From: Iphione sp. A-MEVVRFRX5
Lineage: Eukaryota
Assembly (NCBI GenBank): GCA_976226885.1
Contig: OZ320317.1
Span: forward strand, 40,858,001 to 40,922,000
Reading direction: 5' to 3'
DNA length: 64,000 nt
The notes beneath the pieces were generated by a model. That model did not search any database and had not been told where the DNA came from. It saw only the letters and a program-made list of their open reading frames with translations. The position numbers and the translations under genes were made by a program. Positions within the stretch are counted from its first letter, which is position 1. Each line of letters opens with the position of its first letter. Positions 1-64,000 of this stretch are shown in pieces.

Positions 1-1
1 A

Positions 2-388
2 AGACCTACACAGGATGGTTATGACAATCACATCAACAACTATGAACTGTGGGCTGTGTTTGTGGCCTTAAAAAGATGGGCCCCAGAGTTGAAGAATTGT
101 ATGATTCTTTTGCGTGTAGATAATATGCCAGTGCTGTATATGCTTCGCACAGGTAGGATTAGTAACCCGCGTTGTATGCAGTGGTTGAGAGAAATTTTTT
201 GGTTATGTGTCTTCATGAATGTGTATTTCAAAGTAGAGTACATTAGTACGAAGGAGAATGTAATTGCTGATGCGCTGTCAAGACTCTCCTCACCCGCTTC
301 TGTAAATATTATATTGAATGACTTATGGTCAAATACAGCATGTTGTAGTAGTGTTTTCAATCTCTTGCAGGAAGGTTGCAGAAGCTAA
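2..388 (+). CDS. DIRS/Ngaro RNase H (C-terminus of pol; frame open from window start)
   Basis: HINNYELWAV, LRVDNMPV, VEYISTKENVIADALSRL match the DIRS-type RNase H motifs HIN.LEL.A / DN / N..AD.LSR. Confidence 0.9.
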   Translation, partial: RPTQDGYDNHINNYELWAVFVALKRWAPELKNCMILLRVDNMPVLYMLRTGRISNPRCMQWLREIFWLCVFMNVYFKVEYISTKENVIADALSRLSSPASVNIILNDLWSNTACCSSVFNLLQEGCRS

Positions 389-1307
389 AGGAGGAGGTTC
401 GTCCCTGAGGGACAGTGCGGTTTCAAAGAACACCAAGAAGTGCCATAATCTACAGCTTAAAAATTATTCAGAATTTTGTGATCATTTTGAGTTGAAGAGA
501 TTTCCATGTAGTAATTCACAGGCTTGTCTCTATTTAGCATACCTCGGTAGGAAGCTGTGCTTCTCATCCATTAAAAATTATTTATCAGGTCTTATTTTTT
601 GGAGCAAGGTGTTTTCAGTAACCCCTCCTGATATTAGGGATTTTGGAATATGTCAAGTTTTGTCTGGTTTAAAAAAGAGTTGTGACCGTACACCGAGGAG
701 AGCTCATGCTTTTAGTTTAGAGGAGATGGGAATGATTTTCAAAAGTATTGATGTACATAAAGATAAGGACTTGTTATTTTGGGTAGCTTGCCTGATGGCT
801 TTCAGATGCCTCCTTAGAAAGGAGTCATTCACTGATTGTAGCAGTCTGATGTGGAATGAGATTAAATTTACAGAGTATCGAGCAAAGGTTTACCTGAATA
901 GGGGTAAAACGATTCTCTCAAGTGATGATTGTTATTGTATTCCATTGTGTTATGTGCAGAACTATATATTTTGCATTGTTTCATGGTTAAAATTATTGAA
1001 AAGTAAACACTATGTTAAAGAGAGTCAATCGATTTTTTCTATGTACACTAAAAAGGGTGTTTATACACTTAATTATTCAGACTTTATGCAAAGGTTGAAA
1101 TGTATATGTTCTTCTATGTGTATCCAAGGTAGAATTTCATCCCACTCTTTTAGAAGGGGTGGAAGTACCTATCTTTCTCAGAGTGGAGCAGACATTTCCC
1201 TCATTAAACTCAGGGGAAATTGGAGATCGTCATGTGTGTATAAATATATAGATAGTGATTTTCGCAATTTGCTTGACTGTGAGGAGACTCTTTCGTTTCG
1301 TTTGTGA
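318..1307 (+). CDS. Tyrosine recombinase (integrase) of Ngaro element, 329 aa
   Basis: N-terminal core-binding region (YSEFC...SSIKNYLSG); catalytic set R (CLLRKES), K (RGKT), HxxR (SHSFRRGG), W (GNWRS), Y (VYKYI) all present. Confidence 0.92.
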   Translation: MTYGQIQHVVVVFSISCRKVAEAKGGGSSLRDSAVSKNTKKCHNLQLKNYSEFCDHFELKRFPCSNSQACLYLAYLGRKLCFSSIKNYLSGLIFWSKVFSVTPPDIRDFGICQVLSGLKKSCDRTPRRAHAFSLEEMGMIFKSIDVHKDKDLLFWVACLMAFRCLLRKESFTDCSSLMWNEIKFTEYRAKVYLNRGKTILSSDDCYCIPLCYVQNYIFCIVSWLKLLKSKHYVKESQSIFSMYTKKGVYTLNYSDFMQRLKCICSSMCIQGRISSHSFRRGGSTYLSQSGADISLIKLRGNWRSSCVYKYIDSDFRNLLDCEETLSFRL

Positions 1308-1317
1308 TTGGGGTTTG

Positions 1318-1369
1318 GGTGCTCGTATTCCCCAAACTCACTCGTTGTCTCCTTTCTAGACATATATAT
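1318..1369 (+). repeat. Split direct repeat B1 of Ngaro element 1
   Basis: ggtgctcgtattccccaaactcactcgttgtctcctttctagacatatatat, one mismatch to the copy at 1501-1552. Confidence 0.9.
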
Positions 1370-1500
1370 TTATATAAAAGGTTATATACATATATGTCGT
1401 AAAGCACCATTGTCATTGTATCCTAGTAACATATACATCACCATGGCATGTTCCTTCCATAACGACACTTCGTATCAAAATTTTACTTTTACTCAATAAA

Positions 1501-1552
1501 GGTGCTCGTATTCCCAAAACTCACTCGTTGTCTCCTTTCTAGACATATATAT
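1501..1552 (+). repeat. Split direct repeat B2 of Ngaro element 1
   Basis: Second copy, immediately after AATAAA and running into (TA)n. Confidence 0.9.
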
Positions 1553-2324
1553 ATATATATATAGCAAGAAATTTAGCTGCCTGAATATTCCTCCTTTTCT
1601 TATAGATCTTTTTATAAGGGACACAATCTCTATTATAGTTACAATCAGTCCCTGTGTCAAAAGGAAGGTTAAAAGAACCCATGTTGTGAACGTCTTCCAT
1701 ATTGGATGTTGATGAAAATTGATACGTGAAAACAACAGAGGAGGACCCGTTACCACGTTTTTTTGTTTGGAATGCTAATACTAGGTTACCTCACGTGTAT
1801 TGCTGTTCAACTAATCGAGATATGATATATAGCCTGCCAGACAGGTGTCCGTATCAATACCGAAACCCATGTTGCAAAACTAAATACTGCAGTGGTTACC
1901 CTGATGGCAATACAGTAATTTGTGACCGTTGTGTATCTGATCTGACATAGCTACCAATCCGCATCGTTCCATACATAGAACTGGAAGGGAGGGTCTCCGA
2001 TATGGTTGAGTAACTGACGATCACCTGATCAATGTGCCAACATGATGAACCCTGGACATGAAAAACCCAAATCATATATACTCTAGTTCACGCTTTAGGT
2101 TGTAGGGTTTGCTGCTTGCGAGCCTGGTTTCGTGGGCTCCCACACCTGTAACCCAGGAGTGGCGAGTTTACCTTACCACATCTGGAGTAGTAATACATAA
2201 CCAGTTATCACCATAATAACATGGCTTGGCATAACCAGGGGAGGAAACCACCGAGTGTTACTGAAGACGGATGGTACCCGTTGGTGCTCCTTTGTGATGT
2301 TTCTTTGCTCTAATGAGAGAGTAC

Positions 2325-2333
2325 GAGAGAGAA

Positions 2334-2388
<55 letters not shown>

Positions 2389-2390
2389 AA
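2325..2390. repeat. (GA)n microsatellite
   Basis: Direct reading. Confidence 0.95.
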
Positions 2391-4263
2391 GGGAGGCAGA
2401 CAGTCTTGAAAGAAGTGAGGCTGAGAGCGTTATCTGTCTTCTTTTACATCTTCCATTAGGATGGTATCAGGTTCCAAACCTACAGAGCATGACCACGAGT
2501 AACTTCTGGTCATTGTTTGTGAGCGCAAGGAGAAAGCATTAAAGTAGACCCTTATCTGGACAGAGAATCTCTCTGACATCGCAATTTCAAACTGCTAACA
2601 CTGATGACGGCCTCACTCTGCTGGCCGCTATGCTACCTGCAAATAACCCTTCAGCCCTTTACATAAAAACAATCCAAACATGAATCCATTTTTTTATTAT
2701 GTTCTACTTTCCTGTATCAGAAACCTGAAAATCATCTCACGTTATGAAGAGACAACTGGGTCAATGTAAAATTTTTCAATCTGTTTTCTTCTGCTCCAAT
2801 TGAACCTATAAAGGTCCTTCAATTGTCTTCTTGTTTCACCTTTCCCTTCTATCTGCTCGTCTCTCGATCCCCTTTAGCACTCTCGTGGACTTTTCCTTGC
2901 CCGTCACTGCGTTTTCTTTTTGTTGATCCATCCCTATATAATTCGATCCCGTGTTCTCTATCCCTCTGTACACCGCTGTTCCTGTCCATGCACTGTTCCA
3001 TTTTCCTGTCTCTATCTCTTTACACACCGTCTCCAACTCCATCCCCGTCTTGTTTGCTCTCTGCTAAGTACCTCATCACAGTTTTCATGTCAGCCCAGTT
3101 CTAGACCTCATATTGTCTCTTTCAAATTTGTCTGTCTCTTTCGTTATCAGTTTCTTACATCTGACCCTTCAGTTGCCTGTGACCTTTTCCCGTTGCAGTG
3201 TTTCTCCTCGCCCACTTTTCCGTTCCCCCATCCTTTTCTGCACTGTTAATCTTATCTACAGACCTTCTTACGCCCTTCTTTGTTCTCCGCTGTCTGTAAT
3301 GTGACTCTGCTGTCACCGGTTCATCTAAACGAAAGTGCCCACAGCTTAGAATGCCTCTGCGCTCCACCGCGCTAGAAAAAATACTTCGTCCTGTATGGCT
3401 GCACTATCGCTATCTTCTGCCACATAGATCGAGGGGTAATGTCCGTGTGCAGCGCGTGGCTGCTGTACACAATCAACATCTCGATGGTGCTCTGGAAGGG
3501 CAGTCTGTTCACAATGGTCCATGGCTTAAGTTCAACAATACATACATATGCTACACAACAAATGTAATGCTCTAGCTGTGATGTGCTTCTTGTGATCATG
3601 GCAGTGATGATGGGTCTACATTCCCTTGTCCTGTATGTGTATGTTTCTCCTGATCCCATTCCATATAATGCGTACATACGTTACAGATTATGTAGTAACA
3701 TGACAATAGATCGCCACAAAATAAATTATCAATCTTAAAAATGTATATCTACAGAGGAAAGGAAAAGAAAAAAAAGCAGTAGCCTTGGCGGCTGTCTGAG
3801 TAACCCACTTTTGCCTAAATACTTAAACTCACCTCACACTATGCCGCCTGAAGTCAGGACGTTTATTAGTCCCTGCGGTAAAAATGGCCAAAGATAATGG
3901 CCCATGGCGAACCTTTCCAGAACGCCCACCACTTCTTCCTCACTTCAGAAGAAGCTTTGTCCATTATCTGGCCTCAAAGTCCAGTCAATGGAAATGGGAA
4001 GGAGCGGTGCTAAAACATTTTTAGCACCCTCACAGTTGGCGATAGTCAAGAGAGAAGAGATGAGGCTTGGTTCGAAATTTTACCAGGTAAATCCTGCTGA
4101 CATATTTTCAATTCCTTTCATTAAAATTCTTTTTGCACTAGAATTTTTCCTCCGCGCTTTCCTTCTTTTTCACATGGCGTATTCTTTGGATTTGTTTCTC
4201 GTTCGCTGTTTGTCCCCCTTTCTCTCTCGTCCTTGTTAATTTTAATGTAAAGCTGATGCCATA

Positions 4264-4266
<3 letters not shown>

Positions 4267-4310
<44 letters not shown>
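4267..4310. repeat. (CT)n microsatellite
   Basis: Direct reading. Confidence 0.95.
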
Positions 4311-4313
<3 letters not shown>

Positions 4314-7008
4314 TCGCTTTTTATCATCTCATCGCGTTTTGTTGTCTGATTGCAATTTGCCCTATTCCCTCTCATGCTTCTCATTTTGTATCTGTCAATT
4401 TGCATTTCAAATTCTAAAGCTAATGGGCCTAGTTCCCCGTCCATGATTTATCTAGTTAAATTCCGTCAGTATTTCTATTCGGAAAAAGAAACTCTAGAAC
4501 TCGTTCATTAAAGCTTATACCAGCTATACACAAATTGCTGGCTTGAAATGGTACTTTTTATGTACGAGTACCAACGATTACGTACTGATCGGACTTTCTA
4601 GATAATGGGGGAGGGTACTCAAGAGGGACATTTTAGTAAATAGAGTCTTTCAGAGATGTTATAGGAGATGCCCCAATCGCAGGGAAAAGGATTTGTGTTC
4701 AGAGCATAGAATAACTACTAGACACTATGGACATATTTTGCAAGTATTGTTCAGACAGATTGCAGCATAGGGTATGATGCTTGCTATGCTGTATTCCGCG
4801 TGTTCCACCCAGTGATTTTAACCAATTCTATTGTTTTACACCCTTTCCTTTCTGTTTCACAGCATTATGTAAAATGGTTAAAGAAGGCATGTCTGACGAA
4901 CTGAGAGGCAATTGTTCCTCTAGAAAACAGCGTAGTCACTTGGCTGTTGTTAAAGGCCGTTGATGCTTAGAAAATTCTTCCACTCAAAAAGAGAATTTTT
5001 CTACACTAGTAGTATAATTGCGGAGACGTGCTGGGTCATGTTTATCGTCTAGTGCGTAGCATTTGTAACAATTGAATTTGTCATAATATTAACGGTGTCA
5101 TTTTCAAGGGAGAAATTGACAAAAGAGAGTCATTACATAAAAGTAGTAAGCAAAAAAAAGAAAACATTATGCATTTATTTTATATAATTTTATGTCTTAA
5201 TAAAGAAGGTTATAGGACATCATAAGTGATATCTTTAGTATTGTCCCACTAAGGATTCATTAAAAACTGTTGATAAGCTCCATAGATAAACCCTCTAGTG
5301 TTTCACAGAACTATCTAATAATGTAATGATAATTTTCTGTTATTTAAAGTTTTAAATCATATTTGTATTACTATGTCTACAAAATATATTAGCATGCTGA
5401 ATTCTGAGGTTCTTAAAAGTCTTGTGACAGATTTTCCATCATAACCCAGTGTATTTTCAATAAGATTTACGTGACAGTGGATAGCCCACAATATCATCTT
5501 GTTTTATGCAAAAATGAAAGGAATCCACCAAAAAGCAATCATGTGACCTCTGGCCTTAAACTGTCGATCATATATGATTGATTTTTCCTTCTTGGTCTGG
5601 AAGGGGTTAAATGTTATGACAAAAATACCTTGATTAGAAGATTCACACCTGGTAGAAAGAACCTCCCACGGAGGATCACACGTATTACCATTTGCTGCTG
5701 CTGATGTTTTAGTTACCTACCACATTGATCCTTCTCATGATATGGAAACTGCTCGCTTTACAAAGGTTTGCTATACCTGTGATGCTATTACTAATATATG
5801 TCCTCATTGTGATCTCAAACCCTCGATGAAACAGGCAATATTCAAATCTCTCTAGATTACCTTCCATATAATTGTTTACTTAATACAGGGTTTATCTGAT
5901 TTCAAAAATGATCCTTTTTCATCATCAGTATCCATTTCTCTTTTCTTCATTTATTTGTGATTAACATATTATGTTTTAATCATAAAGACCACATGTATTT
6001 ACTTATTTATTTAGATTGTGAAACAAAGGAAGGATCTGAATCGCTTCATTCCGTGCTCATGCAGTACAAGTACAGCAATAGCACCCTCTGCTTCCCATGC
6101 AGTATTTGATTGTGTCAGCACAACATGCAGTATATAGTGTCACGTGACTTTAGTTAGACATGTAAACAAACAAAATGTCAGACGTATTTATTTAGTTTTC
6201 AATCTACTGTAATATGTAGTCACGTTGATGTCTGGCATTGATACAGAGAGGTGTTATGTAAAATAACCAATGCTAATACAGAAAAATCTGGTTTATTCCA
6301 TGCGCGTTATCTCTGCTGGATGTAAGTCTCCCCAAATGCAATGGGAGAATATCTGTTTATTAAAAAGGTTCTTGCCTGTTATAAACAGATAGTACCCTGG
6401 TGGCTTACGTAATATCCTATGTTGCAATACATACAAAACACTTATTTCCGAATTTCTAAGTTGATCTGATCATCTGACCAACCACTATCAGACCAAGCAT
6501 TAAACCCGGAGTCGTAGTTCGTACATTAGACCATGGCGTCAGACCTACTCGTCTGATGATGTCATCTATCCACCACAGTATGTGTACTATAGACAGATAA
6601 TCAGGCCAATTTAATGCGTATCTATCTTGAAACAATTTTTTTTCAAAATAGGTAACCACTTTACACCAATTCCCGACAAATTTCCTGTTGCAGATGTGCA
6701 GATTTTGACTGGTACCAGCTCCCTGTTTTCACAAATGCTCCGCGATGTTGCTAGGATAGCAGGATACCGTAAGCTGCAAAACCAAAATTAATGTACAACT
6801 TGTTTACAAAATATATGACTTCACATTGTATTGTTCCCGAAAGAGGAATATAATAAAACAGACAGATTCCACATTTCCTACCGTATCACACCTCCACCCA
6901 CTTCAACTCCACCCATCACAGATACGCTCACTCCTGTTCTCTTACATCCATTCCCCTTGTTTGACTCACTTCTGGGATTTCGTACCTAGAGTGTTGCGAT
7001 GGTAAGAC

Positions 7009-8682
7009 GTGTTTGTTGAAAGCTCTCGTCATTTTCCTAGTAATTGGGCCGTGGTGTGCACAATTTTTGGTAAAATGGAAACAAGACAAACGAGGAGAGG
7101 AAGGGACAGTACTTCTAACCAACAGTCTGGTTCTTCTGATCAAGTCCATGAGAAAACAGGAGGTGGAAACAGTGAAAGAGGACTGGTGCCGACCGGGCCA
7201 TTACCTGGACGGCAAACTCCCCTATTACCGACCGGTGGACACAACGATCGACCACCGAAAACACCTACTGATAGAGAAAACGCGACACCTGGCAGCTCTA
7301 ACAAGGGGAGAAGGAATACAGGTGGTGGGGACCAAGCAATACCAACACCAGGTCAGATTCACATAAGCGAAATTCCTACACCCGGAATTAGAGGTGAGTG
7401 GTCGTCAGATAGACGCTTTGATGCCATCTTTACCTGTCTGAGTGAAATCAGGGCACAAAGAGTGAAGGATATTGAGTTATTTGATGTTGTGACAACGTTA
7501 AGAAAGGATATGGCTGCTATCAAAGTACGTCAGCAGAAGTTAGAAAGCAAGGTTGCTGATGCTCTAAAGAAAGTGAAGGGATCGATTGAGAGTACAGAAG
7601 CGGGTGAAGAGGAAATCAAATCGTTAGGGGCAAGAATTTCCAATCAGTCGTACATTGTTGCGGACGCGACAGCTAAGTTGACTCGTTTTGAGGAGACAGT
7701 AGGTAATATCAAGGAAGAAATTAAAGAAAACGAAGTCAAACAGAGGCGGCTCAACCTGGTGATAGACGGGTTAAATGAAGAAAAAGATGAGGACCTAGCT
7801 AAGGACTGTTTGGAAATATGTCAGGTTTCTGTTGAGGGTATTTCAGAGGATGAAATTTTCTCATGTAGACGGCTTGGAAACAACCCTACCGAAGATGCTA
7901 AAAATACCCGTAGGCCCCGCCCAGTCCTTGTCAGCTTTGATTCCGTAGAAACAAGGGACTCGATCTATAAAAATAGATCGCGACTCAAGGACGTCTCTCA
8001 TTATGCCAAGGTTATGCTGAGGGAGGACATCCCACCAGAGTCACGTGCCACACACCGAAAGCTGCATACCATAGCCACGTATGCTAGGAAGCAAGGTTAC
8101 CGGGCATCAGTGAAAGGACTGATCCTAGTGATTGACGGGGTGCCTTACCGGTCAACAGAGCTGCACCGCCTACCAAGTGGTCTGACTGTCGACGATGCCT
8201 TCTCATTGGCAGAAGACGAAAACTATTGTTTCCGAGGTCCGTTCCACAACCTGTCCAGCCAGTCTGAGACCAGGTTCAACTGCGACGGCTGGTGGGTAAA
8301 TTCGATCGAGCAAGCATTTCAGTTGAAGAAAGCTCTAACCCACGACCAGACCAAGGTGGTGGAACAGATTCAGAGCAGTTTATCCAGTGCTGGTGCAAGA
8401 CGTGTTGGCAATAGGATTGCAACAAGTGACCATTGGAATGAAAACCTGCTTGACACTTTGCGACACATTATTGAATGTAAGGTAGATCAATGTCCGGAAA
8501 TGAAGCGTGCTCTTCTATCAACGGGAAACGCTACCTTAGCTGAAGCTTCTCCTCACATGGTTCTCAGCACCGGTTGTCTCTTGTTTGACCCTAAGATAAG
8601 TGCTAAAGAATGGGAGGGTGAGAACTTTCTTGGTCGGGTCCTAGTAATGGTAAGAGACAATTTGCGAACCTCCACAAACTAA
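7009..8682 (+). CDS. LINE ORF1 (disordered N-terminus, coiled coil, RRM-type region) fused to a C-terminal NADAR/YbiA-like domain; likely ATG at 7075
   Basis: Heptad-like region ~7480-7750; NLVIDGLNEE...CRRLG...RPRPVLVSF...MLREDIPPE typical of ORF1 RRM; C-terminal SIEQAFQLKK, W..., KVDQCPEMKRALLSTG, LAEASP, GENFLGRVLVMVRDNL. Confidence 0.85.
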   Translation: MFVESSRHFPSNWAVVCTIFGKMETRQTRRGRDSTSNQQSGSSDQVHEKTGGGNSERGLVPTGPLPGRQTPLLPTGGHNDRPPKTPTDRENATPGSSNKGRRNTGGGDQAIPTPGQIHISEIPTPGIRGEWSSDRRFDAIFTCLSEIRAQRVKDIELFDVVTTLRKDMAAIKVRQQKLESKVADALKKVKGSIESTEAGEEEIKSLGARISNQSYIVADATAKLTRFEETVGNIKEEIKENEVKQRRLNLVIDGLNEEKDEDLAKDCLEICQVSVEGISEDEIFSCRRLGNNPTEDAKNTRRPRPVLVSFDSVETRDSIYKNRSRLKDVSHYAKVMLREDIPPESRATHRKLHTIATYARKQGYRASVKGLILVIDGVPYRSTELHRLPSGLTVDDAFSLAEDENYCFRGPFHNLSSQSETRFNCDGWWVNSIEQAFQLKKALTHDQTKVVEQIQSSLSSAGARRVGNRIATSDHWNENLLDTLRHIIECKVDQCPEMKRALLSTGNATLAEASPHMVLSTGCLLFDPKISAKEWEGENFLGRVLVMVRDNLRTSTN

Positions 8683-8902
8683 TAATGTATGTCTTTTTTT
8701 CTTTTCAGTTGAGGACTCCATGCCATTGTGACTGTTGGAAATTAACAGGATTGACTGTATTCCGGAAGCGTGAGGAATTAGGGTTTCTCTCACATTGGTA
8801 AGGTTGTCCGACACTGAACTGTATTGAAAAGTCTGATATACTGTCTTTCGTTTATGGGGATATGTCAGATAATGTTGGTTGAATCAGAGCATTTATTGTC
8901 TT

Positions 8903-9030
8903 GTATTCTTTACGATAAATGTTACTGTTGAGGTGTTTAAAATGGACTTTCATTTCCAGTATGACAGTATTCTTTACGATAAATGTTACTGTTGAGGTGT
9001 TTAAAATGGACTTTCATTTCCAGTATGACA
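8903..9030. repeat. Perfect 64-bp tandem duplication in the LINE ORF1-esterase spacer
   Basis: 8903-8966 identical to 8967-9030. Confidence 0.95.
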
Positions 9031-9182
9031 AAATTTTTTCTTTTTTTAGAGATTAAATTGTAGGTGCTATCGTTGTGAGATCGTGCAACAGAATCACAGG
9101 ATTGACTGTTTTTTCTGTTAAACGAGGTCGACTACTACTTGATACAGCAGAATAGCAGGATAGACTGCCTTCTTCTCTACAC

Positions 9183-9809
9183 GTGGCATACTGCAAAATG
9201 GTGCAGAAAGTCCTGGTACTGTCAGACTCCCGTGGACGTGATGTCAGGGAAAGCTGGATCCCGTATTCAACTAATCAGATAAGAGTGAATTTTGTTATCC
9301 AACCAGGGTTGGGTTATGAAACAGTGTTTTTCCTGCTAAAACAGACCTGGGTAAATAACTATGATTTCGTGTATGTGTTCATGGGAATTTGCGATGTGAC
9401 TCGTCGCTTTAATGGTCGAACAACACTACGTCATAAGAATACTTCTAACTACCTGCTTAGATACCAGGCAATACTTAGTAGACTGTCGGGACTGGATTCG
9501 AAGGTACATGCCCGTATTGTCTTATGTCCTATCGTGGGCATTTCCCTTCAGCGATATTCGCCGCAGACTTATTCATTAAGAATGCAGGTCGAATTAAACA
9601 CAACAGTATGGGCGATTAACCAATTGATTAGACAGTTTAACTCAGCTAGAGGTGTCTTTACACCAAGTCTTTCCAGTCCTATACATGTATTGAAGAAGAG
9701 TCGTCGGACTAATAACTACAGCTATCTTAGTGATGGTTGTCATCAAAAAAGAAAAGTATCAATGAAGTGGGTTGACCAACTCGCACTTGCAATAGTAAAG
9801 AATTATTGA
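9183..9809 (+). CDS. SGNH/GDSL-family esterase-like ORF inside the LINE (ATG at 9198)
   Basis: Block I VLSDSRG, block II QPGLG, block III FMGICD, block V LSDGCH (DxxH). Confidence 0.8.
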   Translation: MAYCKMVQKVLVLSDSRGRDVRESWIPYSTNQIRVNFVIQPGLGYETVFFLLKQTWVNNYDFVYVFMGICDVTRRFNGRTTLRHKNTSNYLLRYQAILSRLSGLDSKVHARIVLCPIVGISLQRYSPQTYSLRMQVELNTTVWAINQLIRQFNSARGVFTPSLSSPIHVLKKSRRTNNYSYLSDGCHQKRKVSMKWVDQLALAIVKNY

Positions 9810-9904
9810 TTCTCCAAGGTCGGGAATTCTCGTATAAGATGTGCAGACTACCCGGTTCATGACTGGGTTATGGCTTTACTAACACTTTTTACTAATTCGC
9901 TATT

Positions 9905-12595
9905 ATGTCAAAACCTTATTTCTTCTTTTGGAACATGCATAGCATAGTTAACAAAGTCAATGAACTTGATGATATTTTTCTAAAAATGCCTATTGCTATT
10001 TCAATTACAGAAACATGGCTATCTCCGTCCTTTGCGGATGGTCTCATACATAGGGATAACTATAACACCTTTAGACTTGACAGGAAGATAGGAACAAAAC
10101 AGTCAGGAGGTGGAGTCCTAGTCTATGTATTGGACAATGTTATGGCAGATTTGTTGAGTGCTGAGAGCTTAGGGTTTGTTGAGGCAATATGGTTAAAACT
10201 GAAGATTCCAAATCGTAGGCCAATGCTGCTAGCATGTATATATAGGCCACCCAATGCCTCCACTGCACAATTTCTTGAATATCTCTCCGAATCAATGAAG
10301 AAAATGGCTGGTCAAGACCGAGCACATATCGTAATTGGGGGGGACTTTAATTGTAATTGGCTATCCGAATCCACCTTAAAGCGAGGTTCAGAGAATTTAA
10401 TGTGTACTTATAATGCAATGCAAATAATAAACGAACCTACTTTCCATCATGGTACAGGATCATCAATATTAGACTTAATCTTTACTAACCTTCCTCACAT
10501 CAATATGTCAGGAACATTAGATAAACTGGCGAGTGATCACCTTCCCACCTACTTGGCTTGTAAAATGCAAAAGTTAGAGAGGCCGGAAAAGGTTTACTCA
10601 AAACGTGTATGGTATGAGTACAGCCCAGTGAAACTGTGTGCTTTCCTTGATCCCATAGTCAAAGCCGATACAGAATTGCCTGTGAGTGCCATAGACCGTT
10701 GGGATAGGTTTGAGGAGGGCCTACGTCAAGCTAGTGCTGTACTGTGCCCTTTAAAGCTAACAAAATCCAATTACAGGAAGCGCTGGATGACACATGAAAT
10801 AATGGAAAATATTAGGAATCGTAACTATTTCACTAGACAATTCAGGCTGAAAAAGAATATAGATGATTACAGGGTGGCAAGGTTTTATAAAGACAGGGTG
10901 AGGAAATTAATCAGGCAAGCAAAAAAGTCTTATTGGATCGAGCAACTGGATGGTTGTGTTAATCCAAAGGAATACTGGGGGGTCATAAATAAATCCTTAG
11001 GACGAATACGATCTAGCTCAAAGATAAACCTCAAGGAAGATGGTGTTGAGGTCCCTGAAGATATAGTCCCCACTGTACTAAATGAATTCTTTGCTTATTC
11101 AACAATACAGGATGCACATGACGACAACGAGAGTGTGAATGACTATTTGGACGAGACGCAAGGATGCTTCAGTCCCACAACTGTAAAGGAGTTGCGTCAA
11201 ATACTCCAACAATTAAAAGTGACCAAGCCTTCAGGGATAAGAGATGTCCCCATGAGAGTACTTCGTGATGCCCTTCTGCTTTATGTTGAGTTTATTAGAG
11301 ACATGCTTAATGAGTTAATTCAGCTTCAAATATTTCCAGAAAGATGGAAATTGGCGAATATAACCCCTAGCCCTAAGAAACCCCCTTTCACTGACAAAAG
11401 AAATTACCGCCCGATTTCTATATTACCTGTAATAGGTAAAGTCTTTGAACGTGTGATCTATAATCAAATAACATTGTTTACAACTAGGGAGGGTATCATT
11501 GATAATTCTCAGCATGGATTTCGTGAAGGGCGGGGGACCGAGACTGCAGTGGCCTCCCTGCTTAGTAAAGCATATGAAACTATTGACTCTGGACAACACT
11601 TTGGTATGGTAATGATAGATTTTTCCAAGGCTTTTGATGTTATTGATCATGTTAAATTATTGGGTAAGTTAGGAAGGATGGGCATGGGGTCTGCTAGATT
11701 AAATCTATTACGTTCATATTTAAGCAATAGAAAACAATGTGTATGCTGTAACGGGACTCAATCAGAATATATTTCAGTTAGGCAGGGAGTGCCACAGGGC
11801 AGCATTCTCGGTCCCCTCCTCTTTACATTAATGATTAATGATATTGGGGAATCACAGAAAGTGACACAATTAGTTATATACGCAGATGATGTGACCCTGA
11901 CTGCTAGTGCTGTTAATATAGTAAGTTTGCAGTTAAAACTGCAACATGGTCTTCGGATGATAAGTGAATGGTCGCAGTTAAATGGGTTGAAAATAAATCA
12001 ACAGAAAACGACCTATACTTGCTTTGGTAAGAGTAGACTGTTTGACCTAGATATTTGTTTAAATAATCAAGCTTTGAAGCACGACAAAATTCCAAAACTA
12101 CTGGGCTATCAACTTGATCCCATGCTTACGTGGATACCACAAATGAAGGCAATAAGACAACGTGTCCGTAGTCGTAGTATAATGATGTCCCGTTTATGTG
12201 GTCAACTTCCCTATACTGCCAGGGTTAAAGTATTCATGGGCTTCATCCAACCGTTATTTTTATATTGTCTTGCCTTTATGACTGGGGCCACGAAAAAGAC
12301 TATGTTAACATTGCAAATTGAGTACAATGTAGCTATAAAGAGGGTGGTGCTATCTAGTACGGCAAGGCGTTACGTGAGTGCTAAGAGAATACGTGAAAGA
12401 CTATCGTTAATTTCATTGAAAGATTTGTCTGAGATAAGAGCTACTTCACTCATACACAGGTTACACCATCAAGGACTGCTGAGAAGTCAGATAAGAGGGA
12501 GAACTCGAGGAGGAAGAGTCCACCAAATCCGATTGAGGAAAGCACGATTGACCACAATTAAGAAGAGTTTTCTCTATGTGGGAGTTAAAAAATAG
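9905..12595 (+). CDS. LINE ORF2: APE endonuclease plus reverse transcriptase; probable premature TAG (reads through to 12664)
   Basis: WNMHSI, ITETWL, GGGVLVY, YRPP, GGDFN, ILDL, SDH; NYRPISILP, QHGFR, DFSKAFD, GVPQGSILGP, YADD; ends GVKK*NSL where K-W-N-S-L is expected. Confidence 0.95.
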   Translation: MSKPYFFFWNMHSIVNKVNELDDIFLKMPIAISITETWLSPSFADGLIHRDNYNTFRLDRKIGTKQSGGGVLVYVLDNVMADLLSAESLGFVEAIWLKLKIPNRRPMLLACIYRPPNASTAQFLEYLSESMKKMAGQDRAHIVIGGDFNCNWLSESTLKRGSENLMCTYNAMQIINEPTFHHGTGSSILDLIFTNLPHINMSGTLDKLASDHLPTYLACKMQKLERPEKVYSKRVWYEYSPVKLCAFLDPIVKADTELPVSAIDRWDRFEEGLRQASAVLCPLKLTKSNYRKRWMTHEIMENIRNRNYFTRQFRLKKNIDDYRVARFYKDRVRKLIRQAKKSYWIEQLDGCVNPKEYWGVINKSLGRIRSSSKINLKEDGVEVPEDIVPTVLNEFFAYSTIQDAHDDNESVNDYLDETQGCFSPTTVKELRQILQQLKVTKPSGIRDVPMRVLRDALLLYVEFIRDMLNELIQLQIFPERWKLANITPSPKKPPFTDKRNYRPISILPVIGKVFERVIYNQITLFTTREGIIDNSQHGFREGRGTETAVASLLSKAYETIDSGQHFGMVMIDFSKAFDVIDHVKLLGKLGRMGMGSARLNLLRSYLSNRKQCVCCNGTQSEYISVRQGVPQGSILGPLLFTLMINDIGESQKVTQLVIYADDVTLTASAVNIVSLQLKLQHGLRMISEWSQLNGLKINQQKTTYTCFGKSRLFDLDICLNNQALKHDKIPKLLGYQLDPMLTWIPQMKAIRQRVRSRSIMMSRLCGQLPYTARVKVFMGFIQPLFLYCLAFMTGATKKTMLTLQIEYNVAIKRVVLSSTARRYVSAKRIRERLSLISLKDLSEIRATSLIHRLHHQGLLRSQIRGRTRGGRVHQIRLRKARLTTIKKSFLYVGVKK

Positions 12596-12720
12596 AATTC
12601 ACTATCGTCCAGCAAGAAGTTGTTACCAAGACTATCTACCAAGAAATTAATTGCTACCAAATAAATTTATCTCACCATTAACATTCACATTAACACCTCA
12701 AACTCAGTTCTTGAGACGTG

Positions 12721-12752
12721 AATAAACTGAATTTGAATTTGAATTTGAATTT
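12721..12752 (+). repeat. LINE 3' end: AATAAA plus (GAATTT)4 tail
   Basis: aataaactgaatttgaatttgaatttgaattt. Confidence 0.9.
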
Positions 12753-12949
12753 ATAAACAGCCGGTACTTCCATACCACATCGATGCACCTCAACCTCGGC
12801 TTCCAAAACGCTCCCCATCACTCTTTTCTCCACCATATTCAATTCATTTGAATGATATGGCCCCCATCCTTTCCCTGCTCGTTAAGCATGTAACACTTTT
12901 GTAATCACATCTGTTACCTTGATAAAGTCAATCCGCAGTGCAAAGAATC

Positions 12950-14800
12950 ATTTTCTGCCCTTTGTAAATACCGTTACTTTGTATGCTACCTCTGTAACTA
13001 CAAAAGAACACAGAAAAAAGTATCTGTTGTGGTGTTGAAAGCAGACCTTTTTCTTAAGGACATGACATATACGTTTCAGTAACATACAGAAAGACTGGGT
13101 GTTCAGCGGTACTTTCTGATCTGCTGAGGAGAAAACCAATCAATATTTCTTTTATCAAAAAACGCAACAAATACTGACACATTGTTTTCAATGGCGAATA
13201 GGAATTATATTTAGAACGGATGGTACATTTGATTCTGATTTTCTTTTTCATTTTGTTCCTACTCTATCTTAAACCTCTCTAAACTAAGATGGTACTATTT
13301 TACCCTCCAACCTCTTCATGCGAACCTTTCTCCCTCCTCACAGCTACATTCGCAAGCCCCCTTCAATGAACACCAAAATATGAATTTATTCCCACAACCT
13401 TCCCCATCCGAAGATTAACACCGAGGCCAATACGTGTTGGATTATGCGCGGTCTTGTTTTCTTTTCAACGCGACAGAACACACAATAGAGTGGTCCATCG
13501 ATCTGAACACGCCATCTGCATGTGCTTGGAATTCAACACCACTGCTTCTCCCAGCGGTGTGTGTTTAACACTATCAGGCGCCAACTGCTATATTATGCAT
13601 GACCTTATTCCGCTGTCGTCCATACAGGAGAATTCACTTCTTCATATTTAAGCCTGGAAAGCGAATGCATTTTCCACATATTGAAGCCTAATGCAGTGCC
13701 CTATCTGTCTGATAGACGTACGAGTGTCTAATTCGCAATTACTGTACGTCAAAACCGAAGTGAGCAAATTAGATGCTCGTCGGTAGCATGATAGGGTCCA
13801 TTTGAAAAAAAATCACATAAATATGATTCGATCTCTCCTTGATTTGCAGGCACAGGAGGGCCTGTTAAATGACTGCTCCTAGGCGAACAGGTAGTAATTT
13901 CATATGTTAATCTGCACAACTTTTCTGACTAAATGGTGTTCGCCTCTCTATTTATTTAATTTCACATCACATCCCGATAACAACTGGTTAATCAGTTTCA
14001 AAATAGGGTCCTTTCTTGAAACAGCCAGCGTTAAACATGTGACCAATTTTCACCTCTCTGAGATGTACAGTTTGGAAGCAGATGGGCCCATAATGTGGGG
14101 ATTATCATCTCCACACAATGCACCAGAGGTTATCCTACGGTCCTTCGTACAGACAAGTATTTGCTGGGCTAATATCTTGCGAATAGCAATAACAGATTTA
14201 AATGATATCCACCAACTCAACAGGGTGGTCTGCCAAGTCTAATTTGGTATTGTATCCGTGCAGTTATTATGTCAATATCTAGCGTGTGTATACCTCATAG
14301 GGAAGGATCCTTTTCTAGTAATCTGGCGATAAATATTGCCTGAGAACTTCACCATGTGATGGATGGGGTACTGCTTTCTGCCGCAAATATACAATATCAG
14401 TCCTGATACGCTGGGCTACAAATTGCATGATGTATAGGACTATATATGTATGTGGTAGAGAGAACATGAAACGATGGTTGTATGTAAGTTTTGTCCGGTA
14501 AGGATTACCAAGGCATATCGAATTAATTTTTACCAAACAGTTTTGACATGAAACTCTTTTCTAGTTTGTTGTCTCTAACCTAAAGCATGGCCCCTATTTT
14601 ACGTATACTAGTGTTGTAGTTTGATATTGGAGGAGTGGTTCTATATTGAACTTGCATAGAGAAATGCACGGCATACAGCGGAGTCTCAAAATACAAATTC
14701 CCTGCATTCCAACCAAAATCAAGGGCATTGACCTGTCGGTTGCAACTATTTGATCATTTTCAAATTCTAACCATTAATGTACCCTCTTATTCCTAGCTTT
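12950..14800 (-). pseudogene. Possible heavily decayed DIRS/Ngaro-like RT-RNase H-YR remnant
   Basis: Weak fragments in the expected order on the minus strand: RIRTDIVYL and LDIDII (RT-like), AVSRKDPIL...GEH (RH-like), KVPLNTQSFCMLLKRIC (YR-like); many stops and frameshifts. Confidence 0.3.
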
Positions 14801-15753
14801 GTCTTAGCCATTTCCCATTGGTTCTGGGCAGGGATGTATTTTCAGGTTTAATTTGCTGAGACACTTTTTTTCATAAGTTCTATTTTTCACACCTAGTTAA
14901 CTATGTTGATACCGTTATGTAGGGTTTATCTTATTGTCTCTACTGAACTAAAGAAGCGGTTCAGGATTCAGGGCTCAGAACACCACAAGACATTGACCAG
15001 ATATTCACCTATATTACCTCCTTCTAAAGCTAGTAGAAACACATTGTACAATACATGTTACACAAGTTGTCTAAATCGAGATACAGTCAAATGATGTGAT
15101 GTGAACAACCCTCCATACTTTGCCAAAGTGATCGCAGTATTTCTTTGCGCCATCTACTTATATCTTATGAAAATACAGGGGCAGATGGTAAATGACGCAG
15201 GTAGCTAAAAAGGGACAATTTTAATGAGTAAGCACTACAAGAGTGGTGGATTTGACAAGTTAACTTCCAATAAAGGGCAAATCTTGTTAAAATATACCTC
15301 CTAAATATGTCAAATTTGATGAGTAAACATTCCAAGAGCAGCAACTTTGATGTGTAGTCACAGGGTGGCTTGACGGCTGTATGGTCGGGTCGCATTGTTG
15401 TATTGTGATACCTAGGTCAACAGTGCCAAAAATTTCCGAAGTGAATGGAATACATTTACATGCACCGGCTAATAAAGACACAGACCCACATATGCATGTT
15501 TGCATGCATACATTCCACAGCCTTATGATTGCCTCTACTTTAGTGTATACCTCAAAATGACCTGGTGTGTCATATTATAAAACACATTGTACACAGAAGA
15601 AACGCCCGTTAAGATATACTTTACCTGGAAAACAAACATTTCTCAACTTCTTGAACATAAAATTTCGCGAGTAGTGACGTTTGAGTTACAAGGCCATGTG
15701 TAACTATGCAAAATTCAATCTGTGCCTGTTGTGCTTATTTCGGTATTAGCATT

Positions 15754-15873
15754 GTGGGGGCATGGATATGGCCAATCATTGCGACATGGCCTCACCTGAT
15801 CCGCCCCCTCCCTTCTGTGGGGACTACATAAGACCCCAACTAAATCGATCGACGCAGTTGTCGCCGGAAAGCT
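15754..15873 (+). repeat. Repeat A1 (left terminus; CCAAT and degenerate TATA)
   Basis: gccaatca near 15771; TACATAAG at 15825 where A2 has TATATAAG. Confidence 0.9.
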
Positions 15874-17061
15874 GTGACGATGGGACCCAAGAAAGTACCG
15901 AACCAGACTGACGATGTCGGAACTGACCACGATATAGTGGTCACCGACGCCAAGACGATAGAAAATACACCTGCCAGGAACAAGAAACCATGCATGGTGG
16001 ACCGGCTCGACAAGCTGGAAAGGGCTGTATCTGAGATTTCCGCACTCAAATCTCAAATTAATCAGCTTTCCAATTTATTGCAGAATGCTGTTACCCCAAC
16101 GGTCCCTATGGCGACTACTCCCACTGAGCAACAACCGGTGCAGCTTTCGGCTTCGGTCAAACCTGCCTCAGCCACAGTTACGCAACCTGGCCTCATGGGG
16201 CAACAGGGTCAACCGGTCCCGACGGGTCTACGAATCATACGTCCGGTGCAAACGTACTCAACACAAGGCATGCACCAGTATGACACATCCCTGCCAATGC
16301 AGCTACGAGCCCCGTCTCCGTTCCCTGATACGAGTCACCTGAGGAAAGGCCCTGCCGTCCAGCAGTTTGTGGACTCTTATTTAGACGCAGCCGCCCCTTG
16401 GATGCACACACCACAGGCCCGAGGTAATTTTGACTTTCACCTTCGTAATTTAATCCCCCACCCGCATATGTATCTGGACAGGGAAGGCTGTAATTCTACA
16501 AAAGCTAAAAACGATGCGAAAGACAATATTTCTTACTTTGAATACGTCCCAGCCTATCTGGCTATGTTGCGTGATCATCAGTCAGTACCCCCTCACGAGA
16601 GGCCATATCTCATGGACCATCTTTACCAGGTAACCCAAGACGCACAAAATCGTCCGTGGAGAAACGTCCGTAAGTGGTCCAATTGGGTGTTCGATAAAAT
16701 TGAAACAAATGAGATGTCATGGGCTGACCAGCAGACCATCGCCTATGAGCGGTTCAGGGTGAGTAATGCCCCGGTAGATAAACAAGAGGCGTTGGAAGTT
16801 GTCTGCCCAAATTACTCCTCCGGTTCATGCACCGAAAAACATGAGTTTCATCAAGAGGGCAATATCCGTTTGCAACATATATGTGGTTTTTGTCATATTA
16901 CCTCGGGCGCTTGTTATAGCCATTCTGCTTCGGTCTGCACTAAGAAATCTAGGTACACTACACTCCAGAGACAGCCAGCACTTGGCCAGCCCCAGCCTTC
17001 AAAGCAGCATGCGACCACATCGGCCGTTTCAACACGTTCATCAGCTGCTCCCTCGGCTTAA
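15874..17061 (+). CDS. Ngaro gag-like ORF1 (ATG at 15880) with C-terminal Cys/His zinc-finger-like region
   Basis: 395 aa; short coiled coil, Pro/Gln-rich linker, CPNYSSGSC...HICGFC...HSASVC. Confidence 0.88.
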   Translation: MTMGPKKVPNQTDDVGTDHDIVVTDAKTIENTPARNKKPCMVDRLDKLERAVSEISALKSQINQLSNLLQNAVTPTVPMATTPTEQQPVQLSASVKPASATVTQPGLMGQQGQPVPTGLRIIRPVQTYSTQGMHQYDTSLPMQLRAPSPFPDTSHLRKGPAVQQFVDSYLDAAAPWMHTPQARGNFDFHLRNLIPHPHMYLDREGCNSTKAKNDAKDNISYFEYVPAYLAMLRDHQSVPPHERPYLMDHLYQVTQDAQNRPWRNVRKWSNWVFDKIETNEMSWADQQTIAYERFRVSNAPVDKQEALEVVCPNYSSGSCTEKHEFHQEGNIRLQHICGFCHITSGACYSHSASVCTKKSRYTTLQRQPALGQPQPSKQHATTSAVSTRSSAAPSA

Positions 17062-18824
17062 AAAAACGAGTAAATCCGGCTCCGCCAACTCAAGCGGAGC
17101 CTGCTAAGGCTCAGCACGACGCCGTACGGTCAGGTAATGACCCTATCCACATTAATTTTCATGATGTACGCTACCAATGTGCACAGGACTTTCCAAACTT
17201 TTCCGGGATATGTGACCTGGCCATTCTGGCTGCATACCACAGGGAGAACTGGCCATCGCCAGACTTAGCAGTCTTGTCCCCCTGTATGGTGTGCATATAC
17301 GATTTGGCCAGGGCCAATGGATACCCCAACGTGGTCGGGGCACAGGTGAGAGTACCTTCAAACCTCAATATTGATGCATGGTCTCGTTATATTACCGACA
17401 GCGACCCTGATCCGCAGCTTATTGATTTGATGATGTACGGTTTCCCCCTTGGTTATCTCGGCCCTATGTCTAATAATCGTGGACAATCCAACCACCCTTC
17501 CGCCATCAATTATCTGAGCCATGTGGAACTTTTTCTTCAAAAAGAACTCGAGATGCGGGCTCTTCATGGCCCTTTTGATTCCCCTCCATTCACCCAGTGG
17601 TGCCATTCATCGCCATTGATGACTAGGCCCAAACATGACTCGGATGCTCGCAGAATCATCACCAACATGTCATTTCCCCCCAAGGCATCTGTAAACGCAT
17701 TCATTGCAAAAAATATGGTGTTAGGTATCCAGCATGACCATTCCCTTCCAACTATTGACTTACTCTTGGCCTATATTAGGGAAAGGCCAGCTGATGTATA
17801 CCTGTTTACAATGGACATCGCCAGGGCCTATAAGAATCTACCCTCATGCCCATTGGATTGGCCGTTGTTACTCTTTGTTTGGAAAGGATGGTATTACATG
17901 GACACAACTGTTCCCTTCGGCACCCGCTGCTCATCAAATCATATGCAGCGGGTGGCTGATGCTGTGGTATGGATCCTTGCCAAAGAAAATATCGCTGGTC
18001 TTATGTACCTCGATGATTTGATTGTTTTTGCAGAAGGAGAGGCCATGGCGCACAAGGCATTCTGCAGAGTCCGGGAACTCTTTGGGGAACTCGGCCTCCT
18101 GGAAGCACAAGATAAAACCCAGTCTCCTGCACGACGAGTGGTCTGGCTTGGTATTCAGATTGATACTGATTTTATGGTTGTTTCTATACCACAGGTCAAG
18201 ATCGACGAAATCCTGGAACTGGTGAAACGGAGTGCAGCACGACGAACGATCACTAAGAACGAACTCCAGGGACTCATTGGAAAATTGCTGTACATCGCCC
18301 GGTGTGTCGTCCCTGCGAGGCTGTTCGTTGCCAGGCTCCTTGAGTTGCTGAGGAGAGGTAAAGGATGGCATTATTGGCTTGGACATGAGGCCAAGAAGGA
18401 CTTGCAATGGTTCATATCCTTTTTGGCAGAATGGAATGGGAAGGAGATCATCGGGGCGAAGGCTGTGTCAGACACCATTGTTGCAGACGCATGTCTGGAA
18501 GGACTGGGGGGTGCCAGTGGGACTCACTACTATGGGGTGCCTGCCCCAGAAGGAATGGAGGGTATGCACATCAGTCAAGTGGAGGCCATCAATGTGGTAC
18601 TTGCCATTAGAACGTTTGTATCCAAGGCGCAGGCTGGGTCACGTGTTATCGTACGCTGCGACAACATGCCTGCCATCCAGGTCTTAACGAGCGGGCGGGG
18701 GAGAGATCCCCTCATTCTGGCATCAGCCCGTTCCTTGTGGTTGCACCAGGCACAAACGGGGCTTGAGTTGACTTATGAACATGTGCCCGGGGAGGACATG
18801 AAATTGGCTGAAGCCCTCTCATGA
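16953..18824 (+). CDS. Ngaro pol (RT plus RNase H); frame open from 16953, overlapping gag in the -1 frame, first ATG at 17286
   Basis: RRIITNMS, MDIARAY, VPFGTRCS, YLDD, WLGIQID; DACLEG, HISQVEA, CDN, HVPG...AEALS* (TGA where ALSR is expected; the frame continues to 18929). Confidence 0.93.
   Translation, partial: VHYTPETASTWPAPAFKAACDHIGRFNTFISCSLGLKKRVNPAPPTQAEPAKAQHDAVRSGNDPIHINFHDVRYQCAQDFPNFSGICDLAILAAYHRENWPSPDLAVLSPCMVCIYDLARANGYPNVVGAQVRVPSNLNIDAWSRYITDSDPDPQLIDLMMYGFPLGYLGPMSNNRGQSNHPSAINYLSHVELFLQKELEMRALHGPFDSPPFTQWCHSSPLMTRPKHDSDARRIITNMSFPPKASVNAFIAKNMVLGIQHDHSLPTIDLLLAYIRERPADVYLFTMDIARAYKNLPSCPLDWPLLLFVWKGWYYMDTTVPFGTRCSSNHMQRVADAVVWILAKENIAGLMYLDDLIVFAEGEAMAHKAFCRVRELFGELGLLEAQDKTQSPARRVVWLGIQIDTDFMVVSIPQVKIDEILELVKRSAARRTITKNELQGLIGKLLYIARCVVPARLFVARLLELLRRGKGWHYWLGHEAKKDLQWFISFLAEWNGKEIIGAKAVSDTIVADACLEGLGGASGTHYYGVPAPEGMEGMHISQVEAINVVLAIRTFVSKAQAGSRVIVRCDNMPAIQVLTSGRGRDPLILASARSLWLHQAQTGLELTYEHVPGEDMKLAEALS
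17061..17101 (+). promoter_or_regulatory. Putative -1 programmed frameshift signal: A AAA AAC heptamer plus 8-bp GC hairpin
   Basis: Heptamer 17061-17067 phased to the gag frame; gag-frame TAA at 17071; GGCTCCGC-caactcaa-GCGGAGCC at 17078-17101. Confidence 0.55.
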
Positions 18825-18925
18825 CGCTACACCCATCCAAAGTATTCCTTCATTGCTAGGGATTATATTGAGGCTTACCATCTTGTTGAAGCTAGCCCGG
18901 TATGGGATGGTTGGTGGCCACTTAG

Positions 18926-19282
18926 TTAAAGACTTTCTTTCTTCATTCAGATGCCCATGTCGCCCGGCTATCAGCACAGACACAGGCGCTGGTTGCAGCC
19001 GCATGCGCCCCAGGTACAATGGTAAATTGACGAGCGGCCGCGACCAACTATCTTCAGTTTTGCTGGAGGTATCAAGTATCGCCGTTTCAGCCAACAGCGC
19101 TGCAGGCGGCCATGTATGTTCAATACTGTGCCTCCAGGATGACTTTGCCCGCCTCCGTCGCAAACTCCATCTCTGCAGTCCGTGAATTTCTCAAGGACAA
19201 GGGTATTATCACTTCCGGGTTCGACGAACGCCCTGCTAGCCTGGCGCTGGAGGCGGTTAAGAGGACCTTCGGTCTTGGTTGA
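18926..19282 (+). pseudogene. N-terminal (core-binding) fragment of the tyrosine recombinase; catalytic domain absent
   Basis: ACAPGTMVN*RAAATNYLQFC...MYVQY...SVANSISAV...LALEAVKR, then a stop 21 bp before B1; no R/HxxR/Y motifs follow. Confidence 0.82.
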
Positions 19283-19303
19283 TGCATGATTCTCACCCTC
19301 ACC

Positions 19304-19715
19304 TTGGCATTTTACTGTATATTCATTTTATCAAACCAATTTACATGGTGACGGGTGAGAATAAAAATGTTTTCTCCAAGACATTTCTTGTATCATTATT
19401 ATCAGGGGAGTTATGATGAGCAATGGTGGGGGCATGGATATGGCCAATCATTGCGACGTGGCCCCACCTAATCCTCCCCCTCGCCTCTGTGGGGACTATA
19501 TAAGACCCCAACTAAATCGATCGACGCAGTTGTCGCCGGAAAGCTCCCACCCACCAAACCCTAATTATACATTAATTATTTTATATATTTCTATTGGCAT
19601 TTTACTGTATATTCGTTTTATCAAACCAATTTACATGGTGACGGGTGAGAATAAAAATGTTTTCTCCAAGACGTTTCTTGTATCATTATTATCAGGGGAG
19701 TTATGATGAGCAATG
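19304..19715 (+). repeat. B1 (19304-19425), A2 (19426-19545), 48-bp spacer, B2 (19594-19715)
   Basis: Direct alignment; AATAAA within B. Confidence 0.95.
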
Positions 19716-22366
19716 ATACTTATCTTTGGCAGAAGGGTGAGTAGCTGGCCAAGTGTCTGACCTAGTTTCCAGCCGAGCATATTTTAATACATTTGAGAAT
19801 ACAGGAACACATTTTGGTACATCTGCTATCATGTGTTCGTACTTTAGCCAATAAAAAGATTAGGTCTCCATCCTACATTAACCCTATCAGGACACCTCCT
19901 TTGTGTTCAGATATAGTTCAGATTAGCCATAAGGGACTGTTCATAACTTGACGCATGAATATTGTACTAGACAAAGATACAAAATAGATAAAAAGAAACC
20001 CAACGGTCATGAAAAGCCATTAAGATGGTCACATCAGCAACTGAACATAATGTATCAAGCTAGTGTATAATATTAAAGACACTTTATCAACCGGCCACGT
20101 GTTTGCTACCATATGTATGTTCCCTTTTTGATGAACTTTAGGAGTGTTCTCATAGTCTTAAGATAGTTAATGAACTAAGACAACACATTAATTATATCAA
20201 TATCAAAAAATATGAAACGCTAGTACATACACTATTCACTTTTGTAGTGATTGCCCTATACGTAATTTTCGTCTCTCTAGTCATCTATATTCCCGGAAAA
20301 CAGATTAATTATATAAGTACTTTCGTTTCCCTAATCATTTGTATTCTCTGAGGAAAGGGCGGGTAAATAATAAAGCACTTAGATAAGCGAGACGATATAC
20401 TTCATTATCGTAGTAAATTAGTCCTTACCATCTCTTCAGAATAATTCAAGTCGTCCTAATAGAAGGCATCTCGTTATGCAGGGCCTCCCTATCCTTCCAT
20501 AAAACTCATATGAAGTCTCTACCTGTGTATTAGATCTGCACATAGACCCGTGAATAAAGCTAATGACTTACCGCCCACAATCCTCCCCAATCTACCTGCC
20601 ACCTATTCTCTATCGCTGTAAGATAGAACGCCAAGGACCCGCGGACACGTATTGGGTGTAGTGCATATAGAGGTAGCCATGCCCCACGGGAAAAGAGAGC
20701 AAATTTGAGCATTCGGCCATGATTGACCTGCCCCTCAGCCGTCAAGCCATTTGCCACCCTCCCCTCGCCTTCCCTGGCGCTCTTCTTTCTCTCGGTCAAC
20801 TAGTCTCAGTGCCTCCATACTACCCCGGAGGGGCCTGTAGAAGCGAATATACCGCTGTCAGCTTTACCCATTCTACACGCTCCATCTCAAGCCGCATACC
20901 GCCAGTTAAAAGTTGCCCTCACCCTATCTTCTCGTCTACCACCGTTTCTAGAATAAACATCATATTAAATGGTAGACTTAACATTGTGTAATTCCGAGTG
21001 GATATCAGTTGGGGCTCTATTAAATAATAGCTCAAAGGGCATGTGTTTTCCCAGAAGAACCTACTCTAACAAATTCTATTAGTTTTAATTTACAGGACAG
21101 ATTGCTTCGTAGCTGTATGCCTCAAAGTTACCCCTCTCGCATCTTCACTCCGAATAATTCCATTTCACCACCTGCTCGTTGACTGGTTCTCGGTTCTTAC
21201 TAAGCAAGCAGTCTACATTCCGCGTTGACGAACGTCTCTTTTCTCGTCTTCCTAAGTGACCTACATTAGTATCTTCCGCCTGTTACGCTAGAAAGGAGGT
21301 TGTGTCAGGTAGAGTGGTGCTATTAGCGCAGTTGCAGAATTAATTTCAGCTTTAGAAAACAGAGTTATTCAAGCCAGGAGGACCTAAGTCCCACTTTCCA
21401 AGTATATGGAATTTTTTCCGCACAACATGGTCGTCTGCAAAATTGGCCCATTTTCCACACCTCTCCAGAGAGGTGCTTTCCATCTACATGGAGAGAAGCA
21501 GCCGAAACGTGACCGAGAAGCAACCAAAAAGCTGATAGGAAAAAGTATGAAAATTGACAAATTTGATGGGAATAGCAGCAAGAACTGGAAAATTAGAATA
21601 AGGATGACAACTTGTGAGGAAATGTGCTGATATTGGTGCTGAAAAATGCCGATTGTGATATAAACCTGCGGATTTGTGGCATGAACTTGCCAATTCGGAG
21701 TCAGGAGAAATTTATGGACGCTGTTCTTTTTTGGTCCCCGGATAGCTCTGGTCTTGGAGCCTGGAGCCTGGAGCCTGGAGGCTCGGAATAAGCTTCATAC
21801 TTTTTGCTTTGATCGTTTTCCCCTATGCATATGTATGCAGCGTCCAGTAAAAAAAGTCCATACACATGAAAAGCAATCCTTAGTTACCATTAGGCAAGCG
21901 GATAAGCAGACTGAAGAGGGGGAGGTAAGGCGACAGAGATGAGAAGCAGAAGAGCAGGAAAATTGCCAGAAAATATCAAGAATAGGGAAAGCAAAAGAAA
22001 AAGAAGTAATACTAAAAGGGGATTGCTTGGGGAGAGATTGAAAGGACACAAACAAAAGAAATTAGACTAACATTAAGGCTGACAAGAAAATTTAGATGTA
22101 AAAGGAAGGGAAAACTAACAGAAACAATTATCATTGACATGTCCGGTAACTGGGATACATTACTGCCCACTTAAAAACTGACCTCAAGCCATACTAATGC
22201 ATCTTACGTTATGTGATAAAGCCATGTAAAATGCTATCCCCATGGACCAGAATTATCCACACACAAATTGTGGCATGTGCGTGCAGCCTGGACCTGCCCA
22301 TAACAGGTGGCGGGGTCTATCCCCATGTACACAAACTATACGCACTGTCTTCCTGATTTGTGTGTA

Positions 22367-23010
22367 GGGGAAAGGTGGGTTTTTTGGACCAGTGGGTAAA
22401 TTGGACCACATCAAGATCTCTGATTTTCAGGCAAGGAAGGAATATGAGCACCATCCAACAACAAGGGATATAACTACACAATGTCTCAGAACTAAAATAT
22501 AGTGGCTTCAAAAGAACATGTGCCAAGCTGAAAAACATTATTCATTTTACCTCTCACTGATCCAGTTTTATCAATTATATTTGGCAACGTAGTTGCAAGC
22601 AGAAAGTACATAGACCCCTATCATAACTTTATATCAATACTGTTTCACCCAGAAGCAATACTAACACCAAGTTTAGTCTCTGTCATCTACACAAAAATGA
22701 GCAGAAAACATTTTTCCTGGAGATTGGTGTGTGGGTTACATTTTTAGGACCTAGATTCATTTTACACCTGACTGAGCAGACTATGGCACCCGGTCCAATT
22801 TACCCTCCCTGTTGGGTAAACTCTACTAGTCATAAAAAATTTTCAATTGCATTTTACTCAAAAACTAATCTAACTAAAATCCCCCCAGTTTGTTCAAATA
22901 TGTTGCAGCCCCTATTGCTTCAACATAAGCAAAGTATTTGGACAGTGGCTTAGACATTTTGCTTTTAGTGCATATTTTTCTTAGGGGGTCCAAATTACCC
23001 ACCCTTCCCT
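22367..23010. mobile_element. MITE with ~24-bp TIRs and TA target duplication (Tc1/mariner-pogo-like, inferred)
   Basis: ta|ggggaaaggtgggttttttggacc ... ggtccaaattacccacccttccct|ta; internal ggtccaatttacc motifs. Confidence 0.7.
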
Positions 23011-23027
23011 TACGTGTGTGTGTGTGC

Positions 23028-23200
23028 ATATCTCACTGGATTCCTGTCAAATTTGTGTAGATAATGTGTTTTTTATGTAGATCTCACTGGACTCCTGTCA
23101 AATTTATGTAGATAATGTGTTTTTGTGCAGATCTCACTAAATTCCTGTCAAATTTGTGTAAATGATGTGCTTTTTATACAGATCTCATTAAAGTCCTGTC
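23028..23200. repeat. ~50-bp minisatellite, about 3.5 copies, followed by (TTCTA)n
   Basis: Unit agatctcactggactcctgtcaaatttatgtagataatgtgtttttgtgc. Confidence 0.85.
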
Positions 23201-24999
23201 TATTTTACTCTGTTCTGTTCTATTCTATTCTATTCTATTCCCAGCACGCATAAGGTGGTGGGGTCTGGGAAGACCGGACAACAAGGGATCAGCACGCACA
23301 GAGTGGCGGGTCTGGGTTATACATGCACATGATAATAATTATATCTTAACTGCTTGGGCCGGACCTCCCACACTCCACACACAGAGTGGTGGGTCCAGAA
23401 ATTTTGTGCACATGGAGATAGCGCTTAATGTGGCTAAAATGCACTAACAATTTGTGCATGTTGACTTTATTCAAAAGTCATTTTACACTTTGGTTCGTAC
23501 TAGTAATGTAAATCATTGACCTATTGGAAGGTTTCCAACAGGGACATAGACTGACCAGAAGATAGAGGCAAAGACCACGTGAAAAGGAAATTGGGTCATG
23601 GGAAAACAAAAGGTAAGGAAACTAGTATTTAGTAAGAGAGAATCCAGGGGAAAGAAAGGGAAATGTGGCATGGGGATGGACTGGACGCATGATAATGAAA
23701 AGAACAAATTGTGGCTGATATGCGGATAGACAAGGAATAGCGTGCCAAGAGACATCCACATGAATGCGCTAGAGAAAGGTCTGGCATTGAAAGCCCGACT
23801 ATCGAATTAGATGTGAGCTCCGTAGTAGGGGAGAGATGGACATTGAGCATCGTGTTTGCTTAGCATGGTGCAGTCTGTAGCTACACTACTATAGGGCCGT
23901 GCGATCACGGCCCCTACCTCATCTAGCCGGATGAATAATTGAGTGCGCTCCCTTCCTCTTGCCGCCATAGGACGGTTGTCACTGACCCACTGGACCCGAT
24001 GTTTACCTCATGTAGTCCGGCTCGTACCTTCTGTTTGCTGACCGGCCCAGTCAGCCCAGCCAGCCTGGCAGCCAGCCAGTTACCTTCGGCAGCTTCTCTC
24101 TCTTGTTTTTATTCGGTTTCAGTTTCTGTCCCGGCTTCTACAAGAGGACCTTTTATAGCTTACTATTCCCGCAGTATCTGAGACATCTGTCTTAGATGCT
24201 ACATCACCCTGCTAGATGTATCAAATACTATTCATACCGACGCAATATCAACAGGTTTCCATTTTTCCTGCCTTATTGTATCCATGTACGTGAAATTGAT
24301 GTCTACCCTACTACCTTCATCTGTAAAATACATAAATGTATACCCTTACATTAGTATCTAACAGTATTTACCAAATAAAGCCTTGGGAATCATGAAATAC
24401 TAAACGGAAACAGAAATCCACATTAACTTTGTCGTTTATTGCTTATTTCGTAATTTATTGTGTAATGTACAGTCAATGATGAAAAGCTTTGTCGAATGTA
24501 CGATGATGACTTGTTGACAATAAACAAAATTCAGGATTCAATCTTGTTATCATTGAATAGATTTCATTGAACATGGTATGGCTATGAGGGAGATAGACAA
24601 TTTCAGTCTAAGAATATTTGGCTACTTCGACGTCTCCTCTCTCATTGTTTTTTTCACTCAGGCATCTAAGCTTCCTACTTGTCACCCCTATCCTGGGGGC
24701 CCTTTTCGATACGTACTGGCACTATGGAATGTGACGTAGTTATGACGTATTCTTATAGGCGGGGAGGGTATTTTAGTACGTCAAAACTTACCGCTTTGAC
24801 GATTTAAGTTATCAAATGTTCTTTCTGTTGTGATATTTCAGTTGTCCATTCAGAATTAAGTCAGTACTCATGTTGATTATAAGTTTTACAATTATTATAA
24901 GTTTATGAAAGAATATAACTTGGAATTCGATATCAGGTAGGTTTCTCGCTCTGTACATCTTTGCTTTTATGCATAAACATCACTATGTATATTTGATCA

Positions 25000-25420
25000 C
25001 ACATCACCAGAGCCTCTTCCCATGTAAATTCAGTATACAAATTATTTCAAATCAAAGAATAGTCATCTTTATATACTTTCTCGAAATATTAAATTCCAAG
25101 TAATATATTTATGATACGCCATTGTATCATAAAATCTAATGCTTCAAGGTATTACCCGCTGTTTCCGCAGGGCTGCTCGAACGCCTATGCCGATGTGTGC
25201 CTGGGGCGGCCTGTGGGCATTAGTTGCCTGTATAGCGTTAAAAGTGAAGCATACAATGTAAAACGCGTTGTTAGATATGTTTAAGGTAGTTACCCTTGGA
25301 CTCTTGTTCCCCTCTATATTATTCATAAATACTTGATTTTCAGCTATTGAGATGTGGCCAAAATTAAAAGCGGAATCAATGGCTTCTCTCTGGTAGTCAT
25401 AGTTAAACCGTAGTACCAAT
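25000..25420 (-). pseudogene. Possible Polinton/adintovirus-like major capsid C-terminal remnant
   Basis: SAFNFGHISIAENQVFMN...P..TLN....FY..F...IGI and downstream WNLIFRESI..YSLI resemble the recalled C-terminal pattern of these capsids; stops present. Confidence 0.3.
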
Positions 25421-27843
25421 GCCTGCTATGGTTATGTCATATTTCGTTGAGCAACGCTCGCTGTGGTCATTAGGTGAGAAACTAATAGTTCCTTTATTTT
25501 GAAAGAGGAAGTCGGACTATAGGAGACTGCTTTGTAGGTCTACATTGCCTATTTTGATGTCAGCACTCTAACACACCTTCAGTTATAGATCTAATTGTAT
25601 GTGTGAAAATGCATAAGAAAAACTATTGTTATGAGTTTGCATCTAAATATTGCTCATTTCTTAGGGGGCCCTGTAACCCCTTGGCCCCCGCCTTTTATCC
25701 CATCCATCCATGAATTAAAAGCATTTTTACAACAAACGCTAGTAAAATATACTTCACGTGAACTGCATATAGTTGTGCACACTATCGTACAAGTTTACCA
25801 AAATAAAAGGCGTGATAATTGTTGGGATGAAAACTACGCAAGAAGATTTCCGGAATTGGTGAAAAAGTGAACACAGCACTAAATAATTTACCCGCTCCCA
25901 CTCATGCTCCCGCCGCCATTGCTAGCAACTGTAAACACTGAGTCAGGAAGGCAGGTGGAATGAGCTGCGTGTAAGGCCTGCACGCATGCGCAGTAAAATC
26001 AATCATAAATGGCGAGCGTGCGCACACGGAAGTAGTTCATCCCGGGACCACCGCTAGGCAAGGGTTGGATCATCAAGGGACATGGGAGCCGGTCAAAATG
26101 GGGGTCATTAGCAGATGGAGAGGTGGGGAACGAGGAGGTACAGGGGAAAATGGGAGTGGCCATCAAGGAACACAAAGGGTAGCATTTTGGAAGGGGTAGG
26201 ATGGACACTGGGTAGGTTAAGGGCAGAAACATAGGTAGAGAGAAAAGGAACAGATGGTAGAGGAAAAGAGAGCTACCGAGGAGGGAAAGAGTAATTAAGA
26301 GAGGAGTTGCTAACAGGAAATATAAGTTGCTGTGAAGAAAGGGTGGTAGGTATGATTGAGCAGGAAAGAGAAAAGACATGCATATGAACATACAGAAAAT
26401 GCAAGAGAAACAGAATGGTATGGGAATAGGGGAACAGAGAGAGTCAAATAAACAGCAGACAGACGATGAGTTGCCTTCCCCTAAAATAATAGTTAGCTCA
26501 CCCAGATAAAAATACAGGTACCATAGAGTCATCTCCGCCAGTATTTTTGTCCTATGTTAAAAGCATTCTGGCGCATAGCTCAATACAACCAATTACAATA
26601 AATATTTCCTGGACAAATAGTCCACGAGAAGTACGGATCACTGTGGCTGAATCATGTAGCTTGTCATGGCACTTTCAGCATACCAGGACCCTTTATCTCG
26701 TTGTTTACGTGTCTCTGATGTATCGTGTAGCTGCACGTTTGCTTCTGTGTGTATGTGTGTTTGAACAGTTGTACGGATCTTGGTGGAGATAAACTGTAGT
26801 ATTTACACTACTCATGTTCAGAGCCCGCGGCTCTGCTGTAGAGCGCATGTTAATGTATTTATTTACATTTTTGCACGCATTTTTCCGTCTAATGTGTTTC
26901 AATAAAAAAGAGATATACTCTCCATCCACCATTCCTATTTACAACATGACTTTACATGTAGTGTGTGCCAAGCTTTTATGGAGAGTTATCGGTTTGTGAG
27001 CTTTTATGAATTGTCATTTATTATTCTTCGGCCATTCCCGCCACTCCCGTCGTGCCAATGCATTTTTTACTTACCGTCCATCACAAGCAGGGCTGTTAAG
27101 GTTGTAGTGGACCCTTCTGGCGACCTTCAGTGGCGCCTCCTGGGAGTAGTGCCCCCTGGCGATTTCCACTCTAAATTAAGACCACATGGTGCCACAGGTT
27201 AATTACGGCGAGTGAATGAGGCTCTTAATACCAAGGAATATTGTGGCAATGAAAGCAGTCAGAGACATACAAGAGGACCTGGCATTCAAATCAGAAAACT
27301 AGTAATCGTCTGCGGTCATACTACTCTCATTAATCCGGCGAAACCTCCTGCATAATGCTATTTCAACATGTTACATCTTTGATCGTGTAATTCTTAAACA
27401 CTGTGCCTTCCCGTACCTGATATTCAAATATAATACCATTCAATGGTGTTGGTCTTGGAATGTTGTCCTAGAATTGAAATTCACCGCTGTTGAGCATTGG
27501 TCTAATAAATTGGCATGGAAATGCGCGTGCCTTGTCATGAAATAATTTTGATTTATGTAAAACTAATCGATTATCAAATCAATACTGTGCAAATGACAAA
27601 GGGATATCAAAAGCTTCCTATGGTACGAAACGAACATTAGTAGTAGCCTACTTTTCAATCTAAATATGATTCGAACGTATTGATGTTATCGCCATCATGT
27701 CAGTTTCTCTTTAATAATAAATATATTCACATGAATGTAATATTGGTTGATGGTGATGTAATATTTATTGTAAATGCAGACCAAACCGTACAGCAAACAG
27801 AGGCAATGACTAAAGTCTTAGTACAACTATACTCTACACACTA

Positions 27844-28060
27844 CTAGAATGTCCGTGTTCTTTTGCTATTTGCCGTTCGACAAAAACATGCACCTCCTCT
27901 GTCTGGATGACACTTTTTGTTGTTAATCATCATTGTGACATCAATCCTTTGATACAGGTATATTAGGAAAAGATCATTTGCCCTCTCTAACCTCATGTAT
28001 GTAAGTCTTTGCTTTGATTTACAAAGATTGCTATATGCACTAGGATAACCTCCAATGCAA
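27844..28060 (-). pseudogene. hAT transposase C-terminal dimerization domain remnant
   Basis: SAYSNLCKSKQRLTYMRLERANDLFLIYLY...FCRTANSKRTRTF* resembles FS.L..IK..LR..M..ERLN.L.L.....F...K.RR. Confidence 0.4.
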
Positions 28061-30199
28061 CGCCTGTTTACTCTGACAGGGCCGGCGAAAGCTTGTGTCC
28101 TCCACCCCTCCAATCCGAAAGCCACCCGGTCTCCGCTAATTACATGAATACCTTCGTAAACTCTTCGACCGGCACGGCATGTAGCATTGAACTGTTGACT
28201 TATCAATAAAGGAAACTCTACCTTTCTGCTGATTACTTCAGCTTCTTTCTCCCTGTATCAGCTAACGACCCAACGAGTTTTTATTTCCTCTACCTGAAGA
28301 TTTTCTCCAACCTTTATGTCACCATCCCATTACTTAAACCCTCACCTACATCTTCAAACAGAAGAAACCGAGCGCCTTCTCCATCCGAGTGGTCTCTGTC
28401 AGTTATATTATCTGGGATTAGTCAAAACTTTGTAACATGTCAATGTCTAAGTGAGCTCTGGCTTGCAAAGAGTTAAAGAGAAAACAAAAATAAAGAGTCT
28501 GGTTCACTCCAATAACACCAAAATAGATGTGCATGGGGTGATCTGTCTCACATGTGCAAGGAGAAAGGGTCTGTTTATTCAGAAAAACATGGCATTTATA
28601 TAATACAGTGTTACATAAAAATTGCTAAAAATAGAATACTGTCTAGATATATGTCTGGACTGGAGGAAACTGGACACTACTTAATCCTGTTGCATCATAG
28701 ATGACATCTACGCAGTTACCCTACTACCGTATATTTGTCTGTGCAATACAATCCATGATGAAATGGATCATCTCAGATGGATTGCCTGATTTGGATCATC
28801 TGAAATGGATTACCCTGAACCAGATCACATGCTTACATACATACACACAATACATTTTCCTATATGAGTACAGTACAGTAGTGGAAGCACTTGCCGTTGT
28901 TTTCCTGGTTCGAACTGTTCCTTCTTGCACTCTCTTGGTATTCTTCTTCTTTTCATTCTTTTTCCTATTGTATTTCGTTCTCTTCCCTCTTCATCTTCTT
29001 CCTTTCCTTTTTATTTCTGCAGTGTCACTCCTGTTGTTCTTGTATTTAATCTTGCATTCATATTGTAGATGTGATATCTTTAGTTTTATTCCGCGGTGAT
29101 ATCTGTCACAAACAGCCTGCTTGAGATATGTGCGGCGTATACTGTCCTGCCGACAGCAAAAATTAATAGGCAACCAGTCACTCCGGATAACCTTTATAAA
29201 AGTTGATAGTACTATCGCTCGCTCTAACTTTGTTGATCTAACACGAAAACAGGATGTAAAAGTAAAGTTCACCTATTCACTGACGTCATTATTATGAGCT
29301 CAGCCTCCGATGGGAGTCACTTGACTATAATTTCCAGGGAGTCCATTTTAAATTGACAACCTCTTGCACATGACGCCGTTACCTGCTGCCAGAGGTCGGG
29401 CAAGGTAATGTGTCACTCGTGGCTTTACGGCGCGAATGTGGAAGGAGACTCCGACTGTGAGGTGCTGGCAATTTAATCATGACAACAGGCATTAGGCAGA
29501 CGAACACTTGAAACTGCTTTAAGGAGTTGGAGCGAGTGACGATGGTAGGTTCGGTTGTTAGGTGCAGGAAGGGTGTTGGAAAGGAGGTGCACTGGAGTAA
29601 GTTTAGAAATTCTTTCTCGAAATTGCGGCTCTGTGTGTCTGTTCCCTTACCTGTCCCTCTGCGTTTATAGTGAATTCTGGAATTCTGGAAAATAGTGTCG
29701 TTGAAGTGCTGAATAATTCTGTTCTTATGTTCATCTACTCAAGCCAATCATTTTGAAGTAATACCCATCATTTAAAAATGCGTATTTGTGTTCCTGCCTT
29801 CGACCACCGTATAGTTTAAACGAAATAGAACACTACTATATTAGTGTGCAAACATGCAAACTGCATCTCACTTTAGGCTGATAATTAGATGACACTTCAG
29901 TTCACCCTTACAAATAGAAGAAATTGACATGACTTGTATATCCAAACGGATGTACTGGCATTGTAGTAACAAAGGCTGAAACTATCTCATCAAACACGTA
30001 ACACCTTAAAAGTGTTCGTATGGGACATAATCTAGCTACAATATTATGATTACGAATTGTGACAACCATTGTGGGACACAACGCTATCAATTGTCCCTTA
30101 TAGAAGCAAAGGCTAAAAGAACCACAGTCATTACAAAACTTTAATGATAAGAATAGTCTGGTAACCCTTGCATATTATAATATGACCAAGTGTGAACAC

Positions 30200-31500
30200 T
30201 GAGGAGTCAGAGTACTTTACTCCTTGATCTCGTACGCGAAATTTTACTGCATCCATTAGCTTCAAATGCTTAGATTTTATTTACTGTTGTCAATCCACAC
30301 AGCTATAACAAACCTTAGAAAGGAACATATTAGTTTTGCATTTGCCTACCCTAATGTGAGTAGAGGTAGCTGGACACACATTTTAAGGTAATATGACTAA
30401 ACATCATCACATCATATGTTTACAAATAGTGACTCCTTTGGTATTGAAATCGAATATTGCACCATCTGAGATGCTGTGATCAAATCGATACGGCTGATGT
30501 TTGTATAGAAAAATCTATTTGTTAACATAGTAGGTTTCGGACTGTTTTGTTAGTATCCCTGACCAAGGGGCCAATCATTTGCACAGTCTTACTGATTAAT
30601 AGTTGTTTAAATCTCGGTAGAACCTATTTACTAGAGATGTACCTTATACTTCTCACTCGTATTTATCTGTATTTTAATATGCAGTGTTTAATACCTGAGG
30701 ACCCTTTATTCTACCATGAATCAGATACAGGCCTATGGTATAGGGATGTCACTAAAGCCTTCGACAGTGTGGCCACCGTGGTTGTTGACATCAAGTGTTT
30801 GACCTTGGCTATTTGTCTAGGGGTGCCACCTCCGGAGAACAGGCTAACGAAAACCAAAGAAGAAGAAGAAAATGTAGAAGAGATAATCTGTCTAGCTTTT
30901 AAGCTGGATCTTCTTGTCAATTTTTTGCAGTATTTATCTTAATTTCTTTGCTTCCAGGCAAATACCCTGATCGACATTTGTGGTTCACAATGACATTCAT
31001 GTGATCTTTTTCGAAGCTTTTTTACTAGCTGTATCTTTCAGCTGCGACTTTCTGGACAAGAGACCTCAGCTATAGCAGGACCCTAGTCATGGTTACCACA
31101 TCGATGTTATCTGCATAGGTAACAGATTTGCAAATTTTAGGAAACCTTCCATTTAGGAAACAAATAGTTTTTAGGAAACAAAGTGGGCCAAGATTGCTAT
31201 CTTGGGAGGTATCATGTTGATTTGGTAATGCCGTGAGAGAGATCCATTCGCATTTTCTTGCAGATGATGATTACAAAAATAGTCTTTAGTCAGCTTAATC
31301 AGATGTGCTGCACCCCAAGAACTAGGAAGTCTTCAGATAAGAATGCTCCTTGCTTCTAGATCAAAAGCCTTTCATAATTTAAACATTAATACCCAACATG
31401 GCACCTTTTTTGCATGCTCCAAAATGCTGAACTCCCGTTTAAAATGATCTGAAGAAGGAAATCTAAGAGACGTTATAAGTTACATTTCATGTTTAAATAC
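30200..31500 (-). pseudogene. Decayed LINE (L2/CR1-like) reverse transcriptase
   Basis: KAFDL...IL..L...G, DYFCN..Q...NGS.S, DTSQDSNLGPTLF (GVPQGS.LGP.LF), YADN, KHLMSTTTVATLSKALVTSL. Confidence 0.8.
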
Positions 31501-32760
31501 ACAGCAGCTGGACTGAATTCACTGTGGATTTTTACATATGGCTACCCAACAGCAGATACCTAAATAATTATGTACGCATTCAAACTTGTACCCCACTTTG
31601 TGTTCAAACCTAACTCTTATAGAATGAAAACAGGGTTACATCTTACTTGGCTAATTCAAATCACACTAAACAACCACAACCCTGTAACACAGTTGATGTG
31701 TGGATATTGTATCGTTCTGGAGAGGGTGCAGTTTTGTGCAGGTATGCCTGTATCCATGTTCTAACACATGTACACATACGCAAACTCCATATACAGGTTT
31801 GTGGAAACGTAGGCAAGGGTCACTACTTAATCTCCCTACCCTCGTCCATTAACTTATACCGAATTCTGTGAAATTCCCTCCTTCCTTCCCTCCCGCAGGT
31901 ATTCGACCTTGCCTTCCTAGTCAACGCCTTAAATCATCCTTACCTGCAGCCTCTGCAAAATGGCTGCAAATATAAGTTGTTACAATTTAAATATGTGTCC
32001 CCTAATTGTTATGATATAAATTTCATGGTGAAAGTATACATGTACTTGACATCTGAAGACACTTCTTTTTAACAATAAATGATGATATTTCTAATTTTTA
32101 ACACTCGTTGTGGTTGCAGAGAATATAGCATCTCTCTTTCTTAGATGTATGGCATGTAACTATGACTATCTTAAAGTCCTTAATTGTGAGGGAATGGGTA
32201 AAATGAAAAGGTGCAAAACGTACAAAATTGCGTTCTAGACGCACTTCCTAATAGGCGGCCACACATTTTCATCGATACAAAATTGTACAGCCCAGCCAGC
32301 ACACAACGTTTTATAAACGTTTTATAACGTTTTTATTTGGTTACAACGTTTGCAACCATTTTACAACGTTTTAAGAACGTTTTTATTTGGTTACAATGTT
32401 TGCAACCATTTTACAACATTTTAAGAACGTTTTTAGTTGGTTGCAACATTTGCAACCACTTTACAACATTTTAAGAACGTTTTTATTTGGTTACAAAGTT
32501 TGCAACCATTTTCTAGTTCAAAGCAAATATTGTAAACTTTCCAAGTCCAAATCATGTAAGAAGAAGTTTACATCATCACATAGTCATGTCCAAACTCTCA
32601 TTTATCCATATCTGTATATATGTAAAATATGTAAATATTGTATATTTGATGTACATAGCAATTAAGTAAAATGACAAATATCAATGAAGTCAAGTCCTGG
32701 AACCAAAGGAACACCAGGGGAATTATGTGAATAAAAAAATGTTACAACATGTTAAGCATA

Positions 32761-33160
32761 TACAGGCAGCACCTGGAGTTGTGTGAGGACGTCTGTGAGC
32801 CACAGGAGGGCGACCAAGTGTACAGGGAGCACAGGGAGTGGTGTGAGGACGTCTGCGAGTGACAGGAGGGTGACCAAGTATCCAGGTAGCACATGGAGAG
32901 GTGTGAGGACGTCTGTGGGCGACAGGAGGGTGACCTAGTGTACAGGTAGCACCTGTAGAGGGGTGGGGACGTCTGTGAGCCACAGGAGGCCGACCCAGTA
33001 TACAGGTAGCACCTGGAGTGGTGTGAGGACGTCTGTGAGCCACAGGAGGGCGACCAAGTGTACAGGGAGCACAGGGAGTGGTGTGAGGATGTCTGAGAGT
33101 GACAGGAGGGTGACCAAGTATTCAGGTAGCACTTGGAGTGGTGTCAAGTTGTCTGTGAGC
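32761..33160. repeat. GC-rich 60-bp minisatellite, about 6.7 copies, inside the TIR element
   Basis: Units align exactly at period 60; units 1-2 recur as units 5-6. Confidence 0.95.
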
Positions 33161-33175
33161 TGCTTCCTTTGTACA

Positions 33176-33268
33176 GCCTCTGTGGAGCAGTGGATAGGAG
33201 TGCCAGCCTTACCATGGAAAGGGAAAGGACCCAGGTTCAAATCCACCTCAGACCTCACACACTTTTTT
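33176..33268 (+). other. tRNA-like Pol III cassette (A box, B box, T6) inside the TIR element
   Basis: TGGAGCAGTGG at 33183, GGTTCAAATCC at 33234, TTTTTT at 33263; acceptor and T stems imperfect. Confidence 0.6.
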
Positions 33269-33672
33269 CAAAAATGTTCTAAAAAACGTTTTTAAAAAAC
33301 GTTTTTAGAACGTTTTTAAAAAAACGTTCTAAAAACGTTTTCTTATGTAGTTAGGAAAACATTATACAAACTTTCATTTACAACGTTTTAACAACGTTTT
33401 TTTACAATGTTTTTACAACGTTTTTAAAACGTTTCTGTGTTGGCTGGGAGAATGCCTTCATTGTTTATCAATACAATTTCATGCCTGTAAGTGGAATTAC
33501 ATTGATATATCCGTAGTAAATGACCTAAACATTGATGACTACCATAGGAAGCAAGGTAAATTTGTTTTAATCTCAGTATAATTGAGCAACATGTCTTCTC
33601 CTTTAAAAACCCTCTGCCACAAAATTAGACAGCGATAGCTAGAAACCCAATCAGGATGGCGTATTTCCTTAA

Positions 33673-33871
33673 GGATACACTATCCATGACGGTTTGTATC
33701 CTTAAGGATGAACCAAAAACATGATAAATGCAAAATACATGTAAAACACATTCATAATACATGAATACACACAGAATACACATATATTCATATGTATGCA
33801 GTGTGTTGGCATGTATCATGCCTTTATTTTACGTGTATTTTGTGTATAATATGTTTTTCTTGCGTGTACCC
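33673..33871. mobile_element. TTAA-flanked fold-back mini-element (Kolobok/piggyBac-type target, inferred)
   Basis: ttaa|ggatacac...gtgtaccc|ttaa; internal arms are imperfect inverted repeats. Confidence 0.5.
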
Positions 33872-36800
33872 TTAAGGATGAAATTTAATGTCATCCTCTA
33901 CGTCACAACAGGTCATATAAGTGCCGACCTAACTCCAACAAAAACACCAGGGGGCCCACCTACTTGGGTTTAAGTGGAGACAATGAGAGAAAGGGCACGA
34001 GGAGTGGAAAACAAGCTAAAGTGCCACACACACCTGAAAGTAGTCATAATAAGAGACACATAAGCAGCTAAAAGAGAAACAATCCGTAGGGATAACGTAA
34101 GACGAGCAACAATAGACAGAACGCATACAGCACTGGATAAATTACAGGGAAGGCCAAGGGAGAAAGGCACACCGAAGAGATAAATGCCTTCCGGGGCGGG
34201 CGTTTGTGTGGGTAGTAAGTAGATATAATGGGAGGGCGGACGGCGGAGAGTAGGGGGATGGTGAGAGGACCTCAGGGCGGGTGAAGAGTAGAGAGAGAAA
34301 ATTGGGAGAGACACTAGTAAAACAGGTGTCAGCACAAAGGCGATGTTGGTCAAACGGGAGAGCAGGTCGCCTACCTCGGTCTGCCCTGGGTAGGTGCGCT
34401 ATGGAACGGCCTTGCCTGCTGGCTGACCGTTCAGCCACACTCGGCAACACTCGGCAACGCTCGGGCGGATTCGGGCTCCGGAAGGATGGGTGGGTGAGTG
34501 CGTAGAAAGTAGAGGGCGTGAGTCCCTCGCATTCCTTCAGCCTCCTGCTGATTCACGACAGAGGTCACCTTGTCCTTCGAACGGTTTCCTGCTATCGGGA
34601 CTAGCGACTAAGTTTAACATGCATGCCGACACACATGGCGGCTTGTGATGGGCAAACGGGCAGTAGCGGGGAATGGGGATGATTGAACGGACAGGTGGGA
34701 GTTGAAACAACAAATAGGGGAATATGTCTAAAAAGGGGGCTTTCTTCTCATAATCTGTTCCTTATTGGCCGTCTCTAAATCAAGCGGGAGACACGAGTGC
34801 ATGCTATTGGCCGGTTTGACGACAGGGCAGCGCTCAGGGCTTTGCTGCATGCAAAATGGTGACGTATAAAATGGGAGTGATGATTGCAGGATAAGTCTCG
34901 ACACGACCTGCAAGAGAGGCCTAAGGGAGGAGCAGGGCGAAGCACATTGGTCGCGATGGAAGCTCCAAACTACTTGCGTGCGTGCTTACGTGTACGTTTG
35001 TGCGAGTGTTTTGGATGGCAGAAAGACATAATTCCGTGGAAATGGTGACAAGTGCATCAATTAGGGGAACACAAAGGTTTTGCAACAAAAGTCGGAATCA
35101 AACAGGTTTAGGTAGATGAAGAGATAATTATGAACATGGGAATATAACGTATTTGATATCAGAAACCTGGTATGAATATTCCCAAAAAAGGTCCATCCGT
35201 GCAAACAAGTTGATACTGAACTCCACGTTTGTGCCCTCAATATCAAAAAGATCGAAAAGTATGAGAATGTGAAACGGCATCTACAGTGGCAGAGAGTACA
35301 GCAATGCCCGTGTAATACGGTTAGTAGGGGAGTGAAGGGGGTAGGAGACAGGCAAGCGAAAACACCGAGATCAGTAAAGCGAGAGATATAAAGAAAGGAC
35401 TGATGGAAGATCACAAAAAGCACACTTTAAAGAGATTACTGAGATAAAAAGATTACGCAGACACTGTGGTGACGAAAATGCAGAGAGCAAGAAATCAATT
35501 TCAGATAGGGAGAAAGTGCCGAAAGCATTGAATTTCAGGGAGAAAATGGGCATACACATGTAAATGTTTTACTTCAGGAGGTCGCAGCCTGCTATGTTGT
35601 TTCTCCATTTATGAGGGTCTGGCCTGCTTCTTGCACGTGTGTATGTTACTTTTAACCTATGTTAGTCACTCTGCGCATTTTCCCTTACTTTAGGAGCTCG
35701 GCGTTGCCTCGCTAATCCATTCTGTGCGAATATATCATGTACAACCGTCTACTCGGTATGTATCTATCACAGAATCAATGCGCGACAGAGAGGGAGGAAG
35801 GGCAAAAGGAAAAGAGGCGAAGAGAGAAAGACAGAAAGAAAGGCATGGGAGAAGAAAGTGGAAGACCTCCAGAAAAAATGGACATGGAGGATGGTACGAA
35901 ATAGCGAAAGAGAGCCAGATAGCCCTAGACAGAGACCGAGAGGCAGAGACAAAATACCACAGATATAGAGACAGGAGATGGGTGAAAGAGCGAGCAACCG
36001 GGCAATATATGACCCGTTGGCACAGGCAGACGGCCCCAGGACCTCCGTGGAAGGTGTGGCTGTAGGGGTAGGGGCGTGTAGCAGTTAAAATAGGGGTAGT
36101 TCTGTTCAGTCACGTGGCAGGACAGATTGACTGGTCAATAGGGGACGACATGGTCGTGGGCGGTCATCAATAATTCAGAGCTGTCCAGTCCCGAGGCCAA
36201 CAGGGGTCCCAGCCAGAATTGCCGACGGTGACCTACTGCAGTTGGTGTATGTGTGTTTGTGCAGGGAGTCGGTTAAGTTGATCAGAGGATGGGCAAGGGA
36301 AGTGTTTCGAAGGACCAAGTTATGAGGTGAAGATTGTTTTTAGGCTGGATACTGCGTTTCAGTGCTGTGGATGCAAGTTTTTCGGCTCTGACGAATACAT
36401 TTGAGTAGATATTATTGATAAATAATGTACCGGTAGCTAAATTTCGAGGACGGCCGTTTTGGGTATAGCTTAGTATACCAAACATTCTGTGCAACCGTGC
36501 AGAGTGTCAGAAGAGGTCTTCTCGATAACAGCCAACTTGCCTGTTTGAGACTTAGAGCACGATATACAATATAATGATATTAAGCCCATAAAGATGGTGA
36601 AATAAGTGCCATTATGATAGTATGGTTCTCATGCATATTTCTAACTATTCTTGTCTCATCAGCCAGATGTGTTTTCGTTAGATACTGCAGGTCACCCATT
36701 AAGAAGGGCAAAGTTTAAGGGAGTACCCAACAAGTTTAGGGAGAGTTCTTAGATATCCCACTGTCCCAAATATATAAGGTGACTCCTTCAGGATAAAACA

Positions 36801-39499
36801 GGATGGGTTTGGTTGTTGTTTCCTCGAGGTGTAAAGCAGGAGGAGTGTCCAGTCCAATTTATCATGTTCTTCCTGGTAGCATACGAATCGTGACAAATTG
36901 GGACATGTGCATATAAATTTGATGTGAAAGTTGGGATCTGCATGGGCGACGAATATACACACTGAAAGAAGGAACTGAATTTGTAGAGTACCAATGAAAC
37001 ACGGCATACAATGATTCGAAAACTAACTGTAATACCTCTTTGTTCATGTGTACATCTTGCACGGTAGCACTGTAACACTGTCGATTCACAGCGCACAGTC
37101 CTGTTGATGGGCTGGAAAATGTCACTGTCTGAGATAATTTATGATCTAATACGTATCGTGATAAAGGACACGCCCTGTTGGTATGCCATGGACACATACT
37201 GGTTACTGTTAAATGAGTACTTTGGTTGAGGCTATATCATTACCCGCGACATCTAGTAGGACGGTCAGATGCCGTGGTTATGACCACAGGGCTAGGACCC
37301 CGGACAACGTTGTCTGGCTATCCTTTACCATTTCGGCCTGTCCCAGTAGTTCCGATCTTTAATTTATGAAACCAAGAAGTACAGAGTACCGTCCGTGAAT
37401 GTTTCTCACAGAGGGCACAAGAAACAGTGGTACAGTGAAACGTAAGACGAAGGTGTGGCCTTGAGTAGCATCCTGTTTCCTGGGGGAAGGCGACTTGTCT
37501 GACAGAGGACACTGAAGTTAGCACTCAGGGATATCCGTCGCTTGGATGACTGCAGAACAAGCAGGAGCTTCTGCGATCGACCGTAAACTAGTGACTTGCA
37601 ACGAGGGAGCGCCGACAAATAGATCTTAAACAGAGCAGTGATCACGAGGCACCACGGGGCCCGCTGGTGGACTACACGCCAAAATACTCACGGTCTGTAG
37701 TCATGGTTGAGCAGATATCTGCCACACCCAAACCAGCAGACCGTCTTTAGTCTAGTCACTACCCATTTGTCCCTGAAAATCAGAAGTTCTAAGTATCTTT
37801 TACACTCTAAGATGTCTGTCAATTTGTGAGAATATACTAAAGGACAAGCTGGGAGCTATTTTCAGCAGTGTTTGACATGTCAATAGCGTGGATGTTTTCA
37901 AGAGGGCGGTTCTGAATATTACGTACCGATCATAGTTAAATCACAAGAGTTGCCGCAATTTAGGTTTTCGGCAAACGTTTTTAGCATGTCTGTAAGTTGG
38001 ATGACAGGAGCCCGGTTCAGAGACGTTTTTTTCAACCGGGACATTCAGGCATGAAATTCGTTATAATCATTGCTTTTGCCTGCCAGCTGTGAGCTCTCCC
38101 GAGATGTGAATTTCACAGAAATAAATAGAGATTTACACGATGTATATATATGTTCTTACTCATTAACATATTCGAATTCATTTAATAAGTTAATTTGCGT
38201 GTGCTAAATACCGTGAATTACGTTTCCTGTACTTGGGCATCCGACCGTGTTATTTGTGTTACCTAATACTCAGTAATAAGACCAATACCAGTACATTGCC
38301 AACATCTGGATACTTTAGAAACAGCAGATTAATTAAGTTGCAGTGCCGTTTCGCCAGTCGCTGTCTTGTCCGCTGTAGATAACGAGTCAGCATAATATTG
38401 TCTTTCACTACTATAATTGAACAGTCAGCATTAGATGCTCAACTCAAGTTCAAAAGTATTCATCTAAAGAGCTGGGACTGGGATGTTTCAGCGCAAGTTG
38501 TTTATTCATAATATAAGAAAGGTCACTGACACATAGTCCTCCCTGTAATTCAACTTTCTCGTGGATCCTCCTTAATGATAGAGCCTTTCGTGCTGTATTG
38601 CAGATCAGTATAATTTTCGTTACTGATTAACGAATATTTGGTTCTCATAAAACATTACTTTATCAAACATTTTCATCTGAAATGTTACAGAAAGATTAAC
38701 GTCTCTGTTCACATACACAGAGGAAATGGTTAATTCAAACATGTAAACAGCGCAATGTTCTTCTCAAGAGTCTAAATAACTATAGATAATTATATCGTAT
38801 TATGTAGTAAATTAATTAAAACAAAATGTCGGTCGTAGTATTTATACGGAGGCTTTTATTGTGTGAACCAACAGCTCAATGTTTCTTATAATTATGCCCC
38901 CTTCATTAGCACCAATTCAGCATGAAATCGCCATTTTTAATCGTTGAGTTGAATCAATAACAACGGTGGTAGATTCTTGCAGTTAAACGCATACAAAACG
39001 AATATGTATGGCCTTGTTGCTGTCGATCTCGCGATACACAGTCTGACCATCCGTCATACCAGACCCATGCGAGAAGCTAAAGTACGCACACTTATTCTTC
39101 ATCTAGTCTCATCGCTCTGCGTAACGTCCGCTTAGACATGATCTTCTTGGTTGATGTGCCCCTAACCCTCTACCGAGAAGATGGATGAAGCGATTCGGAA
39201 CAAAAACCAACGTGAAGACGAAAAAGTGTACAATGCTGAATTAAAGGGATGAGTTTCTGGATGCATAGGCAACTGCTACATCCAAAACTCACCAGGGGGA
39301 GTCAAAGGTGACCGACAGGTGACGCCACGCAGCAGTGGTCGATAATAGGGGAAGCGAATCCATAGCGCATGCGCTTCAGCTGCTTCGGGTGACATCAGGG
39401 CCACCAGCCAATCACCATTGGCGTTACATTACTTGGCATCCGGGGCCCTAGTTCACGTCGACGAATGTAGGAGGCGTTCGATACTGGCTGGAGTGGATT

Positions 39500-39790
39500 T
39501 CCTCTGATGTTTCTAATATCCCTCACCTTCTGCCTCCTTCCTCAGGCAGCCATTTGAAATATAGCAACGGGCACACAGTTCAAAGCCTATCAGGCTTGAA
39601 GGAGGCGAAGTGAACAGCTTTTTCAATAAAATGACTGTTTGCTTGAAGTGCCTGAACGAGATCCGAGTCATGAACAACGTTTTAGATATCGACCTGTTCG
39701 CGCCAAAACCCCGCAATATAATAGTGGTAATGCCAATATACATTTCTATATATGCGGGTATATGCAGTCATGACATGGGTTAAGTCTGTT
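39500..39790 (-). pseudogene. Penelope-like GIY-YIG endonuclease remnant
   Basis: MYIGITT..LR, then in a shifted frame EQVDI*N....DL...ANSHFI (YIG.T...L..R..EH..DI...H pattern). Confidence 0.45.
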
Positions 39791-39899
39791 ACAAGCATAC
39801 TAATTAATCAGGTGATCTGTAAGAGCATTTAAGGGATGAGCTGTGTGCAATCAAGTCTTTTTTTGCTTGTTGCTTATAGTGAGAGCAGGTGTTTTTTCA

Positions 39900-42200
39900 C
39901 AATACAGTAACGGTATGTTTACTGTCTTTATTTCTCTTCAAATATGGGGGAGAGGATTTGTAGTATGCAAGGGATAAAGATGCCCCATTTAGGACCGTTC
40001 TTTGCCCTGGTAAACACGATTTTGAGACCAATCTGGAACAGATTTGGTGGCATCTACCTGCCTCCTCTGCCATGTAGAAGAGGGTGTGGGAATGGAATGA
40101 AGAGTTAACATATGTTAGCCCTTACCTTCCTCCTAAAGTCTTCTTTGCAAAGGATCCTATTGAAGTGGGAATAAATCCTATGATAGAGGTGTGATCCAAT
40201 ATTTAAAATGGCCACAGACTGTCTATACTTCATGTGAGCAATGTGGGCCTAGCCTTGCAATATTCTGTGTAAGTCTTGAGAGAATTGAGACTGGTTGGGG
40301 TCCAGATTTTTCACCTGGTCCAAAGAAGCTGTATATGTTGTGGGCCTGGCCTGCAATAGTCCATGGAACTCCTGAGAGAATTAGGACCAGTTCAGATCCT
40401 GACTTTAAAAATGAACATAGGATGCCAAGTTTTGGGTTAGGAACTAGGGGTCCTGCCCACAGTACCTGAGGGAAGTTCCAAACTGACAGGATCAAAGTCC
40501 ATCCACCTTCCCGACTACCCACCTCCTCCTTATGTCATAGGAATGTAGACGTGGTTGTAAGTATTGACTTTGTTTTACCATCCTTTTGGGCATACACACA
40601 AAACTGTCCAATCATAGACATGAGTGTAAATGTGGGGCAACCGTCCCGCTAGATATTTACATGCTCCCACCTGTAACTCAGCCTGTCATGTAGCTGATCA
40701 AATTGAAATTCTTTACATGCCTATGTGCACACAAAATTTCAAGGCGCTGATAATGATTTTGTGCAAATCTAGAGCAGAATCTTTGAGGGGCTCCCATTCA
40801 ACTTTGGGTGGGGGAGATGGCAATGGGCCCGGCCATAAAAGGGCCTGCCATTGGAGGATTGATTCCCCACTTGGGTACAACCTGGACCAGGGCCTATATG
40901 GCATATGCCTGAACTATTTGAGGCCTCTAGCAAAACTTCTTGCAAAACTAGAGCACAAACACTGACTGACCCCTTCCGCCCCCATGTGTGGAGAGTCAGC
41001 AAGGTGGGGGGGAAGGGTGAGTCCACACATGAGAAAAGAGATGGTACAAACATAGTCAGGGGATGGTCCAAACATGATATAGGGGACAGTCTATGGATCC
41101 TTGTTTCTTATTCTGACAAGTCTAGACCTGGCTGTAAGACCCAGCCAGCACACCACATTTTAAAAACGTTATATAAAATTGTCTCACCCATCTTGCCTTC
41201 TCCCTATTCCAGAGACACCAATGCTCCCTTTAAAAAGACAGTCAGCAGATTCCTCCCATTTTATGACCCAGCCCAAAGTAAGCTAAACAGGTGTGAGCAA
41301 CCCCCCTCTTTCACAGCCCACCCGGAAGGTAATTACCAGATCAAAAGAGATTCCTACTTTGTTATGACCCAACTCGAAAAGGAACTGACAGGTGAAGAAT
41401 ATTTTTCTCCCTCTTTATGGCCCTACTCCTGGGTGTTCGGCACATTCAGCGAATTCCTACCTTTATGACTCAGCTCTGAGGGTGGATGAGCCGATTACAA
41501 ATATTCCTCCTTCCTATGAGCCGGATCCGGATGTCGGCCTTTTCAAAAGGCCTACACTCCTTCGTCACCACCCATCCAATCATCCCTCCTATCCGCTGAC
41601 AGGCCTTATGGCCTTGAGTCCAAATTTTATGAGAATTCTGCTACACTTTTAGCTTAAACCGACATTTTTGGCCCTCATTAATCTTTACCAACTGATTGGG
41701 GAATTTCTAGGGCTCCCATTAGTCTTTGCTTGGAATCCCTTTGATCTCCTGGGTCCCGCCGTGGGGTACTTACTTATGTGAGCCAACCAGAGCAACTCTC
41801 TCCCACAACCGCCCAATTGGATCAGCCCTTTTTCCATCCAATGGGAGAGGAGAACCTAGGACCAGGGAGGGATATGAGGAGCATGCACATCCTCCCCTAA
41901 AAGAATCCAGATCCAGAATCCAGCACTTTCATCTTCCTCCTCAAGTCTCCCTTGGCCAAGGCCAGACCAGAGCCCTGCCGGAGGAACCTGCCTGGGACCT
42001 GAATCCAGAGGCTCTGGTCTGCCTCATAATCCCTAGACCTACCACCTAATGAAAGTTTAATCTGCCACTCATCTGCCATCTTGGTTTTGCTGTCAGGAGG
42101 GGAGAGTATCATCCCATTGATGCACTCTGAATAAAGCCCTCTAAAATCCATTCTCGGGCTCCTTCTTCCTCTATTTCACCCCATGAGGGCGATAAAGTTA
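39900..42200 (-). pseudogene. Possible second decayed DIRS1-like gag/RT remnant, divergent from the plus-strand copy
   Basis: LAGRLPHIYTHVYDWTVL (GRL..F...W...D.WVL) and IYSFFGPGEKSG..P...L (FYS..F.VPKK.G..RP..L). Confidence 0.3.
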
Positions 42201-42249
42201 AGTCTTTCAACACTGAAATAAGCAACACGGGACATGGGCATAAGCACAA

Positions 42250-45230
42250 AACTTTATTAATCCCTCTCGGGAGGAAGAAACATCAGATTGGAGACCCAGA
42301 ACTGGAAGCAGCCCTGGATCACGGAAGAAGAGGAGAACTCAGGACTCAAGAATAGCGCAAGATAAGAGGTGCTTTAATCCACAATACCCACGCAAATGAT
42401 TCCTGAGGAAAGTGACTTCCTCCGCGTCAAAAAGAGAGCCCAAGAGCATCTGAAATGTCACAAAATATTATGACTTAGGCCAATTAACATTCATATGTTT
42501 TGTCTTTTTCTAACCTAACCAAACTACAATGTTATAGACACATTATTATGTGATGTTATCTGAAGGTTGTGTTTTATTAAATATTCTAGGCCTGTTTCAT
42601 CCTAATATTACTTAAATATTATGACTTAGGCTAATTAACATTTCTATGCTTTATAAATAAAACTTTTCAACCTAACCAGACTTCAATGTTGTAGATATAT
42701 ACCTTATTATGTAACATTATCTGAAGGTTGTGATTTAATGTTAATACAATGTTGTGTGAAGGTCTTTTTCTAACCTAACCAAACTACACATTGTAGACAC
42801 ATTATATTATAATGTTACCTGAAGGTCATGCTCTAACATTTATACAATGTTGTGTCAAGGTTTTTTTCTAACCTAACCAAACTACAATGTTGTAGATACG
42901 TTGTGTCTTAGCTGGGTTGTCCCTCTAGGCAGAGGGACTTGGTCAAGATGGCCAAATCAAGGTATGCCTCCTCAAAGAAGGAGAAGTAGAAGGCTAAGAG
43001 GAAGAGGTCAGGCTCAAGCTCCAGGTCCAGGTCATCATCTTCCAAAGCCTCCTCCAGGACCCCTGTCTGAAGGGATTCACTCCCCCTAACCTGCAGGATC
43101 AGGACACCTAAGCATCTGTCTACCATCCAGAGCAGTGGTTCCAGTGGGAATCAAGGCCAGAGGAGAGGGTCCCCAATCCTGCTCCAGCAATGATGAACAC
43201 TTTGCCCTGGCCAAACAGGGGGACCCTGCCGAACAGGTGGCCTTCATGGCCAACCACCAAACGAGGGAAATTATCAGATTTCGGCTCTGTCCACGCTACA
43301 GAGACTGTGCCAGAAAGGGCCCCAGTAGGATTAGATCCTTCTCTGACAGAACATTCCAGACCAAGTGAAGGAGTGTTCTGAGGCCAGGAAGCTGGAGCAG
43401 GCGCTCTTGGGAAGAGACAAATATCTGTGGGCAGTGCCCCCAGCCAAGGACAGGCAAGCAGTGCTGAGAATCAGGGCACCCCAGGAGATGCTACCAGGCT
43501 AGCCCATCGGAAACATAAAAATTACCAGCACTGGCAGGCTAAGAGGTCTTTCAACAAGCAGCACCACAGCAGCAGCAAGCACAAGATGAAATGAAGGTCA
43601 TGAAGTCTGCTCACATAGACTCCTCTTGTTTGTATTGCTTGTGGGTTTGTGGGTATGAACTCTGGGCCCTTCAAAGCAGGCAGGGTGGCCTCCTAGTCTG
43701 ATCAGCGGGACCTAATCACACGAAATAGGTTTATTCTGACCCCAGCCAGAGGTTCTGGACTCACAGGTGTTCTCACACAAGAGAACACCCCGTCCTTATC
43801 AGATTCCTACAAGGTCCACAGGTGGAGGAGGTGATGGGGAGGACTTCAGTCCAGACAAGGGGTTTGTGGTTCACTCACCCTCTCGCACAGTAACCTTGCT
43901 CCATGAGAACAAGCTGGAGATCCAGGAGGTTTGCAAGGACAGCCTGACAAAGGAATCCCCCCTCAGTCAGGCAACTAGCCTGCTTGGCTAGCAATCTCCA
44001 GGCAGCATCACATGCCATTCCGCTGGCTAACTTCTACACCATGAACATAGTCTTCATAAAGAAAGACGCTTTAGGAGGTGTACAGAGTGGCTATGAGGTG
44101 AAGGACCAGCTCTAAGATGGGTCCAGGAGGGATCTATCTTGGTTAATATGACATGAAGCGGTGAACTCCAGATGCATTAAGGATCCAACAATACAGCTGG
44201 AGATCTACACCAATGCTTCCAAGTGAGGCTGGGCCACATACATGTAGAAAATATAGGCATATCCTATGGAGAGGCCTGGATGACAGGCTATGACCACAGA
44301 CATATTAATGAACTAGAACTCTGAGCAATAATGGCTGCCTGGATGAAGGACAAGAGCCTCTGTAGAAGAAAACATATGAAATGGTACGTAGAAAACACTA
44401 TCCCTTTGATGACTTTCTGCAACAGGGGTTCAGACATGTCTACTCTCCTGCAATGCCTTGGCCAGGGACATTAAAGTTTTCTGTGAGAAGATGGGTATTA
44501 CCCTAATGATGACCTTCTACCCAGGAGGAAAGAGTAGTAGGGCAGACAATGCCAGCAGAATGCTCAAACAATGTGGGGAAGTGGGCATCAACTTATTCGT
44601 CCTGGCATTGCTGCTCGCTCAGGAAAGATCTATTGACATTGACTTGTTTGTTTCCAGACTGAATCAGACTGGTCAGAAGTACATATAGATCACCCCAGCT
44701 TTCCATATTTAGACAGAGGAATCCTATTGGTTGAACAATGTTCCAATGACGGTAATTATTGTATCTATCATTAGAAACTGTGGTCAGATGATTCTGTTGA
44801 AGTGATACAATGTTACAAATGATAAGATTACTTATAATTAGTTAAGCAGAGAGGCTAGGCCTCGGATTGAGACTATATAATACACTATTTTGGAAAAAAA
44901 TTAACAGTTTGGAAACTGGCAGTCTTCATATTCATAGTAACCTTATTGACACACTTTACAATAAACATGCTTGTTATGCCCTGGGAGCCAGACCCTCAGG
45001 CATTCACCAGCAATTAGTTCAACTCGCATTGGTCAGTAATGAATGCTTTTATTTTTCCGCCACTTTCACTCATCTCTAGGGCGCTATAAAAGACCTACCA
45101 GGAGAGGCCAAAAGGATTCCTGATCCCGGTGAAGGACCCAACCTTGTTTAAGGGTGGCCAAGATGCTACCCCTGATGATGGACGGGGGACAAATCTGCAC
45201 TCATCTGGAGCCCCAAGGAGACTCACCCCC
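42250..45230 (+). mobile_element. Decayed DIRS1-clade element: RS-rich gag, RT end, RNase H, methyltransferase-like domain
   Basis: MAKSRYASSKK...RSRSSS; TVTLLHENK.EI...SLLG; AASHAIPLANFY; IYTNASK*GW; HINELEL*A; ENT; PGGKSSRADNASR; IDLFVSRLN; WEPDPQA...W...FIFPPLSLISRAL. Confidence 0.8.
42455..42908. mobile_element. AT-rich tandem array with CTAACCTAACC motifs inserted into the DIRS gag (Helentron/DINE-like non-autonomous element, inferred)
   Basis: Four imperfect ~100-150-bp units, each with taacctaacc and tgaagg; abrupt composition change versus the flanking gag-like sequence. Confidence 0.55.
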
Positions 45231-45916
45231 TGCAAGTAGTCTAGTACTCCGGGGCTATGACAAGGTTAGAAAGGAAGGGACAGATACCTATTTAAGACAT
45301 TAAGGTCAGTATACCCTTTTTTGTTTGTAGAAATTTCTTCTGTTTGTTAGCTTAGATATGGCTAATAAGAGAAAAGACGCAAGGGGCATAATGTAACATA
45401 GCTTTAAGGAATCTTCCTTGTCCCACAAAACTTCAAACTGTCTGGTAACAGAGAGGACGAAAGTGGTAGAAAAAGGGAAATATTTAGTCATAGCCTATGG
45501 GTTTAGTAGGTTTAGTAGGCTAACAATTTAATGTACAGAAGATTGAAAGTGACGACCAATCATTGCCTAAATGCATTCTGGTTTTCTTGGCGGTTCAAGT
45601 TACTAAACCACTGAGTTAATTCAAGGAACCTAATTTAATTACTAATCATGATAGATATAACGAAATTATGCCTTAAGACCTTTTAATCCCTGCATTAAGC
45701 CCCCTACCTAGAAGCTACCGGGAGATAAATTAAATGATTGTCATGGCATTCTCTCCTGTGTTGTTCCAAGTTGATATGTTAGATACAGAATCTTAGTCTG
45801 ACGAAGAAACATGGATTGAGGCCACGTGTGACTATTTCATGATGGTTTTGATCAAATGAGTAGGTTCAAGAATCTCATGAAGATAACAATTTGTGGCCTA
45901 AAGGCTTTTTCAATTA

Positions 45917-46094
45917 CAGTAGAGACTCAGTTAAAGACCATTTCCCAGGGTAGACCATCCCTGGGGAGAGACCAAGATTAGCCAGAACCAAAACGCAAAT
46001 CTTCAAAGAAAGGTTCTTCACAGGGGAGACCATCTCTCAGGAGAGACCAAAATCAGTCAGTCACAAGTATGTTCTCCCAAGCGAGGCTCTACTG
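45917..46094. mobile_element. pogo/Tigger-like MITE, 178 bp
   Basis: ta|cagtagagactc...gaggctctactg (11/12 TIR match); internal gagacca repeats. Confidence 0.7.
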
Positions 46095-47024
46095 CATCCA
46101 TAAGTTATAAGGAAGAAATGACAAAGAACAGGTAAGACATAGTTGGAACTGTGTATATTTCAGTCATAGCCTGAGGCTACATTTTACTTCATTCAAGTTT
46201 CACGATGCCTAACGACAGATGCTCAATATGGCAGAAACATTAAAACTAATGAAACCACAGGATGCAGCACAAAATGCTCAACAATGCGAGCCTCAGCTAC
46301 TCTCACCTTTATTCATATGAAAACTTTATCCATTAACTTATGGGTACAAGACTTATGAATTCATAACCCTTGAAATACTCTATCCTAACTTCTTTTTCTA
46401 ACTCAGCACATTTCAAATTGGCAAAGACATGTAAATAGTCTTCGCATAGCGACAGAAAGTTTATTCTCCAAGTGAAATGAAATAGTTGGAATGTTGATAA
46501 AAAAAAGACATCGCAGGCGCTAAGAAAAGCATTGTAGAAAAATAAGAAACTCATAGGACAAATGAAGGTTAACTGAGAAATCTTTGGGCAATGAGTTATT
46601 TTTAGCATAGCCCTGGCATTGCTGTCTACTTGGCCGCTAACAACGCACTTACTCACCCATATAGACTACCTCTACTTAAAAGTCAGTCATCATCCAACAA
46701 AGCCGATGTAAGTCCTTGTAATCCCACTCCACTCCCCAACCCATCTAAATGAAACGAGGCCTCTCTTATCGACTGTTTAAGCTCTAGTAGTCGTAAGTTG
46801 AAGCTCTTAACAAACTCCCAAATCGTCAAATATCAAATATGCATGCAAGTATATATATATATGAGATTGGCAAGAAACCGTAACATTTGAAGGACGTAAT
46901 TCGAGCAAAACACTCGAACCTCGAGCTGCATCCTCTCGTCACTCTTTGTGGTGGATTCCTTTTGTGGTGCAATACTGTCGAGGCGAATGCAGTAAAGAAC
47001 CATTTCCTCGCCCTAAAACCAGGT

Positions 47025-47135
47025 AGAGGAAGAGGAGGATGAAGAATAGGAAGCAGAAGAGGGAGAAGAAGGAGAAGAAGAAGAAGAAGAAGAAGAAGAA
47101 GCAGAAGAAGTAGAAGAAGAGGAAAAAGAGGAAAA
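47025..47135. repeat. (GAA)n / GA-rich microsatellite
   Basis: Direct reading. Confidence 0.9.
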
Positions 47136-49289
47136 CACTAGAAGGTTTAAGAATTAATGATTGCCCCCTTAAGGTATTTGATGTCCTGTCAATATTAGCA
47201 ACCACAAACCCCATCATCTACTACACTGCCTACTGCACTACTCCACTGCAAACAATAGCTTACTATTACTACTATTATCCCTTTCCAACAGTACAAACCA
47301 CCACCACCCTTCACCATGCGCTATTACCAACGCTACCAACAGGACCATCAGCCGAGGTTAACCACTATTGTTGTCACCCCCGCACACACACTACACACAC
47401 AACACCAACTATTGCCACAGACAGCTGCATTACAATTAAGACCGTCACCGCAAAATAACTGCGGGTCTCCAATACCAAAAACATATACCTTTACACCCAA
47501 ACATTACCCGCTGGCATCCGCCATCCAGCAACATAAACGAACAGCACCCACCATCCACCAATATCCACAATCGCCTGCATTACTAGCTACTTCAACCACG
47601 CCCGAACTATCATCTGTTACCAGTCACCGTATACCACCACTGGCCACCAGAGCCATCCCCTCGACCACCACCCCACCCCCCAGCACCCACTCTCCCGCGG
47701 CCCTCCCTGCTCGAGGCGAACAGCCTATGAGGGAAGTAATAACGGCGACGGTCGCGGCTCGACCCCGGCTGACGGGCTCACGTCGCAACAAATGAGCTAA
47801 TCGATCATTTACCGATCGTCCTTCCCACCCAACCTCCTCCGCCCTTGGCCACCGTCCTCTGCAAGACGATTGCCTGGCGGGGGCGGACGGGTCAGGGGCG
47901 GGAGGTGGGGCGGCACAAATCAAGCCGCCGCTTTGCTCGGTCATGGGGATCCGGCGGCACTCTGAGAAGAAGACCTCGACACGGACATTGGAGCAAGTAA
48001 AAGTGATAGAAAAGGGGATGAGAGTGGACAAGAGGGACGAAAATCTACTGAAAACAAGTTTCCATTATTAACATCATAATGCGTTGATGCCGAATACACA
48101 TTTTATATTATTAACACTTTCCAAAAGCTGACATTAATCGTCATAACAGTATACTCAAGATTGTACACTGAAAACTTTTATCTTTTCCTATTAACATTAA
48201 TTAATTGCTTCTAAGCCTACAGATATGTGAAACGTTTTATCAATTTAAACACACAAGGGAAAATATTTAAACTAAGTAATTGTTCTTGGAATTTAGAGGG
48301 ATAAGAAATATAAACAAAGTGACAGGTGGAGTGGCCGAGGGCAGTGAAGAATAAGCTGGAATTTTCAGGGGATGATAGATGTGTCGAGAATACGGAAAGA
48401 TTAAAGACTCCAGGATGGAAGAAGATACTGGTGAGATGGGCATTACAGATAGCCGAGTAGACGTGGAACATAGCAATGGACGTAGGGGAATAGAGAAGTT
48501 GACGGAGAAGGAAATGAGATGTAATACAAAGAAGAGATAGAAACATAGCCTAAACTCAACGAAGGAAGAAAATCTAGTGTACGGAAGATACAGGATTAGA
48601 AGGACAGCCGTGCAGAAAGTCCAGACTATTAGGTATGCATGCGATGAGAGACGAAGACCGGGTGAGACGACAACAACCAGCGGTGCGGATATTTGACATA
48701 ATTTTACCCTAGACACAACCCCTATCTGGCGGCACGCACAACGAAAGACGGCAGCCTTATGCCCAGAATACTGATGGTTCCTAGGGCAAGACAGAAGACT
48801 GGCAGCTGCATACTAACCAACTAACGGTTATACTGGCATCTCTGAGTGCACTCTGCAAAGACGCATACTGCGTACAAATGTAGCGTTGATGCTTAAGGGG
48901 CAGGATTAGCGGACAGAACAAGTGAAGGGGTATCTATATCTGCGAAAGTTTTCACAAGACCACTTTTCAAAAGAGGGCTTGTGACCAGAAGGCTTGTCAC
49001 AAGCTCTGGAAGACTTCCAAATGACTCCCGTAAGGATGAAACCAGCACCATAGTTTACATATATATATATCAGTTGTTTGCAATGTTGATTAGCTTTTGT
49101 GAATGATTTTTTATTTGAGAATAACTGTTACTGTTCTTATTAGTACATCCCACGAGTGAGTGTGTACCGACACTTCGTCCAATATCAAGCAAAGCGTCGA
49201 CATATGTCCTGCCAGTTGTAAAGGGACAATCATAGAGATCACTGTCTACTTCAGTGCAACACAAATACAATTCACAGGAGGATGAATAA

Positions 49290-49720
49290 AGAATCCTACA
49301 AGCGTTTCAATAAAATGTCTTTGGCTTTATTTGTTCCTTTAAACAAGTGCAATTAGGTCATGTAAGCTTTCGAGCCACCTGGACCTTCGTCAGACACAGT
49401 GTGCTTGGATTTGGCCCTTGGGCACCCTTATATAGACAATCTAGAAACAGGTTCACAGCAAATATGAGATTTGAATCGATTGGTGATTAATGAATAAAGT
49501 ACAGTTAATAATCTGAAAATGTAGTTAAGGAGTGATAAGACTTGGAGTGTCCTTGTACGTGCTTGAAATGTCTTTGGCAAGTTATTGGATTGAAACACTA
49601 GTTAAGAAACCAGCAAAATGTCCATGCAAAAAATCGTGAGTGAAAAAAATCGATCACAGTCTGTGTAGATATACAGGCCATCAGGGCCAATGTACTTGGA
49701 TTGCCATATCACAATCCTGG
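49290..49720 (-). mobile_element. Penelope-like element 3' end / pseudo-LTR remnant
   Basis: WQSKYIGPDGLYIYTD..FF (WI..L.T..P.GLN...D pattern), followed by a hammerhead-like core and AATAAA. Confidence 0.55.
49359..49398 (-). ncRNA. Minimal type-I hammerhead ribozyme-like motif
   Basis: tgtgt-CTGACGA-aggtcc aggt ggctc-GAAA-gctt-acatg; palindromic AAGCTT in helix III; one mismatch in helix II. Confidence 0.55.
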
Positions 49721-52700
49721 AGTAATCACAGGCAATGAGAGAAAAGTCCTTGAATCAGAAACATATAAACAATAAATTCACCGAGTAAATAGAAAGGATA
49801 AACTATTAATTTATGTTAAAAAAATAATTATATATCACAGGCGGGTCACTGGTTTTTGTTGTGTACGTTGACTCTAAACTTCATCATTACTAACATGCAA
49901 ATGTCGAAGTACAAGTCCTCATTGACCAACCTAGTGACGTTGAGTAGAGATTGGAGTGTTGCTGGTGGTTTGTCGTAGGGTGGTGTCTCTCGCTGCTCGA
50001 TTGCTTTTGGGAGGACACAACTCAAGGAGCTCACATTACTAATTCCGCTGGTCTAGGTACTCCTGTCGATGGTCAGTGGGGGCGGACTTGACTGGGTACT
50101 GCTGTCGGTGGTACCGTAGTCGGGGTCGATCAGTCGAACTTCTGAGATCAGTGACCCACCATAGGTCAGCTCCTTACATGATGATTAAGGTGCCTTGTAC
50201 CCACTCGTGTAGGGGCATGTTACATGTTTGGCAATTCACAGGAGGGTAATCGGCGACAGCCATCAGTGTCACGATCATTCATTCCGCAAGCATCCATTAA
50301 ATGCTTTCACATATACACGAAACCCTGGATGGTTCGAAGCATAACTGGCTCGTGTCACCGTTGAACTGTTACATTGGTTATTTTTTTCAAAATGTAAAGC
50401 TTAAACTTTACTTCTGGTGAGTGGAATAACCTCATCTTCAGCTCATCAATATGCCAGATATAGATGCAGTGGGACCTGCAAGCTAATCTGCGTATAGTAT
50501 ATAATTGCGTTGTAGTACTAATTAGCAAATGTCTCAGTTCGTTATGGCACGACAGCGCATCCAAGGATAAAGTATTTCTTTCCGGCACATCTTACAAATA
50601 GTGAATATATTTAGTTGTGATAAGAGTCTTGTAATTTGCATGGTTAGTACTTGATAATTGCCACTAAAATATAGGCACTTGGCTGATAAGTTATTCATCC
50701 TCGGAACAATAAGAGAATAATGAACATCAGGGACTTTCTGACAATACGAACTTTTGAAAAAAAAATTACCAATTTCGACCATGCGGTGCCGTTTGGAAAA
50801 ACATTTTCATTGGAAACGAGTAATGTCGCGATTGCTGTGGTAGATTTGCATTTATTCAGTGACAGAGACAACTGTTATGAATAATTTTTACCGTGTAATA
50901 TCTACAGCGTTCAATATTTTCTGGGTATTTTCTGGGTGAAGTCATGTTACAGAGGAGATTCAGTGGTTTAGTGCATTATATTCTGAAATTATAAACAGTG
51001 ATGAATCAGATGAAATTCTTGCTTTAAATACCGTTTATTATATTACGTCTTATAAATATTTATATAGCACGTATTTAACAATTGCTTTGCTATTATTTAC
51101 AGTACAGTTATCGGCGCTGTCAAACACTTCCACTTTACTTACAAGTAAAACATACAAAGTATATAGAAATGTGCGTTGTGAATATATTTCGTCCGTGCAC
51201 TCTGTGCACAATTTGAGATCCATGTTGGTCAAAAGTAACCGGCCATTTTATACCAGCACCTGGATGTAGTAAAAAATAAACACCTGCATACATTCTGTAC
51301 GAGTTATATCAGTTCCAGTCTTCATTGATAGGGGCCTAACATGGTTAATCGCACTGACCAAAACCAAACGCAGAAGTTTTATTTGGAATTTGGCCTATAA
51401 CATGAGGAAAACCAGACATCTTATATCATCGCCCATGTGAATCAATCTACGCAAAGCCTATCTCTACAGTAACTACATTGCCCCGTTCATCTGCGGTATC
51501 AACACCTCAAAAAAGAGATAAATCAAAATAATGCACATTATATTTTCCGAAATCCGAACGAAATAGCCAGAAACGGGGATCTTTCAGTTTTCGAGTATTG
51601 ACTGTATGTACATGTATTAAGTTCATTCTTTACCATCATTACAAGCAGATCTTGTCTATGAAATCATCGGTGTTGATCACAGGATCACATTTTTGTACTG
51701 ATACACCTATTGTGCATTAACAAAATTTAGGTAAAATTAAAAGGAGAAGAGGCAGCAGAGTACGCCTAAAATAGAACAGAGTAAACTCGGCAAAAGTTTC
51801 ACACCATCCCGTCAGTATCAGCATTAAATGGAATAATTTGCCGATACAATGTAAGGTTGGCTCCTTCAGGGAGAGAATAGACAAATGGATGAAAACCTTG
51901 TTACTACTGGGTATTTTCCTGGCACGTGTACCATGTGCCGTAATATCGATTGTATCGCTTGTATAGGGGGAGTGCTCTTCCAGTGACTATAATTATCTTT
52001 AAAAAAGCTTTTCTAATGAGATGGTGTAGACGATAGAAATCGTTGTCACTATCACTATTGGTGAATAGATTATGTACATGTGATCACTTATGAGCCAATT
52101 AGAGTATTCTTTGGCTGGTAGACTGTTACAAGAACTGGCTGACCTGCATATTAAGACATTGGTCCTATTATAACTACAAAGAAATACAGAATAATGCATT
52201 AACAATCTCTACTGGATAAGTTTTGGTATCTGCTATTTCATTTAAGAGTTCAAACAGGTATGTACTTGTATATTATAGTCCATATTACTTCTATCCTCAA
52301 GCCGTGAAGAACTATCCCTACAGTGATATGGGAAAATCCATCATGGCATTGGTACATATGACTATACATGTACATGTATATTATTTCCCAAACTGTGGGA
52401 AGTATTCTCAATATAGTCATCGTAACCTACCTATGCTCTACCTTCACAGCCTCAGATAAGAGGTAATATGCACCTGGACAGGTGGACGTATGTATACATG
52501 CCTGTGTCCCCTGGGGCAACCCTTCTTGTCCACGACAGACAACGAGATATTTGATGAGCCGCTATTGCTTCAAGGAAGTGGAAAGTATCGTGAAGGTGGT
52601 AGAATGCGCGAAGGCAGCCATTGTGATGAAAGGTCAACTAAGTACCTGCTTTTAAGATGAATGTAGCCTCAGGCCTTGATGCTGTCATTTGCCTGATCAT

Positions 52701-53463
52701 AAAAGGCTTAGTACCTAAAGAAAAATAACCTTAATGTGGTGTGCTTAGTGGAGTGTTCTGTTAGAGAGAACAACTTTTGGTGTGATCGGATTGCTGTGGT
52801 CGGAAGCCGCCCACGAAATGACTCCCCGCTTGGCTTTGGTAAATATATATGGCTTTGATAAAACTCTGCACAATAATAATGTCTTTTTTCTGTCACCATA
52901 AATACGCATGGGAGATCACAAAGATAATACCGTCAGGCCAAAAGGTAGGAATATGAAGAGCCTTTCGGAACATCCTATCCATGTGGGAATTGCACGAGAA
53001 CAGCTGCACACGCTCTTTTTCTTCAGTTACGGAGAACAAATATTTGGAGTGACACTGCTGCCGAAGTTATAGCTGAGGATTTACAGGCTCGGTGTCACAT
53101 GGCAAAAAAGACGCGACTGACTACGTGGAAATACCGATATCCCGCATTTGGTATTCTCCAATATCGAGGCGCTGTAAAGAGAAGCAAAACCCGTCAAATC
53201 TTGCAGCTATCTACGTCTTAATTGATGGCAAACAGTTTTGCTATTAGCCTAATAAGACCGTTTACTCGTAAATATCTCTCTATATGGTTGAATAATTACA
53301 CAACTACATAATAGGGTTACACATCAAGAGACCTTTATTACATTAAAAGTTAAACAAAGCAACTGTTGACACGTTACGTCATGTATTCTAAGCTCAATTG
53401 GCTGCTTGGCAAACCTGCAGGGTCGCTAGGTGAATCAACAACCCATATAACTGCATGGATGTA

Positions 53464-53774
53464 CAGTCAATACTCAAAAACCAATTGATCACCATTTCAG
53501 GTTATTCCGTTCGGATTTTGGAAATTCGGATATCGAATTCATCCAAATATTCGCAAAACTAAGCCAAATTCGTCTGAAAATCGACAAAAACCAGCCAAAG
53601 TCATCCGGAAATTGACAAAAAAACAGACAAATGTGGCTGAAAACTGTTCGGATTTCGGATAGAACTGGTCGGTTATATGAATATCTTAACACAGAAAAAA
53701 CATTGGTACCAGTCAATTTTGTTCGGAGTTCGAAAAATTCCGTTTTTGAGTGTTCGGTTTTGGAGTATCCTCTG
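53464..53774. mobile_element. Degenerate pogo-like MITE with TTCGGA-rich interior
   Basis: cagtcaatactcaaaaacc vs ggttttggagtatcctctg (15/19 inverted match); TA on the left only. Confidence 0.45.
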
Positions 53775-56481
53775 GACTATCTATGCAACGTATATACATG
53801 TGATACAATACATGCATTGGTGACATCATCACAAAAGTGGAGTGGGGAATAAATCAGCAAAGCCTTTACTGCAAGTAAAAATGAAGTTCAAGCGAGTGAG
53901 GTGGTTGTGAATGGAACATAACGATGTCATGGTAGTTCCCAAGGGAAGTAGCCAAGTAACCAGTATTGTTGATACACAATATATCCAATAAATGTACTAT
54001 TTATCATTGCACATATTTATATACACAATGTTTACATAAAATATTGTTGAAAAGTTGTGATGGTTATAGTTACCATAAATCTATTAAAAGGTCCATTTGA
54101 ACAAGCTGAAGACAATATTATTAATGTGACAGATTTCAAATTACATAATTTTTACGTATCAGTAATACTTTAGACAAGAAGAACGTTTGCAATTTGTGTC
54201 AGTCTACTTTATTCAAAAAGTAAAACAGGTACTACAATGGAAAGCACTTAATTCAGATATGAGCCTGACAATTATTGTTATGGATAGAGTTGCACTACAT
54301 AACACCGTACCAATGTTCTAAACCACTGAATTTGATATATCAAAGGAAACATAGGGACCGGGCATGCTCCTTTGTCCGATAAGCGTAGGAACTGAGGGCA
54401 CCAAGGGGCATTTTCGTAAAATTAAATGTAAATTTTCACCTATGAGTACATTATTTGTCAGGGACTGAGATGGACATTTTTTTCTCTCAAAGGTACAGCT
54501 TAAATGTATCAACTTTATAAGAAAAACGATTAAACGGTGAAGTGGATATTAACCTAGATATTGATGGATTTAAATTATGTTTGAACAGAAATTTAAATAA
54601 GAAGGGAGGTAATGTTGCTGTCTGAACAGAGATGATTACGCAGTTGATGTAGAATCAAAAAGTAATATAGCATGCAATAATATTAGCAACTATGGTATAT
54701 TATGCAATGCACGAAAGATGACAGTCTTAGGTTTATTATGTACAATCCATCACATCGGAGCCGCCTCAATTTCTGTGGCATGCACAAAGGCTTTGTGAAA
54801 ATCAGCTACTAGTACTCAAGACCGATAATACCTGTTAGGGCGACATGAAAATAAAACGAACTTCACTTTCTAAATGTTGTTCCAGACAAGTTTCAATCTG
54901 CCACTTAGCAGGGTTCTAAATCAGTACCAGACAAAGCCCTTACGAGTAAAATCGTTGAAAATGGATTTTCAAGTAATATTTATACTGGTTTCCTGCCATG
55001 GAAATCCTGTTAGACTTTAATAGGACATAAATTGTATAAAAACTAATCTGACTCGAATAACGAAATGTTTTATGGGATTCTTCTATTTGGTATTTTAAAA
55101 AGCATTTCGCCTTAGTTTCTCCTAGTATTTTTTGGATAAGGGAAGAGGTGTTGGGACTCTTTCACAACTAGTGAAGGTAATGCAGGGCTATCTGGGCAAC
55201 AGACATTAGTTTATATAGGGAACATTATAGAACCAAGAGCTCTAAAACTCAACAAGATTGAAGGTTGCACAACTGTGATCTGGGATAAACAATACAATAA
55301 GAAAATTTACATTAAAATGTTCATTTTAAAATTCAACTGATTGTATAAAATGGGTCGCGATTACCAATCCCCTGTCGTAGGTGTTGAATTAGCACGATAT
55401 CTGGCTTTGTTGAGAATATCGTAAAGTAGTCAGCAGACAGGATCATTAATATGCCTTTATCCTTCGGAGGTTACCGACAGTAATGATTTTTCTGCAATAC
55501 ATGTTACAGGGAGATATTTTACTCAAAAATGCTTTGAAACAACCAATATGTGGGCGAAAATTTAGTTATAAACAGCAATGGTGTCAGATACCTGCCTGAT
55601 GCCTGAAGTTTCATCTCTGATCACTATCTTCTGTTCTTCTTCGGATTTTGCCAGGTACAATCTAATGTATTGGATAGCTTCTCGTAGGTTTGGGGAAATT
55701 AACATTTATAAACAAAAACGGTAAAATAAGTCCGAAACATATTGCTAAGGAGAAAACGAAATGAGGATGTTTTTAATCAGAAGATTCTGATTAATCACGA
55801 GCTTTATACCTGATTCTGTTTGCAAGTGAGCATCATTTTGTGCAACACAGGTCGTCGCGCAGCCAACTGATCGCCGGCTGCATTCACCTCCCTCTGTTAT
55901 TCTCGACGTGCGGCGGCCATTCATCAAAGCTTGGTGTTGTGGCGGCGTGCGTTGAACGAGGACAGTTTCCTGAGTAATTTATGCCATCGTTTGTATTTGG
56001 AGAGTCAACCGATCCTTTTCATAGAATTCTAAGGGTGTGAATTGGTCCAGAAATGACGTGGCCAGATCCGTACAGAGTAATAAAATCAGCAGTCAAATAA
56101 CAATAGTAATAACAATAACGGTGGTTCTTTCTCCCCATCTATTACAGTCAAATCTGTATGTAAGGCATGTCCTCACCAGCCTCCCCAGCCACTGACACCA
56201 TAAAAGGACACCCATTCGAACGGAATTGACAAACAGAGAATGGATTGGGGAGATTTATTGATGTACGGGGAATTTATATATAACACTCCTCCTGCATATT
56301 TGACAGGAATTTTATATCAGACAGAGCCGCCAGTTTTGCTGGAAAATGGGCTCTTACTAACAAAGGGGGACGGAAAAACTCGAATTGACTGGGCGATGTG
56401 TCTGGTTCACCCAGGATGAGTCCACAACAGGCAGACAATTTGTCTGGGTGTGATTTGTTACATGTGTGATGCCCTCATGAT

Positions 56482-56691
56482 AAGCTTGAAACATGTGTAT
56501 TAGACATAAAATCCGTATCACTAGAGATTTAAAGCTTAACTTGTTAAAATTTACTGAGCGCCATGTTTCAATTTTTCATGGTAATCTATTTAAGCTTGAG
56601 ACTGTATTTGACACAAAATCGGTATCACTAGAGATTAAAAGATTAATTTAAGACTTGATGAGCGACCTTCTTCAGTTTTTCACGGTAATCT
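56482..56691. repeat. Diverged 110-bp tandem duplication
   Basis: aagcttga...aaaatc.gtatcactagagatt...ggtaatct occurs twice, at 56482 and 56592. Confidence 0.8.
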
Positions 56692-57229
56692 TTCCTTTCT
56701 AGTCTCCAGATTTCGTGATGGGCGGAGCACTTCGACTCACTTCGACCCAATTTAAGCAAACAGCCTTTGATGTCTGTTACCCAGGAATTACATCTACATC
56801 TGATTTGCTGTTTCAGATCTCACACATTTACGTACTATTAATCTTAAGATGCATTTGTAGCACATTAATACTCTTTGTGTCTTTTCTGTGGTGTTGCTTG
56901 TTGGTAATGTAGAACGATATTCTAGAAAGAGGATTGCCATGAGTTTTGTCGGTATCACTCGATCTATAAGTGTGATTAACAAAGTAGATTTATGAAATAT
57001 TTTATTTCGGCTGTCTGGTTAGGATTTCTGTGTATTCGCATATAGATATTTTCAGAATGGGAATGGAATCTTTCTTCATCTTAACTTCAGAACAATATTG
57101 CATAGGACAGTATCCGATGCACAAAACAGCTTTTGACTGATAGATTAATCCTGAGCCTCTTTGCATCTGGTCAGTTCATCATTATTGATATGGCCTTATA
57201 TGATTAACATAGACTGGATTTCCTCACAT

Positions 57230-57725
57230 GCATGTTTTCATGAGTGTGTTAGCATGTTTTGTTTTTAGTATATAGACAGACAGTAGGAGTGGTTTCCTAG
57301 AGGTATGTTTTCATGCCAGTGCTTTGACCAGGAAGGTTCTTGATTTCCATAGGAGCACGGCCATGTTTTCCCAAGTAGTATAAAAAAAAGTGAGCTTGAG
57401 AAAATCATGTTAGGTATATACCCTGCAAAACCAACATATCTTCACATATTTCTGCACATTTGTTCATCAGTTTTGCTAGTTTTCATTCGGCTTTGAAGTT
57501 ATTTTGGTACATTTACTTCTGTTTTGCCATTTTCAGTGTTTTTTTGCCAAATTTACATCCATTTTATTGGTTTTTCTGCAAAATTAGCATGAGGTTTACC
57601 ATTTCTCAGCCAACTTTGGCATTTTCTCACCTGCAGAAACGCACTGTACATGATACATTCCCATCATAAAATCATGACGGCACAACTGTGGAAACAGCCA
57701 TGTTTCCACAGCCATGAAAACATGC
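57230..57725. repeat. 13-bp inverted repeat pair with an 11-bp hairpin near the right end; probable decayed MITE
   Basis: gcatgttttcatg (57230) / catgaaaacatgc (57713); ctgtggaaaca-gcca-tgtttccacag at 57686-57711. Confidence 0.4.
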
Positions 57726-59199
57726 CCCCAAAGAACTTTCGCTTTTCTTTATATCGGTTCTATGTTGAAATGACCATTTCTGGTGATGGTTCTGCCTAAT
57801 ATCGACCTTTCATTAACATTCATCTTAAAGTCGTGATTCAGTGAAAACTTTGAATTCGTTTGTACATTGTTGCAAGCGTTAAAGAATACGTTCCAATCTC
57901 GTATAGTTCAACGATATTCTCTTGTATAAAGTCTTACGTGACGAAGATGTTCTTATACATAGCATAGAAAACCTCTAATTTTTTCACTGTAATGTTTGTA
58001 TGTAAAAAACAAAAAAAGCCTACCTATTGACCCTACCATATTTCAACATGTTACCCAAGCATAGATCTTATTTCTAGGCATAATTACTGTTGTAGCATTA
58101 TTTTTTGACCTTATCACACAAATCAGCGATTGGGCAACTGAGACAGGTTCTGTTGAGAGACTTATTTGAGTGTATCCCTATTAGAGCCATGTCCATATTA
58201 GAGATGTGTCTCCACAATGGCGTTTCACCGTATGGGAGCGCCTTAGTTTGATATTTACATGAAATATCCCTTGCAATATAAGGTATTTATTTCGGCGTTC
58301 GTAATACTGGTAATTGTTCATTTATGTGTATTTCGAATAGGATTTTACACAATCACCATAACTGCTTCATCCGCTTTCTGAGAAACGTTGCTGCATATGG
58401 TGTATCTTATCCCAATCACACCTTTCGTAATACACAATGAAACATGCAGACTACATAACTAATCATCTTACAACATAGAATGTGCATGTATGCCTTTAAT
58501 CATCATAATTATATTCTGCACATCTTTTTTTATTGTCAGCAAAACATCCCTCTTTTTAGCGACAGATGCCCTTTGGGTTTGTGTACACTGCGACTGAAAC
58601 CTCAGACGTAAACTTTAAAGATGGTAACGGTAGGCATGAGAATGTCTCCCCACTAGATAATGATACAGCAATAATCACACCTGAATGAGATATTCTCGCC
58701 ATCCTCTTCATCGTGTTTTCCTTTAATAGACTTTAGACCGAAAGTACCTCAATCAGCTCGAGTATTCTTCGCCTGTTTTGGCGGACTACAGATTTTCTCC
58801 CTCGGAGGAAACGATTCACCTATGTCATATGAATGTTAGCTTCGGACACGCTGTTCAAAATCACCTGAGTTAAGCATGAGGTAGGGCCATTTCTTTCGGA
58901 TAGTCTCTGTACTTGCCCTCATGGAAAGTTAGGTTGACGTGGGAAATATTCTGACTGATCGAGTCTAAAAACATTTTCCGCCGTGACAAAGGTAAACATA
59001 ATATTAGATCAAGAGCTGGAGAATTATATATCTCATATATATCTTGTTATACACTTCAAATAGGCATAGTAACTATGAATTTATTATCCTTGTATGTTCT
59101 ACCATTTGGTAAATGATCAATATTCACCTTTCAAGCCTTCCTTCATTATCGCCTTCCCACAAGCGTGGCTTTGAGCGGTCAGCATAAGCATATAGCAAG

Positions 59200-59900
59200 A
59201 GTTGCAATATGGTAAAGTTTTAGTCTTAAATGAATTGCTTTTGGGAACAGTATGAAAGATGAAGAAACTAATGAAGTAAAATCAATTTCCTTAACAGCCT
59301 TCTTCCCCTCATCTGTCAATATGCCAGGTACCGCATACCCTGACGAATGACTCTCTGCATTACTCCTTCCAGGACGGCGTAATAGTAAGGGGTTATAATG
59401 CTCTAAGTTGGTCAGGTCTTAGCATGTATCTAAGGATCAATCCTGAAGTCGCCGCCCGTAAGAAGCGGGGCACTTTGCCTGTCGGAAGCAGCTAAATGTG
59501 AGGTGATTTATCAAAGTGCAGCAGACGGTTGAGATGAGTTATCACCCTGGGCTAAAGCTGGCTTCATATAACGGTTGCTTCCCCGGACCGTTCGTGGTGC
59601 GATTTACATGCCGCTGCACATTTATATCTAGGTCCGCACAATGGTGAGGAATGGCAGCCATGTCTGTCAGATGAACATTCATCCACCGATTCCTTCCCTT
59701 TATCTCCTTATGCGTATCCCGCTGATGCCCACTCTGAAGGCCTCTAGAGGTGGCTAGTGAACCGACTAGCGATGTACAAAACCTTCTCTGAGCTGCAGTA
59801 ATGCGAGACATTAATAATTGATGCCTAGAAACTCGTCTGCTATTCTGTCTGAAGCTTGACCATTGTATAAAATCAGACAATGAAGTTTGGTACCGAATGC
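59200..59900 (-). pseudogene. Decayed LINE APE endonuclease
   Basis: LALLQLRE, RIRR*REGIGG, LLTGGDFRID. Confidence 0.4.
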
Positions 59901-61049
59901 CCGATCAATCTTATGCTGTACAGATCAATATGGAAAAACTCGCTTGGTATACATTTTCATCTATTAATGCATCGTTTATACTTACACTGTGAAAGTTCCT
60001 CGTGGAACACATGCAATTAAGCCATCGCTGCGAGGTAAACAGAATATTTTCTAAATTTAAAGCCAACGTTCGACAGTTCATCATATTATATGTAATGTGG
60101 TAGATATTATTGGACATCAGACAGAGGTGAATTGAGCTTTAAACCATTTTACCTTTTTGTGTGCGATATAGCATTTCTTGAATTTTTATGTGGACATATA
60201 CATTTGATATTATGATATATTTTGGGAGAGAGACGATATTCCCCTCGACCATTTCAGAGCCGCCACCGAGTACCCCAAGGGTTCAAATCGTTATTAAAAT
60301 GATCCAAATCTCACCAACACTCAGTATCCTGCATGGTGTGAAATAAAGTTTTAGTTCCAAATGATATTGAACGTTTGAAGTTGTCCCTGCTGATGCTGAG
60401 GAGTTCCATATCTACATATTTATCATTGAATACGTTATCTGGAGAACACTGCTTGTGTCTAGCAGGCTCAGATAAAGCAGTTCTACGTAGAAGTATTCAG
60501 AGTATATTTCTCAGATCAAGAGTCAAAAAGAGGCTAAATGCAGGAAAAACTGTAAAGGATCATGCAATCCGTGACATTGTAACATATGCACGCTGTCCTT
60601 AAAAAGAGTTCCGGGTTTCTTCCGAACTATTGGTTTATTTTACTATAAACTAATATCATGCTAATGAGAGAAAGTTTTTACCTTGAGATGATACATTTGG
60701 TATAACTATTTGGACATTTGTTTATTGGCCGATTCACATGTAGATATAATAGTTTCAGAAACCTTCGTTATCTAACAACATTTACGATGGTTTGATTAAT
60801 ATCACTGGTTTGAAACTGTTTGGTTTGTTTGACACCATACTGATAATGGGGGCCTGATTAATCCGATACTGTCCGTGAAAAATGATGCTTGGGTATTGGT
60901 AACTGTAGTTTGATATATCATGCTTAGCTGTAGGGTTCAATACAAGAGATACTTTGTAATATTATACATCAATTAAAAGCCCTTGAAGTCTTTTGATGCC
61001 TAATCTTTCTCTCTATGTGATCCCAAACATTTTGTTACAGCCTGTAAGT

Positions 61050-63195
61050 ATTTATGTTTTGTGCAAAAATAGTGTATCACCATATGCATTGGCATCACTG
61101 ATGCAGATTTGATGCATGATGGGATATGTCAAAAGTAGACATAATAATATTTGGTTAAAATGTACTGGTTAAACGACTCAATGGATAAAAACAACACATA
61201 TGGCAAAAGGTTCATTGATCTATCAAAAATTCTAATTTGTCTGATCATATAAAAATCAGACTAGGGCTCCCAGTAAATATACTTAATTAAGATCATTGCG
61301 TCTAACTGTGACCACATAGCCACGTCAGGTGTGACAGAAACAGCTCTATCTGATCATTACTTAACCTTCGAAATCAAGCGGATGAAGAAAGTTAGGGAAA
61401 AAAGGTCGATAAGAATAGTCTGGGACAGTGCAAACAGTGCTGGGAAACTCAAATTGGTATGACCCTTATAAAAACAATAGTGTTGATAAAGCCTGGTCAT
61501 TATTGTATTTGAAAGTTTTAGTGTATCGTGAGGATGGTCGTCTTATGGTGAAAAAGGATATTATATATTATAATTATATACCTTGGATTAACTCAACATT
61601 AAGCCAGATGAAATGCTATCAGTTATTGTGAAGAAAAAGTCTTCTAACGCAGAGAGCATTTTGACTCTGTTGTTCAAACAAATCTTTACAAGATATCTTC
61701 AACAACTTCTCCACCTCATTATCTTTCTAAATCCCAAATTGTTGTGCCTAAGATTTGAAAGTGTGCTAAAGTTTTACCTTTGTCTAAGGCTAATGATAGA
61801 GCAAAGGCGGATAATTTGAGGCCTATATTCTTTCTTCCAATAAGATTCTCGAAAAACTACTTTACGACTCTTCAGAGTAATACAAATTACTATATAATCA
61901 ACAGTTGGGTTTGAGGAGAAGGAGGGGAGACAAAGAAGCTAAATTTATAATTCTAACTGATCTGACATGTACTTATGTTTTGTGCAAAAATAGTGTAGTG
62001 ACATCCTGATTAACAAATTAAAAAATCAATTTAACTTTTCTGACAGTGCTCTATCATGGTTTAAGATTATTTACATAACTGAACCAAATATTGATTTGTT
62101 AATAGATCTTAACCTAGTAAACTTTTAACTAATGTCCCACAGGGACCAACATTAGGTTCCTTTATTTCTCTTTATTTATTAATGGCCTCCTCAACATATT
62201 GGAAGAAATGATCACATTTTTTGCTGACTATACCCTTATTCTTGTCCCCGACAATAATTTTCCAATGATTAGAATTGAAAGTACAAAATGTATGTGATAT
62301 ATTATTGCTTAGGTGTAAATGTAATAAACTCATTAAATGTTAACAAACTAAAATAATGCCTGTTTAATGTAAAGCTACTTTGCCAGAAACTAGTAATATA
62401 TCCATAGCTGTTGATAATATAGAAAATGTAGATTGTTGTAAATACCTAGGTGTCTGGTTCGATTCTGACCTAAAATATTAAAAAGGAGTTCAAAAGAGTT
62501 CATGCGAAGGTAACACAAAAAATCTTTGTCTTAATATAAAATCAAAACCACTCTTAGGTTTCAGGATTTACTGGCCTTATATAAATGTTTTATCTTGCCA
62601 CAGGGGGATATTCCACTGTGTTTCTCTCCGGCAATACTGAGGAAAATTTTAAACTTATGCAACGCCTATAAAACAGATGGTTAGCAATAATATATACCGG
62701 AAATAAATATATTGATGAACAAGAAGCAGGTACTAATTCTACCACGGAGAATCTTCATATGCAATATCATCTCATGAGTATGTTCAGAAGATAGGAACAT
62801 TTTGGTGTAACTATTTTTCATAATTTAGTGAATCTAGGCCTATTAAAAGTGCAGGATATAGTAGCTGCAAAAAGGCAAATGGAAGGTAGATCAATAATTG
62901 TGTCAATTCCAAAAACCAAACAATTTCAACAAAAAATCATTACTCTACTCAATTACCAGAAGATCGAATGAGATATATACTTTGTGTAGAAATGTCATAA
63001 CCATGGACGAATTTAGATGTCATGCAGTATTTTGTCACTTAAATATCATAAATAATAACCCTGTGATGTAAACAATAATACTTGTAGTTACCATCTAATT
63101 ACTATACTATGGTATTGTACCTTTTATTTTTTTTCCTCCAAAAGTGAAAAAACCGTCCTGTTCAGGATGATTACTTGAAATAAAATATTATCATC
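61050..63195 (+). pseudogene. Decayed L2/CR1-like LINE ORF2 with 3' end
   Basis: WLNDS, SGVTETALSDHY, N.RPI..LP, DSALSWFK, VPQG..LG, FFADYT, KYLGVWFDSDL; AATAAA plus att/atc tail near 63180. Confidence 0.85.
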
Positions 63196-64000
63196 ATATA
63201 CATCAAGAGTGTGTCAAAGGGGAAGTTGGGCTCGAGGTGTGCAGTAGCTGTTGTGTTCATTTTCATTGCTGAACCTTAAAAAATAGCCAACTGAAGAACA
63301 GAGGCCAAAGTCTGGACATAAAATACTATCACACATCAGCCATTCAATATCTTCCGTTTTATGACTTTCCCATTAACATACGTGATATATATATGAGTGG
63401 GCGGTATAGGCATGGGGAGATCCTGTACCTCCAAGGCCTCCCGTTGAATATATTCTATATGGCCAGGACTGTGTCAGAACACAGCTGATTCAATTGTTAT
63501 TTCAATTAAGGGGAATGGAGTATGAAAGAGTAGCATCCTGGCCATGCTGCCCCTCCATGCTTCAGGGGTTTTCCATAGCAGGCGCCTCCTCGGATCAGCA
63601 TTAGTCCTATCTTGTAGCTAATCGCGACGCCTGCTAATCCATTCTTTGGTAAGTAGCCACTGACAGCCCTATCAGGGCTGTCATTACCACCAACCACGCT
63701 GTTACTGAGATTACTGATACTGATACCATCACCTACTGCCAATCCCCAGCCACAGGTAAGCAGCCATCAAGTGCAAGTTTCTGTAAAAGGCGTGCCTCAA
63801 TTAGACAGTTTATTGACCCAAAATCTATATGGCCACCGTCACAAGTATCAGCAATAACTATCATACCTCTATGAGCATCATCACACTCTAAACTGTGGAA
63901 AATATGTACTCTGACAATACATACTTTTATCACATACTACAACATAGCAACTCTTAATCGAAGTTCAACGCATTTTGCATTACCTTCTGGGTGCAGTTAG

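Follow-up and report, generated by a model that had tools for sequence, protein, structure and literature searches.

A predicted −1 frameshift signal for Pol and predicted splice sites for the tyrosine recombinase in Ngaro-type retrotransposons of Iphione sp.

The window analysed here, a 64,000-nt stretch of contig OZ320317.1 from Iphione sp. A-MEVVRFRX5, contains one decayed copy of a Ngaro-type element. Its features, in window positions, are as follows.

15751..15873, + strand: split direct repeat A1, the 5′ end of the element, 93% identical to A2
15880..17061, + strand: gag-like ORF1, whose C-terminal part holds a Cys/His cluster (16804-16938); premature stop at 17059-17061 in this copy
16421..16429, + strand: predicted splice donor 1, mid-gag; exon end 16423, intron start 16424, phase 1
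17059..17061, + strand: premature gag stop, private to the window copy (1/119 heptamer-bearing loci)
17061..17067, + strand: slippery heptamer of sequence A AAA AAC at which a −1 frameshift is predicted (119/130 loci; 115 in phase with the reverse transcriptase)
17061..18824, + strand: pol frame from the slip site, with a conserved N-terminal block, reverse transcriptase (RT, about 17709-18161) and RNase H
17071..17073, + strand: gag stop at the place usual for the family, one codon past the heptamer (spacing shared by 89/119 loci)
17078..17101, + strand: stem-loop of 8 bp with an 8-nt loop, predicted frameshift stimulator; relatives have a stem at the same position
17131..17139, + strand: second donor-like site past the gag stop; the intron start would be 17134
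18934..18950, + strand: predicted splice acceptor before the tyrosine recombinase (YR), a pyrimidine tract plus CAG; exon start 18951, phase 1
18951..19282, + strand: YR remnant with an internal stop at 19028-19030 and about the last two thirds gone
19304..19425, + strand: split direct repeat B1, 98% identical to B2
19423..19545, + strand: split direct repeat A2, 93% identical to A1
19594..19715, + strand: split direct repeat B2, the element's 3′ end, 98% identical to B1

The RT of this copy matches PF00078 (E 1e-10), and the best PDB matches of its pol product are RT/RNase H chains of caulimovirus type and of Ty3. The RNase H assignment comes from one PDB match spanning the region and from characteristic motifs. 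The YR remnant aligns to residues about 3-110 of the about 325 present in intact relatives, whose own YR matched PF00589 in both of the two relatives scanned. The gag-like ORF1 of the window gave no Pfam match, and its Cys/His columns are nearly invariant across 82 intact gags. Decay is evident throughout the copy, with stops in gag (17059), pol (18822, about 35 codons early compared with relatives) and YR (19028), loss of two thirds of YR, and A1 and A2 repeats that are just 93% alike. No second copy of the window's family was found in the 1.18-Gb genome.

Ngaro elements belong to the order DIRS and carry gag, RT/RNase H and YR in that order, and the window's element shares with them this gene order, the split direct repeats A1...B1 A2 B2 and the lack of a methyltransferase, as far as the accessible text of PMC3783388, PMC3266345, PMC9210276 and PMC8547959 describes them. 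Within the layout A1-coding-B1-A2-B2 the ORF for RT/RNase H comes first and that for the tyrosine recombinase second; both repeat pairs were found in 6 of the 7 relatives checked, and the seventh had the B pair within the fetched stretch. RVT_1 was the sole domain found in three pol proteins at E <= 1, with no methyltransferase among the matches, and the intact pol frames of related loci stop shortly past the RNase H region. No inverted repeats of the DIRS1-like kind bound the window's element, and no extra hydrolase ORF follows YR in the 7 loci checked. Given the split direct repeats, the RT, the lack of a methyltransferase match and the recombinase remnant, the element is Ngaro-type by anatomy; the database homologues retrieved bear uninformative names.

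For the gag-pol junction a preliminary description had proposed a retrovirus-like −1 frameshift signal, and its reading of the letters proved right at every position. The pol frame is open from 16953 to 18824, lies at −1 relative to gag (a frame spanning 15844-17061, ATG at 15880) and has its first ATG at 17286. AAAAAAC at 17061-17067 is phased to gag as A AAA AAC, the next gag-frame stop is the TAA at 17071-17073, and a perfect 8-bp stem (17078-17085/17094-17101, 8-nt loop) follows after a 10-nt spacer. It was also correctly recognised that a TAA at 17059-17061 blocks gag just before the heptamer. Because this stop precedes the heptamer, ribosomes would terminate ahead of the slip site, and the window copy itself could not use the signal. 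An assembly indel was considered as the source of the stop and rejected, since the upstream gag and heptamer codons share one frame. Taken alone the window's signal is modest, with a fold z of −1.7 to −2.4; the two strands of the window hold 426 slippery heptamers, and in 4 separate places such a heptamer is followed by a perfect 8-bp stem. It is the relatives that make it decisive.

Since the window's family lacks a second copy in the genome, the comparison was made with sister families. A protein search scored 133 of 11,829 candidates (48-69% identity, excluding the window itself); the three weakest were left out, giving 130 loci with the window included. These are strongly diverged, with a median pairwise RT nucleotide identity of 56% and 115 clusters at 80%, and the window's nearest relative is 68% identical at the nucleotide level. 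AAAAAAC was present in 119/130 junction windows (the 450 nt leading up to where the window copy has its first ATG) compared with 16/650 control windows of the same elements, and in 106 of the 115 clusters. Of these heptamers, 115/119 are phased to the RT for a −1 slip, the other four being off by one base, and 113/117 are in phase with the gag C-terminus. The phase is held over 27 distinct in-phase distances from heptamer to RT anchor (186-306 nt), and in 89/119 loci the gag stop falls one codon past the heptamer. The blocking stop at 17059 is not a shared state; it occurs in the window alone (1/119 heptamer-bearing loci), at a base that is nearly invariant in the relatives (100/106) and from which the window departs.

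Eleven of the 130 loci lack the exact heptamer. Two of these carry A AAA AAT in phase, two more have other one-base changes in phase, and the remainder are more damaged or unresolved; we assumed that these eleven, like the four out-of-phase loci, reflect decay. Variants keep the X XXY YYZ form, as seen in A AAA AAT (2 loci) and in G GGA AAC at the metagenome locus L183. Counts of Lys (71/72) and Asn (71/71) codons at the heptamer are circular, because the rows were selected for the motif, and the figure of 119/130 is relied on instead. At the gag-pol junction of retroviruses and animal LTR retrotransposons, −1 frameshifting uses an X XXY YYZ heptamer, a short spacer and a downstream structure, and A_AAA_AAC is rated highly shifty (PMC5009743, in the part consulted). 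In the junctions compared here, too, an X XXY YYZ heptamer lies inside a −1 overlap and is in phase with the upstream frame. Most of the evidence on heptamer and stem comes from one host genome, and within it the sequence comparison supports reading the window junction as a −1 frameshift signal.

A downstream structure is also conserved. Among 106 cluster representatives, the 70 nt past the heptamer had a mean fold z of −1.42 (20 shuffles each), with 39/106 below −2, whereas four control windows averaged about 0 with 0-6 of 106 below −2. Pairing of the 5′ arm peaks at 0.70-0.83, 8 to 14 nt past the heptamer. Stem conservation, which the preliminary description had suggested checking, holds for the structure and fails for the sequence: the arms vary between subfamilies, and the stem typically starts 7-8 nt past the heptamer in relatives, compared with 10 nt in the window; a structure at a short spacer is found in both. 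Arms paired better with their own partners than with swapped downstream regions (6.48 versus 5.32 ± 0.12). Within one 13-member subfamily pairing reached 86.8%, three pairs were altered on both sides, and the covariation score was reached by 3/500 shuffles in a pair-count control that ignores relatedness. RNAalifold gave no consensus fold for 25 sequences of two subfamilies, in which the variable loops were misaligned, and a simple scan for H-type pseudoknots gave no support (8/106 versus 5-12 in shuffles). The junction therefore shares with the retroviral and LTR gag-pol signal (PMC5009743, part consulted) the heptamer, the short spacer, the downstream structure and a gag stop just beyond. 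It differs in that the stimulator resembles a variable stem-loop, without a pseudoknot signal in the simple scan, and in that the host element is a tyrosine-recombinase retrotransposon lacking protease and DDE integrase.

To place the signal among other hosts, more distant relatives were sought. Viral contigs and a first metagenome scan yielded no related loci; in a further metagenome scan 80 of 86 related loci were kept, and 17 junctions with a readable gag end and pol start were hand-picked among them. Four of the 17 are of the −1 type, and six have gag and pol in one frame as gag-TGA-C-pol; in six others a gap separates the two, and the remaining one shows a long +1 overlap. In three of the −1 loci (L132, L133 and L137) the −1 overlap contains A AAA AAC, and a hairpin follows after 7-12 nt. 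The fourth, L183, has G GGA AAC (three A after three G), with the gag stop one codon later and no close stem. In a midpoint-rooted FastTree phylogeny of 54 sequences over 532 columns, a single clade (support 0.976) unites the genome's elements with L132, L133, L137 and six database proteins, and the other junction types fall outside it. Judged by these junctions (4 of the 17 hand-picked), a −1 slip at gag/pol is not general to the order. The six TGA junctions resemble Tca2 of Candida albicans, in which a single UGA separates gag from pol (PMC2194720, part consulted); the window's lineage differs from Tca2 in having a −1 overlap, and Tca2 is an LTR element.

How translation enters the pol frame bears directly on the role of the heptamer. 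Counted from the heptamer, codons 33, 40 and 64 encode invariant Phe, Cys and Trp in 96/96 open in-phase junctions, and the window's first ATG comes after all three, at codon 76. Among related loci Met is conserved at no position of the pol start, the first Met lying past a conserved IDF-like motif in 41/83 and before it in 42/83. With invariant residues before the first ATG and no conserved start, it is likely that translation enters pol upstream of that ATG, where the heptamer is the one fixed point. A search of database proteins for KK[RQL] upstream of the pol block lent no support (7/71 versus 5.6 expected). We considered whether Pol might instead begin at its own start codon, through an internal ATG, leaky scanning or an internal promoter, the heptamer merely encoding a Lys-Asn end of Gag. 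The early in-frame ATG of some loci (the 42/83 with Met before the motif) would be compatible with this, as would the promoter known at the gag-pol junction of the LTR element Tca2 (PMC2194720, part consulted). This reading is nevertheless very unlikely: in about half of loci the first ATG comes only after invariant residues, and Met is conserved at no position; selection at the protein level would permit AAG and AAT (0.57 and 0.52 in pol), and neither the RT phase over 27 junction lengths nor the stem behind the heptamer would be explained.

The same frame change could also arise in RNA, if the polymerase slipped on the run of six A and added a base to some transcripts. Such A6 slippage motifs occur in some RNA viruses, and a six-A run is present at 116/119 loci. 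Three features count heavily against transcript slippage, to which we give very little credence: the heptamer's phase is fixed to the gag codons (113/117), a constraint that slippage in the transcript would not require, the site in L183 holds just three A after three G, and a spacer of 7-8 nt suits the ribosome.

A donor-like motif past the gag stop raises a further question. It occurs 20-110 nt past the heptamer in 65/106 representatives, compared with 5-28 of 106 in 10 control windows, and the first such site lies at most 55 nt from the gag stop in 52/66. In several subfamilies it falls inside the 3′ arm of the stem. It occurs in mixed phases, 36 sites being phase 0 and 29 phase 1, and was found in 0/10 metagenome junctions tested. 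The pol of foamy viruses is reached by splicing, and the enrichment of this motif, together with the gag-pol gap in 6/17 distant relatives, could be taken to mean that Pol is reached in the same way here, with the second donor as its functional signal. We regard this as highly improbable, since the second donor lies inside the pol frame and would remove pol rather than reach it, and since its phases are mixed and it is missing at all ten metagenome junctions tested. The motif may instead serve to produce a Gag-only RNA without the stimulator, or may be part of the structure. As a donor for YR the post-frameshift site was rejected, its phases being split 59/58/2; phase 2 is near-absent because it would create a stop in pol. 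Pol itself would very probably be reached by −1 ribosomal frameshifting at the heptamer.

For the recombinase, the loci point to a different route. A frameshift at the pol/YR boundary has been proposed (Poulter and Butler 2015, quoted in the accessible part of PMC13003380), and under it the splice-like sites before YR would be incidental. Among 68 intact loci, 25 do have YR at −1 relative to pol, but 29 have it at 0 and 14 at +1. The conserved YR start lies past the pol stop in every one of these 68, and just 2/91 loci have an in-phase slippery site close to the end of pol. The occurrence of YR in all three frames and the rarity of in-phase slippery sites thus argue against the published frameshift, which we consider very improbable in these elements. 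Whereas the Ngaro proposal quoted there (PMC13003380, accessible part) invokes a frameshift, elements of the window's type show splice signals.

These signals had not been mentioned in the preliminary description. A pyrimidine tract with YAG stands exactly 56 nt before the YR anchor in 92/119 loci by script, and inspection recovered the same acceptor in 20 of the other 27 (112/119 in total, phase 1); because the script sought YAG, the position and phase of the acceptor are evidence and its letters are not. A donor, AG|GTAA, occupies one aligned mid-gag column in 82/82 intact gags, also in phase 1. The Gly codon of the donor is GGT in 72/72 representatives against a background of 0.23, another Gly column being mixed, and the preceding codon ends in A in 72/72; the donor matrix used is approximate. 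In the window the sites fall at 16423|16424 and 18950|18951. A Met between acceptor and YR anchor is present in just 29/82. A conserved GT donor, a pyrimidine tract with a YAG acceptor and matching phase are thus all found, and the match between donor and acceptor phases is a further point against a frameshift into YR. The conserved phase-1 sites predict a spliced Gag(N)-YR fusion, Gag(N) being about 180-190 aa, and splicing is quite likely to be the route to YR.

Similar sites extend to relatives with other junctions. A phase-1 acceptor was the best or tied-best before YR in 10/10 hand-picked relatives that match YR. In most of those with a long enough gag, though not in L177, a phase-1 donor lying 520-740 nt ahead of the gag end ranked in the top three. 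Since acceptor and donor occur in relatives of other junction types, the splice to YR seems wider than the −1 slip. Retroviral env and other genes are expressed from spliced subgenomic mRNAs, and the predicted arrangement is like that of env mRNA in that a 3′ gene would be reached by splicing pol out of the same primary transcript. It is unlike env in that the donor lies inside gag and in phase, so that a Gag(N)-recombinase fusion would result rather than a separately initiated protein.

Taken together, these observations favour a reading, to which we assign a probability of about 0.86, in which the heptamer and stem act as a programmed −1 frameshift signal for Gag-RT/RNase H, a phase-1 splice joins the front half of Gag to YR, and the window copy is broken by premature stops. 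Most ribosomes would finish Gag one codon past the heptamer. For a minority, a pause at the stem 7-10 nt downstream would be followed by a one-base backward slip on the Lys/Asn codons, and reading would continue through ...KKRV... into pol. A spliced RNA in which the donor in mid-gag (16423) is joined to the pre-YR acceptor (18951) would lack the frameshift site as well as the whole of pol and yield Gag(N, about 180-190 aa)-YR. We infer slippage, splicing, the protein products and their ratios from what is established at these loci, namely the sequence, phase, conservation, structure signal, splice-site conservation and lack of a conserved start codon.

For the expression of RT and recombinase in elements of the order DIRS, whose ORFs often lack a start codon, the YR frameshift is the sole printed proposal that we found. 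The accessible text of PMC3783388, PMC3266345, PMC9210276 and PMC8547959 gives no mechanism for gag-to-pol expression in Ngaro, and the part consulted of the frameshift review PMC5009743 mentions neither DIRS nor Ngaro. No description of a gag/pol slippery site or of a Gag-YR splice in Ngaro was found in the literature searched, including the accessible parts of PMC6681497, PMC7192593, PMC9341512, PMC3212892, PMC4495291 and 10.1101/2022.06.16.496473; Poulter and Butler 2015 and Goodwin and Poulter 2004 may mention a gag/pol frameshift.

A broader scheme can be offered tentatively, as possible rather than probable. One Ngaro promoter might give rise to Gag, to Gag-Pol through the −1 slip, to Gag(N)-recombinase through the splice and to a Gag-only RNA, with splicing at the second donor destroying the stimulator and so turning Pol off. 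Across the superfamily, the junction might have switched among −1 slippage, readthrough at UGA-C and probably splicing, so that a lineage without integrase would have gone through the repertoire of retroviruses again.

Slip and splice are each textbook for retroviruses; here they would be combined in a tyrosine-recombinase retrotransposon. The about one hundred natural, diverged stimulators behind one heptamer are a resource for frameshift research. For the elements themselves the analysis provides a precise scheme that can be tested, in which Pol would come from a −1 slip and YR from an in-phase splice, each at exactly defined sites, and which corrects the annotation of start-less ORFs and predicts that both enzymes would be packaged as Gag fusions without a protease.

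The predicted Gag-Pol transframe product, joined by a -1 slip at ...KKRV..., resembles a database protein, P0045, which carries the Cys/His region of gag and the N-terminal block of pol within a single frame. The join reads ...PKKRV..., and P0045 is known here from its protein sequence alone.

A second donor-like motif is present 3′ of the gag stop, at window positions 17131-17139, and a motif of this kind also occurs in 65 of the 106 representatives (clusters at 80% identity that carry the heptamer). In several subfamilies it forms part of the 3′ arm of the frameshift stem. The first donor-like site lies no more than 55 nt from the gag stop in 52/66 loci, a distance that would fit escape from nonsense-mediated decay. 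The motif was not found in metagenome junctions (0/10 tested).

Among the hand-picked metagenome junctions, six loci that fall outside the A AAA AAC clade on the tree (L138, L142, L145, L148, L170 and L203) have a lone TGA, followed by C in every case, between a gag and a pol that share one reading frame. In these related YR retrotransposons, the TGA-C junctions are candidate sites of stop-codon readthrough. A gap of 26-235 nt from gag to pol defines a third type of junction, observed in L134, L144, L152, L157, L177 and L187 (L176-L182 and L192 are nearly identical to L177); here pol is possibly spliced or separately initiated. At L173, gag and pol overlap by 467 nt in the +1 frame.

The window contains two further elements, with domain labels assigned by eye:

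1-1307, 3′ part of a second YR retrotransposon, unrelated to the Ngaro-type element (RNase H end, then a recombinase-like frame of 329 aa; pyrimidine tract and CAG near 368)
7006-12595, LINE-like element (ORF1, 558 aa; esterase-like, 217 aa; endonuclease/RT, 899 aa)

Slippery heptamers with perfect 8-bp stems downstream also cluster at 33263-33300, where there is no long ORF; this cluster is probably low-complexity sequence.

Within the host genome, a search with a junction pattern gave 105 matches versus 37 with the reversed version of that pattern as control. More than 100 distinct low-copy families were distinguished, the 130 loci resolving into 118 clusters at 90% identity, and many of the families have open frames and near-identical repeats. 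Judged by these sequence features, the diversity of the host elements is high and their activity recent.
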